Source of the DNA: Chthoniobacteraceae bacterium | Lineage (GTDB): Bacteria; Verrucomicrobiota; Verrucomicrobiia; Chthoniobacterales; Chthoniobacteraceae | Assembly (NCBI GenBank): GCA_031409655.1 | Contig: JANNXQ010000130.1 | Span: forward strand, 1-64,000 | Direction of reading: 5' to 3' | DNA length: 64,000 nt | Shown here: positions 1 to 64,000 of the stretch, one piece after another | Layout: each line of letters opens with the position of its first letter | Position numbering within the stretch: position 1 is the first letter of the stretch | The notes under the pieces: generated by a model | Seen by the model: only the letters and a program-made list of their open reading frames with translations | Databases searched by the model: none | What the model was told of the DNA's origin: nothing | Position numbers and translations under genes: made by a program

Positions 1-22
1 CGCTCGTGGCGGGCGATCTCTG

Positions 23-1009
23 ATGGGCGGAAATGGGGCAACTCATCCGCTGCCGCTCAGCACTGCGCGTCCGGCGATCGACGTCCGTTCGCTCCGCGTG
101 GACTACGGCGATTTCGTCGCGGTGAATGATCTCACGCTCACGGTTCCGCGCGGCGAGGTCTTTGGCCTGGTCGGTCCGAATGGCGCGGGGAAAACGAGCA
201 CCTTCCGCGTGCTCACGACGCTCATGGAGCCGACTTACGGCGAGGTGATCCTCGACGGCGTGGACGTGCTGGAGGACATCGAGAGCGCGCGGCGGATCAT
301 CGGCTACATGCCGGATCTCGCACCGGTGCCCACGGATTTGAAAGTGGGCGAGTTCCTCGAATTTCACGCCGCTGCTTACGGACTCGGCAACCGCGCGCAG
401 CGCCGCGACCGCGTCGCCGAATGCCTCGCGGAGGTCGCGCTCACCGAGCAAAGGAACGCCTGGTGCAAGGCGCTTTCCCGCGGCCAGACGCAGCGCGTCG
501 TGCTCGCCAAGACGCTCCTCCACCGCCCGCGCGTTCTCATCCTCGATGAACCCGCGAGCGGCCTCGATCCCCTCGCCCGCCGCGATCTGCGCAATGCCCT
601 GCGCAAGCTCGCCGCGGCCGGCGCCACGGTCTTCGTCAGCTCGCACATCCTCAGTGAACTCGCCGAGATGTGCTCTTCCCTCTGCGTCATGAACCGCGGC
701 AGCCTGCTCGCCTCCGGCACCGTGGACGAAGTGCGGCACCAAATGGGCAGCACCGCGCGCGTGCTCACTGCCACCTTGCTGGATCGCCACGAAGAAGCCG
801 GCGCCTGGCTCTCCGCGCAGGCCACGGTGTGCGATCTGCGCATCATCAGCCAGCAGGTCATCTTCGGCTTCAGCGGCAGCGACCATGCGCAGGCGGATCT
901 CATGGAAGGTCTCATCCGGCTCGGCATCCGCCTGCGGACCTTTGAGGAAAAGCGGTCGTCCTTTGAAGACATCCTCGTGGAAGTCGCCGAAAGCAACCGC
1001 CGCCCATGA
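23..1009 (+). CDS. ABC transporter ATP-binding protein (ABC-2/exporter type)
   Basis: Walker A GPNGAGKT, signature LSRGQ, Walker B LILDEP, H-loop SSH; ATGA overlap with the next membrane gene. Confidence 0.9.
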   Translation: MGGNGATHPLPLSTARPAIDVRSLRVDYGDFVAVNDLTLTVPRGEVFGLVGPNGAGKTSTFRVLTTLMEPTYGEVILDGVDVLEDIESARRIIGYMPDLAPVPTDLKVGEFLEFHAAAYGLGNRAQRRDRVAECLAEVALTEQRNAWCKALSRGQTQRVVLAKTLLHRPRVLILDEPASGLDPLARRDLRNALRKLAAAGATVFVSSHILSELAEMCSSLCVMNRGSLLASGTVDEVRHQMGSTARVLTATLLDRHEEAGAWLSAQATVCDLRIISQQVIFGFSGSDHAQADLMEGLIRLGIRLRTFEEKRSSFEDILVEVAESNRRP

Positions 1010-2697
1010 GCGCCGACCCTTTCATCGCGCCCCCCATCCGCCACCCCGCGTGGAAGCTCTGGAGCAATCCCATCTTCCGGCGCTACTGCCAGTCGCGGCT
1101 GCGCTGGCGCGGGCTCGGCGTGGCCCTGCTCGTCATGGTGCTCCTCTCAGGCTTCATCGTGGCGCTGTCGAGTTCCATCGGCATCCGCACGGGCGCCTCC
1201 GTCGCCGACGCCGCCCGCACCGGCTTCATCCCGCTGCTCATCTTGCAAGGGCTCATCCTTTTCGTCTTCGGCACCGCGCAGACTGCGGGCGGGATGACGG
1301 CCGAGCGCGATGAAGGCGTGATCGACTACCAGCGCCTCATCCCGATGTCGCCGTTGTCCAAGGTGGTCGGCTATCTCTTCGGCCTGCCGGTGCGCGAATA
1401 CGCGATGTTTCTCGGCACGCTGCCATTCACCGCGTGGGCGCTCTGGCGCGGCCAGGTCGCGTGGCAGGTCTGGCTGCCGCTCTACACCGTCGTCTTCACC
1501 TCCACGCTGCTCTATCATTTCACCGGCCTGCTCACCGGCACCGTGGTGCGCAATCGCCGCTGGGCTTTCCTCGCCTCCATTGGCCTCGTCTTCTGCCTCT
1601 ACACGGTCATCCCGCAGATGGCGAAATTCGGCCTCGTCTTCTTCAAGTATCTCACGATCACGCCCGTCTTTGAGGAAAGCCTGCCCGGCATTTTGCCCTC
1701 CACCGCCGCGTCCCTCGTCCGGCTCAGCCAGCGGCTCATCCCGACGGTGAAATTCTTCAACCTCAATTTCTCCGAAGCCGTCTTCACCGTCTTTTCGCAA
1801 GGCGGCCTCATTCTCACCTTCATCGTCATGCTCTGCCGCAAGTGGCGGCGGCACGAGGCGCATCTGCTCGGTAAAGTGTGGGCCACGGGGTTCTTCGTGT
1901 GGATCCAGGTGCTGCTCCTCGGCAATGCCCTGCCCTCCATCGAGCAGGGAAATCTCTTCCCATCGCTCGGCTTCGCGGGCTTCAGGCGGCTCAAGCCAGA
2001 CTGGAGCCCCGAGCCGATGGAAGCCGTCGCGATGTCCGGCATCTACGGCCTCGTCACCCTCGCTCTCATTTTTGTGCTCGCGGGAATCATCACCCCTTCC
2101 GCCGAGCACCAGATCCGCGGCTGGCGGCGCGCCCGCAAGCAAGGCGAGTCCGCACTGCCGCGCCTCGCCGATGCCGCCACGGGCTTCTGGTTCGTGCTCA
2201 GCATGGCCCTCGCGGGTGCCGCCGGCTGGTTCATCTTCACCCGCGCCCTCGTCGAGTCGCACTGGTTCCCCGGCCACACCGTTCCGTTCAGCACCTTCGG
2301 CTGGTTCGTCGCCGTCATGATTTCCGCCGGCCTCGGATTTCAGACCTTGCTGGAAGTGAAAGGTGGCCGCGTCGTCGGGATCGCGGCGATCTTCGTGGGC
2401 GCACTCCCGATCATGCTCGGCGCCGTGCTCGGCTCCACCAGCGACCCGATGATCCCCACCGCCGCGTGGCTCATCGGCATCTCCCCCGTGAGCCTGCCCA
2501 TCTACGCCGCCGGCACCCTGCTCACCCTCGCCGAACTCCCCCTGCACACCGCCCGCGCCGTCCCACGCGCCTTCTACTTCTGGACCGCCATCGCCGCCCT
2601 CGTGACCCTCTGGCTCAGCACCCGCCTCTGGTCCACCCGCCGCGCCATCGCCAGGAGCATCCTCGGGGCTCAGGCGGATGCAGTGGAAAAAGCGTGA
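1006..2697 (+). CDS. ABC-2-type permease-like multi-pass membrane protein
   Basis: Many hydrophobic segments; AERDEGVIDYQRLIPMSP resembles the ABC-2 permease motif; coupled to the ATPase gene. Confidence 0.75.
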   Translation: MSADPFIAPPIRHPAWKLWSNPIFRRYCQSRLRWRGLGVALLVMVLLSGFIVALSSSIGIRTGASVADAARTGFIPLLILQGLILFVFGTAQTAGGMTAERDEGVIDYQRLIPMSPLSKVVGYLFGLPVREYAMFLGTLPFTAWALWRGQVAWQVWLPLYTVVFTSTLLYHFTGLLTGTVVRNRRWAFLASIGLVFCLYTVIPQMAKFGLVFFKYLTITPVFEESLPGILPSTAASLVRLSQRLIPTVKFFNLNFSEAVFTVFSQGGLILTFIVMLCRKWRRHEAHLLGKVWATGFFVWIQVLLLGNALPSIEQGNLFPSLGFAGFRRLKPDWSPEPMEAVAMSGIYGLVTLALIFVLAGIITPSAEHQIRGWRRARKQGESALPRLADAATGFWFVLSMALAGAAGWFIFTRALVESHWFPGHTVPFSTFGWFVAVMISAGLGFQTLLEVKGGRVVGIAAIFVGALPIMLGAVLGSTSDPMIPTAAWLIGISPVSLPIYAAGTLLTLAELPLHTARAVPRAFYFWTAIAALVTLWLSTRLWSTRRAIARSILGAQADAVEKA

Positions 2698-2786
2698 CGG
2701 GAAAAGCTACCATCCGGTGGATGGCTGATCCCGGCGGAATGGACAAGCGGCAGCACCCGGTGTCATATCCCGCTCGCCTTCATCCC

Positions 2787-3605
2787 ATGCGCTCCACTAC
2801 CGCCATTTCTCTGCTCGTTTCGATCGCCAGCATTTTCGCCGGGATCATCCCTGCGCTCGCGGAGGAAGCGAAACTACCGGTGCCGCTCTACGAGACGCGG
2901 GCGGAGCATGATCGAAATGGGATCGGGAAGTTTTTCCTCGGGCGCGAGATCGCGCATGTCATGGGGCATCAGGCGGCGGATTGGCTGGAGCGGCCGGAGC
3001 GCGAGGAGGAGGAGAAGACGGATGTGATGGTCGAGGCGCTGAAGTTTCGCGAAGGCGAAGTGGTCGCGGATATCGGGTGCGGCTCGGGGTATGTGAGCCG
3101 GAAGATCGCGAAGAAGATCGGGGCGACGGGCGTGGTGTATGGCGTGGATATTCAGCAGGAGATGCTCGATCTGCTGGCGAAACGCATGGCCATGTTTCGC
3201 ATCGGGAATGTGCAGGGGGTGATGGGGACGACGACGGATCCCAAGGTGCCGCCGGCTTCGTGCGACACGATGATCATGGTGGATGTGTACCATGAGTTTG
3301 ATCAGCCGTATGAGATGATCCGCGGGATGATCGCGGGGCTGAAGCCGGGCGGGCGGATTGTCTTTGTGGAGTTTCGCGGGGAGGACCCGGAGGTGCCGAT
3401 CAAGCTCGTCCACAAGATGAGCGAGGCCCAGGTGCGCAAGGAGATGGCCGTGCATCCGGAGCTGGAATTCGAGCAAAACATCGCCGTCCTGCCGCGGCAG
3501 CACTTGATCATTTTCCGCAAGAAGGGCGGGAAGTCGGCGGCGCTGCCGTGTTGCGAAACGCCCACGTCGCGGACGAGTCTGCTGACCCGGTGGGTCGCAC
3601 CATGA
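2787..3605 (+). CDS. Exported class I SAM-dependent methyltransferase
   Basis: ATG at 2787 in frame with ORF 1878..3605; signal-peptide-like N-terminus; motif I VADIGCGSG, GVDIQ, LKPGGRIV. Confidence 0.85.
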   Translation: MRSTTAISLLVSIASIFAGIIPALAEEAKLPVPLYETRAEHDRNGIGKFFLGREIAHVMGHQAADWLERPEREEEEKTDVMVEALKFREGEVVADIGCGSGYVSRKIAKKIGATGVVYGVDIQQEMLDLLAKRMAMFRIGNVQGVMGTTTDPKVPPASCDTMIMVDVYHEFDQPYEMIRGMIAGLKPGGRIVFVEFRGEDPEVPIKLVHKMSEAQVRKEMAVHPELEFEQNIAVLPRQHLIIFRKKGGKSAALPCCETPTSRTSLLTRWVAP

Positions 3606-4444
3606 GTCGTGGCGAGCGTTTCGCCTGGCGCAAACTCAGCGCCGCCAAGTGGGAGGATGTGTGGGTGGATCGGCTCAGTGAATTTCGCGACCGGCTCGCG
3701 ATCGTGGCGCTCGCGGGATCGCAGAGCATCCGGCTGGAAGCTTACGAACTGACGGGTGCGCAGGCGGATCGGCTGGTGAAGACTTTTGGCGGCCAGCAGC
3801 GCGCGATGAAGGAGCAACGCGCGTTGCATTCCCCGGCCCCGCGGCCGCCGATCAAGGTGCGCGACAAACTCGTGGTCGTCGCCACCGCAGCCGAGCGGAA
3901 GGCCGCGGCCTCCAGCAAACGGAAGGTCCTGCTCATCCCGGCGGGCATGGCCTTCGGCACTGGCGATCACGCGACGACCTCGACTTGCCTGCGCTTGCTC
4001 GCCGACGTGAGCGACGAGTTCGCGGATCAACCGTGGGAGATGCTCGATCTCGGCTGCGGCAGCGGCATCCTCGCCCTGGCCGCCCGCGCATTCGGCGCGC
4101 GGCGCGCGGAGGCTGGCGACTTCGATCCGGATTCCGTCCGCACCTCGAAGGAAAACGCTGCCGCCAACGGTATCCGCAACGTGACGGTGCGCCGTCTCGA
4201 CGTGCTGAAGTGGACGCCCACGCGGACCTGGCAAGTGGTGGCGGCGAACATGTACAGCAGCATCTTGATCCAAGCTGCGCCGACGATCGTGCGGGCGATG
4301 GAACCCGGCGGCCGCCTGATCTTCTCCGGCATCCTGCGCGAGCAGGAGCGCGGGGTCCTCGTCGCTTTCCGCGAAGCTGGCTTAAGCATCGAGCGGATCG
4401 TGCGGAAGGGGAAGTGGATCACTGGCCTCGCGCCCTGCAAGTAA
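3602..4444 (+). CDS. prmA: 50S ribosomal protein L11 methyltransferase (PrmA-like)
   Basis: PAGMAFGTGDHATT, LDLGCGSGILA, VVAAN, GRLIFSGIL; ATG at 3602 overlaps the upstream stop. Confidence 0.8.
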   Translation: MSRGERFAWRKLSAAKWEDVWVDRLSEFRDRLAIVALAGSQSIRLEAYELTGAQADRLVKTFGGQQRAMKEQRALHSPAPRPPIKVRDKLVVVATAAERKAAASSKRKVLLIPAGMAFGTGDHATTSTCLRLLADVSDEFADQPWEMLDLGCGSGILALAARAFGARRAEAGDFDPDSVRTSKENAAANGIRNVTVRRLDVLKWTPTRTWQVVAANMYSSILIQAAPTIVRAMEPGGRLIFSGILREQERGVLVAFREAGLSIERIVRKGKWITGLAPCK

Positions 4445-4487
4445 CGGAACTTCAGCCTCAATCCGGGTGGCAAACCGGATTCTTCGG

Positions 4488-5207
4488 CTAGAATTTCCTC
4501 GTTGCGGCTCTTTGGAGCTTTTTGAGGCGTGCCAAGTGTTCCTCCGGATCTGCATTATCGCCGTGGTTGGGAACGACGCCAATCAGGTCGAGCGCCAGTG
4601 CTCTGGCAACGCTGTTGGGGATTTGCTCCGGCGCCGAATTGAAAACCCGCGGCGGGTAGTGAGCAAAGGCGCGATAGCTGGCGAATAAGTCAGCTGTGAA
4701 CAACAGCCTGAGCGCCTCGCAGTAGAATCCAGTGTGCCCGAAAGTGTGACCAGGTAGATGGACGGCGCGAAGCCCGTGCCATATGTCGAGTTGGTCGCCG
4801 TCATCGAGCCATCGATCTGGCACAAACGTCCGAAATCCAAGGAGCGGACGCCCCACTGCTTCCAATCCTCCCGTAACTCGCGCCCAACCTGAATAGCGCG
4901 GATGCCCTCCATAGTGATCTGCATCAAGTCGCGGCGCAGCGATCCAAGCTCCGAACTCCAGCGCGAGCGTTCCCACATTCAAGATGTGGTCGAGGTGGCC
5001 GTGCGTGACGATGATTCCCCGAATGCGGTACTTCTCCCAGCCTTTGCTCTGGAGTGCCCGTCTCAAAAAATGACGCCCACCAATGAAGCCAGCGTCGATC
5101 AGGCACAAGCCCGACGGGTCTCGAAGGACGTAGAAGCTAACGCCGGGCGCCCGGACCTGAAGGAAATCGGCGTCCAAGGCGTCAGCGTCAAATCCTCTGC
5201 AAGTCAC
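4488..5207 (-). CDS. MBL-fold metallo-hydrolase
   Basis: THGHLDH (HxHxDH), PGHT, FTADL, PNHG; start codon uncertain. Confidence 0.85.
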   Translation of the reverse strand: MTCRGFDADALDADFLQVRAPGVSFYVLRDPSGLCLIDAGFIGGRHFLRRALQSKGWEKYRIRGIIVTHGHLDHILNVGTLALEFGAWIAAPRLDADHYGGHPRYSGWARVTGGLEAVGRPLLGFRTFVPDRWLDDGDQLDIWHGLRAVHLPGHTFGHTGFYCEALRLLFTADLFASYRAFAHYPPRVFNSAPEQIPNSVARALALDLIGVVPNHGDNADPEEHLARLKKLQRAATRKF

Positions 5208-6373
5208 ACATTAAACCGGAACTCCACCACGTCCCCATCCTTCACCACATACTCCTTGCCTTCGATGCGGAGTTTGCCGGCTTCGCGGGCTTTGCCGGTG
5301 GAACCGAGGGTGATGAGATCGTCGAAATGCACGACCTCGGCGGCGATGAAGCCGCGCTCGAAATCACTGTGGATGACACCAGCCGCAGCGGGCGCTTTGT
5401 CGCCGGCGCGGATGGTCCAGGCGCGGGTCTCCTGCTCACCGGTGGTCAGGTAGGTGCGCAGGCCGAGGAGGTGATAGACGGCGCGGATGAGCGAGCCGAC
5501 GCCGCTGCTGGCGACGCCGATGCCGGTGAGATATTCGGCGGCTTCCTCTTCGGTGAGGCCGGCGAGTTCGCTTTCGATCTGCGCGCTGATGACCACGGCT
5601 TCGGTGCCAAAGTGCGAGCGCGCGTAATCCTGCACGGCGGTGACGTAGCGGGCGGCGTCCGTCATTTCCACGTTCTCGCTCGGCTTCACGCCTTCATTGT
5701 CGCGCGCGGCTTCGACGATGGCGGCGACGTTCGCGAGATCGGCTTCGGCGACGTTGCAGGCAAAGATGGTCGGCTTGCCCGAGAGGAGGAAAAACTCCCG
5801 CATGATCTTCGCTTCCTCGTCGGTGAGGGTGAGTGTGGTCGCAGGCTTTCCGGCATCGAGATGCGGCATCAGTTTCTCCGCGAGCGCGACTTCGGCCTTG
5901 GCGAGTTTGTCGCCGGTCTTGGCGGCTTTCTGCTGACGGTCCCGACGTTTCTCCACGGCGGCGAGATCGGCGAGGATGAGTTCGGTATTGATGATCTCGA
6001 TGTCGCGCACGGGATCGACGGTGCCGGAGACGTGGTGAATATCGGCATCCTCAAAGCAGCGCACGACTTGCACGATCGCGTTCACTTCGCGGATGTGGCT
6101 GAGGAATTGATTACCCAGCCCTTCGCCCGAACTCGCGCCCTTCACGAGACCCGCGATATCGACAAACTCAATGGCCGCCGGAACGAGCTTCTTGGAATGC
6201 GAGAGCTTCGAGAGCACCGCGAGCCGTGGATCGGGCACGGTGACGACGCCGACGTTCGGATCGATCGTGCAAAAAGGGTAGTTTGCCGCCTGCGCTTTCT
6301 GCGTGCGCGTGACCGCGTTGAAGAGGGTGGATTTGCCGACGTTTGGGAGACCGACGATGCCTGCGCTTAACAT
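5204..6373 (-). CDS. ychF: Redox-regulated ATPase YchF (Obg family)
   Basis: [37 protein letters not shown]-terminal [22 protein letters not shown] at 6373. Confidence 0.95.
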
Positions 6374-6392
6374 AGGCGCGGAGGGTAGGGGA

Positions 6393-6424
6393 AAATCCGA
6401 AATCCGAAACTCGAATCTCGAAAC
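6393..6424. repeat. Degenerate 7-nt tandem repeat (AAATCCG x2, AAACTCG, AATCTCG)
   Basis: Read directly; 20 bp upstream of the ychF start. Confidence 0.6.
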
Positions 6425-6484
6425 AAATTCTGGCCGCGCGGCACCGCCCGGATCCGCTAGGCTAAGAGCCTGTTGAAATATCCG

Positions 6485-6607
6485 GCGCTCGGTGGATGGT
6501 GCGCTCCGCCGCGCCATGAGAACAGGTGCGCGCAGCGCCACACTGAGAAGACAGGCCTGCGGCGAGCGTTTGGCATGGCGCGGCGGAGCGCACCATCCAC
6601 CGAGCGC
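6485..6607. repeat. REPIN-like element, family A (GTGG + ATGGYGCG-CTCCGC-CGCGCCAT hairpin)
   Basis: Perfect 34-bp inverted repeat 6485-6518 / 6574-6607; each arm is itself a small hairpin preceded by GTGG. Confidence 0.85.
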
Positions 6608-6648
6608 AGGGTTGGTTTTTCAAAAGCCTGCCAACCAAGATTCGACGC

Positions 6649-7035
6649 TTACGCGGCGGCTTGCTGCGCCACTTTATCCTCCAGCCAATAGACTTGGAGC
6701 ATCACGCCGGCCCAATAGAACGGCGCGAGGAGCAGCGCCCAACCAGCGGTGAAGGTGGCGGCGACGACGATGGCAAACATCGCAAAGGCACTGCCGATCA
6801 GGTAGAGCGCGCCAGTGAGGTGGTGGGCTTTGTAGATGTGGCCGAGGCCGGGGATCACGCTCAGGAAGACGGCGATGACATCGCGGGTGTTCTCGCGCGG
6901 CAGTTGGCGGCGGCGGTAGCCGAGCACCCAATCACACTTGGGGCATTCGTTCGGAGTCGCGGAGTCGAGCGCCGTGTCGCAGAGGGGGCACGTGCGGGTC
7001 TCGGTGACGGTGGAGTTGGCATCGATCGTTGGCAT
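6649..7035 (-). CDS. Small membrane protein with N-terminal zinc ribbon
   Basis: CPLC...CPKC, then LSVIPGLGHIY and two hydrophobic helices. Confidence 0.75.
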   Translation of the reverse strand: MPTIDANSTVTETRTCPLCDTALDSATPNECPKCDWVLGYRRRQLPRENTRDVIAVFLSVIPGLGHIYKAHHLTGALYLIGSAFAMFAIVVAATFTAGWALLLAPFYWAGVMLQVYWLEDKVAQQAAA

Positions 7036-7132
7036 GGGTATCTCTGGGGTTGAAGGTTACGCGTTCCTCGTTTTCACCATGTTTAGACATTAGGTCGCGC
7101 AATCTTAGCCGGCAACTCGCAAAGCAACCCTG

Positions 7133-7888
7133 ATGACAAAACTAAACCCCATCGTCTCCTGGCTCGATCGCACCCTGCGCACCGCCGAAGTAGCGGACTA
7201 CTCGGGCGCCTGGAATGGCCTGCAGCTCGAGAACTCGGGCGCGGTGACGAAAGTCGGCGCGGCGGTCGATGCCTGCGAGGCGGTGCTTGCGGAAGCGGGC
7301 ACGCGCGGGGTGACCTTGCTCCTCGTGCATCACGGGCTTTTCTGGGCCGGAGTGCAGCCAGTGGTCGGCGCGGTCTATCGGAAAATGAAGCTGGCGCTCG
7401 CGCACGATCTCGCGATCTACAGCTCGCATCTGCCGCTCGATCGGCATCCGACGCTCGGCAATAACGCACTGCTCGCCCGGGCGCTCGGGTTCAAAAAGTG
7501 CGCGCCTTTCTTTATCTCAAAAGGTCAGGCGATCGGCCTGCAAACGCGCGCGGCCCTGCCGCTCGCGGAAGTCGCGCGACGGCTGGAGCGGGTGCTCGGG
7601 TCCGCACCGCACCTCGCGCCCGGCGGGCCGGCAAAGACGGCACGCATCGGGATCGTGACGGGTGGTGCAGGGGGCGAAGTCGCCCAGGCGGCGGCGGAAG
7701 GTGTGGATACTTTCATCACCGGCGAAGGTCCGCACCACAGCTACACGCTGGCGGAGGAACTCGGGGTGAATGTCTTCTACGGCGGACACTATGCGACGGA
7801 GACCTTCGGGGTGAAGGCGCTCGCGGCAGCGGTGGCGAAGAAGTTCGGGGTGCCGTGGGAGTTCATCGATCATCCGACGGGGCTTTGA
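7133..7888 (+). CDS. Nif3-like dinuclear metal centre protein (YbgI/DUF34)
   Basis: NGLQLE, LLVHHGLFW, SSHLPLD, FITGE, GHYATETFG. Confidence 0.92.
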   Translation: MTKLNPIVSWLDRTLRTAEVADYSGAWNGLQLENSGAVTKVGAAVDACEAVLAEAGTRGVTLLLVHHGLFWAGVQPVVGAVYRKMKLALAHDLAIYSSHLPLDRHPTLGNNALLARALGFKKCAPFFISKGQAIGLQTRAALPLAEVARRLERVLGSAPHLAPGGPAKTARIGIVTGGAGGEVAQAAAEGVDTFITGEGPHHSYTLAEELGVNVFYGGHYATETFGVKALAAAVAKKFGVPWEFIDHPTGL

Positions 7889-8016
7889 GGAAAGGATGAA
7901 GGATGAAGGCGGAAGGATGAAGTGATTGGGCCTGCGGCGCCGAAATCGCGCGACCGTTCCATTGCCGAAGGCCTGATCACTTCATCCTTCATCCTTCATC
8001 CTTCATCCTTCCCCTC
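7887..8016. repeat. Inverted 7-nt tandem repeat element (AAGGATG)n ... (CATCCTT)n between convergent genes
   Basis: Left arm 7887-7933, right arm 7969-8016, about four heptamer units each; long hairpin potential. Confidence 0.85.
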
Positions 8017-9493
8017 ACTCCATCCGCTGGAGCGTCGGCAAGCGGTACTTCTTCGCGAGCATCGGGCCTTGGTCGGCGACTTGCGCGGCGTCGAGATAGA
8101 TGGTCCCGGGGTCGCTGTCGAAGTCGATGCGATGCACGCCATCGGTCACTTTCGCGAGCGCGGCGGGCAGGTCGGCGAGGCTTTGCAGCGCGACTCCGTT
8201 CACCTTCTTCACGATGAGGGACTGGATCTCCTCGTAGCCGATGGTCGCCTCGCTCGGCAGGACGCGGCTGAGGAAGACGACCTTCTTCGGGCCGTCCTTA
8301 AAGAGCTCGGCTTGCTGCGCGTCGGCATAGACAAATTGCTCCGGCGCTTTCTTCCGCCAATCAGCGCCCCACTCCTTGAGGTATTGCCGCGAGAGTTCCT
8401 GGAGCACGAGACCGCCGAGGACGAAGAACTTCGGCGCGCGATCAATGACGTACGGCTCGATGACGTAGCTCTCCACCGCTCGCCGCGCGACGTTCACGGT
8501 GAGCTGCTTTTGCTCGCCCTGGCGCAGGATGTCGAACTTCACGGCATCGCCATGAAAGCGGCGCGTGCCGACGAGATGGATCAGGGCGATCCGGCCATAT
8601 TGCGGGTCGTTGTAGTTGCCGTCCTGATCGATCGTCTCGCCATCGATCTTGAGCACGATGTCGCCTTTCACGATACCCCCCTTGGCGGCGGGGCCGTCGG
8701 GCACTACTTCGGTGACGTAGATGCCGCCATTGCCAGCGGGGAGGCCGACGTAGCGGCGAAGCTGCGGATCGCGGGTATTGGCAAAGCCCATGCCGAGTCG
8801 CGGAAAGCCTTCGTATGGCAGCGTGCCGGCGTCTTTCAGGAAATGGGAAATGACCGGCGCGGGGATGATGTCGGCGTTGTTCGCCGAGTTGTCGTAGCGC
8901 TGGACGAGGCCCACGAGCTTGTCGCCTTTCACCACGGGCAGCGGAAAGCTGGTGTCGCGGAATTGCAGTTGCGCGGTCAGGCGATAGACGAGGAAAGGTG
9001 ACTCATCGACCGGGTAGCGGAGGACTTCCGCGGTGGTCATCGGGCCGTGCGTCACGAGCAGGTTGCCATTGTTTTCGAGCTGCCAGACGGAGAGCTGATC
9101 GCCGATCTTTGCCGGAGCGATCTCGAGCGGCTGGAGATTCTTGAGGAAGGTCGCATCGTCCGTCTTGAGCAGCGCGAGATTGCACTCGTAGTCCACAAAC
9201 TCGACCGCCGCAGGCACCTTCTGTCCACCACCAGCGGCTTCAAACTCGACGAAGCTCGCATTGCCCACGAGTTCCGCGGTGACGAGCACGCGCTCGCCCG
9301 CCAGAACCGCGCCGATGGCCCGCCGCGAGAAAGGCGCGCGTTTCGCCCACGGACGGCCGAAATCCCAGGCCTGCGTGGTCACATTCACGCGCACCACGGA
9401 GAGCGCCTTTTCGATGACGGTCGGGGCGGCATCTTGCGCCTTTGCGGCGCCGACAAAGAGGCAGAGGAAAAGGAAAAACGAGAGGCGGCGCAT
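8015..9493 (-). CDS. Trypsin-like/PDZ (Deg/HtrA-type) protein, probably catalytically inactive
   Basis: Collinear with the upstream Deg protease, but triad motifs read VTAELV / ECNLALL / RDTSFP; signal peptide MRRLSFF; alternative start 9520. Confidence 0.8.
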   Translation of the reverse strand: MRRLSFFLFLCLFVGAAKAQDAAPTVIEKALSVVRVNVTTQAWDFGRPWAKRAPFSRRAIGAVLAGERVLVTAELVGNASFVEFEAAGGGQKVPAAVEFVDYECNLALLKTDDATFLKNLQPLEIAPAKIGDQLSVWQLENNGNLLVTHGPMTTAEVLRYPVDESPFLVYRLTAQLQFRDTSFPLPVVKGDKLVGLVQRYDNSANNADIIPAPVISHFLKDAGTLPYEGFPRLGMGFANTRDPQLRRYVGLPAGNGGIYVTEVVPDGPAAKGGIVKGDIVLKIDGETIDQDGNYNDPQYGRIALIHLVGTRRFHGDAVKFDILRQGEQKQLTVNVARRAVESYVIEPYVIDRAPKFFVLGGLVLQELSRQYLKEWGADWRKKAPEQFVYADAQQAELFKDGPKKVVFLSRVLPSEATIGYEEIQSLIVKKVNGVALQSLADLPAALAKVTDGVHRIDFDSDPGTIYLDAAQVADQGPMLAKKYRLPTLQRME

Positions 9494-9497
9494 GGCG

Positions 9498-10967
9498 TCA
9501 GGCGGAAGGAGTTTTTTCATCGAGATTCTCCTCGGCGGGGACGGCGTAGCGCGTCTTGATCCGCTCGCGGGCCGCTTCCACAGCCGCACGCTCGAGGACC
9601 AGTGGCCGGCCCGTGCCGAGGAACTCGATGACGTAAAATTCCGGCTTCTCCGCAAAGGCCGCAGCCATGTCCTTGAGCGTGTCGATCTTCTTCCCGTTGA
9701 TCTTGTCCACGATGCCTTCGCGAAACTCGGTCAGATAGGTATTCAGCGGATCCGGGAGGATCGCCGTGAGGATGACGATCTCGGGATGCTGGCGATAGAT
9801 CTCCTTCGTGATGAAGTGATCGTAGAAGTAACTGATCCGCAGATTATCAAAGGAGTACGCGCCGAGCAGATTGCGCGAGAGCGGCTGGAAGAGCAGTCCG
9901 CCGAAAAGCACGTAGCGCGGCTGCTGTTCGTATTGCTGCGCTTGCAGGGTAAAGGGCCACGCCTCGGTGAACTTCACCTCCACCTCCATCGGCTTGCGGT
10001 CCCGCAGGATCGAGAGCTTCACCGAATCCCCGCGATACTTCCGCTCCGCCACCTCGCTCATGAGCACGCGCTCGCCCTCGAGTTCCACCATGCCGTCGCT
10101 GGTGATCCGGAGACCATCGATGGCCAGCAGCACGTCGCCGGGATGCACGATCCCGTAGCAGACGCCCGCCTCCTGGACATTGCTCACCACCACGCCGTGA
10201 TCGTCATTCGGCAGCCCCAGCGCCTTCCGCATCGCCGGGTTCAGCGTATTGAAAAAGCCAATCGAGAGATCCATGTAGCGGTCATAGCGGCCGTCCTCGA
10301 TGTCCTTCAGGAAATGCTGAATCACCGGCGTCGGGATCATATAGCCCACGTTCTGCGCGACATCGCCCGAGTAGCCCTGGAAAGCGACGCCCACGACCTT
10401 GCCATTTTGCAGCACGGGCCCGCCCGAATTGCCGGGATTGATCGCCGCGTCGATCTGGATCGTGAGATGCGAATCCACCGTCGAGTGCGTGTAAGTGCGG
10501 AAGTCGATCCGCGACACCACGCCCTGCGTGACGCTCAGCCGCTCCCCGCCGATCGGGTAGCCGAAGACGGACACCATCGACTCCAGCTCCGGGATGCCGC
10601 CGATCGCCAGCGGCTGCGTGCCCACGAAGAACGAAGCCTCCTGCACCTTCAGCAGCGCCAGATCGCAGTCATGCGCGATGTGCTCCACGGTCGCGATGTA
10701 CTTCTTCGGATCGTTCTCCTTCTCCACCGTCAAAAAGCGCGCATTGCTGACCACATGGGCATTCGTGAGCAGCCGATCCTTCGAGACCACCCACCCCGTC
10801 CCACTCCCCCCCGCCACCTGCCCCGGCAACCACGGCACGCGATAATTTGCCTCCTGCATCGTATTCGTGACCCGCGCGACACTCTTGCGGATTTCGCCGG
10901 GCTGCGCGGCGGCCGAAAGCGTCAGCAGGGAGAGCAAAAGGGAGAAAAGCCGCAAGCGACGGATCAT
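9498..10967 (-). CDS. Deg/HtrA-family serine protease with PDZ domains
   Basis: LTNAHVV, HDCDLALL, INPGNSGGP, C-terminal FGGLLFQPL PDZ-like domain; signal peptide; ATG at 10967. Confidence 0.9.
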   Translation of the reverse strand: MIRRLRLFSLLLSLLTLSAAAQPGEIRKSVARVTNTMQEANYRVPWLPGQVAGGSGTGWVVSKDRLLTNAHVVSNARFLTVEKENDPKKYIATVEHIAHDCDLALLKVQEASFFVGTQPLAIGGIPELESMVSVFGYPIGGERLSVTQGVVSRIDFRTYTHSTVDSHLTIQIDAAINPGNSGGPVLQNGKVVGVAFQGYSGDVAQNVGYMIPTPVIQHFLKDIEDGRYDRYMDLSIGFFNTLNPAMRKALGLPNDDHGVVVSNVQEAGVCYGIVHPGDVLLAIDGLRITSDGMVELEGERVLMSEVAERKYRGDSVKLSILRDRKPMEVEVKFTEAWPFTLQAQQYEQQPRYVLFGGLLFQPLSRNLLGAYSFDNLRISYFYDHFITKEIYRQHPEIVILTAILPDPLNTYLTEFREGIVDKINGKKIDTLKDMAAAFAEKPEFYVIEFLGTGRPLVLERAAVEAARERIKTRYAVPAEENLDEKTPSA

Positions 10968-11090
10968 GAGGCGGGGAAGATGCACGCCCTCCCCTATGCT
11001 GTAAAAGGGAAAGACTTGTGCGGCGGGCACCTGCCCGCCTTCCACCCTCCGCCACCGGTGGATCTGCACTGCGACCGGGGAAACCTTGAG

Positions 11091-12050
11091 CTAGTTGGGA
11101 CCGGAAGCCTGTACTTCAAGATCGACAATCAACGGCAGGTGGTCAGAGCCCACCTTCGGCCCAACCCGAATCCCGGCTACAGTGAGCGACGCACTGACCA
11201 GGCAGTGATCGAGCGGAATCATCAGCAGCGGGAAAAACGAGGGCCACGTCGGCAGAATGCCGTGTCCCCGACGTGCGTCGCGCAAACCGGAGTTTCGCAG
11301 CAGCCGCTGATAGTCTGGCGACCACGGGGTAACATTCAAATCACCAATCAGGATCGTCGGGTTTTTTAACTGGCGGGCCACTGCCGCGAGGCCTCGGAGT
11401 TGCGCATTTCGCGCGTCAAACGCACTCCTGCTCCCAGGTGGCAATGGGTGGCTCGCCAGCAGCGAGATGGCTTGGCTGCCAAAATGGACATCGGTGAGGA
11501 TCGTGGGCACCTCGCTTTCCAAATCGACCTCGCGCGGGTCGATCAGCCGGCCCCTGCTTAACACCGCGATTCCGAAATTGTCCTCGCGAGTGATCCACGT
11601 GGAGAATGGGTAGGTTTCCCGAAGCGACTCCAAGTCAGCCATCCAGCGCTCGTTCACCTCCTGCAAAATGACCAAATCCGGCCGCTCTCGTTGAATCAAG
11701 GAAAGGAGCGGGGCCGACTGAAGATTTGCCGTATAGACGTTGCAGAGGAGAAGGCGGAGGGGAAAGCCGGCAGTCGGTCGAGTCGTAGAGATTCCGAAGT
11801 ACGACGGTGCAATCGCAAAGCCATTGACAACGACGCTTAGCAACCCAATCGCCGCCCATCGCCCATCTCGCAAGGCTAGCGAAGCGCAGGTGCAGACTAC
11901 CGCGGCGACCAGATATTGGAGTCTGAAATGGCAAGTCAGCTCAAAGAGCCAATAGACGTCAGCAACGCTAGCGGTGAGTGTCGGGAGCAACACCAAACAG
12001 GCAAACATCCGCGACTTGTCCCGGGCGAAATTCAGAATCAATTTTGTCAT
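11091..12050 (-). CDS. Endonuclease/exonuclease/phosphatase family protein with N-terminal membrane helices
   Basis: LCNVY, ILQEV, IGDLNVTPWS, PLDHCLV, GSDHLP. Confidence 0.88.
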   Translation of the reverse strand: MTKLILNFARDKSRMFACLVLLPTLTASVADVYWLFELTCHFRLQYLVAAVVCTCASLALRDGRWAAIGLLSVVVNGFAIAPSYFGISTTRPTAGFPLRLLLCNVYTANLQSAPLLSLIQRERPDLVILQEVNERWMADLESLRETYPFSTWITREDNFGIAVLSRGRLIDPREVDLESEVPTILTDVHFGSQAISLLASHPLPPGSRSAFDARNAQLRGLAAVARQLKNPTILIGDLNVTPWSPDYQRLLRNSGLRDARRGHGILPTWPSFFPLLMIPLDHCLVSASLTVAGIRVGPKVGSDHLPLIVDLEVQASGPN

Positions 12051-12217
12051 GGGCGCAATGGATTCGGCTCTCTAGTCTTGTTCCCGATGGCGGCGTCTTG
12101 TCGCGATGCCTAAAGACGATAGCGAGATCGAAATCCTCTGTAAGAAAAAGCTCTATGGAGCGAAGCCAAGAGCGGAGAGTGAGCGCCAAGCAGCCGATCA
12201 CCGGCTCTCAACGCTGA

Positions 12218-12949
12218 GCTCTGGTCTTCCCGAACTACGTGCGCCCGCAGTACAGCGGTCTCTTTTCGAAAACGAAGCCCTACCGCGAGGCCGCGGACTT
12301 CCCCACCATCACGGACAAACCCGCCGCCTCGACCCTGCGCGAAAGCGGCGAGCGCGGCGAGTTGGACGGGCACTTCGGCGACAAGCTCGACGCCAATGTA
12401 CTTCTTAATTTCTAGCAGTTCGTCCACGAGCACCTCAAGGCCAAAGCGAAGGACGTGGAGCGGCTGCGGAAGTACTCCTGCCCGAAGTGCAAAGAGGGAG
12501 TGACCGACCGCTGCGCAATCGACACCGCACTGACCAAGAAGCGCACCAGTCTCCTCTGCAACTACTGCGACCACGCGGACGCCGGGGTAATCGATCTGAG
12601 GGACGTGCTGGAGAAGCAATTCACGAGCAAGGAAGGCGAAGCGCAGGCCGATCTGGCCGCGGCCTTGCCCGCCTTCACCGAGAGCAAGTCCATCTTTGAA
12701 CGCCTCGCCGCCAGCGACCCCGCCAATGCCGCGTGGCAGCGCGACCTTTTCTACAGCATGGCCATGATCGCCACGAGGGTCTTCCAACCGCAGGAGCGCT
12801 GGGCAGAGGCGCTGGAACTGATGGAAAAAGGCCTGGCCATTAACGAACGCCTGGCCGCGATCGATCCGACGAATGTGATGTGGCAGAACGATGTGCGAGT
12901 GAGCCGCCGCGTGGTGGCCGGGCTGCGCGCCCAGGTGGCAGGGAAATAG
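12218..12949 (+). pseudogene. Truncated remnant: COR-like segment, zinc ribbon and TPR-like repeats
   Basis: The frame of ORF 12455..12949 extends upstream through an in-frame TAG (12413-12415) to TGA at 12215; LVFPNY...F*QFVHEHL...CPKC...CNYC, then ERLAASDPANAAWQRDL / ERLAAIDPTNVMWQND. Confidence 0.55.
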
Positions 12950-12988
12950 CCCGCCGCGGCCCACGCCGCGGCGCAGCCGCCCAGCCTC

Positions 12989-13153
12989 GGTGGATGGCGC
13001 GCTCCGCCGCGCCATGGGTACACCCTCCGCGCCGCGCGCTGCCTGAACTCGCGGCGCACCCTGCGGCGCATCTGGGCGAGAGCGCGGGAGGGAGAGATGG
13101 GCGGCGGTGCCGCGTTGGCTTTGGCCATGGCGCGGCGGAGCGCGCCATCCACC
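12989..13153. repeat. REPIN-like element, family A
   Basis: Perfect 29-bp inverted repeat 12989-13017 / 13125-13153; arm nearly identical to 6485-6518. Confidence 0.85.
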
Positions 13154-13374
13154 TGGATTTGGCCGGCGGCTACTTTCGGAACGGCTGGTCCCGCTCTCTG
13201 CGCCGAAACGGCGAAAATCGCGGGCCTTGGCGACAGATCATCAAAAATCCGTGGCTTCCCGGCTCCGGTTTGCCATTTTCCGGAGCCAGTCGGCGGCTTT
13301 CAGGGTCGGGGCTTCAGGGGGCTGGCGGGAGCGCGGAAATCGGGCTCCGGGAGAGCGGTTCTTGCGAGCATCGC

Positions 13375-13483
13375 GCGCTTTGGGGGCCGGAGGCAGCTTG
13401 CTGCCGTGGGCGGGGGGGCTTCGGTGGGAGGCGGCCCGCGGAACGCTCCTGCCGCGCGGACGAGTCCGCGCAGTCCAAAGCGC
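13375..13483. repeat. REPIN-like element, family C (degenerate left arm)
   Basis: 13454-13483 matches 58085-58114 at 29/30 nt; left arm begins GCGCTTTGG. Confidence 0.7.
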
Positions 13484-13624
13484 CCGGTGCTGTTTCTAGG
13501 CTGGTCGTGGCCGGTGGGGCGGGTGGTCGCGCGGCGTTGCCAGGGGATCGGGTGCTGCTGCCTGGGGCGGGGCAAACTTCAAACCATGCCGATCCGGTTC
13601 GTGGCTAAATGGCGGGGGGAGTTG

Positions 13625-13706
13625 GACAGGATTATCAAGATTGGCAGGATTCACAGGATTCCATCTGTCGAAATCCTGGAATCCTCTGAATCCTGTGATT
13701 CCTGTC
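13625..13706. repeat. Inverted 9-nt tandem repeat (nnCAGGATT)4 ... (AATCCTGnn)4
   Basis: Units gacaggatt/atcaagatt/ggcaggatt/cacaggatt and aatcctgg/aatcctctg/aatcctgtg/attcctgtc. Confidence 0.75.
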
Positions 13707-13770
13707 TCCAGTTCGGGAAGCTTGGCCACGAACTCGATAGGCAAACTTCAAACTTCAAACGCCCAAGGAC

Positions 13771-13851
13771 GGTGAGGGGGCACTTTCGCCGAAAGTGAGA
13801 TGGCAGTCCTCGGGGCCACCGCGGCTGTTTTGGCGAAACTGCCCCACCACC
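13771..13851. repeat. Imperfect inverted repeat, REP-like family D
   Basis: 13771-13794 vs reverse complement of 13828-13851: 20/24; left arm contains the CACTTTC-GCC-GAAAGTG hairpin. Confidence 0.55.
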
Positions 13852-14085
13852 CAAAGGAGACGGCCCGATTTCCCTAAATTCGTTGCGGGGCAGGATCGTC
13901 GGGGACGGACGGGGTGGCCCGGGCGGCGCGGATGGAGTTTCATGGTTGACGGGTTCCGCGCAGCGCCGGTAGCTTCACGCCCCGCTAAAAAACGACCCGC
14001 AAAATACCCAAAAAAATCGCGGCCTGCGCCAGGATCGCTCGGAAAAATGCCAGTTCCGAGTAGCCAGCGCGGGCACTTTTTATCT

Positions 14086-15255
14086 ATGGCCGAAGAACTT
14101 TCCTACGTACTCGTCACTCCATACTCGATCCGCAAGTCGCGGACGGGTGGCATCCTCGCCCGCATCATCTCGCGGACGGGGCTGGAGATCGTGGCGGCGC
14201 GGATGTTTGCCCCGAGTGCAGAGTTGGTGAAAAATTACGCGGCGATGATCGTGAGCGATCCGGAGCCGAGCCATCGGGCGACGCAGGAACTGATCAAACA
14301 GTACGTCCTGACGAATTTCATGCCGGGCGGGGCGGTGAAGCGGCCGCGGGTGCTGATGCTGATCTTTAAGGGCGAGGATGCGGTGATGAAGGTGCGGACG
14401 ACGGTGGGGCACATCGTGAATGAGCGGACGAGTGGGGAGACGATCCGCGATACCTACGGCGACTACATGGCGGACGCGAATGGCTTGGTGACTTACTTTG
14501 AACCGGCGGTGCTGGCGCCGCCGGACGCGGCTTCGGCGAAGGCGGATCTGCTGCTCTGGGCGCAGTATTCGGACTCGGATGGTGGGCTGCTGGAAAATGC
14601 GGTGGAGTATCCGCCGGGCTCAAAGGTCGAGAAGACGCTGGTGCTGATCAAGCCGGACAATTTCCGCTTTCCGAATGCGCGGCCGGGCGGCGTGATCGAT
14701 CTCTTTTCCCGGACCAATCTGTACATCATCGCCTGCAAGGTGCATCGCATGAGCGTGGCGCAGGCGGAGGAGTTCTACGGGCCCGTGCTGGAGGTGCTGA
14801 TGGATAAGCTGCGCGGGCGCTCCGGCGAGACGGCGAAGGCGGTGCTGGAGAAGGAGTTTGGGATCACGCTTTCCGCGGAGACGGTGCAGCAGCTCGGGGA
14901 CATCCTGGGGCCGATCAATGGCCGGGATAACTGGGAGCAGATCGTGAAATTCATGGCGGGCCTGAAGCCGAGCGAATGTCCGGCGGACAAGCGCAACGAG
15001 CCGGGCAGCGAAAAGTGCATCGCGCTCTGCTACCAGGGCGTGGATGCGGTGCGGAAGATCCGCGAGGTGCTCGGGCCGACCGATCCCTCGAAGGCGCCTC
15101 CCGGGACGATTCGCCGCGAGTTTGGCTCGACCATCATGGTCAATGCCGCCCACGCGAGCGACGCTCCCGAGAATGCGGCCCGCGAAATGGGCATCGTGCA
15201 GATCTCCGAGAATAACCTGCGACCGCTCGTCGAGAGTTGGTTTGCAAAGAAATGA
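14086..15255 (+). CDS. ndk: Nucleoside-diphosphate kinase family protein with two NDK-like domains
   Basis: C-terminal domain EKTLVLIKPD ... GPTDPSKAPPGTIRREFG ... NAAHASD; N-terminal domain LSYVLVTPY ... ETIRDTYG lacks the catalytic His; ATG at 14086. Confidence 0.75.
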   Translation: MAEELSYVLVTPYSIRKSRTGGILARIISRTGLEIVAARMFAPSAELVKNYAAMIVSDPEPSHRATQELIKQYVLTNFMPGGAVKRPRVLMLIFKGEDAVMKVRTTVGHIVNERTSGETIRDTYGDYMADANGLVTYFEPAVLAPPDAASAKADLLLWAQYSDSDGGLLENAVEYPPGSKVEKTLVLIKPDNFRFPNARPGGVIDLFSRTNLYIIACKVHRMSVAQAEEFYGPVLEVLMDKLRGRSGETAKAVLEKEFGITLSAETVQQLGDILGPINGRDNWEQIVKFMAGLKPSECPADKRNEPGSEKCIALCYQGVDAVRKIREVLGPTDPSKAPPGTIRREFGSTIMVNAAHASDAPENAAREMGIVQISENNLRPLVESWFAKK

Positions 15256-15266
15256 GCGGCACCTTC

Positions 15267-15294
15267 CAATCTGAAATCTTAAATCTTAAATCCT
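15267..15294. repeat. 7-nt tandem repeat (AAATCTT-type, four units)
   Basis: caatctg aaatctt aaatctt aaatcct in the short gap between ndk and the aminotransferase. Confidence 0.6.
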
Positions 15295-15302
15295 CAATGA
15301 CC

Positions 15303-16463
15303 ATGGACCTCTCCCACCGCGCCACCATCCTCTCGCCCTCGCTCACGCTCAGCATCGACTCGAAAGCCAAGGCGATGAAAGCCGAAGGCATCGACGTCTG
15401 CAGCTTCGGGGCCGGTGAGCCCGATTTTGACACGCCTGAGCACATCAAGAAAGCGGCCGCCGAGGCGCTCGCTGCTGGCTTTACGAAATACACGCCCAGC
15501 TCTGGCATCCCCGAACTGCGCCAGGCCATCGCGGATAAATTCCTGGCCGACAACCAGCTCGCCTTTAAGCCAAACCAGATCGTGGTCAGCAATGGCGCGA
15601 AACATTCCTGCTACAATGCGATCCTCGCGACGTGCCAGCCCGGTGATGAGGTGATCATCCCCGCGCCTTACTGGCTGAGCTATCCGGAGATGGTCCGGCT
15701 CGCCGGCGCTGATCCGGTCTTCATCGCGACGAAGGAGGAGAACAACTGGAAGATGACGGCGGAGGAATTTCAGGACGCGATGACGCCGCGCACGAAGATG
15801 GTGATCCTGAACTCGCCCGGCAATCCGACGGGCAGCGTTTATACGAAGGAAGAACTCACGGCCATCGTGGAAGTCGCTTCGGACGAAGAGATCCTGATCC
15901 TCTCCGACGAGATTTACGAGAAGCTCACCTATGACGATGTGCCGCACGTCAGCGTCGCGTCGCTGCCTGGTGCGTATGACATCACGATCACCGTGAATGG
16001 TTTCTCGAAAGCCTACGCGATGACCGGCTGGCGGCTCGGCTACATCGGCGCGCCCGAGGCGATCGCGAAGGCCATCGACGCCATCCAGAGCCACTCGACT
16101 TCCGGCGTGTGTTCCTTTGCGCAAAAGGGTGCGGTGGCCGCGCTCAAGGGCGACCAGTCCGCGGTGGAAGATATGCGCGGGGAATTCGACGTGCGCCGCA
16201 ATTACATGGTGAACCGCGTGAAGGCGCTGCCCCGCGTGACCGTCGTGAATCCGCAGGGTGCCTTTTATGTGCTGATGAACATCAGCCAGCTCGGCCTCAC
16301 CTCGACGAACTTCGCCGACCGCCTGCTCAGCAAGCATCACGTGGCCGTGGTCCCCGGCATCGCCTTTGGCGACGACCGCACCATCCGCCTGAGCTACGCC
16401 ACGAGCCTCGACGTCATCAAAAAGGGCCTCGATCGCATCGAAGAGTTCTGCAAGACGCTGTAG
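15303..16463 (+). CDS. PLP-dependent class I/II aminotransferase (aspartate aminotransferase-like)
   Basis: GEPDFDTP, NSPGNPTG, SDEIYE, GFSKAYAMTGWRLGY; start 15297 or 15303. Confidence 0.92.
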   Translation: MDLSHRATILSPSLTLSIDSKAKAMKAEGIDVCSFGAGEPDFDTPEHIKKAAAEALAAGFTKYTPSSGIPELRQAIADKFLADNQLAFKPNQIVVSNGAKHSCYNAILATCQPGDEVIIPAPYWLSYPEMVRLAGADPVFIATKEENNWKMTAEEFQDAMTPRTKMVILNSPGNPTGSVYTKEELTAIVEVASDEEILILSDEIYEKLTYDDVPHVSVASLPGAYDITITVNGFSKAYAMTGWRLGYIGAPEAIAKAIDAIQSHSTSGVCSFAQKGAVAALKGDQSAVEDMRGEFDVRRNYMVNRVKALPRVTVVNPQGAFYVLMNISQLGLTSTNFADRLLSKHHVAVVPGIAFGDDRTIRLSYATSLDVIKKGLDRIEEFCKTL

Positions 16464-16615
16464 TCCTGCCGGAGCGCCGCTGCGGCCCCCGCCAAGGCCC
16501 GCTCCACGGGTTTCGCTCGACGAATAAACGAACTCCTTCGGCCAAAATTCGCGCGCAAATTTGCACCCACCAAACCCGGGCGTATCTTCCCGGAGTGTTG
16601 GTGTTGTTGGGCAAA

Positions 16616-16648
16616 GAACCGCGCGGCTATTGGGTGGCCGCGCGGTTC
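16616..16648. other. GC-rich perfect hairpin in the intergenic region before purH
   Basis: GAACCGCGCGGC (16616-16627) / GCCGCGCGGTTC (16637-16648). Confidence 0.6.
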
Positions 16649-16685
16649 AGTCCCCCGACTCAGGCCGGCCTCGCCGCAGGACAGA

Positions 16686-16715
16686 TTGACCACCGCAATA
16701 TGGGCACCCTAGCGT
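16686..16715 (+). promoter_or_regulatory. Possible sigma70-type promoter of purH
   Basis: TTGACC, 18 nt, TAGCGT, ending 11 nt before the ATG. Confidence 0.3.
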
Positions 16716-16725
16716 CCTTTTTCTC

Positions 16726-18273
16726 ATGACCACTCCGCGCAAGATCGTCCGCGCCCTCATCTCCGTTTCCGACAAGACCGGGCTCGTCCCTTTTGCCCGC
16801 GACCTCGTGGACATGGGCATCCAGATCATCTCCACCGGCGGCACCGCCAAGCTCCTCGCCAAGGAAGGCATCGCGGTCCAGGAGATCTCGGATTTCACCG
16901 GCTTCCCCGAGATCCTGGACGGACGCGTGAAGACGCTGCACCCGAAAGTCCACGGTGGCCTGCTTTACCTCCGGGAAAGCGCGGACCATGTGGCGCAGGC
17001 GGCGCAGCATGGCATCGAGCCGATCGACCTCGTGGTGGTGAATCTTTACCCCTTTGCCGAGACGATCGCGAAGCCCGGCACCACGCTCGAAGAAGCTATC
17101 GAGCAGATCGACATTGGCGGCCCATCGATGCTCCGCAGTGCGGCGAAAAACTACCGCTCGGTGACCGTGGTGGTGGATCCCGCGGACTACGCGGACGTGC
17201 TCGAGTCCATCCGCGACAACGACGGCACGACCACGCTGAAGTTGCGTGAGCGGCTCGGGATCAAGGTCTTCGTGGTCACCTCCAGCTACGACGAGGCGAT
17301 CGCGAATTACCTCAACAGAGAGCAGCAGGCCACGTCCTCTTTTTCCATCTCCCTGCCCTGCGTCGCCCGCCTCCGCTACGGTGAAAATCCGCACCAGACT
17401 GGCTCGCTTTACGGCGCGTGGGACGAGCATTTCCAAAAGCTCCACGGCAAGGATCTGTCTTACAATAACATCCTCGATATCACCGCGGCCTCGGAGCTGA
17501 TCGAGGAATTCACGGAACCGACCGTCGCCATCCTGAAGCACACCAATCCGTGCGGCGTGGGCAGCGATCCCGATCTGCGCGAGGCCTGGGACAAGGCCTT
17601 CGCCACGGACAAGCAGGCCCCCTTCGGTGGCATCATCATCTGCAATCGCCCACTCACCGAGGCACTGGCCAAGGCGATCAGCGGGATCTTTAGCGAAGTG
17701 ATCATCGCCCCGGATTTCGAGGCCGATGCGCGCGCGCTTTTGCAGAAAAAGAAGAATCTGCGGCTGATGCGGAAACTCTCCGTGCCGAAGCCGAAAGATC
17801 CGGAGGCCGACCTGCTCATGCGCAGCGTCGCCGGCGGCGTGCTCGTCCAGAGTCGCGACGCGGAGCCCGAGACGGAGCTGGAGAAAAAGGTCGTCACCGA
17901 GCGCCCGCCGACCATGCACGAGATGGCCGCGATGCTCTTCGGCTGGCGGGTCGTGAAGCATGTGAAATCCAACGCCATCGTGTACGCTGCGGCGGATCGC
18001 ACCCTGGGTATCGGCGCGGGCCAGATGTCCCGGGTGGACGCCTCCCGCATCGCCATCTGGAAAGCGGGCGACGCCGGCCTTTCGCTGGCCGGCAGTGCCG
18101 TCGCGAGCGACGCTTTCTTCCCCTTCCCCGACGGCCTCATCGCCGCCGCCGAAGCCGGCGCCACCTGCGCCATTCAACCCGGCGGCTCCGTCAAGGATCC
18201 GGAAGTGATCGCCGCCGCCAACGAGCGCAAGATGGCCATGATCTGCACTGGCCTGAGGCACTTCCGGCACTGA
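16726..18273 (+). CDS. purH: Bifunctional AICAR formyltransferase/IMP cyclohydrolase
   Basis: [71 protein letters not shown]. Confidence 0.97.
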
Positions 18274-18282
18274 TCGAAGAAT

Positions 18283-18366
18283 GTGAATAGTGACTGGTGA
18301 CTGGTGGATAGTGCCCCACCCACTCGCGCGACCTTCACCATCCACTAGTCACCAGTCACTATTCAC
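18283..18366. repeat. Inverted 7-nt-periodic repeat (GTGACTG-type) forming a 27-bp hairpin
   Basis: 18283-18309 vs 18340-18366: 26/27 complementary, the mismatch being a G:U pair in RNA. Confidence 0.8.
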
Positions 18367-18380
18367 CTCTGCCCATCCCC

Positions 18381-19136
18381 ATGAAGCTAGGCGTCAATAT
18401 CGACCACGTCGCCACGCTCCGGCAGGCCCGCTACGCGGGATCGCTGGACTCGCCCAATGCGGAGCCCGACCTCGTCGCCGCCGCCGCCGCAGCCGAGCGC
18501 GGCGGAGCCCAGGGGATCACCGTCCATCTGCGCGCTGACCGCCGGCACATCCAGGACCGCGACATTACCCGCCTGCGCGAGACTTTGCTCACGAAGATGA
18601 ATCTCGAGATGGGCAACACGCCCGACATTCTCGAATTTGCCCTGCGGGTCATCCCCGAGGAGGTCTGCCTCGTCCCGGAGAACCGCAAGGAGATCACCAC
18701 CGAAGGCGGCCTCGACGCGGTGCGCTCCGAGAAGCAACTCGCGCCGACGATCAAGCGCCTCCAGGCCCACGAGATTCGCGTCAGTCTTTTCATCGAGCCG
18801 TCGCCGGATCAGATCGACGCCGCCCACCGGCTCGGTGCCGATATCGTGGAATTGCACACCGGCGCCTTTGCCAACGCCACCGGCATCGGGCTGAAAGGCG
18901 AACTCACCCGCTTGCGTTCCGCCGCCGAATACGCCCACTCCGCCGGCCTGCAAGTGAACGCCGGCCACGGCATCAACTACCTGAACATCCGCCTCGTCCG
19001 CACCGTCTCGCACCTTGCGGAGCTGAACATCGGCCACTCCATCGTCTCCCGGTCCGTCCTCGTGGGCCTGGAAGCCGCGACCGCGGAAATGCTCGCGGCG
19101 ATGGGCGGCGTGGAATGGTCCCATCTCGTGAAATAA
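18381..19136 (+). CDS. pdxJ: Pyridoxine 5'-phosphate synthase
   Basis: LGVNIDHVATLRQAR, ITVHLRADRRHI, TTEGGLD, NAGHG, ELNIGHSI. Confidence 0.96.
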   Translation: MKLGVNIDHVATLRQARYAGSLDSPNAEPDLVAAAAAAERGGAQGITVHLRADRRHIQDRDITRLRETLLTKMNLEMGNTPDILEFALRVIPEEVCLVPENRKEITTEGGLDAVRSEKQLAPTIKRLQAHEIRVSLFIEPSPDQIDAAHRLGADIVELHTGAFANATGIGLKGELTRLRSAAEYAHSAGLQVNAGHGINYLNIRLVRTVSHLAELNIGHSIVSRSVLVGLEAATAEMLAAMGGVEWSHLVK

Positions 19137-19288
19137 AACGGACCCTCCGCCTCCTCCTCCTCTGAGCGTTTCGCATAGGAGGTGGTGGTGTGATTAAATG
19201 TAGTGCCATGCGGGATGCGCGCGATGTCCCGGAGGGACGCTGGAAACTAGATACCGTGTTGGTCAAGAGAGGAAAAGAAGGGAGGGAT

Positions 19289-20296
19289 TTAAGGGGTCGT
19301 GAAGAGAGTGTGATTGGGGTTGTAGTCGGCTTTGGATTGGAGGAGAGCGAAGGCGGTGCGGACCATTTTGTGGAGGACGGCGAAGACGATGGCCATGGGG
19401 GTTTTGCCGGCGGCGCGGAGGCGCTCGGCAAAGGCTTTGGAGCGGGGGTCGCAGCGCAGCGCGGTGAGGGCCGGGAAGTAGAGTTTGGAGCGCAGCTCTG
19501 GGGCGGCGTGGCCGATGCGGGAAGCTTTGCGCACGGAGGTGCCGCTCTGGCACTGGCGCGGCACCACGCCCAGCCAGGCCGCGACGGAGCGGGCGTTTTT
19601 GAAGTGGCGCGGGAGCTCGGCGGCGAGCAGGCGTGCCGTCTTGCGGCCGCACCCGGGGATGGCCTCGAGGCGGGTGATGTCGGCGGCCAGCTCCGGGCTG
19701 TTGCGGAGGTGCGTGGCGACGGCTTTTTCCAGGCGGGCGAGTTCCGCGGCCAGCCACTTGGCCGAGCGTTGGAGGCTCTGGCGCAGAGCGGGCGCGGCGG
19801 GCGCGGTTTCCAGCCGGCGTTGCTCGGCTTGGAGGGCGACTTCCAGATCGGCCTGGCGGCGCAGCAGTTCGCGCAGGAGGGCTTGGGCGGGCGGCAGCGG
19901 CTGCCACTCCTCAAGGGGCTGGGTGGCGGCCATGCGGGCGATGAGCTGCGCATCGACCCGGTCGGTCTTGTTGCGGCGGCCGAGGCTGCGCGCGAAATCC
20001 AGCACGCGGCGGGGGTTGAGCACGGCGACGCGGTGGCCGGCGGCTTGCGCGGCCGTGGCCACGGCGAGGCTGTAGGCGCCCGTGGCCTCCAGGGCGATGA
20101 GGGCTTTCTCCACGCCTTGCGCGGCCAGCCAGGCCAGCATTTGCGCGTGGCCGTCCTGGGTATTGGCAAAGCGCTGATGAAGGGTGCGGGGAGTGACGAG
20201 CAGGGCGACATCGAGGGTGAGTTTGGCGACGTCGATGCCCAGCGCGGGGAGCGTGGCAGGGAGGGTTGGTGGGGAGGATGGAGCAGTTTGCGGCAT
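19289..20296 (-). CDS. IS110-family transposase/recombinase
   Basis: RuvC-like DEDD motifs LGIDVAK, LEATG, KTDRVDA; C-terminal IPGCG ... AAWLGVVP..QSGTSV with the conserved Ser. Confidence 0.95.
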   Translation of the reverse strand: MPQTAPSSPPTLPATLPALGIDVAKLTLDVALLVTPRTLHQRFANTQDGHAQMLAWLAAQGVEKALIALEATGAYSLAVATAAQAAGHRVAVLNPRRVLDFARSLGRRNKTDRVDAQLIARMAATQPLEEWQPLPPAQALLRELLRRQADLEVALQAEQRRLETAPAAPALRQSLQRSAKWLAAELARLEKAVATHLRNSPELAADITRLEAIPGCGRKTARLLAAELPRHFKNARSVAAWLGVVPRQCQSGTSVRKASRIGHAAPELRSKLYFPALTALRCDPRSKAFAERLRAAGKTPMAIVFAVLHKMVRTAFALLQSKADYNPNHTLFTTP

Positions 20297-20344
20297 GGCT
20301 TTTTGGTGGTGGGTGGTGGGGTTGATTTGGGTGGTGTGCAGTCT

Positions 20345-20540
20345 TGCTTTGAGGCGGCTCTCCGGCGCGGGGCGCAGGCTTGTGTGACGCAGTGCTCCGC
20401 GAGTAAACTCCCGGTCTGCCAGATACCGTCCGGCCTTTGGGCCGGAGAGGCGGCGGGGTCGGGTGCCTTTCTAATTTACAGGCTCAGTGTGACCTCAGCC
20501 GGTGACGGGTTACCCGCCCCGCTGCCTCAAAACGGACGCT
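20345..20540 (-). ncRNA. Putative IS110 bridge RNA (target-binding loop followed by donor-binding loop); boundaries approximate
   Basis: Stem 20447-20464/20512-20528 encloses target guides (20497-20505, 20471-20477); stem 20358-20366/20441-20449 encloses donor guides (20421-20429 identical to element end 19249-19257; 20379-20386 complementary to element end 20563-20570). Confidence 0.75.
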
Positions 20541-20583
20541 CTTGGTCTAACACGGCAATCAACACACAAGCCGTTCCCTCCAA

Positions 20584-22023
20584 ATGACAATCAAGCACAG
20601 CCATCCCATACGCCTCGTGTTTCCCGGCATCCGGCGGACTCGCGCTCAGCCCTCCTCACTCCCGGACGCCGATCCCCACTCTGGTCGTCCAGGGTGCGGC
20701 GGGCGCAAAAGCAAACTCCTGGCAGCAGTGCTCTCCTTCGCCGGCTTGCTGATGCCGCCAGTCGGCGCGCAGGAAGCGACGGCTTGGGCTGTTACCGCGA
20801 AGACCGCTCCGGCGGGGTTGCTCGATGTCGCATTGACGAAGCGCCAAGCCCTTTTCTTCACCCAGCAGCAGGTGGGAGGAAAGGTGATGCCCTTGGTTGG
20901 ATTCTTCATTGGTGCCGACGGGCTGGCCTTGTGTCCTCTGACTCCGCTTTCTTGGAAGACAGGTCCGAGGTTCGGGATGGATGACGGGGAAAAGACCTGG
21001 CTCCCGCGCCCTGCGGTGCTCGCCGTGTTTCCCGAACAGGAACTTGCTTTGGTGAAATTCGCCTTCAAGCCGAAGACATGGCTGAAGATTTCCAAAGAGC
21101 CAACGCCCGTCGGCACCTGGGTGGCCGTGCTTTCTCCGTCTTTTGCTCCGAATCCCGTCGTGGGCCCCATCCTGGCCCATCGGGAAATAACCTGGTCATC
21201 GCCATTGCTTCCACCGCGCCCACCGGTAAAGAAGTTCAGCTTTGCCGCCGGTCGCAGTCCCAGCATTGAGAAGGTATTCGTGGCAGGTGCGCCCCTGCTT
21301 GACGCGCGCGGGGAAGTCGTGGCGGCATTCTCCGGATCCCAGCCGATGCCTGGCCAGACTTTGAGAACAGCCAGTCCCCTTGCGGAGTTGCCGATGCGGA
21401 TTCAGGAGGCTGTCAAGATGGGGAAGCCACTGAAGCTTCCGCTCTCCGCCAAGGACTTGCAGTTGGATCCGGCTGCCTTGAGCGAGGAGAATCGCGCGAT
21501 GGAAGCTGCTCAAATGGAGGGGAACTTCGCGAAAGGCATGCAGCAAGCGAAAGCACTGGTCGCCAAGTTTCCTGACAGCCACTACGCGCGAACCTCGGAA
21601 TATGGTTTTGTCTCGAGGGAAGTTGATCTTGGGGAGGTCAGTGCGCAGGAGTTGGTCGAACTCGCGCAACAGTTTAAGCTTCAGGAAAATGACCCCCCAT
21701 GGGAAAAGGCCGCCTATTACAGCCGCCTCGGTGAAGCCCTCGGGCGTGCGAATCGCGTGGACGAAGCAATCGCCCCTTTACAGAAAGCCGACGAACTGTG
21801 GCCGCAGCAAATGGCGTGTATGAGCCTGGCAGTTCTCTTCGAGAAAAAGGGCCAATTGGAAGAGGCCGAGCGTTACTGGTGGCGTGCCACCAGTCTGGAT
21901 CAGGAGCGAATCGAGTATTGGAACCGACTCAGCCTGGTCCTTTCAGCACGCCTCAAATTCAAAGAAGTGAGCGAAGTGTCGGATCGTGTCCGCTTCCTCG
22001 AGGACCTTTATAGAAGGCGCTAA
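20584..22023 (+). CDS. Degenerate trypsin-like domain plus C-terminal TPR protein
   Basis: GFFIGADGLALC, QELALVKF, AGAPLLDARGEVV mirror trypsin-like motifs without the triad; TPR-like helices at the C-terminus; real start may be downstream. Confidence 0.6.
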   Translation: MTIKHSHPIRLVFPGIRRTRAQPSSLPDADPHSGRPGCGGRKSKLLAAVLSFAGLLMPPVGAQEATAWAVTAKTAPAGLLDVALTKRQALFFTQQQVGGKVMPLVGFFIGADGLALCPLTPLSWKTGPRFGMDDGEKTWLPRPAVLAVFPEQELALVKFAFKPKTWLKISKEPTPVGTWVAVLSPSFAPNPVVGPILAHREITWSSPLLPPRPPVKKFSFAAGRSPSIEKVFVAGAPLLDARGEVVAAFSGSQPMPGQTLRTASPLAELPMRIQEAVKMGKPLKLPLSAKDLQLDPAALSEENRAMEAAQMEGNFAKGMQQAKALVAKFPDSHYARTSEYGFVSREVDLGEVSAQELVELAQQFKLQENDPPWEKAAYYSRLGEALGRANRVDEAIAPLQKADELWPQQMACMSLAVLFEKKGQLEEAERYWWRATSLDQERIEYWNRLSLVLSARLKFKEVSEVSDRVRFLEDLYRRR

Positions 22024-22096
22024 ATCCGGCGGTGAAAACAAAGTGACAGACTAAACTGCCAGGAGGTTGCTTTTCCGTAGCCGCGAGGGGCGTACA

Positions 22097-22357
22097 ATGA
22101 TGCAGATCAATAGTCACCCGCAAGGCTTCATCCTGCGGCAAGGCTGGGCGGCGCTCGACTTCGGCGGGGAGCGCGAGATCGCGCACCTGCACCGTCTGAC
22201 AACGCAGACCCCGGCGTTCTTCGATGAGACGGTGCGCCGGCATGTCGAGGCGATCGAGAAGGAGATGATGACGCTGCAAACGCAGGCGGAGGAACTCGCC
22301 AAGGAGATCGAAGACCTCACCGGGGATTCCCCGCTCGGAAGCGGCTGGATGGCATAA
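22097..22357 (+). CDS. Small hypothetical protein with coiled-coil C-terminus
   Basis: ATG at 22097 after GAGGGG; VEAIEKEMMTLQTQAEELAKEIEDL heptads; host-like codon usage. Confidence 0.55.
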   Translation: MMQINSHPQGFILRQGWAALDFGGEREIAHLHRLTTQTPAFFDETVRRHVEAIEKEMMTLQTQAEELAKEIEDLTGDSPLGSGWMA

Positions 22358-22400
22358 GGGAGAGCTGGTCGAGCCAGCGACCGCCGTCCGTCTGCCTCAC

Positions 22401-23756
22401 TCACCACTTCGTGAGCTGTTCCGGGAAGCGGCAGTGCTGGCAGTCGCTGGCGTCGCGCAGGCAGAAGTCTTCGTAGATTTGCAGCAGGCCCTGCTGGGCA
22501 GCGGCGGTTTTGAGGAGTTCGTGCTGCCGCGGGCTGTCGCTGAAGAGGCGTTGGGCGGCGATTTTCACGCGTTTGTTGCCAAGGCCGGCGGGGACGTTTT
22601 TGCAGCCGATCCAGCGGCGCGGGTCGGCGGTGATGGCCAGCGGGTAGAAGACGTTCATGAGCATCTCGGTGACGCGCGATTCACCGACGAGGGCCATGCG
22701 TGTGGCGGAGGGTTTCGAGGTCACGGTGTAGTGCGCGTCCCAGTATTCGTCGCGGAGTGCGGCGAAAAAATCCTGGAGCGCGCGGGGCTCGCAGGCCTTG
22801 GCCAGCGTGCGCACTTTTGGCCAGTGCTGCACCAGCGCGGCGAGGGCGGCGAGACGGCGCTGGGGATGATTCACGGGGCGTTGGCCGCCAAATTTCCACA
22901 GCTTGGGCGCGATCGTGAACCGCTCGAATTCCGCGCGGCGCGGCCACCACTTTTCCCACAGCTCGCGGAGATACGAACGCGTCGGCGCATCGAACTGGCG
23001 CAGATCGCTCGCGGGCAGAAAGCCCGCGACGCCGAAGAGCAGCGCATCCGCATCGCCCTTGCGCAGGAGGCGCAGTGGGAGGCGCTGCGCGAGCAGGGTG
23101 AAGGGGAGCTTGTTGTTCTTGTAGCCGAGCGTGGCCGCGAGCGCCTGGTAGAGCGCCTCGTCCGGGCCGTGCAGTTCACCGAGCCGGGCGAGCGCCGCGC
23201 CTTTGCGGCCGAGGCGATACTGCGCGGCCCCGAGCAGGACCTCGCGTGCTTTTTCCGCGGGCAGATCCCGCAGCGGACCCACACACCGCCCGGGCTTGGC
23301 CTCGGGTTGCGGATTCGGGATCGCGGCAGTGAGCGCCTGCACGTCGAGCAGCACTTGCGGGACGAGACGGTGCCGCGCGGTGCGGGTGAAAAACTCGGCG
23401 TCGCCGCGCTCCGTGAAGAGATGCAGCACCACACCCTCGTAGGCAGGATTCTCCGCGTGCCCGTGGCGTTCCCAATCGCGCGCCTCGGGATCGAGTTCGA
23501 TGGCCCCGCGCACCGACTCGCCGCCGTCGAAGGCCACCGCCGCTTCCGCGAAATCCGGCCCCGCCTCGCGATTCCACACGCCGAACTGCACCACCCGCAC
23601 CGCCGCGCCGCTCGTGGTCGTGAACTCCCGCCCGAAGTCCCCCGCAAACCAATGCGCCTGCAGTTCCAACTCTGGCAGGTGCCGCGGCACCCGGAGCAGC
23701 GGCTCCTCCCGCAGCGCGGATCCGCGCAGGGTGGCGTAGCGTTCCGCGGCATTCAT
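22401..23756 (-). CDS. DUF2851-family protein
   Basis: GVWNREAGPDF, YEGVVLH, LGYKNNKLPF, RPVNHPQRRLA, QQGLLQIYEDFC and terminal CxxC. Confidence 0.75.
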   Translation of the reverse strand: MNAAERYATLRGSALREEPLLRVPRHLPELELQAHWFAGDFGREFTTTSGAAVRVVQFGVWNREAGPDFAEAAVAFDGGESVRGAIELDPEARDWERHGHAENPAYEGVVLHLFTERGDAEFFTRTARHRLVPQVLLDVQALTAAIPNPQPEAKPGRCVGPLRDLPAEKAREVLLGAAQYRLGRKGAALARLGELHGPDEALYQALAATLGYKNNKLPFTLLAQRLPLRLLRKGDADALLFGVAGFLPASDLRQFDAPTRSYLRELWEKWWPRRAEFERFTIAPKLWKFGGQRPVNHPQRRLAALAALVQHWPKVRTLAKACEPRALQDFFAALRDEYWDAHYTVTSKPSATRMALVGESRVTEMLMNVFYPLAITADPRRWIGCKNVPAGLGNKRVKIAAQRLFSDSPRQHELLKTAAAQQGLLQIYEDFCLRDASDCQHCRFPEQLTKW

Positions 23757-23942
23757 ACGAGCTCCCTCCGCACGTCGAAAGCCGCAAGCAGCAAAGGGGG
23801 GAGGCGGATTTTCATGGGACCTTCAGTCAGCCGGATTCGGCACCGATTGAAAGGTGGAAAGCAGGCGCGATCCACCGGGGCGCGCGCAAACTTTTTCGCT
23901 GCGCGCTCGTCGCGCCACCACGCACGCCTTATCCCTTTAGCC

Positions 23943-25178
23943 ATGTCCGCGTCGGCACTCCCACTCGCTCTCCAGTCGGCGCAAGTCCCCTGGCTGGTCT
24001 GCGGCGCGCTCGGCCTTTACCTGCTCGCGCTCTTCCTCCATCCCGCGCGCTCCAGTCTGCGCGATGGCCTGCGCGCGATCCGTCGGTATCCCATGCTGTG
24101 GATGCCGCTCGGCGCCTTCGGTTTTGCCTACGCGCTCTTCCAACTCGCCCAGCGCTGCTACTTCTATGGCGTACTGCCGGCGGCGGATCGGCCCGTCTTC
24201 CAGTGGCTGCGCCCGGCGGGATCGCTCTGGCAGCTCCCGCCCGGCGCCTTCGCCGAGAGCGCGCGCGACGCCCTCCTGCCAGCGCTCGAAAATGTCGCCG
24301 GCATCTTCAACAACCTCGTCTCCACTTTCCCACTCGCCGCCGTCGCCGCCGTGTTCCTGCTCCTGAATTACGACGGCCACCACGGCGTCCTCTGGCGCGC
24401 GTTGCGCCATCGCTTCGACGGCCGGGCCATCCTCGTTTACAGCGGCATCCTCGCCTGTGCGCTCGCCGCGCTGGCCAAGCCTTTCCTCTACGTCATCGCC
24501 CGCCATATCGATGGCGAACTCTGGTTCCAGTGGTCGCCCGTCGTCGTGTGGTTCGCATTCCTCTTCGAATATTTCTTCGGCGTCTGCGTGCAGCTCTACC
24601 TCATCCTGCTCGCCTATTGCTGGGTGCGCGGCATCAGCTTTACGCACCAGCACCTGCTCGACTTCGCCATCCGGCGTTTCAGCTTCGTGGTGAAATGGGC
24701 CGCGCTCGTGACGGTCTTGAGCAGCCTCTTCATCGATCTCCCGCTCATCCTGAAAAACTTCGCGCCGTTCGCAAAATTCTTCACCAGCGAAGGCGCCCAG
24801 GTGGACTTTCGCCTGCGGCTCGCCCGCTCGATCCTCACCGGCTTCCTCCTCGTCTTCTCGACGATGCAGATCACCCTCACCTTCCACAGCGAATCGCTGC
24901 GCCACGCCTTTCACGATCACCTCCAGTTTCTCCGTCGCCACTGGTGGCCCTTCTCCTGGTTCCTGATCGCCGCGGCGTTGCATCTCTTCGCGCTCGAGCT
25001 GCTGCATCTCACCGTGCGCGCTGGATTTGGCGAAGGCACCGCCGCGGGAATTCTGTGGCAGCTTCTCTTTCCTTGGCTTGCCGCGATCGTCGCCGCGTGG
25101 TTGCTCGCGAGCTGGGTCTGCCTCTACAAACGCTGCGACACCGGCCGCCGCGCGAATGAAAACTGGATCGCCTTCTAA
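23943..25178 (+). CDS. Multi-pass membrane protein of unknown function
   Basis: ATG at 23943 in the 3' part of ORF 22434..25178; about 9-10 hydrophobic segments. Confidence 0.75.
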   Translation: MSASALPLALQSAQVPWLVCGALGLYLLALFLHPARSSLRDGLRAIRRYPMLWMPLGAFGFAYALFQLAQRCYFYGVLPAADRPVFQWLRPAGSLWQLPPGAFAESARDALLPALENVAGIFNNLVSTFPLAAVAAVFLLLNYDGHHGVLWRALRHRFDGRAILVYSGILACALAALAKPFLYVIARHIDGELWFQWSPVVVWFAFLFEYFFGVCVQLYLILLAYCWVRGISFTHQHLLDFAIRRFSFVVKWAALVTVLSSLFIDLPLILKNFAPFAKFFTSEGAQVDFRLRLARSILTGFLLVFSTMQITLTFHSESLRHAFHDHLQFLRRHWWPFSWFLIAAALHLFALELLHLTVRAGFGEGTAAGILWQLLFPWLAAIVAAWLLASWVCLYKRCDTGRRANENWIAF

Positions 25179-25280
25179 CCCAACGCTACGAACTGACCGC
25201 GCCGCATCGCTTCTTCCTCTTCCTCCTCCGTCCACCCACAGCCCGATGATGACGATGATGCTGCTGAGACGCACTCCACC

Positions 25281-25970
25281 GTGACTCCCGCAAATCCACC
25301 CGCTCTCGAACTCCGCAACGTCACCCATGGCGGCGTGGTGCGCGACGTCAGCGCGAGCTTTGCACCCAGCAGTTTTCACCTCCTGCGCGGCGACGCGGAG
25401 AGCGGGAAAAATGGGCTGCTCCGCCTTCTCGGCTTGCTGGAACGCCCCGAGCACGGCGAGGTCTTGCTCCACGGCGTCCCGACCAGTGCCCTCGACGAAA
25501 TCGCCCACACCGCCTTGCGCGCCCGGGAGTGCGGCTTTGTCTTCGCCGCGCCGTTTCTGCTCGGGGGATTTACGGTCATTGAAAATGTCGCGATGCCGCT
25601 TTTCAAGGTGTCGCAAGTCGGGCCCGAAGCCGCGCGGCGGCGGACGGTCGCCGTGCTGGAGTTCGTCGGCCTCGCCGAAGCCATGGAAGCGCCCGTGGCG
25701 GAACTCCCGCCCGATGCTCAGCGCCGCGTCTCGCTCGCCCGCGCTTTGGTCAATGAGCCCGCCGCCGTTTTCGTCGAAGACCTCGATAGCGGTCTCGATC
25801 CCGCCCCCCTCGGCGAGTTCACCACGCTCCTCCGCCGCGCCTGTGAACGCTACGACCTCGCGGTGATCGCGAGCGCTTCCGCGGACTGTCCGCGGCAAGC
25901 GCACGATCGCGTGCTCGACCTCGTCGCCGGGACGATCCGCAGCGACTCGGAAGCCTTGCGGGCCTCGTGA
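25281..25970 (+). CDS. LolD-like ABC ATP-binding domain protein, degenerate catalytic motifs
   Basis: Fold recognisable (LLGLLERPEHGEV, TVIENVAMPL, RVSLARALVNEP), but Walker A GDAESGKN, signature LPPDA, Walker B VFVEDL, no H-loop His. Confidence 0.7.
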   Translation: MTPANPPALELRNVTHGGVVRDVSASFAPSSFHLLRGDAESGKNGLLRLLGLLERPEHGEVLLHGVPTSALDEIAHTALRARECGFVFAAPFLLGGFTVIENVAMPLFKVSQVGPEAARRRTVAVLEFVGLAEAMEAPVAELPPDAQRRVSLARALVNEPAAVFVEDLDSGLDPAPLGEFTTLLRRACERYDLAVIASASADCPRQAHDRVLDLVAGTIRSDSEALRAS

Positions 25971-26806
25971 ACGCCACGGCCCCGAGCGCCGCGGAGATCA
26001 CGCGCGCCAGCAAATCGAATCTCGCGCTCGCTTTCATCGCCCTCCCGCGCGACCGACGCGCCGACATCACGGTCTTTTACGCATGGTGCCGCGTGATCGA
26101 CGACATCGCCGATGATCCCGGCCAGACGGAGACGGCCCGCCGTGCCGACCTCGATCGCTGGCGCCGCGCGTTGCTCGAACCGATAATGGACGAACCCGCA
26201 CTCGCCGTGACCGTGCGTGCGCTCATTTCCAAATACCAACTCACCGTCGGACACTTTCACGAGATCATCGCAGGCATGGAGATGGACCTCGATCGCGTGA
26301 CCTTTGAGACGTGGGAAGACCTGCGCCTCTACGGCCATCGCGTCGCCAGCGTCGTCGGGGTGATCAGCGCGGCGATCTTCGGGGCGCGCGATCCCGCTGC
26401 TCGCCAATACGCGCTCGACCTTGGCCTCGCGCTGCAGATCACCAATATCCTCCGCGATGTCGGCGAGGACTTTGCCAACGGGGGCCGCATCTACCTCCCG
26501 CGCGCAGAAATGGAGCGCTTCGGCTACCCGACCGCCGACCTCGCTGCCTCGCGCCACAATGCCGCTTTCCTCGCGCTCATGGACTTCCAGGCGCAGCGGG
26601 CGCTCGACTTCTATCGCGCCGCAGCCACCGGCCTCCCAGAGGCCGAGCGCAAGACGATGGTCGCCGCTGAAATCATGCGCGCCATCTATTCGCGCCTGCT
26701 GGAGAAAATGCAGCGGGATCGTTTCCACGTCTTCGGCCACCGCTACCGCCTGACGCGTCCGCACAAGCTCGCCCTCGTCGCTCGGGAAATGTGGCGGTGC
26801 CGGTGA
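25967..26806 (+). CDS. Squalene/phytoene synthase family protein (HpnD/CrtB-like)
   Basis: SKSNLALAF, CRVIDDIADD, RVASVVG, LQITNILRDVGED, GRIYLP. Confidence 0.88.
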   Translation: MNATAPSAAEITRASKSNLALAFIALPRDRRADITVFYAWCRVIDDIADDPGQTETARRADLDRWRRALLEPIMDEPALAVTVRALISKYQLTVGHFHEIIAGMEMDLDRVTFETWEDLRLYGHRVASVVGVISAAIFGARDPAARQYALDLGLALQITNILRDVGEDFANGGRIYLPRAEMERFGYPTADLAASRHNAAFLALMDFQAQRALDFYRAAATGLPEAERKTMVAAEIMRAIYSRLLEKMQRDRFHVFGHRYRLTRPHKLALVAREMWRCR

Positions 26807-26898
26807 ATCCTTGACCATCACCGCGCGCATCTCCGGAAAGAGCCCTCGAAGAGCACCCACTTGCACCCCGTCTCAAACCAGCCTAACTCACCCGACCC

Positions 26899-27309
26899 AT
26901 GAAACGATTCATCCCCGCCGTCTCTGCCTCGCTCCTCATCGCCCTTACTTTTTCCGGCTGTGAAACGTCCGGCCAAAGCGCTCTCGCCGGTGCCGCCACG
27001 GGCGCGGCGATCGGCGGCCTGCTCCACGGTCGCGGGGATCAAGCGCTCCACGGTGCGGCGATCGGCGCCGGCGCGGGTTACCTGCTCGGCAAGGTCGCGC
27101 AACGCCAGCGGGAAGATGCTTATCAGCGCGGCTACTACGAAGGCGGCGGCTACCGCGGTCAGACCCGCTACCCCATGGGTCGATTCACGGATCAACGCGG
27201 CTTTGTCCGCAGCCCGTATCGCCCGTATCACGTCATCGACGTGCGCGACATCCCGCCAGGCGCTCAGGTCATCGACCCGAGCTGCGAGCAGATCTTCATC
27301 AATCCGTAA
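26899..27309 (+). CDS. Glycine-zipper lipoprotein
   Basis: Lipobox-like FSGC; GAATGAAIGG and GAAIGAGAG zippers. Confidence 0.8.
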   Translation: MKRFIPAVSASLLIALTFSGCETSGQSALAGAATGAAIGGLLHGRGDQALHGAAIGAGAGYLLGKVAQRQREDAYQRGYYEGGGYRGQTRYPMGRFTDQRGFVRSPYRPYHVIDVRDIPPGAQVIDPSCEQIFINP

Positions 27310-28846
27310 GTCGGCCGCGCAGCGCGTCCACTTTCGCCCGCACCGCGGGGTCCATCTTGACTAACTCCGGCCACGCGCGCGGATAACCCTCCGTCGCCAA
27401 TTTGCGCGTCGCATCGATCCCCATGTGCGAGCCGATGCATGGGATCGTAGGCGCGTGATCCAGCGCATCGCATGGGCTTTTCACGAAGGTCGAGTCGCGC
27501 TGCGGATCGGTATTCGCACACATGCGGAAGAGCACCTCGCTCGTGTTATGCACGTCGCAGTCGTCATCCACGATGACGATGTATTTGGAAAACATCATCT
27601 GCCCCATACCCCACAGGCCGTGCATGATTTTGTAAGCCTGCCACGCGTACTGTTTGCGGATGCTCACGACGACGAGGTTGTGAAAGACGCCTTCCGCCGG
27701 TAGCGCCATATCCACGATCTCCGGGAAGTTCATCCGGAAGACGGGCAGGAAAACGCGCACACTCGCCGTGCCCATGTAGAAGTCCTCCATCGGAGGAATG
27801 CCGACGATCGTGCAGGGATAGACCGCGTCGCGCCGGTGCGTGATCGCGGTGAGGTGGAAGACCGGGTAATCATCGACCGGCGTGTAGAAGCCAGTGTGAT
27901 CGCCGAACGGCCCCTCCGGCCGCGTCTCGCCGGGCTGCACGTAACCTTCGAGCACGATGTCCACGTCCGCCGGCACCTCGAGATCCACGGTTTCGCACTT
28001 CACCAGCGGCACCGGTTTCTTGCGGATGAAGCCGGCGAAAAGAATCTCGTCGAGCCCATCCGGGAGTGGCGCCGTGGCCGCGAAAGTGTACGCCGGATCG
28101 CCCCCGATCGTCACCGCCACCGGCATCCGCTCGCCACGCTCGTAGTATCGCTTCCCATGCCGTGCCCCGACTTTATGCACCTGCCAGTGCATCCCGGTGG
28201 AACGGTCATCATAGACCTGCATTCGATACATCCCGAGATTCCGCTCCCCGGTATCCGGATCCGTCGTATGCACGCAGGGGAAAGTGACGAAGCGCCCACC
28301 ATCCTGCGGCCAGCATTGGAGGATCGGCAGATCGAGCAGCGTGGGATGAAAGGATGAAGGATGAGGGATGAAGGATGAATCCTCCGACTTCCGCGCACCT
28401 TCATCCTTCATCCTTCCGCCTTCATCCTTTGGCGCAAAGCGCACCACCACTTCCTTACAAGGCCCATCGGAGACCCGCTTCGGCTTCGCATTCAGCAGAT
28501 CCAGCCCCTGCATCGCCAGCGTCCACGCATGCTTCAGTGAAGTGGGCGGCTTCGCCTTCAAGATCAGCTCCATCTGCCGCATCAGCTCATCGATGTGCCC
28601 GAGCCCCAGCGCCTGCGCCATGCGCTTGGTCGAGCCCATCGTATTGATCGCCAGTGGGAACTTCGACACCGCGCCATGCACCGTCGGCTTTTCAAAAAGC
28701 AACGCCTTGCCGCCACCCGGCGACTTCATCTCGCGATCCGCATACTCCGTGATCTCCAGCTCCGTCGCCACTGGCTCACTCACCCGCCGCAATTCCCCTG
28801 CTCGTTCGAGAACGGTGAGGAAATCGGAGAAGGAATTGAAGGCCAT
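27299..28846 (-). CDS. ubiD: UbiD-family prenyl-FMN decarboxylase (menaquinone/futalosine-pathway type likely) with an in-frame repeat insertion
   Basis: RNLGMYRMQ, MHWQVHK, EGPFGDHTGFY, GIPPMED, GLWGMGQMMFSK, GIDATRK. Confidence 0.88.
   Translation of the reverse strand: MAFNSFSDFLTVLERAGELRRVSEPVATELEITEYADREMKSPGGGKALLFEKPTVHGAVSKFPLAINTMGSTKRMAQALGLGHIDELMRQMELILKAKPPTSLKHAWTLAMQGLDLLNAKPKRVSDGPCKEVVVRFAPKDEGGRMKDEGARKSEDSSFIPHPSSFHPTLLDLPILQCWPQDGGRFVTFPCVHTTDPDTGERNLGMYRMQVYDDRSTGMHWQVHKVGARHGKRYYERGERMPVAVTIGGDPAYTFAATAPLPDGLDEILFAGFIRKKPVPLVKCETVDLEVPADVDIVLEGYVQPGETRPEGPFGDHTGFYTPVDDYPVFHLTAITHRRDAVYPCTIVGIPPMEDFYMGTASVRVFLPVFRMNFPEIVDMALPAEGVFHNLVVVSIRKQYAWQAYKIMHGLWGMGQMMFSKYIVIVDDDCDVHNTSEVLFRMCANTDPQRDSTFVKSPCDALDHAPTIPCIGSHMGIDATRKLATEGYPRAWPELVKMDPAVRAKVDALRGRLTD
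28344..28430. repeat. Inverted (AAGGATG)n/(CATCCTT)n element inside the UbiD coding sequence
   Basis: 28347-28379 is identical over 33 nt to 49210-49242; encodes KDEGGRMKDEG...SSFIPHPSSFHP. Confidence 0.85.
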
Positions 28847-29027
28847 GGGCAAACGCTAGGAGGATTCGCCGCCTCTTGGCGAGCGGATGCGCCACCCATC
28901 CGACGGGCGGCTCCTCGGCGGCGGCACTCTTTCCTCCGCGCTGAACACCGTCTCCGGCGGCGCGGGCATCGCCGCCGAAACTCCTCGATAAGCCACTCGC
29001 GCTCGCGGGAGCGGCGCGCTTATCATT

Positions 29028-29621
29028 TTGAAAATGCTCCACGCTCGTTGCATCTACGCCATTCTCGCGCTGCTGCACGGCCCTGCGCTGGCGGCACCGC
29101 CGGTCATCAAGGCCAAGGTCGAGGAGCCGGTTTTGCAGGAACTCATGGGCGGGTGTTCGCTGAAGTGCGGGTTTGCTTGGCGCGTGGAAATGCAGTCTGC
29201 CGCGGGACAAAAGCCGGTCGCCGTGAAGGTGCTGAACGACGAGAACGCCGACACGGCCTGGGTCGCGCCCGAGGGGGTTTCGGGCGTGGGGGTGAAGTTG
29301 CGGCTGCTCTTTCCGAAGAAGCTGCGGAAGGAGGAGGAGGGGCAGATTCCGCTCTACGGGCTGGACCTCATCAACGGGGATTGGAAGACCGAGGAGCAGT
29401 GGAGGGCGCGCGGGCGGGTGAAGCGGGTGCGCCTTTATTACAACGAGAAGCCCTTCCGCGAAGTCGTCTTCGCCGACAGTCGCCGCTGGCAGCGCCTCAC
29501 TTTCGACGACATCATGATCCGCTCCGGCGACTCGCTGACCTTGGAGATTCTCGAAGTCTATCCCGGCGAAAAGGGCGCGGGCGCAGGCCTGGCGGAAATC
29601 GTCCTGCAAGGCGCGCACTGA
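29028..29621 (+). CDS. Exported discoidin/galactose-binding-like beta-sandwich protein
   Basis: Signal-like N-terminus; LNDENADTAWV, LINGDWKTEEQWRARGRVK, LTLEILEVYPG, LAEI; start uncertain (TTG 29028 or ATG 29034). Confidence 0.6.
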   Translation: MKMLHARCIYAILALLHGPALAAPPVIKAKVEEPVLQELMGGCSLKCGFAWRVEMQSAAGQKPVAVKVLNDENADTAWVAPEGVSGVGVKLRLLFPKKLRKEEEGQIPLYGLDLINGDWKTEEQWRARGRVKRVRLYYNEKPFREVVFADSRRWQRLTFDDIMIRSGDSLTLEILEVYPGEKGAGAGLAEIVLQGAH

Positions 29622-30022
29622 ACTGACGGCGCGGTTTTTCGGCAGCGATCCTGCGTTCGCGCAGCAGGGGTGTGGCGCGGCGCGGGGGTCGCGGTGACCG
29701 GCATCTCCCGGATGCGCCCGGCGCCGCGAAGGGCGGCGCGCAATCCGGCCGGCTCGGCCTGCGCGAACGCACCGCCAAACTGTGTGGCCCTCGGTCAGTC
29801 GAAAGCACGCCTGGTCAGGGCACCGGCGCCCAGAGTCCGGGGAGAAGCTCATTTTCAGGTGCTTCATGGTATTCATGTAAGCAATCGGACGACATAAAAA
29901 GTCCTTGCGGACTAAGCGATTCGGGAGCCTCCTCTTCTTGGGAAGCACGGCCCGCAACTACTGCCGAAAGCGCGTGTTTCTTCAGCCCCCAGACGTTGAC
30001 CCTCCGACACTCCCTCGCGCCT

Positions 30023-33000
30023 ATGAACCTTCGTTTCACCTCAAAATTCCTGGCCGGACTTTTCCTCTGCTCCGCGGCCCTCGCTCCGGCTGGCCTGGCC
30101 CGCACCGACCACGATGCCGATGGCTACGACGACGTCTGGCAGCGCGTGCATGGCGTGACCCTCGCGGCCTTCCCCCTCGCCGACGATGCCGACGGGGACG
30201 GCAATACCAACTACACCGAGAGCGAAGCCGGCACCGACCCGCGCAGCCCTCTCTCCCTGCTCACCATCCGTGCCGTCACGAAGACGGGCGGCAACATCGT
30301 CTTCAGCGCCGCGACCGTGAATCTCAAGCGCTACCAGCTCCAGAGCAGCGCCAGCCCCAGCGGCCCGACTTGGGTGAACGAAGGCGCAGCGATCACCGGT
30401 GATGGCACGGTCAAAAATTTCGCCGTTCTGCTCAGCGGGACGCAGAGATTCTACCGCATCTTTGTCCAGGATCAGGATGCCGATGGCGATACCGTGTCGG
30501 ATTGGGCCGAGGCCCAAATGGGCACAAACGCCACCCTCGCGACCACCCCCGGCAATGCTTCCGGGGGCACGGACACCGATGGCAACACCCTGCGCAGCCT
30601 GCTCTCGATCACCGCCGCCACGCTCACGCCCTCGGCGTTTGAAAAGGAAGGCACCCCTGCTTCGATCCGCCTTACGCGGACCTTTGGCACGATGGCGCTG
30701 ACCCTGCCGCTCACGCAAGGCGGAGCCAGCGATCCGACGAAAGGTTCCGCGGCTCCCGCCGACTTCACTTTGACCGGTGCGACGGCGACCTCGGTCAGCT
30801 TTGCCAGCGGCGCCTCGATCCGCAATGTCACCGTGACCCCGGTGCTCGACGCCGCGGCGGAGGTGCCGGAGACGCTCAAGCTCACGGTGGGCCTGCCGGG
30901 CATCCCGGCCACGGCGGCCTCGCCCTCGGCGGAGGTGCAGATCAAGGACGCCACCGTCATCACCGACAATCGCCGGCTCTACGTCGCCTATCTCGGCCGG
31001 GAAGCGGGAGTGACGACCACCGCCACCGGCATCGCGACCGCGCTGGTCAGTGGGGACAACGATCAGGCCGCGATCAGCCTGACCTTCAGCAATCTCTCCT
31101 CGGTGCAAAACACCGCCTACATCCGGTTCACCAGCAACTCTGGCGAGGTAAAGCGCATTCCCAACGGCCAGGTCAGCGCCTTCCAGTGGGAAATCCGCGC
31201 CGCCCAGACCCTCATTACTGATCAAGCCATGCTCAGTGCGCTGGCGGCCGGTCAGCTCTACGTAAGCGTCTCAAGCGCGGATTTTTCCGGGGGAGAAATC
31301 CGCGGGACCTTCGCGCTGGCCGATGGCTCGATCGCCGATCCGCCGGTGCCGCCCGCCCCGCCGGCTTTTGGCAGCGCCGAATATCCCAACCTCGCCCTCG
31401 GGGGCGTGACCAACAATCCAACCCTCGATCGCGACATCGCCCGTTTCCTGATGCAAGCCACCTACGGCCCGACGCCGGAAAGCATCCAGGAAGTGCGCGA
31501 CCTCATCACCGCAAATGGGAACGACATGATCGCGGGTTACACCGCGTGGTTCAATGCGCAGACCAATCTCGCACTGACGCCCTCGCCGTCGCTGATGAAG
31601 CTCGTCCAGTCGGCGGACACCGAGGAGTTCATCCTGCGCAATTGCGCCCCGATCAATTACAACAACGATCCGCAGTTCGCCGGCAATGGGTTCGCCTTCA
31701 GCACGGCCTCACGCCTGTGGGTGGCCAATGGCATCTGGAATAACAACCACCCCTTCCACAACAACCGTCGGCGCGAATGGTGGACGCTCGTCCTGAACTC
31801 CCAGGATCAACTCCGCCAGCGCATGGCGATGGCCCTGCACGAGATCGTTGTCATTTCGGAAAATGATACGACGGTGCAGAATTCCCACTACGGGGCCGCG
31901 AATTACTGGGACATCCTCGCGGCGAATGCCTTCGGACCCTATCGCACGATCCTGCAGCGGGTGACTTACAGCCCGCTCATGGGTATCTACCTGAGCCATC
32001 TGAAGAATCAGGACCGCACCGGTTCGATCAGCCCCGATGAGAACTACGCGCGGGAGATCATGCAGCTCTTCTCGATCGGCCTCGTGCAGCGCCACCTCAA
32101 TGGCAGCCTGAAACTCGATCCCGACAATGCGCTGCCAATCGTGACCTACGACCAGGGGGACATCACCGAAATGGCGCGCGTGATGACGGGCCTGAGCTTT
32201 GGCCGCCAGCACGCCAGCGTCGGCGCTCCCACTTACCCCTCCGCCAGCAGTCAGCGGATCGGGGCGGTTTCGACCAACACTGATTTCTTTGCCGGCGGTG
32301 GCCACCGCTACTGGCAGGGCCCCTGGACTGCGGACATGATCATGTTCCTGACCTACCACGACTTCAACGAGTACACCGCCTACACGGGACTCGCCAAGCC
32401 AGCCGGGGTGACGACCGCTTCCAAGATCCTCTTCCGCGACAAGATCGGGCAGACCGTTCTCCTCCCGCGGGCGAGCCAAACCACCGCCAATGCCAACCTC
32501 GACGTCACCGAGGCCCTGAACGCGCTGGGGAATCACCCGAACACCGCGCCTTTCATCTCGCGCCTGCTCATCCAGCGTTTCACCAGTGCGAATCCGAGCG
32601 CGGGTTACTTGTATCGCGTCGCCCTGAAGTATCAGCAGACCAGCGGGAATCTCGGCGAAGTGCTGAAAGCCATCCTGCTCGACTACGAAGCCCGGAGCCT
32701 GAGCATCGCGGACAATACCGCGAGCGCCGGTAAGCCGAAGGAGCCGCTCCTCCATTACGCGGCGATGCTGCGCGCGACGAAGTGCTACACCGGCTCTCCC
32801 CTCGCGAACCTCGCCACCATGCCGGTGACCTTCACGGCGACGCAATCCCAGCAGATCGCGCCCTATGAAGCGGCGGAGTTCAACAAATTCCCGGCGGGCA
32901 CGAAACGCTTCCGTTACTTCGACACCGAGAACCAGCTCACCCAGTCGCCCCAATCCGCACCGAGCGTCTTCAATTGGTTCCTGCCCGACTACGTGCTGGC

Positions 33001-33715
33001 CGGGCCGCTCGCTCAGGCTGGCCTCGTGGCCCCGGAACTCCAGGTCGCCACCGAGTCCAACGTGATCAACATCGTCAACGAACATACCGCCGTGCTCTTC
33101 ACGAGCATTCCGCCAGCGACTACGGTGAAACCGGGGCGTGGTTTGGACGACTTCTTCAATCTCGCCACCTACCAAACCGGGGGCGGGACGCAGTTGACGG
33201 TTCCCGCATATGGCCAGCCTTACGATGTCGGCAGCAATCCGACCGGCGTCGGTTACTTCAGCGCCTCGACCTTCGACGCCAGCCCGGGCGGGACGGAGAC
33301 GGGGGGCACGATTAACAACCAGCTCGATAACCTCCTCCCCGACTACTCGGCCCTGACCACCCTCTACACGAACTCGTACAACCAGAAGCTGATCGACCTC
33401 TACGCGCCCAACCCCGTGCCGGCCGCACCCACCAACGCGGACAAGAACCAGGCGCACGATGTCGCCGCACTCGCGGTGCTCGACCAGTATGACCTGCTTT
33501 TCACCGGCGGATTCCTGAAGGCGAACTTCGGCGCGCTTCCGCCCACTACGGCGAGTCCGCGGCGATCCATCATCGATAACGTGGCTGGGGGGATCGGCAG
33601 CCGCACCACTCACACCGACGCCATCAACAATGGCTTCCTCACCAATGCCCAGTTGCGCTGCAAGAACATTGCCTACCTGATCGCCACCTCCCCGCAGGCG
33701 CTCATTCTGAAGTAA
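30023..33715 (+). CDS. Large secreted DUF1800-family protein with N-terminal DxDxDG, Calx-beta-like and CHRD-like modules
   Basis: ARFLMQATYGPT, DQLRQRMAMAL, PDENYAREIMQLFSIGL, HPNTAPFISRLLIQRF, GKPKEPLL, QSAPSVFNWF; ATG at 30023. Confidence 0.85.
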   Translation: MNLRFTSKFLAGLFLCSAALAPAGLARTDHDADGYDDVWQRVHGVTLAAFPLADDADGDGNTNYTESEAGTDPRSPLSLLTIRAVTKTGGNIVFSAATVNLKRYQLQSSASPSGPTWVNEGAAITGDGTVKNFAVLLSGTQRFYRIFVQDQDADGDTVSDWAEAQMGTNATLATTPGNASGGTDTDGNTLRSLLSITAATLTPSAFEKEGTPASIRLTRTFGTMALTLPLTQGGASDPTKGSAAPADFTLTGATATSVSFASGASIRNVTVTPVLDAAAEVPETLKLTVGLPGIPATAASPSAEVQIKDATVITDNRRLYVAYLGREAGVTTTATGIATALVSGDNDQAAISLTFSNLSSVQNTAYIRFTSNSGEVKRIPNGQVSAFQWEIRAAQTLITDQAMLSALAAGQLYVSVSSADFSGGEIRGTFALADGSIADPPVPPAPPAFGSAEYPNLALGGVTNNPTLDRDIARFLMQATYGPTPESIQEVRDLITANGNDMIAGYTAWFNAQTNLALTPSPSLMKLVQSADTEEFILRNCAPINYNNDPQFAGNGFAFSTASRLWVANGIWNNNHPFHNNRRREWWTLVLNSQDQLRQRMAMALHEIVVISENDTTVQNSHYGAANYWDILAANAFGPYRTILQRVTYSPLMGIYLSHLKNQDRTGSISPDENYAREIMQLFSIGLVQRHLNGSLKLDPDNALPIVTYDQGDITEMARVMTGLSFGRQHASVGAPTYPSASSQRIGAVSTNTDFFAGGGHRYWQGPWTADMIMFLTYHDFNEYTAYTGLAKPAGVTTASKILFRDKIGQTVLLPRASQTTANANLDVTEALNALGNHPNTAPFISRLLIQRFTSANPSAGYLYRVALKYQQTSGNLGEVLKAILLDYEARSLSIADNTASAGKPKEPLLHYAAMLRATKCYTGSPLANLATMPVTFTATQSQQIAPYEAAEFNKFPAGTKRFRYFDTENQLTQSPQSAPSVFNWFLPDYVLAGPLAQAGLVAPELQVATESNVINIVNEHTAVLFTSIPPATTVKPGRGLDDFFNLATYQTGGGTQLTVPAYGQPYDVGSNPTGVGYFSASTFDASPGGTETGGTINNQLDNLLPDYSALTTLYTNSYNQKLIDLYAPNPVPAAPTNADKNQAHDVAALAVLDQYDLLFTGGFLKANFGALPPTTASPRRSIIDNVAGGIGSRTTHTDAINNGFLTNAQLRCKNIAYLIATSPQALILK

Positions 33716-33761
33716 CACCCACGCGATCACCGCCCACCCGGAACCTTCACCCACCCTTCCC

Positions 33762-35417
33762 ATGAACCTACGCCTCCGCCGCAAGTCTGCTGAAAACCTC
33801 TCCCGTCGCGATTTCCTCATCCGTGGCGGATGCGGAGCCATGAGCCTGACTACCGTGGTCAACACCATTGCCCAGCTCAAGCTGATGCAAGGTGCGCTCA
33901 ATGCCCAGGGCGGCGCACCCGGTTACAAGGCCCTCGTCTGCGTCTTCCTGGCTGGCGGCAATGACTCGAACAATCTGCTCATCCCTTTCTCCGGCAGCGC
34001 GCGCACCGACTATACGACCGGGCGCGGCGCGCTCGCCATCCCGACCACGGGGGCAAATCCGCTGACCAACCTGACCAACACGCAACTCACCACGGTGCCG
34101 GCGGAAGTCACTGCGGCTGATCCGATCGGAGGCTATCTCGGCACCTTTGCCGTGCATCCCCAGTGCGGCGCGATCCGCGACATGTTCAATGCCGACGAAC
34201 TCGCCTTCGTCGCCAATGTCGGCACCCTCGTGCAGCCCGGCATCACCCGCGCCAACTACGCCACTTCGCCCAAGCCGCCCCAACTTTTCTCCCACTCGGA
34301 TCAAGTCACGCAGTGGCAGAGTAGCGTGCCCGATCAGCCCTTTACCAGCGGCTGGGGCGGGCGCATTGCGGATTTGCTGGACCCCGCCTTCAACGGCAGT
34401 TCGGCGGCCTCCATGTCCATCTCGATCTCCGGCGTGAACAGCTTCCAGGTCAGCCCCACGGGCACCGTCACTCCTTACGTCATGCGCAGCAGCGGCGTCG
34501 TCAGTCTGAGCGGCTACGGGACGAACTACGCGTCCGCGGTCAATAACACGTCGCAGACCTTTGTGGATGCGAACTACAGGACCAACGAGCAGGGGCGGCG
34601 GCTGCGGGCCTTTGAGCAAATCCTCAACATGAGTAACAACAGCCTGCTGGAAAATGCCTATAACGGCGTGGTCCACAGCGCGCGGCTCACGGAGGGCGTG
34701 GTCGGGACGGCGCTGGTGCCGACGGTGGCCGGGAGTGGGACGACGCTCGACGTGCATTTCGACAATGCCTTCGCCGGCGCGGAGGCCGGGATCACCGCGA
34801 ACAATGACTTCACCAATCAGATGAAACTCGTGGCGCGCCTCATCGCCGGACGATCCTCCCTCGGCAACGATCGCCAGATTTTCTTCGTCCAACTCGGCGG
34901 CTTCGACACCCACACCACCCAGATTCCCACCGCCGGCAATGTGTACGCCACCGGCCACACCGGCCTGATGAATGTGCTCAATCGCACCCTCAAGGCCTTC
35001 CGCGATTCGCTGGTCGATCTCAGCGTTTGGGACAACGTCGTCACCTGCACCTCGTCGGATTTCACCCGCACCTTCACCGCCAATAAGACCGACTCAAGCG
35101 CGGGCAGCGATCACGCTTGGGGCGGCCACACCATGGTCATGGGCGGGCCAGTCATCGGCGGTCGCATCTACGGGAAGTATCCGCCGCTCAAGCTCGGCGG
35201 CTTGGCGAACAGCATCGACTCCACCGGTTCGAGTGGCCGCTGGATTCCCAGCACCTCGGTGGATCAATACGCCGCCGTCCTGGCTCGTTGGCTCGGCGTG
35301 GACGCCGCGAATCTGGCGACGATCTTCCCGAATCTCACGCGCTTCAACGCCGCGCCCTTCAACCAGATTCTCCAGCCGAATCAGACACCGAATCTCGGCT
35401 TCCTGAATCTCGCCTAG
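33762..35417 (+). CDS. DUF1501-family protein with Tat signal
   Basis: SRRDFL twin-arginine motif; YKALVCVFLAGGNDSNN, LFSHSDQ, GGFDTH, SDFTRT, GSDHAWGG. Confidence 0.9.
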   Translation: MNLRLRRKSAENLSRRDFLIRGGCGAMSLTTVVNTIAQLKLMQGALNAQGGAPGYKALVCVFLAGGNDSNNLLIPFSGSARTDYTTGRGALAIPTTGANPLTNLTNTQLTTVPAEVTAADPIGGYLGTFAVHPQCGAIRDMFNADELAFVANVGTLVQPGITRANYATSPKPPQLFSHSDQVTQWQSSVPDQPFTSGWGGRIADLLDPAFNGSSAASMSISISGVNSFQVSPTGTVTPYVMRSSGVVSLSGYGTNYASAVNNTSQTFVDANYRTNEQGRRLRAFEQILNMSNNSLLENAYNGVVHSARLTEGVVGTALVPTVAGSGTTLDVHFDNAFAGAEAGITANNDFTNQMKLVARLIAGRSSLGNDRQIFFVQLGGFDTHTTQIPTAGNVYATGHTGLMNVLNRTLKAFRDSLVDLSVWDNVVTCTSSDFTRTFTANKTDSSAGSDHAWGGHTMVMGGPVIGGRIYGKYPPLKLGGLANSIDSTGSSGRWIPSTSVDQYAAVLARWLGVDAANLATIFPNLTRFNAAPFNQILQPNQTPNLGFLNLA

Positions 35418-35441
35418 CGGCGCGCGGCGGAAGCGAACGAC

Positions 35442-35990
35442 ATGGCGTCCGCGCGCTTCCGCTTTCGCTGGCTCATCGGCGCATCGGCCTTGCTGGCCGT
35501 CGCGAGCGTCCTGTGGTTCCTCCAGGGAAGTCGCGACATCGAGCCGACTGCGGACCCGCAGGCAAGCGTCGGAACCTCCGCGGCAAACCCCGCCTCCCGC
35601 CCGACGACCGTCGCCACCGTCACGCCGCCTGCGGAGCTGCCGCCGATCACCCTCATGCCCGCAGCCACGGAGTTGAGTGCCGCCTTGCTCCGCAAGGACG
35701 ACCCCGCCGGCGCGCTCCAGGCCGTCGAGCAACTCCTCTATTTCTATCGGCAAGGCCTGGGCGAAAATCCCACTGGCCAAAATGAAGACGTCGTCGCCGC
35801 GATGCTCGGGGAGAACCCCAAGCGCGCCGCGTATCTCCCCGCGAATTCCCCCGCGATCAAGGATGGCAAGCTCCTGGATCCGTGGGGCACTCCGTATTGG
35901 TTTCATCCCGTGAGCCGCGACCGGATGGAGATCCGCAGCGCTGGCCCGGATCGCGACCTTTTCACCAGCGACGACTTGCAGGGCAACTGA
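35442..35990 (+). CDS. Membrane-anchored protein with type II secretion GspG-like C-terminal motif
   Basis: N-terminal TM helix; LLDPWGTPY ... IRSAGPDRDLFTSDDL. Confidence 0.65.
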   Translation: MASARFRFRWLIGASALLAVASVLWFLQGSRDIEPTADPQASVGTSAANPASRPTTVATVTPPAELPPITLMPAATELSAALLRKDDPAGALQAVEQLLYFYRQGLGENPTGQNEDVVAAMLGENPKRAAYLPANSPAIKDGKLLDPWGTPYWFHPVSRDRMEIRSAGPDRDLFTSDDLQGN

Positions 35991-36120
35991 AGCCGCCATC
36001 GGATCGCAAAGAAACGGAAGGGACAGGAGTCAGAGCTGACGGGCGCTCAGTGAAAACGAGTTTTCAGTGTCAAGGCCCCGGAGCGACCATCTCAAAACCG
36101 CGTTAACTGAGCGCCATTTC

Positions 36121-36182
36121 CCTTGATTGCGCGCTCCGCGCGACCGTCTCGCATGGCGCGCGGAGTGCGCCATCCACCAAGG
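36121..36182. repeat. Degenerate family A REP/hairpin
   Basis: CATGGCGCGCGGAGTGCGCCATCCACC (36152-36178) pairs with GCGCGCTCCGCGCG upstream. Confidence 0.6.
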
Positions 36183-36249
36183 CCCGCCCCCTCCGAACCG
36201 AAGGGGCGTTGACGCGACGGCGTGACGCGGCGCTAATTCGCATCCTCGT

Positions 36250-38325
36250 ATGAAGGTCCCACTCTCGCTGCTCGCTGCCCTTGCCCTCGCCGTTCCGCTT
36301 TCCGCGCAAGAGGTCGCGCTCAGCGCGCCACCGCTCGCCAACGCCGCACCGGAGAAGAAGCAGGGACTGGCGGTGACTTTCTCCGGCGGCGGGAAGACGG
36401 ACACGCGCGCCGCACGGCTGGTGGCGCTGTTCGTGCCGGTAGGGCAGCCGGCGAGTCCCTTCGTCCCGGCGGGGCCATTCACGGCGCGCTGGGAGGCGGA
36501 CATTCTTTCGCCGCTGCGCGCCGAGTACACTTTCACGGTGGAAACGAACGGTGTCGCGACGGCCACGCTGAATGGCGAGCCGCTGCTCGACAGCCGCCAG
36601 AAAGCCGCGCCGATGCCGACGAAATTGCAGAAGGGCGCGAACAAGCTCGTGGTGGAATTTGCGAGTCCGAAGGAAGGCGACGCCGCGCTGCGGCTGCTCT
36701 GGTCATCGAAGGAATTTCCCACTGAGCCCGTGCCACCGACGGTCTTCCAGCACGACGCGCACACCGCCGAAGTGCGCACCGGCGGGCGGCTCCGCGAAGG
36801 CCGGCTGCTCTTCGCGCAAAACCGCTGCGTGGCCTGTCACGATGCGGGCACCTTGCTCCCGGCAAAGGGCAAAGGTCTGCCGGAACTCGCGCAGGACGCG
36901 CCGACTTTCGAGGCTGTCGGGAGCAAGTTTCAGGAGGCGTGGCTTGCGGCGTGGATCAATGATCCGTACGCCATCCGCCCCGGTTCGCTGATGCCGCGGA
37001 TCTTCACCGGTGAAGGCGAGGCGATCGATCAGCGCGCCGCGGATCTCGCGGCGTATTTCGTCAGCACAGCCGCGCCGAAAGACGCGCCGGCCGTCGCGGA
37101 TGGCTCCGTCGCCCAGGGCGCCGCACTCTTTGCAAATCTCGGCTGCATCGCCTGTCACCCCAAGCCGGATGCGGATGGACAGGACGCCCACGAACGGGTG
37201 CCACTCGCGCACGTAAAGGCAAAGTGGCAGCCCGCTGCGCTCGTCGAGTTTCTCAAGGATCCGGCGAAGAACTACGTCTGGAACCGCATGCCGCACTTTC
37301 GCCTCAGCGACGAGGAAGCGAACCAACTCGCTGCCTATCTCGTGAGCACGGCGGCGCAGGAATTTTCCGGAGCCCCGAAAGGCGACGCCACCCGCGGCGC
37401 GCAACTCCTCGCCACGTCGAACTGCCTGAACTGCCACGCTGGCGTGCCACCAACGACGACGCCGACGCTCGCCGCCACGCTCGCGGGGGGCTGGAGCAAA
37501 GGCTGCCTCGCGCCGGATGCCGCGGCGCGCGGCAAGGCTCCAGACTTTGCCTTTGCGCCAGAGCAGCGGGACGCGCTCGTCGCTTTCGCGGCGCAGGGAT
37601 TTGCCTCGCTGAAGCAGGACGCAGCCGCGGAATTTGCCGAACGGCAGATCAAGAACCTGCGCTGCACCGCATGCCACAGTGCCGACGGCGAGCCCAGCGT
37701 GTGGTCGCAACTCGAGGAGGAAATCAGCTCGCTCCAAACCGCCGCGCCGCTCGAAGAAGGCGAAGGGAAGCCGATCCACACCACCGCGCTCCCGATGCTC
37801 ACCTGGCTGGGCGAAAAGCTGCGGCCCGATTACCTCGCGACCTTCATCGGCGGCCACACGGAGGACAAACCGCGCCCGTGGATCATCGGTCGGATGCCGG
37901 GATTTTCCGCCGCTGCGGAAGGGCTCGCCAAAGGATTGCCGCACGGCCACGGCTTCGGCGCGACGATCGCCGCCGAACCCGCGCCGGACGCCGAGACAGT
38001 GAAAGCGGGCGCCACGCTGCTCGGGGAAAATGGCGGCTTCAATTGCCTCCAGTGCCACACCCTCGGGGATCGCGCGGCCACCGCGGTCTTCGAAGCGCCG
38101 GGCCCGAATCTCGCGCTCACGCCAGTGCGGCTGCGGAAGGAATACTTTCACCGCTGGGCGATCGCGCCGACCCGCATCGATCCTGAGACGAAGATGCCGA
38201 AATTTGCCGACGAAGAAGGCCGCACCCAGCTCACCGACTTTTTCGAAGGCAAAGCCCGCGAACAGTTCGAGGCGATCTGGCAGTATCTGCAGACGCAGCG
38301 GCGCGAGCACCGGATTCGTCCTTGA
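36250..38325 (+). CDS. Exported multi-haem c-type cytochrome (5 CxxCH) with N-terminal PA14-like domain
   Basis: CVACH, CIACH, CLNCH, CTACH, CLQCH; repeated W..DP....P...MP modules; signal peptide. Confidence 0.88.
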   Translation: MKVPLSLLAALALAVPLSAQEVALSAPPLANAAPEKKQGLAVTFSGGGKTDTRAARLVALFVPVGQPASPFVPAGPFTARWEADILSPLRAEYTFTVETNGVATATLNGEPLLDSRQKAAPMPTKLQKGANKLVVEFASPKEGDAALRLLWSSKEFPTEPVPPTVFQHDAHTAEVRTGGRLREGRLLFAQNRCVACHDAGTLLPAKGKGLPELAQDAPTFEAVGSKFQEAWLAAWINDPYAIRPGSLMPRIFTGEGEAIDQRAADLAAYFVSTAAPKDAPAVADGSVAQGAALFANLGCIACHPKPDADGQDAHERVPLAHVKAKWQPAALVEFLKDPAKNYVWNRMPHFRLSDEEANQLAAYLVSTAAQEFSGAPKGDATRGAQLLATSNCLNCHAGVPPTTTPTLAATLAGGWSKGCLAPDAAARGKAPDFAFAPEQRDALVAFAAQGFASLKQDAAAEFAERQIKNLRCTACHSADGEPSVWSQLEEEISSLQTAAPLEEGEGKPIHTTALPMLTWLGEKLRPDYLATFIGGHTEDKPRPWIIGRMPGFSAAAEGLAKGLPHGHGFGATIAAEPAPDAETVKAGATLLGENGGFNCLQCHTLGDRAATAVFEAPGPNLALTPVRLRKEYFHRWAIAPTRIDPETKMPKFADEEGRTQLTDFFEGKAREQFEAIWQYLQTQRREHRIRP

Positions 38326-38360
38326 ACCCGCTGCGCTCGTTCTGAGAGCGTCCCGCCCTC

Positions 38361-39383
38361 ATGTCCGGCCCGACCCCATCGCCGCAGAAAACTCTCGTCG
38401 TTGCGCAAGCTGGCATCGGCTATTGGGGGCCAAACATCCTCCGCAACCTTGTCGGCAATCCGCGCTGTCGGGTGAAGACCGCAGCGGACCTTTCGCCGGA
38501 GCGGCGGAAATTTGTGCAAGGTCTCTATCCCGGAGTCGCCACGACCGCCGATGTCGAGAGCATGATCGCCGACCCGGAGATCGACGCCGTGGTCATCGCC
38601 ACGCCGGCCTCCACGCACTTCGATCTCGCGATGCGCGCCATCGCCGCCGGCAAACATGTGCTCGTGGAGAAGCCCTTTGCCACGACGGTTTCCGAGGTCG
38701 AGCAGATCGGCGCGGCGGCGACGAAAGCGGGGCTTGTCGCGATGGCCGCGCACACTTTCATCTTCAATGATGCGGTGCGTTACCTGAAGAAGCTCATCGA
38801 TTCCGGCGAACTCGGCGAGGTGCGTTACATCTATAGTCAGCGGCTCAATCTTGGCCGCATCCGCGCGGACGTGGATGCGCTTTGGAACTTCGCGCCGCAC
38901 GACGTGAGCATCATTCAGTACCTGCTCGGCGATCCGGAGCCCGCCTCCGTCCATCGGCAGGGCATGGACTATGTGCAGCCGGGCATCGAGGACGTCGTCT
39001 TCCTGCACATCGAGTATCCGCAGAAGGTGATGGCCCACATCCACGTGAGCTGGCTCGACCCGCACAAGGTCCGCTCGATGACCGTCGTCGGCACGAAGAA
39101 GATGGCCGTCTATGACGATGTGGCCGACGACAAGATCGCGATCTACGACAAGGGCATCGAACCCAAGGCCGTGCTCGGCCAGCGCATGGATTTCGACGCG
39201 CCCCGCCCGATGCAATTCACCCACCGCAGCGGCGACATCCTCATTCCGCGCATCGATTTCCGCGAGCCGCTGAAGGTCGAGATCGATCACTTTTTCGACT
39301 GCATCACGGGCGCCACGCCCTGCCTCACCGGACCGGCGCACGCGCGAGAAGTCATCCGCATCCTCAGCGCCGCAAAGCAATGA
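38361..39383 (+). CDS. Gfo/Idh/MocA-family oxidoreductase
   Basis: GIGYWGPNILRN, VIATPASTH, HVLVEKP, WNFAPHD. Confidence 0.9.
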   Translation: MSGPTPSPQKTLVVAQAGIGYWGPNILRNLVGNPRCRVKTAADLSPERRKFVQGLYPGVATTADVESMIADPEIDAVVIATPASTHFDLAMRAIAAGKHVLVEKPFATTVSEVEQIGAAATKAGLVAMAAHTFIFNDAVRYLKKLIDSGELGEVRYIYSQRLNLGRIRADVDALWNFAPHDVSIIQYLLGDPEPASVHRQGMDYVQPGIEDVVFLHIEYPQKVMAHIHVSWLDPHKVRSMTVVGTKKMAVYDDVADDKIAIYDKGIEPKAVLGQRMDFDAPRPMQFTHRSGDILIPRIDFREPLKVEIDHFFDCITGATPCLTGPAHAREVIRILSAAKQ

Positions 39384-39847
39384 GCGAGCAACCACGGGTG
39401 CGGCAAAGCGGGATCGTCGGGGTGACCTTCGGCACGAACGTCACGATCATCGAGCCGGTCAATCTTTACGGCTGCACCATCGGCGAGAACTGCTTCATCG
39501 GGCCATTCGTCGAGATCCAGCGCGACGTGAAGATCGGGAGCTACTGCAAGATCCAGTCGCACGCCTTCATCTGCGAACTCGTCGAGATCGGCGACCACTG
39601 CTTCATCTCGCACGGCGCGATGTTTGTGAATGACCTCTTCGCCACCGGCGGCCCGGCGGGTGGAAAGAAGGAACTCTGGAAGGCGACGCGCATCGGCGAC
39701 CACGTCTCCATCGGCACGAACGCGACGGTGCTCCCGGTGCGCATCTGCGACCGCGTGGTCATCGGCGCGGGCTCGGTGGTCACGCGCGACATCACGGAGC
39801 CCGGCATTTACGCGGGTAATCCGGTGCGGAAGTTGCGGATCCTGTAG
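39380..39847 (+). CDS. Hexapeptide-repeat N-acetyltransferase (WbpD/WlbB-like)
   Basis: Left-handed beta-helix repeats, GAMFVND, IGAGSVVTRDI, YAGNP. Confidence 0.88.
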   Translation: MSEQPRVRQSGIVGVTFGTNVTIIEPVNLYGCTIGENCFIGPFVEIQRDVKIGSYCKIQSHAFICELVEIGDHCFISHGAMFVNDLFATGGPAGGKKELWKATRIGDHVSIGTNATVLPVRICDRVVIGAGSVVTRDITEPGIYAGNPVRKLRIL

Positions 39848-39894
39848 CGCCTTCGTCGCTTGCCAGTGACGCGCTCCAGCCGAATGCTAAGCCC

Positions 39895-40221
39895 ATGACC
39901 CTGCTGCAGAAACGCGACGCCGATCGCCAGGCCCGACGCCTCGTGCTCTTTGACGAGACCCGCGCCCGGCTGCGCGAGGTCCTTGCGGAAGTTCTGCCTG
40001 GAGTGCGCGTGATCGTCTTCGGCTCCCTCACGAAACGCGGCACCTTCAACGACGCCTCGGACATCGACCTCGCGCTCTTCGAAGAGCCAGCGGGCAAAAG
40101 CATCTTCGGCCTGATGGCGGACATCGATGAACGGATGCGCCGCCCGGTGGATATTCTGCTGCTCGAGAAAACTAGGTTGAAGGAAAAGATCCTGCGAGAA
40201 GGAGAGACATGGACGACGTAG
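39895..40221 (+). CDS. Minimal nucleotidyltransferase (MNT) antitoxin
   Basis: 108 aa; VFGS-x11-DIDLAL, RPVDIL, KILREG. Confidence 0.85.
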   Translation: MTLLQKRDADRQARRLVLFDETRARLREVLAEVLPGVRVIVFGSLTKRGTFNDASDIDLALFEEPAGKSIFGLMADIDERMRRPVDILLLEKTRLKEKILREGETWTT

Positions 40222-40694
40222 CACTGACCGCATTGTGGAACGAGATGAAGAAGGACGTGGAAGTGGCGATCGGCGCATCTCAACTCGTCAAAGAGCGGTT
40301 GAGCGAAGGAACTCCGGCCGCCCTCGACAGTGCCGCGCATCACTACACGCGCTTTTTCAATGTCGTCGAACAGATGGGACTACGGATCGCCAAGGCTTTC
40401 GAAAACAACATCGATGACGAGCGTGGCTGGCACGCTGAACTCATCCGGCGCATGACCATCGGCATTTCTGGCGTACGTCCGCCGCTCTTTCCGGACGAGC
40501 GCGCTCCCGCTCTTCGAGAGCTGCGAAGATTTCGGCACGTTTTCAATCACGCGTACGATCTGGAGGTGGACGTCGAGAAGCTGCAATTTTTGCAGCGCTA
40601 TCTGGATCGCGTCGCAACGCATCTGGCCTCGGACGCGCGGCGATTCATCGAAGGCGTCGCGGCCATGCACGGGCTGACCGTTCCCGCCGAGTAG
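40209..40694 (+). CDS. HEPN-domain RNase toxin (HepT-like)
   Basis: RHVFNHAY = R-x4-H-x-Y; WHAELIRRM; 13-nt overlap with the MNT gene. Confidence 0.85.
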   Translation: MDDVALTALWNEMKKDVEVAIGASQLVKERLSEGTPAALDSAAHHYTRFFNVVEQMGLRIAKAFENNIDDERGWHAELIRRMTIGISGVRPPLFPDERAPALRELRRFRHVFNHAYDLEVDVEKLQFLQRYLDRVATHLASDARRFIEGVAAMHGLTVPAE

Positions 40695-40705
40695 TTACCG
40701 ATCCC

Positions 40706-41821
40706 ATGCACATCCCCTTCGTTGACCTAAAGGCGCAATACCACGCGCACCGCACCGAGATTGATGCGGCCATCGCGTCGGTGATCAGTGAGACGGCGTT
40801 CATCCGCGGCAAGTATGTCGCGGATTTTGAAAAGGCCTACGCGGCGAAGTATGGCGCGAAGCATTGTGTGTCCTGCGGGAACGGCACCGACGCGCTTTTC
40901 ATCACGCTGAAAATGCTCGGCATCGGGGCGGGCGACGAAGTGATCACCACGGCCAATAGCTGGATCGCGTCGTCGGAAACGATCACGCAGACGGGCGCCC
41001 GCGTGGTCTTCGTGGATGTGGAGGAGGACTACTACGATCTCGATGCGGCAAAGATCGCGGACGCCATCACCCCGCGGACGAAGGCCATCCTGCCCGTGCA
41101 TTTACTCGGCCAGCCGGCCCAGATGGATGTGATCATGGCGCTCGCCGGGAAGCATGGTCTGCACGTCGTGGAAGATTGCGCGCAGGCGCACTTCGCGACC
41201 TTCGCCGGGCGACGCGTCGGGACCTTTGGCAGCGCGGGCACCTTCAGCTTTTATCCCGGAAAAAATCTCGGAGCCTACGGGGACGCGGGCGCGGTGATCA
41301 CCGACGACGATGCCCTGGCGGAGAAGGTGCGGATGTTTGCCAATCACGGCGCGGACCGCGTGAACAAACACGAGCACCTGATGGAAGGCGTATGCAGCCG
41401 GCTCGACGGGCTGCAAGCGGCGATCCTCTCCGCGAAGCTCCCGCACATCGACGCCTGGACGCAGGGCCGGCAGGAGAAGGCCGCGAACTACGACGCCCTC
41501 CTCGCCGGGGTGGCGGGCGTGGTCACGCCGAAGATCCGCCCGCAGTCCACGCACGTCTTTCATAACTACGTCATCCGCGCTGAGCGCCGTGACGCACTCC
41601 AGGTCTTCCTCAAGGAACGCGGCATCGACACCACCCGCCACTACCCGGTGCCCCTGCCATTTCTGAAGGCGTACGCTTACCTCGGCCACACGCCGGCAGA
41701 CTTCCCAGTCGTGGCCCGCCAGGCCGCCGAGATTCTTTCCCTGCCCGTCTATCCCGAGATGAGCAGCGACCAACAGCAATACGCCACCTCCAACATCCGA
41801 GAATTCTATGCCCGCGGCTAA
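40706..41821 (+). CDS. DegT/DnrJ/EryC1/StrS-family sugar aminotransferase
   Basis: IPFVDLKAQY, NGTDAL, VEDCAQAH, FSFYPGKNLGAYGDAG, SRLDGLQAA. Confidence 0.93.
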   Translation: MHIPFVDLKAQYHAHRTEIDAAIASVISETAFIRGKYVADFEKAYAAKYGAKHCVSCGNGTDALFITLKMLGIGAGDEVITTANSWIASSETITQTGARVVFVDVEEDYYDLDAAKIADAITPRTKAILPVHLLGQPAQMDVIMALAGKHGLHVVEDCAQAHFATFAGRRVGTFGSAGTFSFYPGKNLGAYGDAGAVITDDDALAEKVRMFANHGADRVNKHEHLMEGVCSRLDGLQAAILSAKLPHIDAWTQGRQEKAANYDALLAGVAGVVTPKIRPQSTHVFHNYVIRAERRDALQVFLKERGIDTTRHYPVPLPFLKAYAYLGHTPADFPVVARQAAEILSLPVYPEMSSDQQQYATSNIREFYARG

Positions 41822-42746
41822 TATCCTGATCACCACTTCGTCCTTCGCCAGCGGCGACGCGACCGTCGTCAATGGCCTCACCTCCGCGGGTTACGCGGTC
41901 GTCACCAATCCCTTTAAGCGCACGCTCACCGCGAGCGAAGTGACCGCGCTGCTTGCCGAGCATCGTCCGGTGGGGCTCATCGCCGGCGTCGAGCCACTGA
42001 CCGGCAGCGTCATCGAATCCGCAGCCGCGCACCTCAAGATCATCTCCCGCTGCGGCACCGGCATCGACAACGTCGATCTCGAAACGGCAAAGCGCCTCGG
42101 CATTCCCGTCGTCAATACCCCCGCCGCACCGGCCGAAGCCGTGGCGGAACTTTCTCTCGGGCTCATCCTCGCCCTCATCCGCAACGTCGTCGTCCACGAC
42201 CGCTCGGTGCGCGATGGCACTTGGAAAAAGCGCATGGGGCTGCTGCTTTCCGAAATCACCGTCGGCATCGTCGGCCTCGGGCGCGTCGGGCGGCGGGTCG
42301 CGGAAATCCTCCGCCCACTCGGCACCCGCATCCTGGGCACGGATGTGCAGCCCGACCACGATTGGATCGCGCGGCAAGGCGTCAGCCTCGTGGCCATGCC
42401 GCAGTTGATCGCGGATTCCGACGTCGTGAGCCTCCACCTGCCCTACGCCACCGGCGACCTGCATCGCCTGATGAATGCCGAACGCCTGGCCACCATGAAG
42501 CGCGGCAGCTTTCTCCTGAACACCTCCCGCGGTGCGCTCATCGACGAGCAGGCGGTGTGCGACGCGCTCCAGAGCGGCCACCTTGCCGGCGCGGCCATCG
42601 ATACCTTTGAGCAGGAGCCCTACACCGGCGTCCTGCTCGGCGCGCCGAATGTCGTCCTCTCTCCGCATGCTGGATCCTACGCGCGCGCCACGCGCAATCG
42701 CATGGAACTCGAAGCGGTACAGAATCTTCTCAGGGGCTTGCAGTGA
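41808..42746 (+). CDS. D-isomer-specific 2-hydroxyacid dehydrogenase (phosphoglycerate dehydrogenase-like)
   Basis: GTGIDNVD, GIVGLGRVG, SLHLP, NTSRGALIDE, DTFEQEP, SPHAG. Confidence 0.9.
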   Translation: MPAANILITTSSFASGDATVVNGLTSAGYAVVTNPFKRTLTASEVTALLAEHRPVGLIAGVEPLTGSVIESAAAHLKIISRCGTGIDNVDLETAKRLGIPVVNTPAAPAEAVAELSLGLILALIRNVVVHDRSVRDGTWKKRMGLLLSEITVGIVGLGRVGRRVAEILRPLGTRILGTDVQPDHDWIARQGVSLVAMPQLIADSDVVSLHLPYATGDLHRLMNAERLATMKRGSFLLNTSRGALIDEQAVCDALQSGHLAGAAIDTFEQEPYTGVLLGAPNVVLSPHAGSYARATRNRMELEAVQNLLRGLQ

Positions 42747-42763
42747 CCACGCCGCAGGTACCA

Positions 42764-43981
42764 CTACGCCTTTGAGCGTGGCGCGGGATCGCGGAAGAAA
42801 AGCAGGAAGACCGCGAGCACGGCCACCGAGCCCCAGGCCGGCGCGCGCCAGATACCCGGCCAGTCGTGCGCGAGTCCGTTCATGGGCGCGGCCAGGGTGT
42901 GCGCCGCGAGGACCCTGCCCGCGAGCAACGTACCGACGAATGCCCCGACTCCCCAGAGGATGAACGCGATGAAACCCTGCGCGGCGCCGCGGATGCGTTC
43001 ATTCGCCTCGTCATCCACATAGAGCTGACCGGCGATGAAGAGGAAGTCATAGCACACCCCGTGGAGCAGGATGGCGGTGAAGATGAGCAAGACCTGGGCG
43101 CCCGGAGCTTGCGCGCTGCCCGCCAGCGCGAAGTAACGAACCGTCCACGCGAGGATGCCAAAGAAGATCGTCTTCTTGTAACCGAGTAACTTGAGGAAGA
43201 TCGGAAGCAGAAAGAGAAAGATCACGTCCGAGACTTGGGCGAGGGACATCTTGGCCGCGAGGTTTTCCCACTTCAGCTCCGTGAGATAGATACCCATCAT
43301 CACAAAGTAGAAATAGAGCGGGATGCAGATGAGGAACATGCAGAGGATGAAGATCGCGAAGGACGGCTTGCGCAGCAGCGCGAGCGCATCGAGGCCGAGG
43401 ATTTCGCCGAGACTCACATTCGCACCCACCTTTTTCGGCGGAGTGTGCGGCAGGGTCAGCGAGAAAAGGCCGAAGAGGATGGAGATGCCACCCGCGAGGT
43501 AGAACTGCACGGCCGATTGCTCTCCCTTGAGGAAGCTGAGCGTCACCCCGCCCGCGATCCAGCCCAATGCCGAGAGCATCTTTATCCGGGGAAAGTCGGT
43601 CTTCGGATCGGCAAGGTGGTGCAGCGAGAGCGAGTTCCCCAGCGCGAGCGTCGGCACATAGAGGGCACAGTAAAGAATGAGCACAGGATAGAAGCTGGCA
43701 AAATCCTGCAACCGCGGCAGCCAGCAGAGGACCGCGCCGCCCGCGATCCCGAGGACCGCGAGTAACTTCTCCGAAGCAAAGTAACGATCCGCGATAAGTC
43801 CGACAAAGAAGGGCGAGATCATCGCTCCAATGGCAAACGCACCGTAAGCCGCACCGATCTGACCTCCTTCAAACTTCAAGGTATTCGCGAGGTAAGTCCC
43901 CATGCTCACATACCACGCTCCCCAGATGTAGTACTGGAGGAACATAAAGAACGAGAGCTTCAGTTTAATGGTGGTTTGCAT
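42764..43981 (-). CDS. MFS nucleoside:H+ symporter family (NupG/XapB-like)
   Basis: MFLQYYIWGAW, FFVGLIADRYF, ILLHGVCYDF, RGAAQG; ATG at 43981. Confidence 0.88.
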   Translation of the reverse strand: MQTTIKLKLSFFMFLQYYIWGAWYVSMGTYLANTLKFEGGQIGAAYGAFAIGAMISPFFVGLIADRYFASEKLLAVLGIAGGAVLCWLPRLQDFASFYPVLILYCALYVPTLALGNSLSLHHLADPKTDFPRIKMLSALGWIAGGVTLSFLKGEQSAVQFYLAGGISILFGLFSLTLPHTPPKKVGANVSLGEILGLDALALLRKPSFAIFILCMFLICIPLYFYFVMMGIYLTELKWENLAAKMSLAQVSDVIFLFLLPIFLKLLGYKKTIFFGILAWTVRYFALAGSAQAPGAQVLLIFTAILLHGVCYDFLFIAGQLYVDDEANERIRGAAQGFIAFILWGVGAFVGTLLAGRVLAAHTLAAPMNGLAHDWPGIWRAPAWGSVAVLAVFLLFFRDPAPRSKA

Positions 43982-44010
43982 GGTGACTGGGGTGGAGCCT
44001 TTGCGAAGGT

Positions 44011-45465
44011 TCAGTTGCCTTTGTCGCGGTAGTTGAGCGGCGGCTTTTGTTCCGCCGGGAGGCGCGAACGGTATTCCTTGCCGGCCTTGCGTTCGGTGAA
44101 GCTCTTCTTGGCGGCGGCGAGTTCCTGCGGATCGGTGAGGAGGTCGAGCGCGGTCACGGCGAGCACCTTCACCGCGACCATCATGCCTTTGTGCCCGATG
44201 CTCATCCCGGCGCAGGCCGTGGACTGCCACGAGTGCCCCGGCGAGCCCGGGACGAAGGTCGCGGTCTTAAAGCCCGCCGTCGGCACCAACCAACTCACGT
44301 CCGCCACGTCGGTGGACCCGTAGCCGATGCCGTCGTCGATTTTCAGGATCTGCGTCTCGCTGCCAGGGGCGGGCACGGTGAGCCCTTCCGCGACAAAGGT
44401 CTCGCGGAGCGCGGCGGCGAAGGATTGCTCCTCCGGGGTGTAAGTCACGCCGCCCACCACGCGCAGGTTGCGATCGAGCAGCGCCGCGAGGGCATCGTTG
44501 GCCAGGGTGTTGTAAGCGCTGTTGATCAGTTCGAGTTCAAACTGCGTCTCGGTGGCCAGCGCGCCGCCTTCGGCACACTTCAAGATTCGCGGCCACACCG
44601 CATCGAGCGTCGTCATCTCCGGCGAGCGCAGGTAGAGATACACCTCGGAAAAAGCGGGCACGACATTCGGCGCGTCGCCGCCATTGGTGATGACGTAGTG
44701 GAGGCGCGTGGTCTGCGGGACGTGCTCGCGGAGGAGGTCGACGCCGTGGGTGAAAAGCATCACGGCATCGAGGGCCGAGCGCCCTTTCTCCGGCGAACCC
44801 GCAGCGTGCGCGGCCTTTCCTCGGAAGCGAAACTTGCCCGTGATATTCGCGAGGCTGGTGGCGACGCTCGCGCGATTTTCGCTCCCGGGATGCCAGTGCA
44901 GGACCACGTCGCAATCCGTGAACGCGCCCGCGCGCGCCATGTAGATTTTCCCACCGCCACCCTCCTCCGCCGGGCACCCGTAGAAGCGCACCGTGCCCGG
45001 GATCTTCTTTTCCGCGAGCCACTCCTTCACCGCGATCGCCGCTGCTGCCGAGGCGGTGCCGAAAAGATTGTGCCCGCACCCATGGCCCGGCGTCGTGCTG
45101 CGCAGCGGTCGCTTTGCCGGCACCGCCTCTTGGAAGAGTCCGGGCAGCGCGTCGTATTCGCCGAGGATGCCGATGACCGGCCCGCCGCTCCCGGCCTGCG
45201 CGGTGAAGGCCGTGGGAATTTCGGCCACGCCCTCCGTGATCGTAAAGCCCGCCGCCCGCAGTTCGTCCCGCAGGAGCGCGGCGCTTTTCGTCTCCTGGTA
45301 GCCGACTTCCGCAAACTCCCAGATCTTGCGCGAGACCTCGCCGAAGTGCTCCGCCCGCGCGTCGATGCGCTGAAAGAGCACGGCGCGATCGGTCGGTGCG
45401 AGTTGCGGAAACGCGGGTGCGCCGAAGGCCGCGACCAGCAGGAGAAACGGGAGGAATTGCTTCAT
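44011..45465 (-). CDS. M20-family amidohydrolase (AbgB-like), exported
   Basis: GEYDALPGL, GHGCGHNLFG, GCPAEEG, GSTDVADVSW. Confidence 0.9.
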   Translation of the reverse strand: MKQFLPFLLLVAAFGAPAFPQLAPTDRAVLFQRIDARAEHFGEVSRKIWEFAEVGYQETKSAALLRDELRAAGFTITEGVAEIPTAFTAQAGSGGPVIGILGEYDALPGLFQEAVPAKRPLRSTTPGHGCGHNLFGTASAAAAIAVKEWLAEKKIPGTVRFYGCPAEEGGGGKIYMARAGAFTDCDVVLHWHPGSENRASVATSLANITGKFRFRGKAAHAAGSPEKGRSALDAVMLFTHGVDLLREHVPQTTRLHYVITNGGDAPNVVPAFSEVYLYLRSPEMTTLDAVWPRILKCAEGGALATETQFELELINSAYNTLANDALAALLDRNLRVVGGVTYTPEEQSFAAALRETFVAEGLTVPAPGSETQILKIDDGIGYGSTDVADVSWLVPTAGFKTATFVPGSPGHSWQSTACAGMSIGHKGMMVAVKVLAVTALDLLTDPQELAAAKKSFTERKAGKEYRSRLPAEQKPPLNYRDKGN

Positions 45466-45550
45466 CGGTGCGACGAGGAGACGGCAAGTTGGCGATTCCC
45501 CCCAGCGCTGGCCAGCCGAATGCGGCAGACCTGCGTCGCCTTCGGGCGCG

Positions 45551-46960
45551 CTAGTTTTTTGCCTGCGCGCTGAGGAGCGCGAGACGCAGTTCGTGGAGCG
45601 TCGCGGGATTGTCGGGCTGCAGCGCGAGGGAGTGTCGCCAGTAGCGGATGGCGGTCTCGCGATCGCCGCGGCGCGCGTGGACGCTTGCCGCGAGATCGAG
45701 CATGTGCGGGTTCGGACCGGTGACGGCGAGGGAGTGCTCGAAGAGCGTCTCGCTGTCGCTCCAAACGCCCACCTGCCGGGCGGTCATCGCACCGAGTACG
45801 ATGAGAAGCGCCGCTGCGGCGGGAGCGCGAAGACGGACAGCGGTGCGCGGCCAGAGGCGCTCTGCGGACCAGACGAGCGCGACGAAAAGGCCGATCTGCG
45901 CGAGGTAAGTGAAGCGGTCCGCCCGCGCCTGGCAGCCGACTTGCACGAGACCGAGTGAGGGGAAGAGCATGCCGAGAAAGAGCAGCCAGCCGGTGAGCAG
46001 CCATGGCTGGGTTTTTCTCAGACGCCAACCAGCAAAGGTGATCGCCGCGAGGAGCGCGAGCGCGGCGAGCGCGGGCAGCCAGTGGGCCACGGTCGGGTGC
46101 GGATAGATGACGGCAAACTCGGTGGGGAAAAGGAGCTGGCGGAGATAGGCGACGACGGAGGTGAGCGCATTCGTGATGCGCGCATCGAGCGGGAGTTCTG
46201 CGAGGCTCACGATGGTGTCGCGGGGGGTGGTGGCCCAGGTGGCCAGGCGCGAGGCGGCGACGGAGAGGACGAAGAACGGCACTTTTTCCAGAAGCAGCCG
46301 CTGCCACGAATTCGTGGACCACCGGCGCAGCGGCCACGCATCCAACAAGAGCAGCACGCAGGGAATCGTGACGGCCATGGGCTTGGCGAGGAGCGCGAGG
46401 GCGAAGGCGGTGAAAGTCGCGAGCCAAGGGAGCAGGCGTGGGTGGCGGACGTAGTGCGTCCAGCTCAGCAGCGCGAGCAGCGAGAAGAAGGCGCAGAGGA
46501 CATTCTTCCGCTCCGCGACCCAGGCAACGGATTCCACATTGATCGGATGCAGACCGAAGAGCGCGGCGACGAGCGCGCTCGGCCACAGACGGCCAGTGAG
46601 CCGCTGCAGCGTGAGCAAGAGCAGCACGGCGGCGGCCGCGTGCCAGAGCACATTTTCGAGATGCATGAGCCGGGCATCGAGGCCGAAGAGGCTCACATCC
46701 GCCATGAAGGAGCACGTCGTCAGCGGCACCCAGAGGCTGGCGTGGGGCGTGGTGAAAGCGGTGCGCACTCCGTCCGGCGTCAGGCCCTGGCGGACGAGGT
46801 CGTTTTCGTAAATGTGGCTGGCGTCATCGAGGGTGATGAAATCGCAGTTCAGCACCCCAGAAAAGACACTGAGGATCGCGGCCACGAGCGCCAGGGCGAT
46901 GAGGCGGACGCGGGACGTTTCCGAAAGGTGGTGCAGGTGGTTGACCAAGACATCACCCAC
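45551..46960 (-). CDS. TMTC-like GT-C membrane glycosyltransferase with C-terminal TPR
   Basis: FITLDD, LHPINVESVAWVAERK, LAKPMAVT, ADRFTYL, one TPR-like unit. Confidence 0.8.
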   Translation of the reverse strand: MGDVLVNHLHHLSETSRVRLIALALVAAILSVFSGVLNCDFITLDDASHIYENDLVRQGLTPDGVRTAFTTPHASLWVPLTTCSFMADVSLFGLDARLMHLENVLWHAAAAVLLLLTLQRLTGRLWPSALVAALFGLHPINVESVAWVAERKNVLCAFFSLLALLSWTHYVRHPRLLPWLATFTAFALALLAKPMAVTIPCVLLLLDAWPLRRWSTNSWQRLLLEKVPFFVLSVAASRLATWATTPRDTIVSLAELPLDARITNALTSVVAYLRQLLFPTEFAVIYPHPTVAHWLPALAALALLAAITFAGWRLRKTQPWLLTGWLLFLGMLFPSLGLVQVGCQARADRFTYLAQIGLFVALVWSAERLWPRTAVRLRAPAAAALLIVLGAMTARQVGVWSDSETLFEHSLAVTGPNPHMLDLAASVHARRGDRETAIRYWRHSLALQPDNPATLHELRLALLSAQAKN

Positions 46961-47006
46961 CGAAGCAGGAGGGCTGCCACCCGGGACGGCGGCGCTCCCA
47001 GTGAGG

Positions 47007-48152
47007 CTAGCGCGGCGCGGCGGGCAACTCGACGATCTCCGCGGTCAGCGTGACCTCCTGCCCTCCGCGCAGCACCACGATCTCGATCTTCGCCCCGATC
47101 TCCGCCTCGGCCACGCGGCTGCGCAGGGCCAGGATGTCGGCGATGCCGTGGCCGTTGAATTTGCGGATGATGTCGCGCGGACGGATGTCCGCTCGCGCGG
47201 CGGGAGAATCTGCCATCACGCGCGTGACCAGCGCGCCGCTGGTCTCGCGGACGCCGGCCTGCGGGGCGAGTTCCGGGGTGAGATCCACCATGTCCACCCC
47301 GAGATAGCCACGCACGATCCGCCCGCGCTCGAGCAGGCTTTGCAAGGCGCGGCGCGCGACATTCGACGGCACGGCGAAGCTGATCCCCAGCCAGCTTCCG
47401 TTCTCGCTGTAGATGGCCGTATTGATGCCCACGATCTCGCCGCGCAGGTTGAGGAGCGGGCCGCCGGAGTTGCCTTGATTCACTGCGGCATCGGTCTGGA
47501 AAAATTCCACACCGCTGTCCGCCATGGCGCGGCGGCCTTTGGCGCTGACGATGCCGGTGGTCACGGTTTCGGAGAGGCCAAAGGGATTGCCGACCGCGAA
47601 GACCATCTGGCCGACCCGGACGTCATCGCTATTGCCGAGCACGAGGGGCTCGATATTTCGCGCGTCGATCTTCAGCACCGCGATGTCCGTCAGCTCATCG
47701 CTGCCGATGAGCCGGGCGGGCTCGGAACGGCCATCTGTGAGCTGCACCATGATGCTGTCCATGTCCTTGATGACATGGTGATTCGTGAGGATGTGACCTT
47801 CCTTTGAGACGATGACGCCCGAGCCGAGCGAAGTCTGCAAGCGCTCGCGCGGCTGGCGGGGCTGACGATTGCGGAAGAGAAACTCGAAGGGGTCGATGGC
47901 TTCCGGGAGCTGCACGCGGCGCTGCGTATTCACGCTGACCACGCTCGGGATCACGGCGGCGACGATGCGTGAATATTCCGCATCGAGCGCGGAGAGCACC
48001 TGCACATCTTTCGGGTCGATCTTCGGCCCCGAAGCCGGCGTGTATCTTCCGGAACCGCGCCCGGGGCCGCCGCTACTCGTGAGCTGCGTGTAGCGGTAGA
48101 TGGCAAAGCCCGCGAGGACCGCCAGCAGGACCAGAAAAAGTGAACGTCGCAT
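47007..48152 (-). CDS. HtrA/DegS-like serine protease with one PDZ domain
   Basis: GSGVIV, LTNHHV, DIAVLK, QTDAAVNQGNSGGPL, RGYLGV. Confidence 0.92.
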   Translation of the reverse strand: MRRSLFLVLLAVLAGFAIYRYTQLTSSGGPGRGSGRYTPASGPKIDPKDVQVLSALDAEYSRIVAAVIPSVVSVNTQRRVQLPEAIDPFEFLFRNRQPRQPRERLQTSLGSGVIVSKEGHILTNHHVIKDMDSIMVQLTDGRSEPARLIGSDELTDIAVLKIDARNIEPLVLGNSDDVRVGQMVFAVGNPFGLSETVTTGIVSAKGRRAMADSGVEFFQTDAAVNQGNSGGPLLNLRGEIVGINTAIYSENGSWLGISFAVPSNVARRALQSLLERGRIVRGYLGVDMVDLTPELAPQAGVRETSGALVTRVMADSPAARADIRPRDIIRKFNGHGIADILALRSRVAEAEIGAKIEIVVLRGGQEVTLTAEIVELPAAPR

Positions 48153-48188
48153 GAGCGCTGGAGTGTATGGAGCCGGCCGCAGCGCCGC

Positions 48189-49205
48189 TCAACTTTGAAG
48201 TGCGTGGAGCTTTGCGAGCGCGCGACCGCTGGCGAGCTGCTCACGACCTAGCTCGAGCCCGGCGGCGAGGTCCGGGGCGAGGTGCGTGATGACGAAGCCA
48301 GCGGCGGCATTGAGCAGGACGATGTCGCGGCGCGGGCCACGGTCGGAGCCGTCGAGGATGGCGGTGAGGAGCGTCGCATTTTCCCGACGATCGCCACCGC
48401 GCAGCTCGTCCATCGCGCAGGGCGCAAGGCCGAGCTCGCGCGGCTCGACGGTGAACTCGCGGATGTCGCCATCGACGATCTCGCGCACTTCGGTCGGGCC
48501 GGTGAGCGAGAGTTCATCCATGCCGCTGCCGTGTACTGCCCAGGCGCGGGCGCGCCCGAGGACGGCGAGGGTCTCGGCGTATTTCGGAAGAAGCACGGGG
48601 GAAAAAACGCCGACGAGCTGATAGGCCGGGCGCGCAGGATTGAGCAGCGGGCCGAGGAGATTGAAAACGGTGGGGATGCCTTCGGCAGCGAGCGCCTTGC
48701 GCACTGGGACGATGGCCTTGAAGGCCGGGTGATAGGCTGGCGCGAAAAGAAAACCGAGGCCGTGCTTTTCCACACCCTGCCGGAGCGCTTCGGGCGGGAG
48801 ATCGATCTTCACGCCGAGTTCCTCGAGCACATCCGCACCGCCGCATTTCGAGGTGATGGCGCGGTTGCCATGCTTCACCACGCAGACCCCGCCCGCGGCG
48901 AGGACGAACATCGCGGTGGTCGAGATATTGAAAAGCTCCAGCTTGTCGCCACCGGTGCCGCAGACATCCAGCATCGGTCCGGGCAAGGCCGCCGCATCGA
49001 GCTGCGGATCGATCGCGCGAGCGAGCAGCGAACGTGCAAAGGCCGCGATCTCCGCTGCCGTCTCCCCTTTCGCGCGCAGCGCCCGGAGAAAGTCGGCCTT
49101 CGTGGCGTCGGCGATCTCGCTGGAGACAAGCCCGGCGACAGCGTGCTCCACTTCCTCGGCAGTGAGGTCGCGCGCGGCTTTGAGGTGTTCGGTGAGAGAC
49201 TGCAT
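48189..49205 (-). CDS. trpD: Anthranilate phosphoribosyltransferase
   Basis: DVCGTGGD, FNISTT, KHGNRAITSKCGGADVLE, FNLLGPLLNP, GMDEL. Confidence 0.95.
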   Translation of the reverse strand: MQSLTEHLKAARDLTAEEVEHAVAGLVSSEIADATKADFLRALRAKGETAAEIAAFARSLLARAIDPQLDAAALPGPMLDVCGTGGDKLELFNISTTAMFVLAAGGVCVVKHGNRAITSKCGGADVLEELGVKIDLPPEALRQGVEKHGLGFLFAPAYHPAFKAIVPVRKALAAEGIPTVFNLLGPLLNPARPAYQLVGVFSPVLLPKYAETLAVLGRARAWAVHGSGMDELSLTGPTEVREIVDGDIREFTVEPRELGLAPCAMDELRGGDRRENATLLTAILDGSDRGPRRDIVLLNAAAGFVITHLAPDLAAGLELGREQLASGRALAKLHALQS

Positions 49206-49209
49206 AGGG

Positions 49210-49302
49210 TGAAAGGATGAAGGATGAGGGATGAAGGATGAAGTAGTCAGGCGCTTCGCGCTCCATCTTCTTCACCCTTCATCCTTCATCTTTCCTCCTT
49301 TC
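49210..49302. repeat. Inverted (AAGGATG)n/(CATCCTT)n element in the divergent gap, directly upstream of trpD
   Basis: Left arm 49210-49242, right arm about 49270-49302. Confidence 0.8.
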
Positions 49303-49355
49303 GTCGAGTCCGCACTCGCCTTCACGGCACGCCCCCCGCTACGTAAACCCCCGCC

Positions 49356-50771
49356 ATGAAAAAAGAGAGCCTCGACACGCATCAGAAGGCGCTGCAGATC
49401 AATCTCGACCCGCGCTGGTACGGCACCTTCGCCGAAATCGGCGCCGGCCAGGAAGTCGTCCGCTGGTTTTTCCGCGTCGGCGCGGCCGCAGGGACCATCG
49501 CCAAATCCATGTCGGCCTACGACATGACGGTGAGCGACGCCATCTACGGCCAGACGGAACGCTACGTCTCGCGCCCGCGCCTCCAGGCCATGCTCGACCA
49601 TGAGCACAAGCTGAACATCGAGCGCCTCGGAGAAGCCCGTGGCGACAATACTGCGTTCTTCGCCTTTGCCGACACCGTCGTCGCGCGCAGCTTCAAAGGC
49701 GGCAACGAATGCCACGGCTGGATGGGCGTGAAATACCAGGCCCATCCGCGCGACGAAGCCAGCCAGATAACGCTCCACATGCGGATGCTCGATGCGGAAG
49801 CATCGCTCCAGCAGGAGGCGCTCGGCATCCTCGGCGTGAACCTGCTCTACGGCGCGTTTTTCTATCATCACGAGCCCGAGATGCTCGTGGAGAGCCTGCT
49901 CGACTCCCTGACCATCGGCCGCATCGAGATCGACGTCATCGCTTTCAATGGCATCGAGTATCGCTACGTGGACAACCGGATCATGGCGCTGAAGCTCGTG
50001 CAGCTCGGCCTCTCCGGCGCGGCGATGTTTGGCCCCACCGGCGAAGTCCTCCAGCCGAGCGAGGTGCTCTACAAGCGCCCGGTGCTCGTCGAGCGCGGCA
50101 GCTTCCGCCCCGTCACCCATGTGAATGTGGACATGCTCAAGTGCGCCCTGGACAAATTCCAGGCCGACCCGGCGGTGGCGGGGAAAAATGTGCTCACGCT
50201 CGGTGAGATCACCATGCGTAATCTGCTCGCCGAGGGCGCGGAGGTCGATCGGCGGGACTTTCTCGCCCGCGCCGATCTGCTCGCGGCGGCTGGCATGACG
50301 GTGCTGATCTCGGATTACTTCGAGTATTACCGGCTCGCTGCCTATCTCGCGTGGCGGACGAAAGAGCGCATCGGCATCGTCATGGGCGTGCCGAGCCTCA
50401 TCGAGATCTTCGATGAGAAGTACTACACCCAGCTTCCCGGCGGCATCCTGGAGTCCTTCGGCCGGCTCTTTAAGAATGACCTGAAGCTCTTCGTCTATCC
50501 GTACAAAGACGCGGCGACGGGCGAAGTGAAGACTGTCGATAACATCGAAGTCGCGCCGGAACTGCGGAAGCTCTACGGCTACTTGCAGGATCGCGGCAGC
50601 TTCGTGGGCCTCGATAATTTCAACCCCGACTTCCTCCACATCTTCTCCCGCGAAGTGCTCAAACGCATCCCCACTTCGGATCACTCCTGGGAAGAGATGG
50701 TCCCGACCCAGGTCGTCGAGGTCATCAAAAAGCGCGGCTTCTTTGGCTACGGGAAGCATCGGATGGAGTAG
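49356..50771 (+). CDS. Conserved protein with C-terminal HIGH-superfamily nucleotidyltransferase-like region
   Basis: YGTFAEIGAGQEV N-terminus; ERGSFRPVTHVN resembles GSFxPxxxxH; ends WEEMVPTQVVEVIKKRGFFGY like NadD C-termini. Confidence 0.7.
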   Translation: MKKESLDTHQKALQINLDPRWYGTFAEIGAGQEVVRWFFRVGAAAGTIAKSMSAYDMTVSDAIYGQTERYVSRPRLQAMLDHEHKLNIERLGEARGDNTAFFAFADTVVARSFKGGNECHGWMGVKYQAHPRDEASQITLHMRMLDAEASLQQEALGILGVNLLYGAFFYHHEPEMLVESLLDSLTIGRIEIDVIAFNGIEYRYVDNRIMALKLVQLGLSGAAMFGPTGEVLQPSEVLYKRPVLVERGSFRPVTHVNVDMLKCALDKFQADPAVAGKNVLTLGEITMRNLLAEGAEVDRRDFLARADLLAAAGMTVLISDYFEYYRLAAYLAWRTKERIGIVMGVPSLIEIFDEKYYTQLPGGILESFGRLFKNDLKLFVYPYKDAATGEVKTVDNIEVAPELRKLYGYLQDRGSFVGLDNFNPDFLHIFSREVLKRIPTSDHSWEEMVPTQVVEVIKKRGFFGYGKHRME

Positions 50772-50784
50772 GCGACGCGAGTTC

Positions 50785-50808
50785 GGTGGATGGCGCGCTC
50801 CGAGCGCG
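50785..50808. repeat. Solo family A REP
   Basis: GGTGGATGGCGCGCTCCG identical to the start of the 12989 arm. Confidence 0.6.
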
Positions 50809-50857
50809 TCGTGCGAATGCGCTTCCTGCCGCAGAGGGTGTTGTCTAGCTTCCCGGA

Positions 50858-52555
50858 GTGCGCCCGGCCCTGCTGCGATCCGTCCTCTCCGTTTTGTCCG
50901 TCCTGCTGCTTGCTGCGTGCAAGCCTGCGGCCCCACCGGCTGCGAGTTCCTCACCAGCAAAGGAACGGATGGCGGAACCCAGCGCGTTGAAGCTGCGCTT
51001 CACCTACGGTTCGGAGAAGGAGGAGTGGGTGAAGGCGGTCACGGCGGATTTCAATCAGCGTAATATCAAGACTACCGCCGGAAAACCCATCCGCGTGGAG
51101 GCCGTGGCCAAGGGCTCGGGTGAACTGATCGACGGCCTGCTCGCCGGCACGGATCGCGCGCATCTCGCGAGCCCGGCGTCGGGCGCTTTCGTGAAGCTCG
51201 GCAACGCTCAATCCCGCGCGCGCTCGGGCGCGGATTTGCTCGGCTCCACGGAGAATCTCGTGCTCTCGCCCGTGGTCATCGCGATGTGGCAGCCGATGGC
51301 GGAGGCGATCGGCTGGGGGAAAAAGCCCGTGGGCTGGAGCGACATCCTCGCGGTCGCGGGCAGTCAGCAGGGCTGGGGCGCGTTCGGCTTTCCGCAGTGG
51401 GGGCAGTTTAAGTTTGGGCACACGCATCCGCAGTTCAGCAATAGCGGACTCATCTCGCTCTTCGCGGAAGTGTATGCGGCGACGGGGAAAGTGGGCGGGC
51501 TCACGCTCGATGACATCGCCAAGCCCGAGACGGCAAAGTATCTCGCGGGCATCGAGCGCTCGGTCGTCCACTACGGCAGTTCCACGGGTTTCTTCGGGAA
51601 GAAGATGTTTGCCAACGGCCCCGAATATCTCAGCGCGGCGGTGCTGTACGAAAACATGGTCATCGAGTCGCGCGGGCCGACTTACCGGCTGCCTTTCCCA
51701 ATCGTCGCGATTTATCCGAAGGAAGGCACCTTCTGGAGTGACCATCCGGTGGGTGTGGTCGAGCGCGAATGGGTCACGCCAGAGCATCGCGAGGCGGCCA
51801 AGAGTTACATCGCCTTTCTGCTCGAGCGTCCGCAGCAGGAACGCGCGTTGCAATTCGGCTTCCGCCCGGCCGCCGTGGATGTCGCGCTCGGGGCGCCGAT
51901 CGACGCCGCGCACGGCGTGAATCCCAAGGAACCGCAAACCACTCTCGACCTGCCGAGCACGGAGGCCATGGATGCAATCCTGCGGCTCTGGCAGCAAAAC
52001 AAGAAGCACTCGAACATCACGCTCGTCTTCGACGTGTCTGGCAGCATGAAGGTGGGCAACCTCATCGAGAACGCCCGCGACGGAGCGCTCGAACTGCTCA
52101 AGGCGCTCGGTGACGAGGATTCCTTCGCGCTCGTGCCCTTCAACAACACGGTGCTCTCGCGCGACGATCCCACGCTGCTGCGCCAGACGCGCTCCCAAGC
52201 GGTGCAGAGGACCAATTCGCTCTTCGCCAGCGGCGGCACCGCGCTCTACGACGCGATCCTCGCCGCCTACCGGCAACAGATGGCGCGCGCGTCCACCAAC
52301 ACGGACAAGATTTCCGCCGTCGTCGTGCTGACCGACGGCGCCGACACCGATAGCAAAATCAAGCTCCCTCAGCTTCTCGAGCAACTCCGCTTCGACGCCG
52401 AGCGGAACAGCATCCGCGTCTTCACCATCGGCTACGGCGGCGCTGCGGAGAACAAGGTGCTGAAGCAAATCTCCGACGCCACGCAGGCAAAATTTTACGT
52501 CGGCACGACCGACAACATCCGCGAAGTCTTCAAGGACATCTCCACTTTCTTCTGA
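50858..52555 (+). CDS. Lipoprotein: type II solute-binding-like domain fused to a vWA domain
   Basis: Lipobox LLAAC; YGSEKEEW, SPVVIAMW, FKFGHTHPQFSNSGL; MIDAS DVSGS ... GGTALYD ... LTDG. Confidence 0.85.
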   Translation: MRPALLRSVLSVLSVLLLAACKPAAPPAASSSPAKERMAEPSALKLRFTYGSEKEEWVKAVTADFNQRNIKTTAGKPIRVEAVAKGSGELIDGLLAGTDRAHLASPASGAFVKLGNAQSRARSGADLLGSTENLVLSPVVIAMWQPMAEAIGWGKKPVGWSDILAVAGSQQGWGAFGFPQWGQFKFGHTHPQFSNSGLISLFAEVYAATGKVGGLTLDDIAKPETAKYLAGIERSVVHYGSSTGFFGKKMFANGPEYLSAAVLYENMVIESRGPTYRLPFPIVAIYPKEGTFWSDHPVGVVEREWVTPEHREAAKSYIAFLLERPQQERALQFGFRPAAVDVALGAPIDAAHGVNPKEPQTTLDLPSTEAMDAILRLWQQNKKHSNITLVFDVSGSMKVGNLIENARDGALELLKALGDEDSFALVPFNNTVLSRDDPTLLRQTRSQAVQRTNSLFASGGTALYDAILAAYRQQMARASTNTDKISAVVVLTDGADTDSKIKLPQLLEQLRFDAERNSIRVFTIGYGGAAENKVLKQISDATQAKFYVGTTDNIREVFKDISTFF

Positions 52556-52558
52556 CCT

Positions 52559-53779
52559 ATGGCCGACGAACCCAAATTCACCTTTCTGGGCAAGCTCTTC
52601 ATCTTTCTCTTCGTCGCCGCGTGCGCCTTCGGGGCGTATCGGATGTTTCGCAAGGAACCGATCGCGATCGGCGTGCCGCCGCGCGCGGCGACTCCGACTG
52701 TGGACACTCCCGCGACCGAGGTCCACACGGCTGGCGGTCAGGACGCGTCCGTCGAGATCGGCATCGCTTACGGCACGGAAAAACAGCGCTGGCTCATCTG
52801 GGCGTCGGACGAGTTTGCAAAGACCGCCCAGGGCCGAAAGACAAAGATCAATCTCATCCCGATGGGTTCGCTCGATGGCGCGAATGCGGTGCTGCGCGGC
52901 GATCAGCGGATCACCGTCTGGAGTCCGGCGAGCGCGCTGTACAAGGATGTCTTCGCGCAGGAATGGACGCTCAAGAACAACAAGAACCCCATCGTCCGCG
53001 AAGAGGCGCTTGCACTCAGCCCGATGGTCTTTGTGCTCTGGCAGGAGCGCCACGAATCCTTCGCCGCAAAATACAAGGACGTGAGCTTCGAGACCGTGGC
53101 TGCCGCCTTGCGCGAAGCGGGCGGCTGGGACGCGATCGCGCAGAAGCCAGAGTGGGGACTGTTTAAGTTCGGCCACGCGCATCCCAATCAATCGAACAGC
53201 GGCCTGATGACCCTCGTGCTCATGGCCTACGACTTTCACAACAAGAACCAGGGCCTCACCCTCAAGGCGCTGCTCGACCCGAAATTCCAGACGTGGATGA
53301 ACGGCATCGAATCCGCCGTGACCGGCCTCTCCGGCAGCACCGGCAATATGATGCGCGACATGGTGCTGCGCGGTCCATCGAGCTACGACGCGCTCTTCGT
53401 CTATGAAAATGTCGCCATCGACTACCTCAAGAATGCCGAGGGCCGCTGGGGCCAGCTCCACATCGCCTACCCGAAGCGCAATCTGTGGAACGACAATCCC
53501 TACTACATCCTCGACGTGCCGTGGAGCGACGCCGCGCAGCGCAAGGCCGCCGGCGCCTTCCTCGACTTCCTGCTCACCGAAACCATCCAGCGCGAGGCGC
53601 TCAAGCACGGCTTCCGCCCCGGCAATCCCGCGGTGCCCGTGAAGTTCCCGGAGAGCCCGTTCACGGTGTACGCGCAGAACGGGCTGCAAATCGAAGTCGG
53701 GACCGTCTGCGAAACACCCAAGGCCGAGGTCATCAAGACGCTGCTCGACATCTGGCAGCGCGGCCAGAGCGGACGCTGA
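52559..53779 (+). CDS. Membrane-anchored solute-binding-like protein, paralogue of the upstream SBP domain
   Basis: N-terminal TM helix; YGTEKQRW, SPMVFVLW, FKFGHAHPNQSNSGL, VYEN, GFRP shared with the upstream protein. Confidence 0.8.
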   Translation: MADEPKFTFLGKLFIFLFVAACAFGAYRMFRKEPIAIGVPPRAATPTVDTPATEVHTAGGQDASVEIGIAYGTEKQRWLIWASDEFAKTAQGRKTKINLIPMGSLDGANAVLRGDQRITVWSPASALYKDVFAQEWTLKNNKNPIVREEALALSPMVFVLWQERHESFAAKYKDVSFETVAAALREAGGWDAIAQKPEWGLFKFGHAHPNQSNSGLMTLVLMAYDFHNKNQGLTLKALLDPKFQTWMNGIESAVTGLSGSTGNMMRDMVLRGPSSYDALFVYENVAIDYLKNAEGRWGQLHIAYPKRNLWNDNPYYILDVPWSDAAQRKAAGAFLDFLLTETIQREALKHGFRPGNPAVPVKFPESPFTVYAQNGLQIEVGTVCETPKAEVIKTLLDIWQRGQSGR

Positions 53780-53789
53780 TTCGCGAGCT

Positions 53790-54605
53790 GTGTGGCGCTA
53801 CCTCAAAGCCGCCTTTCACGCGCGGCCCGACATCCCCGGCCTCGGGCGGTTGCCGGTGAATCTCATCGCGCTCATCGGCCTGACCATCCTTGGGTTCGGA
53901 CACCCGGGATTCTGGCTGCTCGGCGCCGGCGGCGAGGCGGCCTATCTCGCCGCGCTCGCCACGAACCGGCGCTTCCGGCGTCTGATCGACGCGCAGGATT
54001 TGCAGCTCCAGAGCGGCGAGGAAAACGACCAGCGGCGCGGCGTCATCGAGACCCTCTCGGAGCAGCGACGCGCGCGGCTCGCTTCAATCGAAGCGCGCTG
54101 CGCGAAAGTCATCAAACTGCATCAGAACGCGCAGACCGACGGGTTTGTGGTCGATGGCAACCGCGAGGCGCTCGCGAAACTCCAGTGGCTCTATCTCAAG
54201 CTGCTCGTCGCGGAGCAGAATCTCGAAAACATCCAGACCGCCATCGCCGAGGAACATCTCCGGCGGCAGATCGAAGAAATCGCGGGCGAACTGCGGGATG
54301 AAGATCTCACACGGTCCTTGCGCGAGTCGAAGGAAGCCACGCTGCACATCCTGGAAAAGCGGCTCACGAACTTGAACCGGCGCGAAGAATCGCTCGAAGA
54401 GATCGGCAGCGACCTCGTGCGGATCGAAGCGCAGATCGATCTCGCCCTGGAAAACGCCGGGATGCGCGGCGGCCAGCCCGAGACCATCTCCGCGAATATC
54501 AAACTCGTGAGCCACCTCCTGGACGACTCCGTCTTCGGCGACTCGAGCGACTCGATCACCGCGCTGGACCGCACCTTCGGCACCGAAGACTCGCAGGCGC
54601 AGTAG
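53790..54605 (+). CDS. Two-TM plus long coiled-coil protein
   Basis: Hydrophobic N-terminal hairpin, then Glu/Arg/Leu-rich heptads; GTG start 10 nt after the upstream stop. Confidence 0.75.
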   Translation: MWRYLKAAFHARPDIPGLGRLPVNLIALIGLTILGFGHPGFWLLGAGGEAAYLAALATNRRFRRLIDAQDLQLQSGEENDQRRGVIETLSEQRRARLASIEARCAKVIKLHQNAQTDGFVVDGNREALAKLQWLYLKLLVAEQNLENIQTAIAEEHLRRQIEEIAGELRDEDLTRSLRESKEATLHILEKRLTNLNRREESLEEIGSDLVRIEAQIDLALENAGMRGGQPETISANIKLVSHLLDDSVFGDSSDSITALDRTFGTEDSQAQ

Positions 54606-54723
54606 TAGGGCAGGCATCCCTGCCTGTCGTCGTCCGCCGGGCTTCCAGCCTGGCATGTTCGGTGTGCGCAAGCCGGGCAGGATGCCCGGCGGACAACCAC
54701 AGGCTAGAGGCCTGCACTACTAC
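54602..54723. repeat. Nested REPIN-like element, family B (GTAG...CTAC), between convergent genes
   Basis: GTAGTAGGGCAGGCATCCCTGCCTG ... CAGGCTAGAGGCCTGCACTACTAC, with inner pair GTCCGCCGGGCTTCCAGCCTGGC / GCCGGGCAGGATGCCCGGCGGAC. Confidence 0.8.
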
Positions 54724-56369
54724 CGCCCACGGAACGCCTCCGGCACGAACTCCGCATCGCTCGCTTCCGCGACGGCGAGGCCGATCTGGAAATCCATGAT
54801 CTCCCGCGCGACCGGACTGCGATACCCGGCGAGCACCGTGCGGAGCACTTCGCTCAGCGGTGCGCCGCCGGTTTGCACGGTGCGGTAGAGTTTGATTGCC
54901 AGCGTCTCGGCAGCGCCGGGTGTGAGAAGCGTCGGGAGTAAATCGCGGAGCGCGGGGAATTCCGTTTCGGGGATTTCGAGATCGAGTCGTTTCGCGAGCA
55001 CTCGCAGGAGCGAGAAGCTTTCCTCCGGCGTCGTTGTCGGGAAGATCGGGATCTTCATATCCACGCGACCCGGTCGCTTGAGATCGACTTCGATCAAGTC
55101 CGGCCGGCTTGAGGCGAGGATCCAGACGATTTTCCCGCGGTTGGCCGTGTTGCTCATCTCTTTCGCAAACATCGAATACACGCGGCCCGAGAGGCCCGAG
55201 TCGTTGCTCCCGGCGTCGCGGCGTCCGAGCGCCTGATCGGCTTCGTCGATGAAGACAAAGCACCGCCCGAGCGCCTGGAGCAAGCGGAAGATTTTTTCGA
55301 GATTGCCCTCAGTGCTGCCCACCCATTTGTCGCGGAAGTTTTTGATCTTCACCACGGGGACGTCCGCCTCGCCGGCCAGGCACTCGACGAGGTACGTCTT
55401 GCCCGTGCCCACCGGGCCGCAGACCAGGTAACCCATCGGCATCGCGCGGAGATCGTTCTGCTTCCACAGCGCCAGATCCTGGCGCAGCCACTCCTTGAGC
55501 TTTGGCTGGCCGTGGAAATCGTCGAGCGTGCGCCGCGATTCGGTGAACTCGATGAGCCCGTTGCAATCCTTCTCCACGAGTTCCTTTTTCAGCTTCACGA
55601 GATCGGCGGCGCGGATCGGTGCGCGGCGATGCTCGGCCAGCTTGAGCATATTGCCGGCGGCATTGAGCGTCGCGCCGGTGAGTTGCGCGGCGAGTCGCGG
55701 CAGGTCGGTGGAAAATTCCCGCAGCGCCGCCGGATGCCGCTCCACGAAAATCTCGAACGCGCCGCGCATTTCCTCCGGCGCAGGCAGCGGCAGCTTGATC
55801 GCGGCGGTTTGCGGATTGTTCACGAGCAGCGGATGCAGGTCGTTCAGATTCTCGACGATGAGGAAACTGACGAGCGACGAACGCAGCAGCAGTTTGTCGC
55901 CGGACCATTCGCGCAGCAGAGAGGCGAGGGCGTTGAGGTCGTAGTTCAGCGCGCCGGGCACCGCGGGCGCGACGAGCTGCGCGGCCTTGACCACGCAGCC
56001 CACCTGCACCGCCGGCTGCCCGAGTTGCGCGAGATTCGCCGCGTAGCGGAAGTAATGGGTGCAGGCCTCGATCGCCCCGCGCGGCGAGCGCCGATCGATG
56101 CTCTCCTGGGCGCTGCGCCACTGCGAAAAAATCTCGCCGCCCTTTTCCACACGCAAGCCATTGCCGAGATCGTAGCTGAGGATGACCTCGAACCGCGGCA
56201 GCAGCACTTTGTGCAGAAAATCGTCGAGTGTCCCGAGTGCTGCCTGACCGCCGAGCGGGAGGAGGAATTGATCGCCAGTGTTGCCGTAGAGGATGAACTG
56301 ATTCGCCGACTGGCTCTCATAGAGCGCGATCAGTTCGGTCGCCCACGAGGGGAGAGCGGGCGCGGTCAT
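54720..56369 (-). CDS. Classical-clade AAA+ ATPase with degenerate N-terminal domain
   Basis: Walker A GPVGTGKT, pore loop DKWVGSTE, Walker B VFIDEAD, SRH ASSRPDLIEVDLKRPGRVD. Confidence 0.9.
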   Translation of the reverse strand: MTAPALPSWATELIALYESQSANQFILYGNTGDQFLLPLGGQAALGTLDDFLHKVLLPRFEVILSYDLGNGLRVEKGGEIFSQWRSAQESIDRRSPRGAIEACTHYFRYAANLAQLGQPAVQVGCVVKAAQLVAPAVPGALNYDLNALASLLREWSGDKLLLRSSLVSFLIVENLNDLHPLLVNNPQTAAIKLPLPAPEEMRGAFEIFVERHPAALREFSTDLPRLAAQLTGATLNAAGNMLKLAEHRRAPIRAADLVKLKKELVEKDCNGLIEFTESRRTLDDFHGQPKLKEWLRQDLALWKQNDLRAMPMGYLVCGPVGTGKTYLVECLAGEADVPVVKIKNFRDKWVGSTEGNLEKIFRLLQALGRCFVFIDEADQALGRRDAGSNDSGLSGRVYSMFAKEMSNTANRGKIVWILASSRPDLIEVDLKRPGRVDMKIPIFPTTTPEESFSLLRVLAKRLDLEIPETEFPALRDLLPTLLTPGAAETLAIKLYRTVQTGGAPLSEVLRTVLAGYRSPVAREIMDFQIGLAVAEASDAEFVPEAFRGR

Positions 56370-56379
56370 CCGTGGATGC

Positions 56380-57132
56380 CTACGCCTGCGTCTCGGGGCC
56401 GAGCGTCTTCGTTACCGTGGTCGCTGCGGGCGCGCTCTCGGCGGACGGCGTCTCCAGCGCGAGACCTTCCCGCGCGGCAAAGTCCGCCAGTGCTTGATCC
56501 GCGAGCGCCTTCTGCTCCTCCTCCTTCACGCGCACCCCGGTCATGTCGATGGAATCCCGCGCGACCCGCGCCCGGCCCGCCGCCTTCTCCCGATCCTCCT
56601 CCACCATCTCGTGCAGCCGATTCAGCGTGTCGCCCGAACCACCGATGGTGCTGACCATGCCCGCCGCCATTTCCGCCATCTCCGCCGTGGCCTTCTTGAT
56701 CTTCAGATCGGTGAGGCTGTACTTCAGCGCCTCAATCTTGTCCTGCGCCGCCTTGATGGATACATCGCGCGCCCGGATGAGCTCCTGATATGTCTTCTCC
56801 GCCTGCGCGAGCTGGGTGCGATTCTCGGTGAGTTGCGAAGTGACCGACTGGAGCCGCAGCGCGTACTGCCCCGCGGCGTCGCGATTGCCGGCGCGCAGAT
56901 TCGCCGTGGCCTTGGCACGCAGGTCGCGCTCCTCGGTTTCGAGCTTTTTCACCTGCGTCATGAGTCGCTCGCACAACCCAGCGTGCGACGCGAGACCTTG
57001 ATTGTAATTGGCGATCTGCTTGCGCAGATTTTCCTTTTCCACCTCCATCAGCGCCTCGGGATTGGCCCGCTCCATCCCTGAGACAAAGAGGCCGAGAAAC
57101 CCACGGAAGAGATTGGCGATGCGCTTGAACAT
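56380..57132 (-). CDS. pspA: PspA/IM30 (Vipp1, ESCRT-III superfamily) protein
   Basis: Amphipathic N-terminus MFKRIANLFRG, E.ANPEALM, all-helical coiled coil, ANLRAGNRDAA, C-terminal ADQALADF. Confidence 0.8.
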   Translation of the reverse strand: MFKRIANLFRGFLGLFVSGMERANPEALMEVEKENLRKQIANYNQGLASHAGLCERLMTQVKKLETEERDLRAKATANLRAGNRDAAGQYALRLQSVTSQLTENRTQLAQAEKTYQELIRARDVSIKAAQDKIEALKYSLTDLKIKKATAEMAEMAAGMVSTIGGSGDTLNRLHEMVEEDREKAAGRARVARDSIDMTGVRVKEEEQKALADQALADFAAREGLALETPSAESAPAATTVTKTLGPETQA

Positions 57133-57394
57133 AGGGACGTGGAATGGAGACTATCGCCCGGCAAAAGAGCGGGCAATCCCCAAGAGCGCAGCGCACCCGC
57201 CTCTCCCGCATGGCTTTCCTCGACTTCCATTTCTTCTCCGCTGCGCTCGGCGTCACTTGCTCGACGCAGGTGCTCATCCCGCAGGCGACTGCCTCGCAGG
57301 TTGGCATGGTGGGATGCGGGCATCCAGCACGTGCTCGAATGGCTGGAGATTTTCCTGCTCAACTTTTCGCCCGGCGTGGGTTCTCCTCAGCACC

Positions 57395-57913
57395 ATGAAC
57401 CTCAAAGCAACCCTCACCGCGCTCTTCTCCCTCGCCTTCCTCCCCATCACTTCCCATGCCGAGCCACTGGCCCTTGGCGCACCGGCTCCCGACATCAGCG
57501 GGGTCGATCAGAATGGCAAGACCGTGAAATTCAAAGACGTGTATGCGAAAGGCCCGACGCTCGTTTATTTCTATCCCAAGGCCGACACCGGCGGCTGCAC
57601 CAAACAGGGCTGCAGCATTCGCGACTCCTGGACCGATCTCCAGGCGAAGGGCATGCAGGTGCTTGGCGTGAGCATCGATCCGGTCGAAGCGCAGAAGAAA
57701 TTCGCGGACAAAAATCAGTTCCCTTTCACCCTCATCGCCGACGCCGACGGCAAGGTCGCTGCGGCCTTCCAGGTGGACATGAGAGGCAAGATGACGATGC
57801 GCCAATCGTTCCTCGTCAAAGACGGCAAGATCGCCTGGACCATGCTCAAAGCCTCCACCGAAACTCATGCCAAGGACGTGCTGGACGCCGTCGCGGCGCT
57901 GCCAAAAAAATAA
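57395..57913 (+). CDS. bcp: Peroxiredoxin (BCP/PrxQ), exported
   Basis: YFYPKADTGGCTKQGCSIRD, LGVSID, FPFTLIAD; signal peptide; ATG at 57395. Confidence 0.88.
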   Translation: MNLKATLTALFSLAFLPITSHAEPLALGAPAPDISGVDQNGKTVKFKDVYAKGPTLVYFYPKADTGGCTKQGCSIRDSWTDLQAKGMQVLGVSIDPVEAQKKFADKNQFPFTLIADADGKVAAAFQVDMRGKMTMRQSFLVKDGKIAWTMLKASTETHAKDVLDAVAALPKK

Positions 57914-57933
57914 CCCGCCGAGCGTTTTTCACG

Positions 57934-57970
57934 AACGCGCGACTTCGCAAGAGGTCGCGCGTTTCGTTTT
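57934..57970 (+). terminator. Probable intrinsic terminator of bcp
   Basis: Stem AACGCGCGAC / GTCGCGCGTT followed by TCGTTTT. Confidence 0.55.
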
Positions 57971-57977
57971 GCGCCGC

Positions 57978-58114
57978 GCGCTTTGGAGTGCGGTGACTTG
58001 TCACCGCTTTCGCGCGAGCGACTTGTCGCTCGGCCCTGTCCCGTCCCACACCCACCGCAGCGGACAAGTCCGCTCCACCACAAAGCGCGGACAAGTCCGC
58101 GCAGTCCAAAGCGC
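57978..58114. repeat. Nested REPIN-like element, family C (TTTGGAGTGCGGTGACTTGTCACCGCTTT)
   Basis: Arms 57978-58010 and 58082-58114, plus inner hairpins GAGCGACTTGTCGCTC and AGCGGACAAGTCCGCT; lies between convergent bcp and xerD. Confidence 0.8.
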
Positions 58115-59073
58115 TACTTCGCCCGCGGATGGAAGCGGTGATGGACGCTTTTCAGGTGCCGCTGATCGACATGCGTGTAGATCTGCGTCGTCGCGATGTC
58201 GGCGTGGCCGAGGAGTTCCTGGATGATTCGCAAGTCCGCGCCATTTCCGAGCAGATGGGTGGCAAAGCTGTGCCGGAGGAGGTGCGGATACACATTCGTT
58301 TCGAGGCCCGCGAGTTTCGCCGCGCCTTTCACGATCTGCCAGACCCGCACCGTGGTGAGCTTGGTGCCGCGGGCGGAGAGGAAGACTTCATTGCCTGTGC
58401 GTTTCTTCACCTGCGCCGGACGCTCACGCGCGAGATATAGCTGGATGGCAGCGCACGCCTTGCTGCCCACGGGCACGAGCCGCGTTTTGCTGCCCTTCCC
58501 GGTGACGCGCAGAATGCGGTTGTCGAGATCGAGGAATTCGAGCCGCGCATTCACCAATTCGGACACCCGAAGCCCGCTGGCATAGAGCAGCTCAAGCATC
58601 GCTCGATCGCGCAGCCCGCGCGGCGCGTTCACATCGATGCCGTCGAGCAGCCGCTCCACTTGCAGCTCATTGAGCGTCTCCGGCAGATAGCGCTCGATGC
58701 GCGGCAGCGGGAAGACCTCCGCCGGGTCACGCTCCAGCCGCTTCCGCGCGACCAGCCAGCGGAAGAAGATCTTGATCGCTACCACCACGAGCTTGATCGA
58801 CGAAGCCGCGAGACCCGTCCGTTTTTTGTGCGCGAGGTAATCCGTGATGAGCGCCGACGTCACCTCTCGCGCTTCGAAGACCGGCTCCGGAGGCGGCGTG
58901 CCCACTCGGATCATCTGCTGCAACGCCGCGTCCCCGATTTGCTCCACGAGCCGCCGCCGCTCGAGCCAATGCGCGAAGCCCTCCAGCGAAAGGCGCGTCG
59001 AGAGCTGGTAATTATCCGAGAGCCCGCGCTCGGTCGCGAGGTAGAGGAGGAAGTCTTCGATCTCAGCGCGCAC
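58114..59073 (-). CDS. xerD: Tyrosine recombinase XerD
   Basis: RDRAMLELLYASGLRVSEL, GKGSKTRLVP, PHLLRHSFATHLL, LLGHADIATTQIYTHV, HPRA. Confidence 0.88.
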   Translation of the reverse strand: MRAEIEDFLLYLATERGLSDNYQLSTRLSLEGFAHWLERRRLVEQIGDAALQQMIRVGTPPPEPVFEAREVTSALITDYLAHKKRTGLAASSIKLVVVAIKIFFRWLVARKRLERDPAEVFPLPRIERYLPETLNELQVERLLDGIDVNAPRGLRDRAMLELLYASGLRVSELVNARLEFLDLDNRILRVTGKGSKTRLVPVGSKACAAIQLYLARERPAQVKKRTGNEVFLSARGTKLTTVRVWQIVKGAAKLAGLETNVYPHLLRHSFATHLLGNGADLRIIQELLGHADIATTQIYTHVDQRHLKSVHHRFHPRAK

Positions 59074-59101
59074 GCTGCGGCTTTAACAGAACCGCCGCAC
59101 T

Positions 59102-59992
59102 TCAACAGCTTCCTTCCAACTTCCGTCCCGTGAGACGCTCGAAAGCTTCGAGGTACTTCGCGCTCGTCCTGGCGATGACTTCCGACGGCAGCGCGGGGGC
59201 CGGCGGCGTCTTGTCCCAGGGGAGCGTCTCGAGGTAGTCGCGGACGAATTGCTTGTCGTAGCTCGGCGGGCTGATGCCGGTGCGGTATTCGTCCGCGGGC
59301 CAGAAGCGGGAGCTGTCGGGCGTAAGGCATTCGTCGATCAGGATCACGCGGCCATCGAGCAGGCCAAACTCGAACTTCGTATCCGCGACGATGATGCCTC
59401 GCCCGGCAGCGTAGGCACGCCCTTCTTCGTAAATGCGCAGACTCAGCGCGCGCACTTGCGTGGCCACGTCTTCGCCAACGATGCGCCGGCATTCGTCCCA
59501 GGAGATGTTTTCGTCGTGGCCGCTCGCGGCTTTGGTCGAAGGCGTGAAGATGGGCTCCGGCAATTGCTGCGCCTGCTGCAAGCTGGCTGGCAAGGCGATG
59601 CCGCAGATGCTCTGGCGCTCGCGATATTCCTTCCAGCCACTGCCGGCGAGGTAGCCACGCACCACGCACTCGACGGCAAGCGGCTGGGCTTTTTTCACGA
59701 CCATCGCCCGCTGGGAAAGCTGCGCAGCAAAGGGCTGGAGGGCCGCTGGGAAATCGCGAACCTCCGTCGCGACGACATGACTTTCGACGAAGCCGAAGCG
59801 CTCAAACCAGAATGCGGAGATGGCAGTGAGGACCGCGCCTTTGTGCGGGATGGGATTCGGCAGGATGCAATCGAAGGCGCTGATGCGATCCGTGGCGACG
59901 AGGAGGAGGTGTTCGCCGAGGTCGAAAATTTCGCGCACTTTGCCACTGGCGATTTTGCGGATGCCGGGGAGATCGAGGGTCAGGAGGTCCAT
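59102..59992 (-). CDS. purC: SAICAR synthase
   Basis: GKVREIF, TDRISAFD, ECVVRGYLAGSGW, ADTKFEFG, DECLTPDSSRFW, DKQFVRD; ATG at 59992. Confidence 0.96.
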   Translation of the reverse strand: MDLLTLDLPGIRKIASGKVREIFDLGEHLLLVATDRISAFDCILPNPIPHKGAVLTAISAFWFERFGFVESHVVATEVRDFPAALQPFAAQLSQRAMVVKKAQPLAVECVVRGYLAGSGWKEYRERQSICGIALPASLQQAQQLPEPIFTPSTKAASGHDENISWDECRRIVGEDVATQVRALSLRIYEEGRAYAAGRGIIVADTKFEFGLLDGRVILIDECLTPDSSRFWPADEYRTGISPPSYDKQFVRDYLETLPWDKTPPAPALPSEVIARTSAKYLEAFERLTGRKLEGSC

Positions 59993-60017
59993 GGAAAAAA
60001 CTTGGGCGGGGCGAGAG

Positions 60018-60902
60018 TTAATGGCTGCGGGGCGCGGTGGCGGAGAGAAAAATGTGCGGCAGCAAATTGAGTCGCGATGGCGTGAGTTTCCACGCGCGCC
60101 ACAAAAGCGCCGTGCTCTGGCGCGGATCGGCAGCGCGCAGCAGGCGTCCGTGATTGGAGAGTGCCTCGGACAGACACTCGCGGCGCAGGGACGCAGGGAC
60201 GACGGAAAGCGCTCGGTGCTTTTCGAAAAAAGCCACCTCCTGCTGCGCCCAGACGAGCGTGCGAGCCATGGCGCTGGCCGCGTGTTTGGCGTAGTGGCAG
60301 GTGACTTCGCTGGTCTCGGCGAGGCGCGCGCCGAGCAGGGCACAGCGCAGCCAGTAGTCCCGATCCTCACCGACGCAGAAGGTTTCATCGAAACTTCCCA
60401 CCTTCTCCGCGAGCGAACGGCGGAGCGCGACGCAGGAGGAAGTCATGATCGCGCTGCGCTCGAAAAGGCCACGCACCGGAGCGGCGAAAAAGCTCGTCGG
60501 CGGCACGTACGTCTCCAACTCGCTCCCACTGGCGAGGTCGAAGGTCTGCAGGCGCGCGACGGCGAGATCGGCCCCGGCCTCGAGGGTCTCGCGAGCGCGG
60601 AGGAGATGCTGCGGCGTCCAGCGGTCGTCCGCATCGAGGAAGGCGAGCCCTTCACTCTGCGCCAGTTCCAGCAGACGATTGCGCGCTGCCGCCACGCCTC
60701 GATTCGTCCCGAGATTTTCGTACTGCACCCGGCGGGATTCGCCGCTGGCAAAAGCGCGCACGATCTCCTCCGTCCCGTCGCGCGATCCATCCTCGACGAC
60801 GATCAACTCCCAATCCTGGTGCTCCTGCGCCCGCAGGCTCTGCAAGGCTGACGGCAGGAAGCGCCCCGCCTGGTAGGCCGCGATGAGGACGCTGAATTTC
60901 AA
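60018..60902 (-). CDS. Family 2 glycosyltransferase
   Basis: SVLIAAYQ, IVVEDGSRD, GVAAARN, FLDADD, GEDRDYW. Confidence 0.9.
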   Translation of the reverse strand: MKFSVLIAAYQAGRFLPSALQSLRAQEHQDWELIVVEDGSRDGTEEIVRAFASGESRRVQYENLGTNRGVAAARNRLLELAQSEGLAFLDADDRWTPQHLLRARETLEAGADLAVARLQTFDLASGSELETYVPPTSFFAAPVRGLFERSAIMTSSCVALRRSLAEKVGSFDETFCVGEDRDYWLRCALLGARLAETSEVTCHYAKHAASAMARTLVWAQQEVAFFEKHRALSVVPASLRRECLSEALSNHGRLLRAADPRQSTALLWRAWKLTPSRLNLLPHIFLSATAPRSH

Positions 60903-60907
60903 TCCGC

Positions 60908-61474
60908 TCAGTCTCGCCCCTGGCGCTCCGTGCGCTCATCGGGATCGAGCGGTTCGGTGGGGTCGATGCGGGTCTGATCCAGACGGCGCGTGGAGTAGGT
61001 CTTCCGCTCGGTCGCCGACTTGCTGAGCGAGCCATCGATTTTCAGGATGCGCGCATTGAGCAGCGCGTAGTAGCGCTTCATCGCCTCCCGCTTTTCGAGG
61101 TCCGTCTTCGCCTTCTCCGCGGCCTCGAGCGCGGCCAGCACCGCGGGATCCCGCACCGCTTTGTTTTTCGCGAGCCGATACTGGATGCGCTGTTTCACAT
61201 CCTCCTCGGCGGCGGTCGTCTTGTTCGTCTTCGGGCGCGCTGGCGCCGATGAGGAGGAAGAGGACGACGACCGCGAAGACGAAGGCTGCGGAATGGCCGA
61301 ACCCCGCGGCTTCGGGTTCTGCGGGATGTTGTCGGGGATCAGGAAATCCGTCGGCGCTGGCTCCGGGGCGAGTTGCAGTGGTTTTTCAGCGGGGGCCGCG
61401 GGCGCCTTTGCCTGGGCAAAGGCGGCGGGCAGCGTGAGCAGGAATACGGCAAGGGAGAGGGTCGCAATTTTCAT
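60908..61474 (-). CDS. Exported hypothetical protein with Pro/Ser-rich linker
   Basis: Signal peptide MKIATLSLAVFLLTLPAAFA; poly-Ser; helical C-terminus; ATG at 61474. Confidence 0.7.
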   Translation of the reverse strand: MKIATLSLAVFLLTLPAAFAQAKAPAAPAEKPLQLAPEPAPTDFLIPDNIPQNPKPRGSAIPQPSSSRSSSSSSSSAPARPKTNKTTAAEEDVKQRIQYRLAKNKAVRDPAVLAALEAAEKAKTDLEKREAMKRYYALLNARILKIDGSLSKSATERKTYSTRRLDQTRIDPTEPLDPDERTERQGRD

Positions 61475-61550
61475 GAGCAGGAAAGGAGGAGTAAGATGAT
61501 GGCGGAAAGTTTTCGTTTGAAAAGGCCGCCTTCCCGCGCCACTCCCGCTA

Positions 61551-62819
61551 ATGCCATCGCTCGTCCGCACGCTGCGCCCGCTCGACCTCGACCTCACGCC
61601 GGTCGAGGTTGCCGCGCGCTGCCGCGATCTGCCGGGGTGCGTGTTCTTTGATACCGCGTCCGAAGGCCGCAGTGCGGATGAAATCTCCATCGTCGCCGCG
61701 CGTCCGACGGAGATCATCCGTGGCCGATCGGACACCGATTGGCAGCGCCTGCGCGGCGCGCTCGCGGCGCGGACTGGAGGCGTGCAGTGCGACGACGGCC
61801 TGCCGCGCGGCTTCGCAGCGGGGAGCGTGGACTACGACGGCGCGTTTTGCTTCGGCTTCTACGACGACGCGCTCATCTTCCGACACGCGGATGAGACGTG
61901 GCACGCCACAGGCGAAATGTGGACGCATCTCCAGGAGAAAGGGCGCCCTCGCCCCGAGTTTCAACAAGGGGGCGAGGGCGCCCCTGCTCCTTGTTTCTCC
62001 CCCACGATGACGCGGGAGCATTTCTGCAGCATGGTCGCGCGTGCGCAGGACTACATCACCGCTGGCGACATCTATCAGGTGAATCTTGCGCACCGCTTCA
62101 CCGCCTCGTGGAGCGGCGACGCCTTCGCCTTTTACGAAGCCCTCCGCCATTACTCCCCCGCTCCCCACGGCGCGTATCTCGATCTTGGCGACCGCCAGAT
62201 CCTCTCTACTTCACCCGAATCCTTTCTCCGCCTGAGCGGCAGCACCGTGCGCACGCGCCCGATCAAAGGCACCCGCCCGCGCCGCGCCGATCTGAAGGCC
62301 GACGAAAAATCCGCTTACGACCTGCTCACTTCGCCGAAGGAAATCGCCGAGCTGGTGATGATCACCGATCTGGAGCGCAACGACCTCGGCCAGGTCTGCG
62401 AGTATGGCAGCGTCGCCGTCACCGAGCTGCTGAAACTCGAACGCTACGAGCAAGTCTTCCACCTGGTCTCCACCGTCGAAGGCCGACTGCGCCCCGAGGT
62501 CGATCACATCGCCGCCCTCCGCGCCTGCTTCCCCGGCGGCTCGATCACTGGCGCGCCGAAAAAACGCGCCCGAGAAATCATCGCCGAACTCGAACCCGAA
62601 CTGCGCGGCCTCTACACCGGTGCCATCGGCTGGTTCGGCTTCAACGGCGAGAGCCAGTTCAACATCGCCATCCGCACCGTCATCGCCGAGCGCGACACGC
62701 TGCACTTCCACGTCGGTGCGGGGATCGTCGCGGACTCCGTGCCAGAGCGGGAATGGCAGGAGACCCTGGACAAAGCCGCCGGCATCCTGCTGGCGGCAGA
62801 GCGCCTCGCGCGGAAGTAG
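61551..62819 (+). CDS. pabB: Aminodeoxychorismate synthase component I (chorismate-binding MST family)
   Basis: GDIYQVNL, SPESFL, TRPIKGTRPR, ELVMITDLERNDL, FPGGSITGAPK; PIKGT rather than the TrpE-type PIAGT. Confidence 0.8.
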   Translation: MPSLVRTLRPLDLDLTPVEVAARCRDLPGCVFFDTASEGRSADEISIVAARPTEIIRGRSDTDWQRLRGALAARTGGVQCDDGLPRGFAAGSVDYDGAFCFGFYDDALIFRHADETWHATGEMWTHLQEKGRPRPEFQQGGEGAPAPCFSPTMTREHFCSMVARAQDYITAGDIYQVNLAHRFTASWSGDAFAFYEALRHYSPAPHGAYLDLGDRQILSTSPESFLRLSGSTVRTRPIKGTRPRRADLKADEKSAYDLLTSPKEIAELVMITDLERNDLGQVCEYGSVAVTELLKLERYEQVFHLVSTVEGRLRPEVDHIAALRACFPGGSITGAPKKRAREIIAELEPELRGLYTGAIGWFGFNGESQFNIAIRTVIAERDTLHFHVGAGIVADSVPEREWQETLDKAAGILLAAERLARK

Positions 62820-62830
62820 CACGGGATCGT

Positions 62831-62923
62831 AGTAGCGCAGGCATCCTGCCTGTAAGGAGTGCTGAAGGCTTCCAGCCTGCAGCGTTCGTCCTCGATGGAT
62901 GCAGGCTGGAAGCCTGCGCTACT
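62831..62923. repeat. REPIN-like element, family B
   Basis: AGTAGCGCAGGCATCCTGCCTG ... AGGCTTCCAGCCTGCA ... TGCAGGCTGGAAGCCTGCGCTACT. Confidence 0.8.
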
Positions 62924-63006
62924 CCTCAGCCGCGCCATGCCGGAGTCGGCTGCGGAAACTCTTGGCTCATGGGTGCGAAGGCACTTTACTCTCCGCCCTC
63001 TCGCAT

Positions 63007-63930
63007 ATGGAAAAAGTCATCATCGTCGGAACCGGCTGCGCCGGGCTCACTGCTGCGATCTACGCGGCGCGCGCCAATCTCACTCCACTCGTGCTCGAAG
63101 GGCACGAGCCAGGCGGGCAGCTCTCGACGACGACGCTCGTGGAAAATTTTCCCGGCTTCCCTGAAGGAATCAATGGACCCGAGCTGATCATGAACATGAA
63201 GTCGCAAGCCGAACGCTTCGGCGCGCGGTTTGGGTATGAGTCGGTGGAGGGCTTTGAGAAAGCCGAGGACCATCTGCGCGTGAAAGTGGACGGTCAGTGG
63301 AAGGAGACGCGCACGCTGATCGTCGCGAGCGGCGCGAGTGCGAAGTGGCTCGGTCTGCCGAATGAAAAGAAGCTCGTCGGCCACGGGCTGACCTCGTGCG
63401 CGACCTGCGACGGCGCTTTCTACCGCAATGTGCCGGTGGCCGTGGTCGGCGGCGGCGACTCGGCCTGCGAAGAGGCGACCTTCCTTACGCGCTTTGCCTC
63501 GAAGGTGTACCTCGTGCATCGGCGCGACAGCTTGCGCGCGTCGAAGATCATGGCCGAGCGGGCGCTCGCGAATCCGAAGATCGAGCCGCTCTGGAATTCC
63601 GCGCCGGTGGAATATCTCGCGGACGGTGAAGGCGAGATGCGCGCGGTGAAATTGCGCGACACGACGAATGGCGCGGAGCGCGAAGTGGAAGTGAAGTGCG
63701 TCTTTGTGGCCATCGGCCACACCCCGAACACCGCGGCCTTTAAAGGCAAACTCGACATGGACGAGAACGGCTACCTGCTCCAGCGCGAGGGGACGAAGAC
63801 CAATGTGCCGGGCGTCTTTGCGGCGGGGGACGTGGCGGATCACGTCTATCGCCAGGCAATCACGGCGTCCGGCCAGGGCTGTGCGGCGGCGCTCGATGCA
63901 GAGAAGTATCTCGCGAACTTCGAGCACTGA
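63007..63930 (+). CDS. trxB: Thioredoxin-disulfide reductase
   Basis: GGQLSTTTLVENFPGF, SCATCDG, GGGDSACEEA, FAAGDVAD, YRQAITASGQG; ATG at 63007. Confidence 0.96.
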   Translation: MEKVIIVGTGCAGLTAAIYAARANLTPLVLEGHEPGGQLSTTTLVENFPGFPEGINGPELIMNMKSQAERFGARFGYESVEGFEKAEDHLRVKVDGQWKETRTLIVASGASAKWLGLPNEKKLVGHGLTSCATCDGAFYRNVPVAVVGGGDSACEEATFLTRFASKVYLVHRRDSLRASKIMAERALANPKIEPLWNSAPVEYLADGEGEMRAVKLRDTTNGAEREVEVKCVFVAIGHTPNTAAFKGKLDMDENGYLLQREGTKTNVPGVFAAGDVADHVYRQAITASGQGCAAALDAEKYLANFEH

Positions 63931-63942
63931 GGAGTGCGGCAT

Positions 63943-63980
63943 GAACATCGAACATCGAACATCGAACGCTGAGCCTCGAA
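63943..63980. repeat. 7-nt tandem repeat (GAACATC x3 plus degenerate units); any partner arm would lie outside the window
   Basis: gaacatc gaacatc gaacatc gaacgct gagcctc gaa. Confidence 0.75.
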
Positions 63981-64000
63981 CTGGCGGCGCGTCGGTCGGC

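What the first reader, a model, noticed from the sequence alone, without database searches (positions are those of the whole stretch)
20297..20570. Readable bridge-RNA architecture in the IS110 non-coding end: all four guide segments can be assigned
Seen: on the minus strand the ~270 nt before the recombinase ATG fold into two consecutive stem-loops. Loop 2 (outer stem CTCTCCGGC/GCCGGAGAG, 9 bp perfect) contains ACGGTATCT (plus 20421-20429), identical 9/9 to the far end of the element (19249-19257). It also contains CACACAAG (plus 20379-20386), complementary 8/8 to the near end CTTGTGTG (20563-20570). Loop 1 (outer stem 20447-20464/20512-20528) contains TCACCGGCT, 6/9 to the left flank GGAACGGCT, and AAATTAG, pairing with the right flank CTAGTTT with one G:U. 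Both left guides end in CT followed by G, and both right guides are preceded by GT. Established: IS110 elements such as IS621 use a bispecific RNA with a target-binding loop then a donor-binding loop around a CT core. From memory the IS621 donor is ACAGTATCTTGTAT, 12/14 to the junction here; this needs checking. Inference: an intact RNA-guided recombinase orthologue with donor ACGGTAT-CT-TGTGT and preferred target near TCACCGG-CT-AATTT.
Basis: partly seen in the sequence, partly recalled or inferred. Interest (0 to 1): 0.9.

Follow-up and report, generated by a model that had tools for sequence, protein, structure and literature searches.

The report
IS110 jumping gene with bridge RNA
This is an intact, multi-copy IS110-type jumping gene whose non-coding left end encodes a two-loop guide ("bridge") RNA that spells out both the element's own ends and the repeat sequence it inserts into; it is a clear new example of a mechanism described in 2024, not a new mechanism.

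Summary
Window 19249-20570 (minus strand) is a 1322-bp IS110-group element: a 274-nt left end, a 335-aa DEDD/Ser recombinase gene and a 40-nt right end, with CT at both ends.

All four guides sit where the IS621 model puts them.
- 3 of 3 other left junctions read CCACCGG|CT.
- 2 of 2 other right junctions read CT|AATTT.
- Four empty CACCGGCTAATTT sites lie at the foot of a REP-like hairpin repeat.

The window copy itself sits in a degenerate site.

New evidence found here:
- Handshake guides: CC after the RDG complements target G6G7.
- Guide/end covariation in relatives with 42-49% protein identity.
- The RNA segment is the best-conserved part of the element.
- The IS621 donor ACAGTATCTTGTAT is confirmed in print, 12 of 14 to this junction.

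Orthologues favour a three-way junction, closed by pairing of the leader with the tail, in place of a local 5' stem-loop.

No RNA or circle evidence was available.

Verdict: new member of a known kind. This scan has found other IS110 bridge RNAs in other genomes, none similar in sequence to this one.

The parts
19249..20570 (-). Whole IS110-group element, counted with the CT at both ends (1322 bp)
   Evidence: In run X1 the collapsed repeat contig spans exactly 19248-20573, at depth 84.7 against 11-17 in the flanks.
20297..20570 (-). Left end (LE), 274 nt, non-coding, encodes the bridge RNA
   Evidence: The LE is much longer than the RE (40 nt), as described for the IS110 group.
20569..20570 (-). 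CT core at the left junction
20524..20533 (-). P0 closing helix, 5' strand (GUUUUGAGGC). Its GAGGC can alternatively pair with GCCUC at 20447-20451.
20453..20522 (-). Target-binding arm (TBL): stem 20512-20522 / 20453-20464 enclosing the internal loop
   Evidence: 92% of cells paired; 4 pairs changed on both sides.
20497..20505 (-). Left target guide (LTG), UCACCGGCU. It equals the top strand of left target plus core.
   Evidence: 8/9 identical to 3 of 3 other left flanks; position 1 would be a U:G wobble.
20481..20494 (-). TBL inner stem-loop, GGUCA-CAC-UGA(G)CC
   Evidence: In L027 the two changes keep pairing as U:G and G:U.
20471..20477 (-). Right target guide (RTG), AAAUUAG. It is the reverse complement of CT+AATTT.
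   Evidence: 7/7 to 2 of 2 other right flanks.
20469..20470 (-). TBL handshake guide, AA. The first A complements donor T7; the second does not fit donor A6.
20358..20449 (-). Donor-binding arm (DBL): outer stem 20441-20449 / 20358-20366, second stem GGCC / G(C)GCC
   Evidence: 96.7% and 100% of cells paired.
20421..20429 (-). Left donor guide (LDG), ACGGUAUCU. It equals the last 9 nt of the element.
   Evidence: Reached in 1 of 5000 shuffles.
20389..20419 (-). DBL inner stem-loop, GCAG-A-CCG-G-GAG-UUUA-CUC-G-CGG-AGCA-CUGC
   Evidence: An equivalent stem-loop of different sequence is present in L009, L010 and L034.
20379..20386 (-). Right donor guide (RDG), CACACAAG. It is the reverse complement of the first 8 nt of the element.
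20377..20378 (-). DBL handshake guide, CC. It complements target G7 and G6 of CCACCGG.
20346..20355 (-). P0 closing helix, 3' strand (GCCUCAAAGC)
19289..20296 (-). Recombinase gene, 335 aa. D22, E70, D112, D115 and S251 align with the IS621 catalytic residues.
19249..19288 (-). Right end (RE), 40 nt, ending ACGGTAT-CT
19261..19266 (-). TTGACC, a -35-like hexamer 12 nt from the right terminus. It would face the LE only in the circular form.
   Evidence: conserved in L027 and L028. The promoter role is inferred; no good -10 was found.
20571..20579 (-). Left flank of this copy, AGGGAACGG: a degenerate left target (6/9 to the LTG when the core is counted)
19242..19248 (-). Right flank of this copy, AGTTTCC: right target with one G:U against the RTG
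   Evidence: The flank resembles the repeat copy on contig C218.

Best explanation
Window 19249-20570 is an intact IS110-group insertion sequence of the IS621 type, most likely recently active. Its left end is proposed to be transcribed into a bridge RNA of about 190 nt, on the same strand as the recombinase gene.

Proposed mechanism:
- One internal loop (TBL) reads the target CCACCGG-CT-AATTT, which lies at the 3' foot of a REP-like hairpin repeat of the host.
- The other loop (DBL) reads the joined ends of the excised element, ACGGTAT-CT-TGTGTG.
- In each loop the 5' guide pairs with the bottom strand and the 3' guide pairs with the top strand, and both cover the CT core.
- Two further nucleotides after each right guide (handshake guides) fit the other DNA partner after strand exchange.
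- A DEDD/Ser recombinase (D22, E70, D112, D115, S251) cuts and exchanges strands at CT.

Shown here: the complementarities, their covariation in relatives, the insertion sites of other copies, the empty sites, and the conserved catalytic residues.

Inferred from IS621 biochemistry and structures: transcription, RNA binding, catalysis, and a circular intermediate.
For: Protein:
- Both IS110 Pfam domains are present.
- It aligns to the IS621 and ISCro4 chains at E = 1.6e-52 and 4.2e-52. Asp, Glu, Asp, Asp and Ser align to chain residues D13, E62, D104, D107 and S243. I take these to be the paper's D11, E60, D102, D105 and S241 with a +2 construct offset.

Architecture:
- The order is TBL then DBL. 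The 5' guides are identical to the top strand and the 3' guides are its reverse complement, as published.
- The linkers named for IS621 recur here: GU before both right guides (G72-U73, G155-U156), GG before the LDG (G121-G122), and U after the DBL handshake guide (U168).

Target prediction tested out of sample:
- One search found 5 further partial copies at contig ends, 99-100% identical.
- 3 of 3 left flanks read CCACCGG|CT and 2 of 2 right flanks read CT|AATTT.
- L027, L028 and a second copy in L028 sit in the same site.
- There are 4 empty CACCGGCTAATTT sites in the genome, against about 0.1 expected from base composition (my own arithmetic), plus one in L027. All lie beside the same hairpin repeat.

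Handshake guides:
- The DBL handshake guide CC complements target G7 and G6. In L031 it is G, opposite target C7.
- The TBL handshake guide A complements donor T7. In L031, AU complements donor T7 and A6.

Covariation of guides with DNA:
- L009: RE ATGGTAT with LDG AUGGUAU; LE TGTCT with RDG AGACA.
- L031: RE ATTGGAT with LDG AUUGGAU (3 changes mirrored); LE TGTAG with RDG CUACA; left flank CCCGCC-C with LTG CCCGCCC.

Structure:
- 34 stem pairs across 7 sequences are 91.3% paired, against 38.7-50.2% when the partner is slid.
- 8 pairs changed on both sides (1 of 500 shuffles reach this).
- Covariation score is 0.209 against 0.118 (0 of 500).

Conservation against L027 / L028:
- RNA segment: 95.2% / 93.6% identical.
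- CDS: 87.5% / 83.0%.
- Spacer: 69% / 51%.

Chance control: all four guides together were reached in 0 of 5000 shuffles.

Copy number: the repeat contig has depth 84.7 against 11-17 in the flanks in X1, and 19 against 4-5 in X2.
Against: - No RNA data. No listed sequencing run is on record as RNA.
- No circle junction. ACGGTATCTTGTGT occurs 0 times in the assembly, and no such joint appears in the contigs of 4 runs. Contigs drop rare forms.
- No sigma-70-type promoter in the integrated copy (0 found). In the joined form the RE supplies TTGACC, but the best -10 candidates (GTTGAT or TTGATT at 17 or 18 nt) are poor (read by eye).
- No Rfam family matches (5 hits, all E > 3), and I had no published bridge-RNA covariance model to score against.
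- This copy's own left flank fits the LTG at only 6/9.
- In unconstrained folds, the 3' part of the LTG (GGCU) pairs into the inner stem in the window, L027 and L028.
- The published local 5' stem-loop is not evident.
- Covariation rests on 5 complete and 2 partial elements, which are kin.
- The DBL model matched only the nearest clade: 2 of 21 non-training loci at E < 0.01; L034 and L031 but not L032; 3 of 151 family genomes, own included.
Confidence: 0.9

Rival explanations
1. The left end acts as structured DNA rather than RNA. Sub-terminal hairpins with short guide sequences would pair with the cleavage sites on single-stranded DNA, as in IS200/IS605 elements.
For: The complementarities would hold equally for the DNA strand of the same sense.
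Against: - The protein is a DEDD/Ser IS110 recombinase, not a Y1 HUH transposase.
- For IS621 the RNA is necessary and sufficient in vitro and is seen in the cryo-EM complexes.
- Several stem positions are kept through G:U pairs in the sense orientation only (L027).
- The model scores 123 bits on the sense strand of L027 against 22 bits on the antisense strand, although the model was built on the sense strand.
Confidence: 0.03
2. The folded leader is mainly a cis-regulatory 5' UTR or small-RNA element controlling recombinase expression. The matches to the ends and target would then be side effects of terminal repeats and site preference set by the protein.
For: [quoted passage not shown] The P0 3' strand and the tail lie about 50-75 nt upstream of the ATG, so alternative pairings could affect translation.
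Against: - The guides change together with the DNA they match in L009 and L031.
- The match to a target outside the element cannot come from terminal repeats.
- The spacer next to the ATG is the least conserved part of the element.
Confidence: 0.04
3. The element is a decayed or immobile relic, and the readable guides are historical.
For: - The window copy sits in a poorly matching site.
- No circle junction or empty allele of this locus was found.
- Relatives include a solo left end (L034) and a truncated copy (L010).
Against: - The ORF is complete with catalytic residues intact.
- At least 4 left and 3 right junctions are 99-100% identical.
- Depth suggests roughly 4-7 copies.
- Empty cognate sites remain available.
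Confidence: 0.03

Closest known systems
IS621 of Escherichia coli (IS110 group): bridge RNA and recombinase. Durrant et al. 2024, PMC11208160 (sections 5-8, 12 and passages read). Hiraizumi et al. 2024, PMC11208158 (passages read). PDB 8wt6.
   Same: - DEDD plus Ser recombinase (E = 1.6e-52).
- RNA encoded in a long LE.
- TBL followed by DBL.
- 9-nt left guides identical to the top strand, and right guides complementary to it.
- CT core.
- GU and GG linkers.
- Handshake guides.
- Donor 12/14 identical (ACGGTATCTTGTGT against ACAGTATCTTGTAT).
- -35-like box in the RE.
- REP-type targets.
   Different: - Different target sequence.
- The RTG covers the core plus 5 nt, against a four-base RTG in IS621.
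- The RDG pairs contiguously at 8/8, whereas IS621 pairs 9 RNA nucleotides discontiguously with 7 donor bases.
- The LDG keeps the full CU core.
- The leader pairs with the tail (P0, three-way junction) instead of forming a local 5' stem-loop.
- I could not align the two RNAs directly, because no tool gave me the IS621 RNA sequence.
ISPpu10 of Pseudomonas putida (IS110 group). Na et al., bioRxiv 10.64898/2026.03.19.712850 (abstract read).
   Same: All canonical insertions lie in copies of a conserved intergenic repeat that carries a GC-rich stem-loop on the 5' side of the target.
   Different: Here the left target CCACCGG is itself the 3' arm of the hairpin CCGGTGG...CCACCGG. Whether the hairpin adds specificity here is untested. 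The window copy lacks it.
ISCro4 recombinase (PDB 9t56)
   Same: Protein similarity equal to that with IS621 (E = 4.2e-52, residues 16-326).
   Different: I did not see its RNA or target.
IS1111 group elements with RE-encoded bridge/seek RNA (Durrant 2024, section 12)
   Same: Same recombinase family and same guide logic.
   Different: In IS1111 the RNA lies in the RE, the elements have long sub-terminal inverted repeats, and the donor guides often sit in a multi-loop. Here the RNA is in the LE and the RE is only 40 nt.

Membership tests
IS110 family, IS110 group (bridge recombinase elements) | Recombinase with an N-terminal DEDD (RuvC-like) domain and a C-terminal Tnp domain | tested here: met
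   PF01548 at 1.8e-24 (residues 19-163) and PF02371 at 9.4e-19 (residues 208-289).
IS110 family, IS110 group (bridge recombinase elements) | Catalytic Asp, Glu, Asp, Asp and Ser | tested here: met
   D22, E70, D112, D115 and S251 align to the corresponding residues of chain 8wt6_A. Their roles are taken from Hiraizumi 2024. The +2 numbering offset is my inference.
IS110 family, IS110 group (bridge recombinase elements) | Long non-coding LE, short RE, no terminal inverted repeats, CT core at both junctions | tested here: met
   LE is 274 nt and RE is 40 nt. CT is present at both ends in the window, L027, L028, L009 and L031.
Bridge RNA (IS621 type) | Two successive stem-loops with internal loops, the first for the target and the second for the donor | tested here: met
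Bridge RNA (IS621 type) | [quoted passage not shown] The 3' side is the reverse complement of core plus right DNA (4-7 nt). | tested here: met
   LDG 9/9 and RDG 8/8. LTG 8/9 and RTG 7/7 against the other copies.
Bridge RNA (IS621 type) | Guides covary with target and donor across orthologues | tested here: met
   L009 and L031 mirror the changes in LDG/RE, RDG/LE and (L031) LTG/flank. The sample is small: 5 complete elements.
Bridge RNA (IS621 type) | Handshake guides after each right guide fit the non-cognate DNA and not the cognate one | tested here: met
   - DBL handshake guide CC against target GG: 2/2.
- TBL handshake guide AA against donor T7 and A6: 1/2.
- Neither pairs with its own DNA.
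- The L031 DBL handshake guide G sits opposite target C7.
Bridge RNA (IS621 type) | Local 5' stem-loop ahead of the TBL | tested here: inconclusive
   No conserved local hairpin was found. Instead the leader pairs with the tail (P0). P0 is in the unconstrained minimum-energy fold of 6 of 7 sequences and its cells are 82.9% paired.
Bridge RNA (IS621 type) | Promoter rebuilt across the RE-LE junction, and RNA detectable | not testable with these tools
   TTGACC lies in the RE 12 nt from the end, but the -10 candidate is poor. No promoter was found in the integrated copy. No RNA run is listed.
Bridge RNA (IS621 type) | Match to a curated or published covariance model of bridge RNAs | not testable with these tools
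   None of the 4227 Rfam models matches (best E = 3.5). The published custom model was not available to me.

The most novel reading that the evidence does not exclude
In this clade the local 5' stem-loop of the published bridge RNA is replaced by a long-range helix (P0) between the leader and the sequence just after the donor loop. The RNA would then be a closed three-way junction.

GAGGC at 20524-20528 can pair either with the tail (GCCUC at 20351-20355) or with an identical GCCUC at 20447-20451 at the foot of the target arm. The RNA could therefore switch between two folds. One consequence might be that only transcripts running past the donor loop adopt the active shape.
Probability: 0.3. 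Interest if true: 0.45.

Novelty: new member of a known kind. Interest (0 to 1): 0.3.

Why it matters
- It adds a fully readable natural bridge-RNA system from an uncultured, high-GC (63%) freshwater-sediment bacterium. The donor, target, handshake guides, cognate empty sites and one off-consensus insertion can all be read from sequence.
- Such natural pairs are useful as orthologues for programmable recombination and for learning the rules of target choice. Examples here are a 7-nt right target guide, a contiguous right donor guide, and a target at a hairpin foot.
- The possible three-way-junction fold is a modest structural variant that could be tested.
- None of this changes the known mechanism.

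Tried and rejected
- Rfam scan of 19000-20900 at E <= 10: 5 chance-level hits and no relevant family.
- Genome-contig scan with the protein: one relative at 29% identity (L007), not used.
- Metagenome scan: 4 loci. L027 and L028 were used. L029 (32%) and L030 (26%) were not used.
- blastn (distant mode) of the element against E. coli genomes, hoping to fetch IS621: no match. No direct RNA-to-RNA comparison with IS621 was therefore made.
- Family-level protein search: 19 loci at 32-49% identity. The DBL model recognised only L009 and L010 among 21 non-training loci. The other loci were not analysed further, so nothing is claimed about them.
- Phylum sample: 2 further loci. L031 was matched and L032 was not.
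- Empty allele of the window's own locus in the 3 other genomes of the genus: not found with this query.
- Sequencing runs: no RNA holder listed.
- Contigs of X1, X2, X5 and X6 laid on 19000-20800: no contig joins across the element and none shows a circle joint. The five short 'skips' (74-187 nt) are single low-depth contigs at sides of 21-40 nt, and I take them to be relatives or repeats.
- Literature search for 'bridge RNA' + IS110 + 'three-way junction': 0 papers.
- Promoter scan of the integrated copy: 0 sites.
- MAFFT misaligned the inner stem-loops and parts of L031. For that reason 17 of my 51 proposed pairs were left out of the pair count.

Full report
**What is there**

On the minus strand, window 19249-20570 is a 1322-bp unit bounded by CT at both ends. 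It consists of:
- a 274-nt non-coding left end (LE, 20570-20297);
- a 335-codon ORF (20296-19289);
- a 40-nt right end (RE, 19288-19249).

The protein carries both IS110 domains: PF01548 at 1.8e-24 and PF02371 at 9.4e-19. It aligns over residues 16-326 to the solved IS621 recombinase (8wt6, E = 1.6e-52) and to ISCro4 (9t56, 4.2e-52).

In that alignment D22, E70, D112, D115 and S251 stand opposite chain residues D13, E62, D104, D107 and S243. I take these to be the D11, E60, D102, D105 and S241 that Hiraizumi et al. describe as the composite active site. The +2 shift is my inference from residue identity.

**The observation**

- LDG ACGGUAUCU (20429-20421) equals the last 9 nt of the element.
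- RDG CACACAAG (20386-20379) is the reverse complement of the first 8 nt.
- LTG UCACCGGCU (20505-20497) matches this copy's left flank at 6/9.
- RTG AAAUUAG (20477-20471) pairs with CTAGTTT with one G:U.

The LE folds better than shuffles (z = -3.08).

For a chance control, 5000 dinucleotide shuffles of the LE body were scored against the element ends and against the target taken from other copies. The observed match was reached 1, 75, 455 and 27 times for LDG, RDG, LTG and RTG. All four were never reached together.

It is 12/14 to ACGGTATCTTGTGT.

**Comparison with the published scheme**

Durrant et al. (sections 6 and 7) describe a 5' stem-loop followed by a target-binding and then a donor-binding stem-loop. 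In each, the 5' side of the internal loop pairs with the bottom strand (8-9 nt) and the 3' side pairs with the top strand (4-7 nt). Both include the core. The order, strand sense and lengths here are the same.

Hiraizumi et al. name the IS621 linkers and handshake guides:
- G72-U73 and G155-U156 before the right guides. Here GU precedes both right guides.
- G121-G122 before the LDG. Here it is GG.
- G80 and G165 opposite core C, followed by two handshake nucleotides and, in the DBL, U168. Here the sequence reads ...AAG-CC-U.

The handshake rule is that these two nucleotides fit positions 7 and 6 of the other DNA and not of the cognate DNA. It is met 2/2 for the DBL: CC against G7 and G6 of CCACCGG. 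It is met 1/2 for the TBL: A against donor T7, but A against donor A6. Neither handshake guide fits its own DNA.

**Independent test of the target**

The assembly (306 contigs) holds 5 more partial copies at contig ends, 99-100% identical.
- The three left junctions read GCCACCGG|CT, ACCACCGG|CT and ACCACCGG|CT.
- The two right junctions read CT|AATTTC and CT|AATTTG.
- So the LTG matches 8/9. Position 1 is U opposite a bottom-strand G, a possible wobble. The RTG matches 7/7.

Two metagenome relatives, L027 and L028 (89% and 82% protein identity), sit in the same site. L028 holds a second, inverted copy in another such site. L027 also holds an empty site, TTCACCACCGGCTAATTTCC.

The genome itself has 4 empty CACCGGCTAATTT sites (contigs C5, C126, C150, C218). 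About 0.1 would be expected from base composition by my own arithmetic.

All these sites lie at the 3' foot of a palindromic repeat. It comes in a long form (CCGGTGGTTCCGC...CTTCACCACCGG) and a short form (CCGGTGGCTGACGCCACCGG). It is followed by CT-AATTTC and a second small GC hairpin. This is the REP-type targeting known for IS110 elements. It also recalls the stem-loop-bearing target of ISPpu10 (abstract).

The window copy is the exception. Its right flank belongs to the repeat family (compare C218). Its left flank, AGGGAACGG, lacks the hairpin arm and matches only CGG-CT plus one A. I read this as an off-consensus insertion. Half-matched off-target insertion has been reported for IS621 (abstract). 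An adjacent rearrangement is not excluded.

**Relatives and covariation**

A covariance model of the donor arm, built from the window, L027 and L028, found the arm in four further loci:
- L009 (49% protein identity): 39 bits.
- L010: 26 bits.
- L034: 52 bits.
- L031 (42% protein identity): 22 bits.

It did not find the arm in the other 19 loci or in L032. Across the family it matched 3 of 151 genomes, own genome included.

The ends of L009 and L031 can be read off.
- L009: the RE ends ATGGTAT-CT and the LDG is AUGGUAUC. The LE starts CT-TGTCT and the RDG is CAGACAAG.
- L031: the RE ends ATTGGAT-CT and the LDG is AUUGGAUC. The LE starts CT-TGTAG and the RDG is CUACAAG.
- L031 flanks: the left flank TCCCGCC-CT matches LTG CCCCCGCCC over CCCGCCC. 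The right flank CT-AC fits RTG GUAG.
- L031 handshake guides: TBL AU fits donor T7 and A6, and DBL G fits target C7.

Each change in the DNA is mirrored in the RNA.

On the MAFFT alignment of the seven LEs, 34 stem pairs are 91.3% paired, against 38.7-50.2% when the 3' partner is slid. Eight pairs change on both sides (1 of 500 shuffles reach this). The covariation score is 0.209 against 0.118 (0 of 500).

I left out the 17 inner-stem-loop pairs, which MAFFT misaligned. L031 is partly misaligned in P0 and the TBL stem. These sequences are kin, so the shuffle counts overstate independence.

The RNA segment is the best-conserved part of the element. It is 95.2% and 93.6% identical to L027 and L028. 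The CDS is 87.5% and 83.0% identical, and the spacer before the ATG is 69% and 51% identical.

**Amended structure**

In all seven sequences the leader just before the TBL pairs with the sequence just after the DBL. I call this helix P0. In the window it is GUUUUGAGGC (20533-20524) with GCCUCAAAGC (20355-20346). Its outer extension has a different, complementary sequence in each of the window, L027, L028, L009/L010, L034 and L031 (read by eye; inner part counted).

P0 appears in the unconstrained minimum-energy fold of 6 of 7 sequences, all but the window. With P0 formed, the TBL arm (20522-20453) and the DBL arm (20449-20358) are both complete and the RNA is a three-way junction.

In the window, GAGGC can alternatively pair with an identical GCCUC at 20451-20447.

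I found no conserved local 5' stem-loop. I found no paper joining 'bridge RNA', IS110 and 'three-way junction'. Durrant et al. do state that bridge RNA structures are diverse (section 12). I could not compare with the IS621 RNA directly, because no tool gave me its sequence (one search found nothing).

**Activity**

- There are at least 4 left and 3 right junctions.
- In run X1, which may be the source of the assembly, one collapsed contig spans exactly 19248-20573. Its depth is 84.7, against 11-17 for the flanking contigs. In X2 the figures are 19 against 4-5.
- That contig is the element plus the target bases shared by all copies. This fits the stated ends and several copies per genome.
- No circle junction, no empty allele of this locus and no RNA data were obtained.
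- The RE carries TTGACC 12 nt from its tip, conserved in L027 and L028. This is as expected if a promoter is rebuilt on the circle. The matching -10 is weak, and the integrated copy has no sigma-70-like site.

**Verdict**

This is an intact, recently active IS110-group element with a canonical bispecific bridge RNA, and its target I could verify on independent copies.

It is a new member of a known kind. The same scan has already reported IS110 bridge RNAs in other genomes, none with sequence similarity to this one.

The only departures are modest: a longer RTG, a contiguous RDG, and a closing helix in place of the 5' stem-loop.

Noticed in passing
G000 contig C73, minus strand near 3790: A short-form repeat hairpin CCGGTGGCTGACGCCACCGG is followed by TATCTAATCTCC. 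That is the canonical left target, then TAT (the last 3 nt of the element before its CT), then CT-AATCT. It may be a scar of imprecise loss of a copy, or just a variant.
   Followed up: no
L034 (G109:C115), oriented positions 1389-1610: A complete left end with a bridge-RNA-like sequence (52 bits to the DBL model; P0, TBL and DBL all readable) but no IS110 recombinase gene downstream. It is a solo left end or a truncated element.
   Followed up: partly
L010 (G129:C55), 1271-2040: A related element whose left junction reads TT instead of CT and whose recombinase frame stops matching at about residue 177. It is probably a decayed copy.
   Followed up: no
window 19256-19261 and 20560-20565: A 6-bp sub-terminal inverted repeat, CAACAC / GTGTTG, flanks the donor core. 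It is longer than the 2-3 bp pattern that Durrant et al. mention for the IS110 group.
   Followed up: no
G000 contigs C5, C29, C67, C73, C126, C150, C218, C247: A small family of palindromic REP-like repeats in two forms (20-nt and 35-37-nt hairpins on CCGGTGG/CCACCGG arms), often followed by a second hairpin such as GCGCC-TCC-GGCGC or GTCCC-TCC-GGGAC. It serves as the landing pad of this IS.
   Followed up: partly
window 20647-20730 (+), inside ORF 20584-22023: This stretch of about 80 nt has 76-83% DNA matches on contigs C39 and C57 (three places) and in one genome of the same genus. It is a short repeated segment near the 5' end of a gene.
   Followed up: no
window 16726-18273 (+) and 18381-19136 (+): The element sits just downstream of two long ORFs (515 aa and 251 aa). 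By eye they look like purH-type and pdxJ-type housekeeping genes. No family search was run on them.
   Followed up: no

Follow-up and report, generated by a model that had tools for sequence, protein, structure and literature searches.

Five genes at positions 50858-57132 of a 64,000-nucleotide stretch of a Chthoniobacteraceae contig (the window, meaning here the whole of that stretch) encode what is, in our judgement, somewhat more probably than otherwise a single envelope system, in which input modules can be exchanged and the output module is shared. The two operons that face each other at this locus are, on balance, best read as its halves. This reading draws on computational results: how the genes are linked, which domains they encode, the intact state of the catalytic motifs, fusions to kinases and the exchange of inputs. 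The forward-strand operon encodes a lipoprotein in which a solute-binding domain is followed by a vWA domain (SBP1-vWA, 50858-52555, 565 aa; Pfam PF13531 (SBP_bac_11) and PF00092 (VWA)), a membrane-anchored paralogue of the SBP1 domain (SBP2, 52559-53779, 406 aa; PF13531) and a transmembrane coiled-coil protein without a Pfam match (TMCC, 53790-54605, 271 aa). On the reverse strand lie PspA/IM30, of the ESCRT-III superfamily (56380-57132, 250 aa; PF04012), and a tandem AAA+ ATPase assigned to the classical clade (54720-56369, 549 aa; PF00004). Intergenic gaps in gene order along the window are 3, 10, 114 and 10 nt; all five ORFs were found where the sequence-only reading had placed them, and its description of two tight facing operons (gaps 3/10 and 10 nt) was borne out.

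The operons are separated by a palindromic element without strand (54601-54722; arms 54622-54657 and 54669-54704). The 114-nt gap contains a 36-nt inverted repeat and folds in its entirety into a single hairpin, and a blastn search returned 16 matches on 12 contigs, self-matches counted, mostly at 70-77% identity. Because of this fold and these matches, the gap between the converging operons is a dispersed REP/REPIN-like element, in agreement with the earlier claim that a REPIN alone separates them. The palindrome was rejected as part of the conserved system, since only ~50 nt lie between the operons of a second convergent locus (L150). Promoter and terminator scans at the locus gave results no better than chance.

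The flanks encode a 471-aa protein (no Pfam/NCBIfam match), an AhpC-TSA peroxiredoxin, an integrase-family recombinase, an anthranilate phosphoribosyltransferase-type protein and an HtrA-type protease. No ABC or Psp genes were present among the flanking genes in a Pfam/NCBIfam scan, as had been noted from the sequence, and PspC was not found in the genome (94.9% complete). The housekeeping character of these flanks, together with a module G+C content of 63.8% that matches the genome (63.4%), speaks against a defence or damage response to phage or membrane-active toxins, in which vWA/SBP would recognise the incomer and PspA would seal or sacrifice the membrane. Four of the five proteins had no PADLOC match, the IetA matches of the ATPase were weak and generic, and no defence family recurred among the module's neighbour clusters (judged by eye). 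We hold this explanation to be very improbable; what it can claim is the patchy, apparently mobile distribution of TMCC (0/3 same-genus genomes, 6/40 relatives) and the occurrence of TelA in PspA's place in a related cluster.

Gene-neighbourhood analysis showed that all five families co-occur elsewhere, mostly co-directionally, as the single-system proposal had anticipated. The co-directional order SBP-vWA, SBP2, PspA, TMCC, AAA was found at 27 of the 64 informative TMCC-anchored genome loci, spanning four phyla, and at 12 of 27 long PspA-anchored metagenome loci; the convergent arrangement of the window was found again in L150. SBP genes lay immediately upstream in 63/64 informative TMCC loci. 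The main alternative holds that there are two separate co-regulated stress modules, the trio SBP-vWA/SBP2/TMCC having its own output and PspA-AAA joining operons without physical coupling. It is supported by the trio standing alone at 28/64 informative TMCC loci, by a PspA-AAA dyad or PspA alone at 13/27 long PspA loci (PspA alone at 9/27), by most Thermoanaerobaculia with the trio, whose sole dyad is a distant one (AAA 33-44%, PspA 26-29% identical), and by a distant SBP-vWA on a Variovorax plasmid that stands beside TelA rather than PspA. It is opposed by the position of PspA, inserted between SBP2 and TMCC in an order fixed across four phyla, by the pairing of the same PspA-AAA clade with another module of binding proteins, unrelated to this one, which also includes a TMCC homologue, and by the co-occurrence of the parts in genomes even when unlinked. 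Taking these together, we regard separate modules as unlikely.

Unlinked partners were sought in 49 genomes; a close PspA together with a close AAA was present in 11, and 9 gave no AAA match at all. Among 300 genomes of a planctomycete's phylum, a close PspA was present in 5/7 with a close SBP2 versus 8/293 others, counts in which related genomes are not independent, and SBP2 and PspA were on separate contigs in all five. The link between the trio and PspA/AAA is not obligatory, as many genomes, most of those surveyed being incomplete MAGs, split or lose parts: in six Acidobacteriaceae genomes the operon retains PspA and AAA was not found, the SBP pair occurs in two genomes (G801, G849) that lack TMCC and a close PspA, and in two others (G206, G323) SBP1-vWA is present and AAA gave no match. 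The pairwise distances measured for each of the five proteins were correlated (Spearman 0.62-0.87, 38 loci), which shows shared descent and was not counted as co-evolution. No conserved transcription factor was present among the neighbour clusters of the module.

SBP1-vWA (start codon GTG, as set by the ORF finder) has a signal peptide, a lipobox at Cys21, a class-II solute-binding domain (~42-384) and a C-terminal vWA domain with an intact MIDAS; the Cys is aligned in 76/85 homologues, and all five MIDAS residues are present in 85/85. Its structure model (pLDDT 89.8) matched Sbp, the thiamine-binding protein TbpA, AfuA and HptA at Z 26-29 with 15-18% structural identity. The single sequence gave no match in the PDB at E<=1, and for the profile the best sequence matches were sulfate-binding proteins. 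Sulfate is contacted in sulfate-binding protein by Asp11, Ser45, Ser130, Gly131, Ala173 and Trp192 (PMC7177696); S87, T243 and Y264 of SBP1 align to Ser45, Ala173 and Trp192, the Ser45 stretch scoring only 4 bits, and an SNSG motif in 85/85 homologues is the presumed counterpart of Ser130/Gly131, outside the tool's alignment. No OmpA domain was found in the binding proteins by Pfam. The SBP1 and SBP2 domains are 29% identical. SBP2 has a hydrophobic segment at 7-25, leaving only ~six cytoplasmic residues, and its anchor is either an uncleaved helix or a lipoprotein, a Cys in the segment being conserved in 70-95% of homologues.

Support for the SBP pair as sensors, which had been proposed from the sequence, came independently from domain fusions. 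Among the matches listed, a kinase domain is present in 108/120 long SBP2 homologues, the SBP2 domain forming the ectodomain of a Ser/Thr kinase, and in 104 of these 108 a hydrophobic segment precedes the SBP. These fusions make it likelier that the SBP2 domain senses than that it feeds a transporter, and sensing is its probable role. Solute capture, in which the SBPs would feed an unlinked ABC transporter or a PspA-driven invagination would take in bound ligand (such uptake was suggested by Ravi et al. for ABC-containing operons, PMC11237479), is in our estimation quite improbable. It draws on the class-II fold, which is that of transport SBPs, and on the permease and ABC ATPase included in sister operons. 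It is countered by the kinase fusions, a signalling architecture, and by the rarity of ABC ATPases nearby, within 3 kb at 2/51 loci (a count of ATPases); the SBP genes do not normally neighbour ABC genes, in line with the sequence-only reading. Neither a C-terminal vWA nor an N-terminal anchor is typical of importer SBPs.

In the ATPase, the N-terminal domain is degenerate and the C-terminal domain, predicted to be active, retains Walker A K324/T325, Walker B D375/E376, pore-loop W349, R432 and R435, each in 63/63 homologues. The two halves matched each other weakly by profile-profile comparison (probability 3%); the AAA identity of the N-terminal half was decided by a PDB search, in which its profile matched Cdc48/p97 at E 1.5e-7, with the Walker B DE replaced. 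The nearest solved structures are VAT and Cdc48/p97, only PF00004 scored above cut-off and the best matches were CDC48/FtsH/PAN, which place the protein in the classical clade as VAT/Cdc48-like. MoxR-type AAA proteins are the kind that partners (cytoplasmic) vWA domains. The partnership between vWA and ATPase suggested in the sequence-only reading was not supported: fused to a lipoprotein SBP, the vWA is predicted to lie outside the cytoplasm and so could not serve as an adaptor for the ATPase. Both the vWA as an AAA adaptor and a MoxR-vWA chaperone system were rejected on these grounds. PspA, the genome's sole PspA_IM30 match, scored 45.9 bits against PF04012 (cut-off 33.9) and has an amphipathic N-terminal helix (hydrophobic moment 0.56, residues 1-18).

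TMCC has a hydrophobic N-terminal hairpin followed by helical hairpins (model helices 23-34, 39-58, then 60-245) and 803 homologues. Its profile matched TM proteins encoded in OmpA-type operons (E 7e-19 to 3e-14), indicating homology to the membrane coiled-coil protein of PBP-OmpA/ABC operons. At the sequence level it showed no relationship with Snf7, PspM or PspA: PF03357 (Snf7) and PF25587 (PspM) gave no match at E<=1, and the profile-profile probability with PspA was 1.1%. Foldseek returned no match at E<=0.001 and VIA-align gave generic coiled coils only; PspA 4whe_A (Z 8.0, rmsd 7.1, 131 residues aligned) ranked level with coiled coils of unrelated proteins. Scans of 32 family members gave coiled-coil noise only, and by language-model features the nearest named cluster was the Rv2743c/PspM family (0.88, 186/256), a lead only. 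Against 1.84 billion representatives, the profile produced 1301 matches at E<=0.001, all nameless, which gave TMCC no placement.

The PspA-AAA clade of the window also occurs in operons with an OmpA/ABC input (AAA 51-66%, PspA 64-75% identical, five loci); in the sister operons L282, L283 and L168 it is accompanied by a permease and an ABC ATPase. Input type has to change four times on the PspA and AAA trees and twice on the TMCC tree, which suggests that TMCC follows the input, while the PspA-AAA clade pairs with either input. On contig C29, a 30% match to a sister-type binding protein was rejected as a second input, because it lies in what looks by eye like a urea-carboxylase-type ABC cluster, in which nothing matched the module's profiles.

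For the single envelope system, we infer the ligand class, all protein contacts, the direction of signalling and the substrate of the ATPase as follows. SBP1-vWA and SBP2, at the outer face of the inner membrane, would form a receptor for a ligand that is probably an oxyanion or a phosphorylated or sulfated small molecule, and the vWA MIDAS would make a metal-dependent protein contact outside the cell. With only the few cytoplasmic residues of SBP2, the relay would have to run through the membrane; TMCC would be the input's own membrane adaptor, presenting a cytoplasmic helical hairpin. PspA may polymerise on the membrane at TMCC sites, stabilising or remodelling it, and the tandem AAA+ unfoldase may dismantle the PspA polymer (or TMCC), as Vps4 does for ESCRT-III. 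The relay through TMCC and the recycling of PspA by the ATPase, both put forward in the sequence-only reading, remain proposals. A bolder version, which we consider rather doubtful, is a receptor-to-ESCRT pathway without a transcriptional step: the receptor pair would bind a small anionic signal, the adaptor would nucleate PspA, a dedicated Cdc48-like unfoldase would drive turnover, and receptors would be swapped like cassettes.

How bacteria start and dismantle PspA polymers is an open question, a 2025 review stating that a Vps4-like ATPase "appears absent in bacteria" (PMC7619361). If the receptor-to-ESCRT pathway were true, it would supply a functional counterpart of Vps4 with a defined trigger. 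The compact, transporter-free five-gene set offers a minimal system for reconstitution, and the kinase fusions, which suggest that the trigger is a ligand, could serve directly as a reporter in the search for it. For the binding proteins of published PspA-AAA operons, the reading also shifts from transport towards sensing.

Like the classical PSP systems (PspBC-PspA-PspF of E. coli, LiaI-LiaH of B. subtilis, ClgR-PspA-PspM of M. tuberculosis), the module combines PspA with a dedicated membrane partner; it differs in lacking PspC in the genome, a conserved transcription factor nearby and a PF25587 match in TMCC, and in taking its input from periplasmic binding proteins. SBP-stimulated receptors such as HptA-HptS and GlnH-GlnX-PknG show that a transporter-free SBP signals across the membrane (PMC8050422). 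HptA, a transporter-free sensor SBP in PF13531 (PMC8050422), shares this family with both SBPs of the window and is a fold match of SBP1, and GlnH-GlnX-PknG is organised in the same three tiers, with an SBP, an adaptor in the membrane and an effector in the cytoplasm; their output is a kinase, whereas that proposed here is a membrane-remodelling polymer with an unfoldase. Neither "PspA" nor "vWA" occurs in PMC8050422. On the Variovorax plasmid (NZ_LR594667.1), a "Substrate-binding and VWA domain-containing protein" (26% identical) likewise has two such neighbours, one a second membrane-anchored protein resembling binding proteins and the other a small TM coiled-coil protein that the TMCC profile matches weakly (E 3e-4 when 22 proteins were searched), but with TelA in PspA's place and no AAA.

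ESCRT-III/Vps4 of archaea and eukaryotes shares with the module an ESCRT-III-superfamily polymer encoded with a classical-clade AAA+ whose aromatic pore loop is kept. Vps4 has a MIT domain and a single AAA, whereas the window's ATPase has a dead AAA domain instead, no MIT match and VAT/Cdc48 as its nearest solved structures; orthology was rejected on account of the degenerate N-terminal AAA and missing MIT match, and the ATPase is at most a candidate analogue of Vps4. The closest precedent is given by Ravi et al. 2024 (PMC11237479), who described operons of PspA, "SIG+TM+Snf7" and inactive-AAA+AAA proteins with PBPB(+OmpA), ABC ATPase and permease (OGG56892.1, AKJ06548.1, AEY64321.1), the PBPB-OmpA fusion, ABC ATPase and permease being optional. 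With this core of PspA, TM-Snf7, tandem AAA and binding protein already published, the earlier label of an uncharacterised system was overstated. Common to both are PspA, a membrane-anchored coiled-coil protein, a tandem AAA whose first domain is inactive and a binding protein of class II; TMCC appears homologous to TM proteins in operons of that layout, with no Snf7 domain detected. Their binding protein is of NMT1 type with OmpA, may be accompanied by ABC genes and is treated as a part of transport, whereas the window has a sulfate-BP-like SBP_bac_11 pair, one member vWA-fused, that is receptor-like and without ABC genes. The term "vWA" is absent from the text and supplement of PMC11237479, and no description of a transporter-free SBP-pair variant was found in the literature, though the web application of Ravi et al. 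may list one. New here are the sulfate-binding-like SBP pair as an input without OmpA or ABC, the SBP2-kinase fusions and the PspA-AAA clade shared across inputs.

The sequence-only reading had described five open reading frames with gaps of 3, 10 and 10 nt in a convergent layout, and the coordinates agree: SBP1-vWA (50858..52555, +), SBP2 (52559..53779, +) and the transmembrane (TM) coiled-coil protein TMCC (53790..54605, +) face the tandem AAA+ ATPase, AAA (54720..56369, -), and PspA (56380..57132, -). Pfam assigned SBP_bac_11 and vWA to the first, SBP_bac_11 to SBP2, nothing to TMCC, AAA to the ATPase and PspA_IM30 to PspA. The 114-nt gap between the operons, read earlier as a REPIN, is indeed a dispersed palindromic element (16 blastn matches across 12 contigs, self-matches included). 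Further intergenic repeat families lie at 49211-49302, 50783-50807 and 57978-58114, each matching 12-32 contigs, and the source genome is rich in REP-like elements. Upstream of SBP1-vWA, across an 86-nt gap and on the same strand, lies the gene (49356-50771, +) of a 471-aa protein, which has no Pfam or NCBIfam match and was not found among conserved neighbours at other loci. Within the assembly (94.9% complete), the module PspA is the sole PF04012 match, and a search for PspC found none. G+C content is 63.8% for the module and 63.4% for the genome, and the nearest named relatives of the module are Chthoniobacterales MAGs (SBP1 84% at locus L016). Because the window AAA is sister in the tree (support 99/93) to that of locus L150, which is also convergent, the convergent layout was probably inherited.

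Species-representative genomes were scanned with a TMCC alignment, giving 145 confirmed stretches; among the best 80 of these, the co-directional order SBP1-vWA, SBP2, PspA, TMCC, AAA was found at 28 loci. After exclusion of 16 loci with short flanks, 64 remained: 27 complete, 28 with only the trio of SBP1-vWA, SBP2 and TMCC, 6 missing AAA, and one each of the trio with an opposite-strand AAA, PspA-TMCC-AAA, and the trio without a vWA match. By record title (titles being MAG labels), complete loci come from Verrucomicrobiota, Acidobacteriota, Planctomycetota and Pseudomonadota. An independent PspA-anchored scan of metagenomes confirmed at least 298 stretches, 80 of which were taken; the 27 loci with long flanks on both sides, some of them near-duplicates, comprised 12 that were complete and co-directional, one convergent like the window (L150), four PspA-AAA, one PspA-TMCC-AAA and nine PspA alone. 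The neighbourhood check proposed earlier thus found the five families together and co-directional in both scans (27/64 TMCC loci, 12/27 PspA loci). The five genes are one system, and the module is real, conserved and apparently mobile. Close PspA genes lacking module partners (loci L166, L172, L179, L182, L193, L199, L202, L206 and L208) adjoin phosphate-transport/polyphosphate-like genes, as read by eye from ORF clusters.

Linkage of the five genes is strong, not obligatory. Whole-genome searches for unlinked partners covered 49 genomes (48 with TMCC loci lacking co-directional AAA, plus genome G012); AAA at ≥50% identity was present in 13/49, close AAA and close PspA were both present in 11/49, and 9/49 gave zero AAA match. 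In six Acidobacteriaceae genomes, the operon retains SBP1-vWA, SBP2, PspA and TMCC, and the whole-genome search found no AAA of the module's family; these loci (L085, L086, L091, L093-L095) are a natural AAA-less comparison. Thermoanaerobaculia mostly have just a distant PspA-AAA dyad. A separate three-gene set there (L249:7593-10928, L250, L251) encodes a 250-aa protein along with distant versions of PspA and the tandem AAA; the 250-aa protein, without a Pfam match, has a homologue in L282, an OmpA-type operon (a sister operon with a PBP-OmpA input). Among 300 genomes from a planctomycete's phylum, close PspA was present in 5/7 with close SBP2 versus 8/293 without (Fisher p 1e-6, inflated by kinship). 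Genomes G801 and G849 are counter-examples, having the SBP pair but neither TMCC nor a close PspA; so are G206 and G323, which have SBP1-vWA and zero AAA match. The system is rare: SBP1 matches beyond the centre genome were found in 5/300 genomes of the window's phylum and 3/300 of an acidobacterium's phylum, and TMCC matched 0/3 same-genus genomes.

The binding proteins look like receptors. The possibility, raised beforehand, that their genes are normally ABC-linked did not hold, an ABC ATPase lying within 3 kb at just 2 of the 51 loci with a 3-kb flank on both sides. Based on the lipobox Cys (76/85) and complete MIDAS (85/85) of SBP1-vWA homologues, the vWA is predicted to function outside the membrane as a metal-dependent contact site. 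That location excludes it as an adaptor of the cytoplasmic ATPase, the AAA+ partnership suggested at first. By fold, the SBP1-vWA model (pLDDT 89.8) matched binding proteins for thiamine, sulfate and sugar phosphates as well as the sensor HptA (PF13531), described in the available part of the review PMC8050422 as transporter-free. A profile of both SBP domains gave sulfate-binding proteins as top matches (E 6e-8 to 8e-5), aligning S87, T243 and Y264 to Ser45, Ala173 and Trp192, sulfate contacts according to the available part of PMC7177696. Motifs carrying S87/T243/Y264-type residues hardly vary in either paralogue or in the long fusions, with SNSG present in 85/85 and 81/87 of the paralogues and 119/120 of the fusions. 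This conservation of sulfate-contact-type residues points to an anionic ligand, the identity of which the motifs do not name.

Elsewhere, the SBP2 domain is predicted to work as a receptor ectodomain, judging from N-terminal fusions across a hydrophobic segment. Longer SBP2 homologues gave 191 matches; all 120 listed are 47-58% identical to SBP2, and 108 of these 120 carry a protein kinase domain. Among these listed kinase fusions, a hydrophobic segment separates kinase and SBP in 104/108, and catalytic-loop and DFG motifs are kept in 105/108; the remaining 12/120 have an extended N-terminal region other than a kinase, together with a hydrophobic segment. Pfam confirmed the kinase fusion at five genome loci. 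These Ser/Thr kinase-TM-SBP2 receptor kinases are a sizeable family (proteins P0271-P0389; loci L244:8741-11131, L277, L278, L295, L296), named members including Isosphaeraceae, which may merit separate study; one Ser/Thr kinase stimulated by an SBP is exemplified in the available part of PMC8050422, which also describes GlnH-GlnX-PknG as a chain of SBP, adaptor and effector. SBP2 further occurs behind a short N-terminal domain, conserved, without Pfam match and J-domain-like by eye, together with a long linker of low complexity (P0270, P0275, P0282, P0297 and others; L240:7518-9419), and in G323 behind HEAT repeats.

For TMCC, Pfam, Snf7 and PspM matches were sought and none found, and a fold search gave no clear match. 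Its profile matches TM proteins of PBP-OmpA operons both with and without ABC genes. Five OmpA-type loci share the PspA-AAA clade of the window (AAA 51-66%, PspA 64-75% identical). The TM protein of three has just 28-35% identity to TMCC, and that of the other two cannot be aligned with it; TMCC identity across SBP-vWA loci is 41-58%. Trees were built from 21 SBP-vWA and 8-10 OmpA loci of our choosing, the TMCC and PspA trees minus two very distant loci. Four changes of input type are needed on both the AAA and PspA trees (single change in 0% of bootstrap trees) versus two on the TMCC tree (18%); TMCC thus moves with the periplasmic module, and PspA-AAA forms the shared output. Gene linkage, motifs, fusions and this exchange of inputs are computational observations. 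Stand-alone vWA genes recur in OmpA-type modules, and a distant SBP-vWA lies beside TelA on a Variovorax plasmid; binding protein, vWA and TM coiled coil are therefore a recurring input plan. In the plasmid cluster (L227:2875-7910, NZ_LR594667.1), TelA and SBP-vWA are joined by a binding-protein-like gene and one for a TM coiled-coil protein, with a flotillin operon on one side and a Wadjet system on the other.

Walker A and B motifs, the Trp of the pore loop and both arginines of the C-terminal AAA domain are conserved in 63/63 homologues; sensor 1 is Ser in 63/63, with Asn at that site in the VAT alignment. An AAA domain in degenerate form makes up the N-terminal half; among solved structures, VAT and Cdc48/p97 come closest to the ATPase. 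The N-terminus of PspA is amphipathic, and 90/114 homologues carry a C-terminal K-x-M/L-G-P motif, a candidate ATPase tag. TMCC is a possible client of AAA; since PspA mostly remains beside AAA in split operons, PspA is favoured.

We infer protein contacts, ligand and function of the module from these observations, and lean slightly towards one mechanism as the most likely: the receptor pair of SBP1-vWA and SBP2 would act as input and signal to TMCC as TM adaptor, which would in turn act on PspA assembly, with AAA driving PspA turnover. According to the available part of PMC7619361, bacteria appear to lack a Vps4-like ATPase. PspA with inactive and active AAA and TM-Snf7, at times with ABC genes and PBPB-OmpA, was described by Ravi et al. 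2024 (PMC11237479, available part), who proposed ATP-dependent membrane remodelling tied to transport. Literature searches, covering sources other than the web application of Ravi et al., found no description of the SBP-vWA variant, and the available part of PMC9239133 mentions neither vWA nor SBP. In contrast to the window module, of which vWA is a feature, the available part of the main text and the whole supplement of Ravi et al. make no mention of vWA; the module is a new variant of a system predicted before from genomes.
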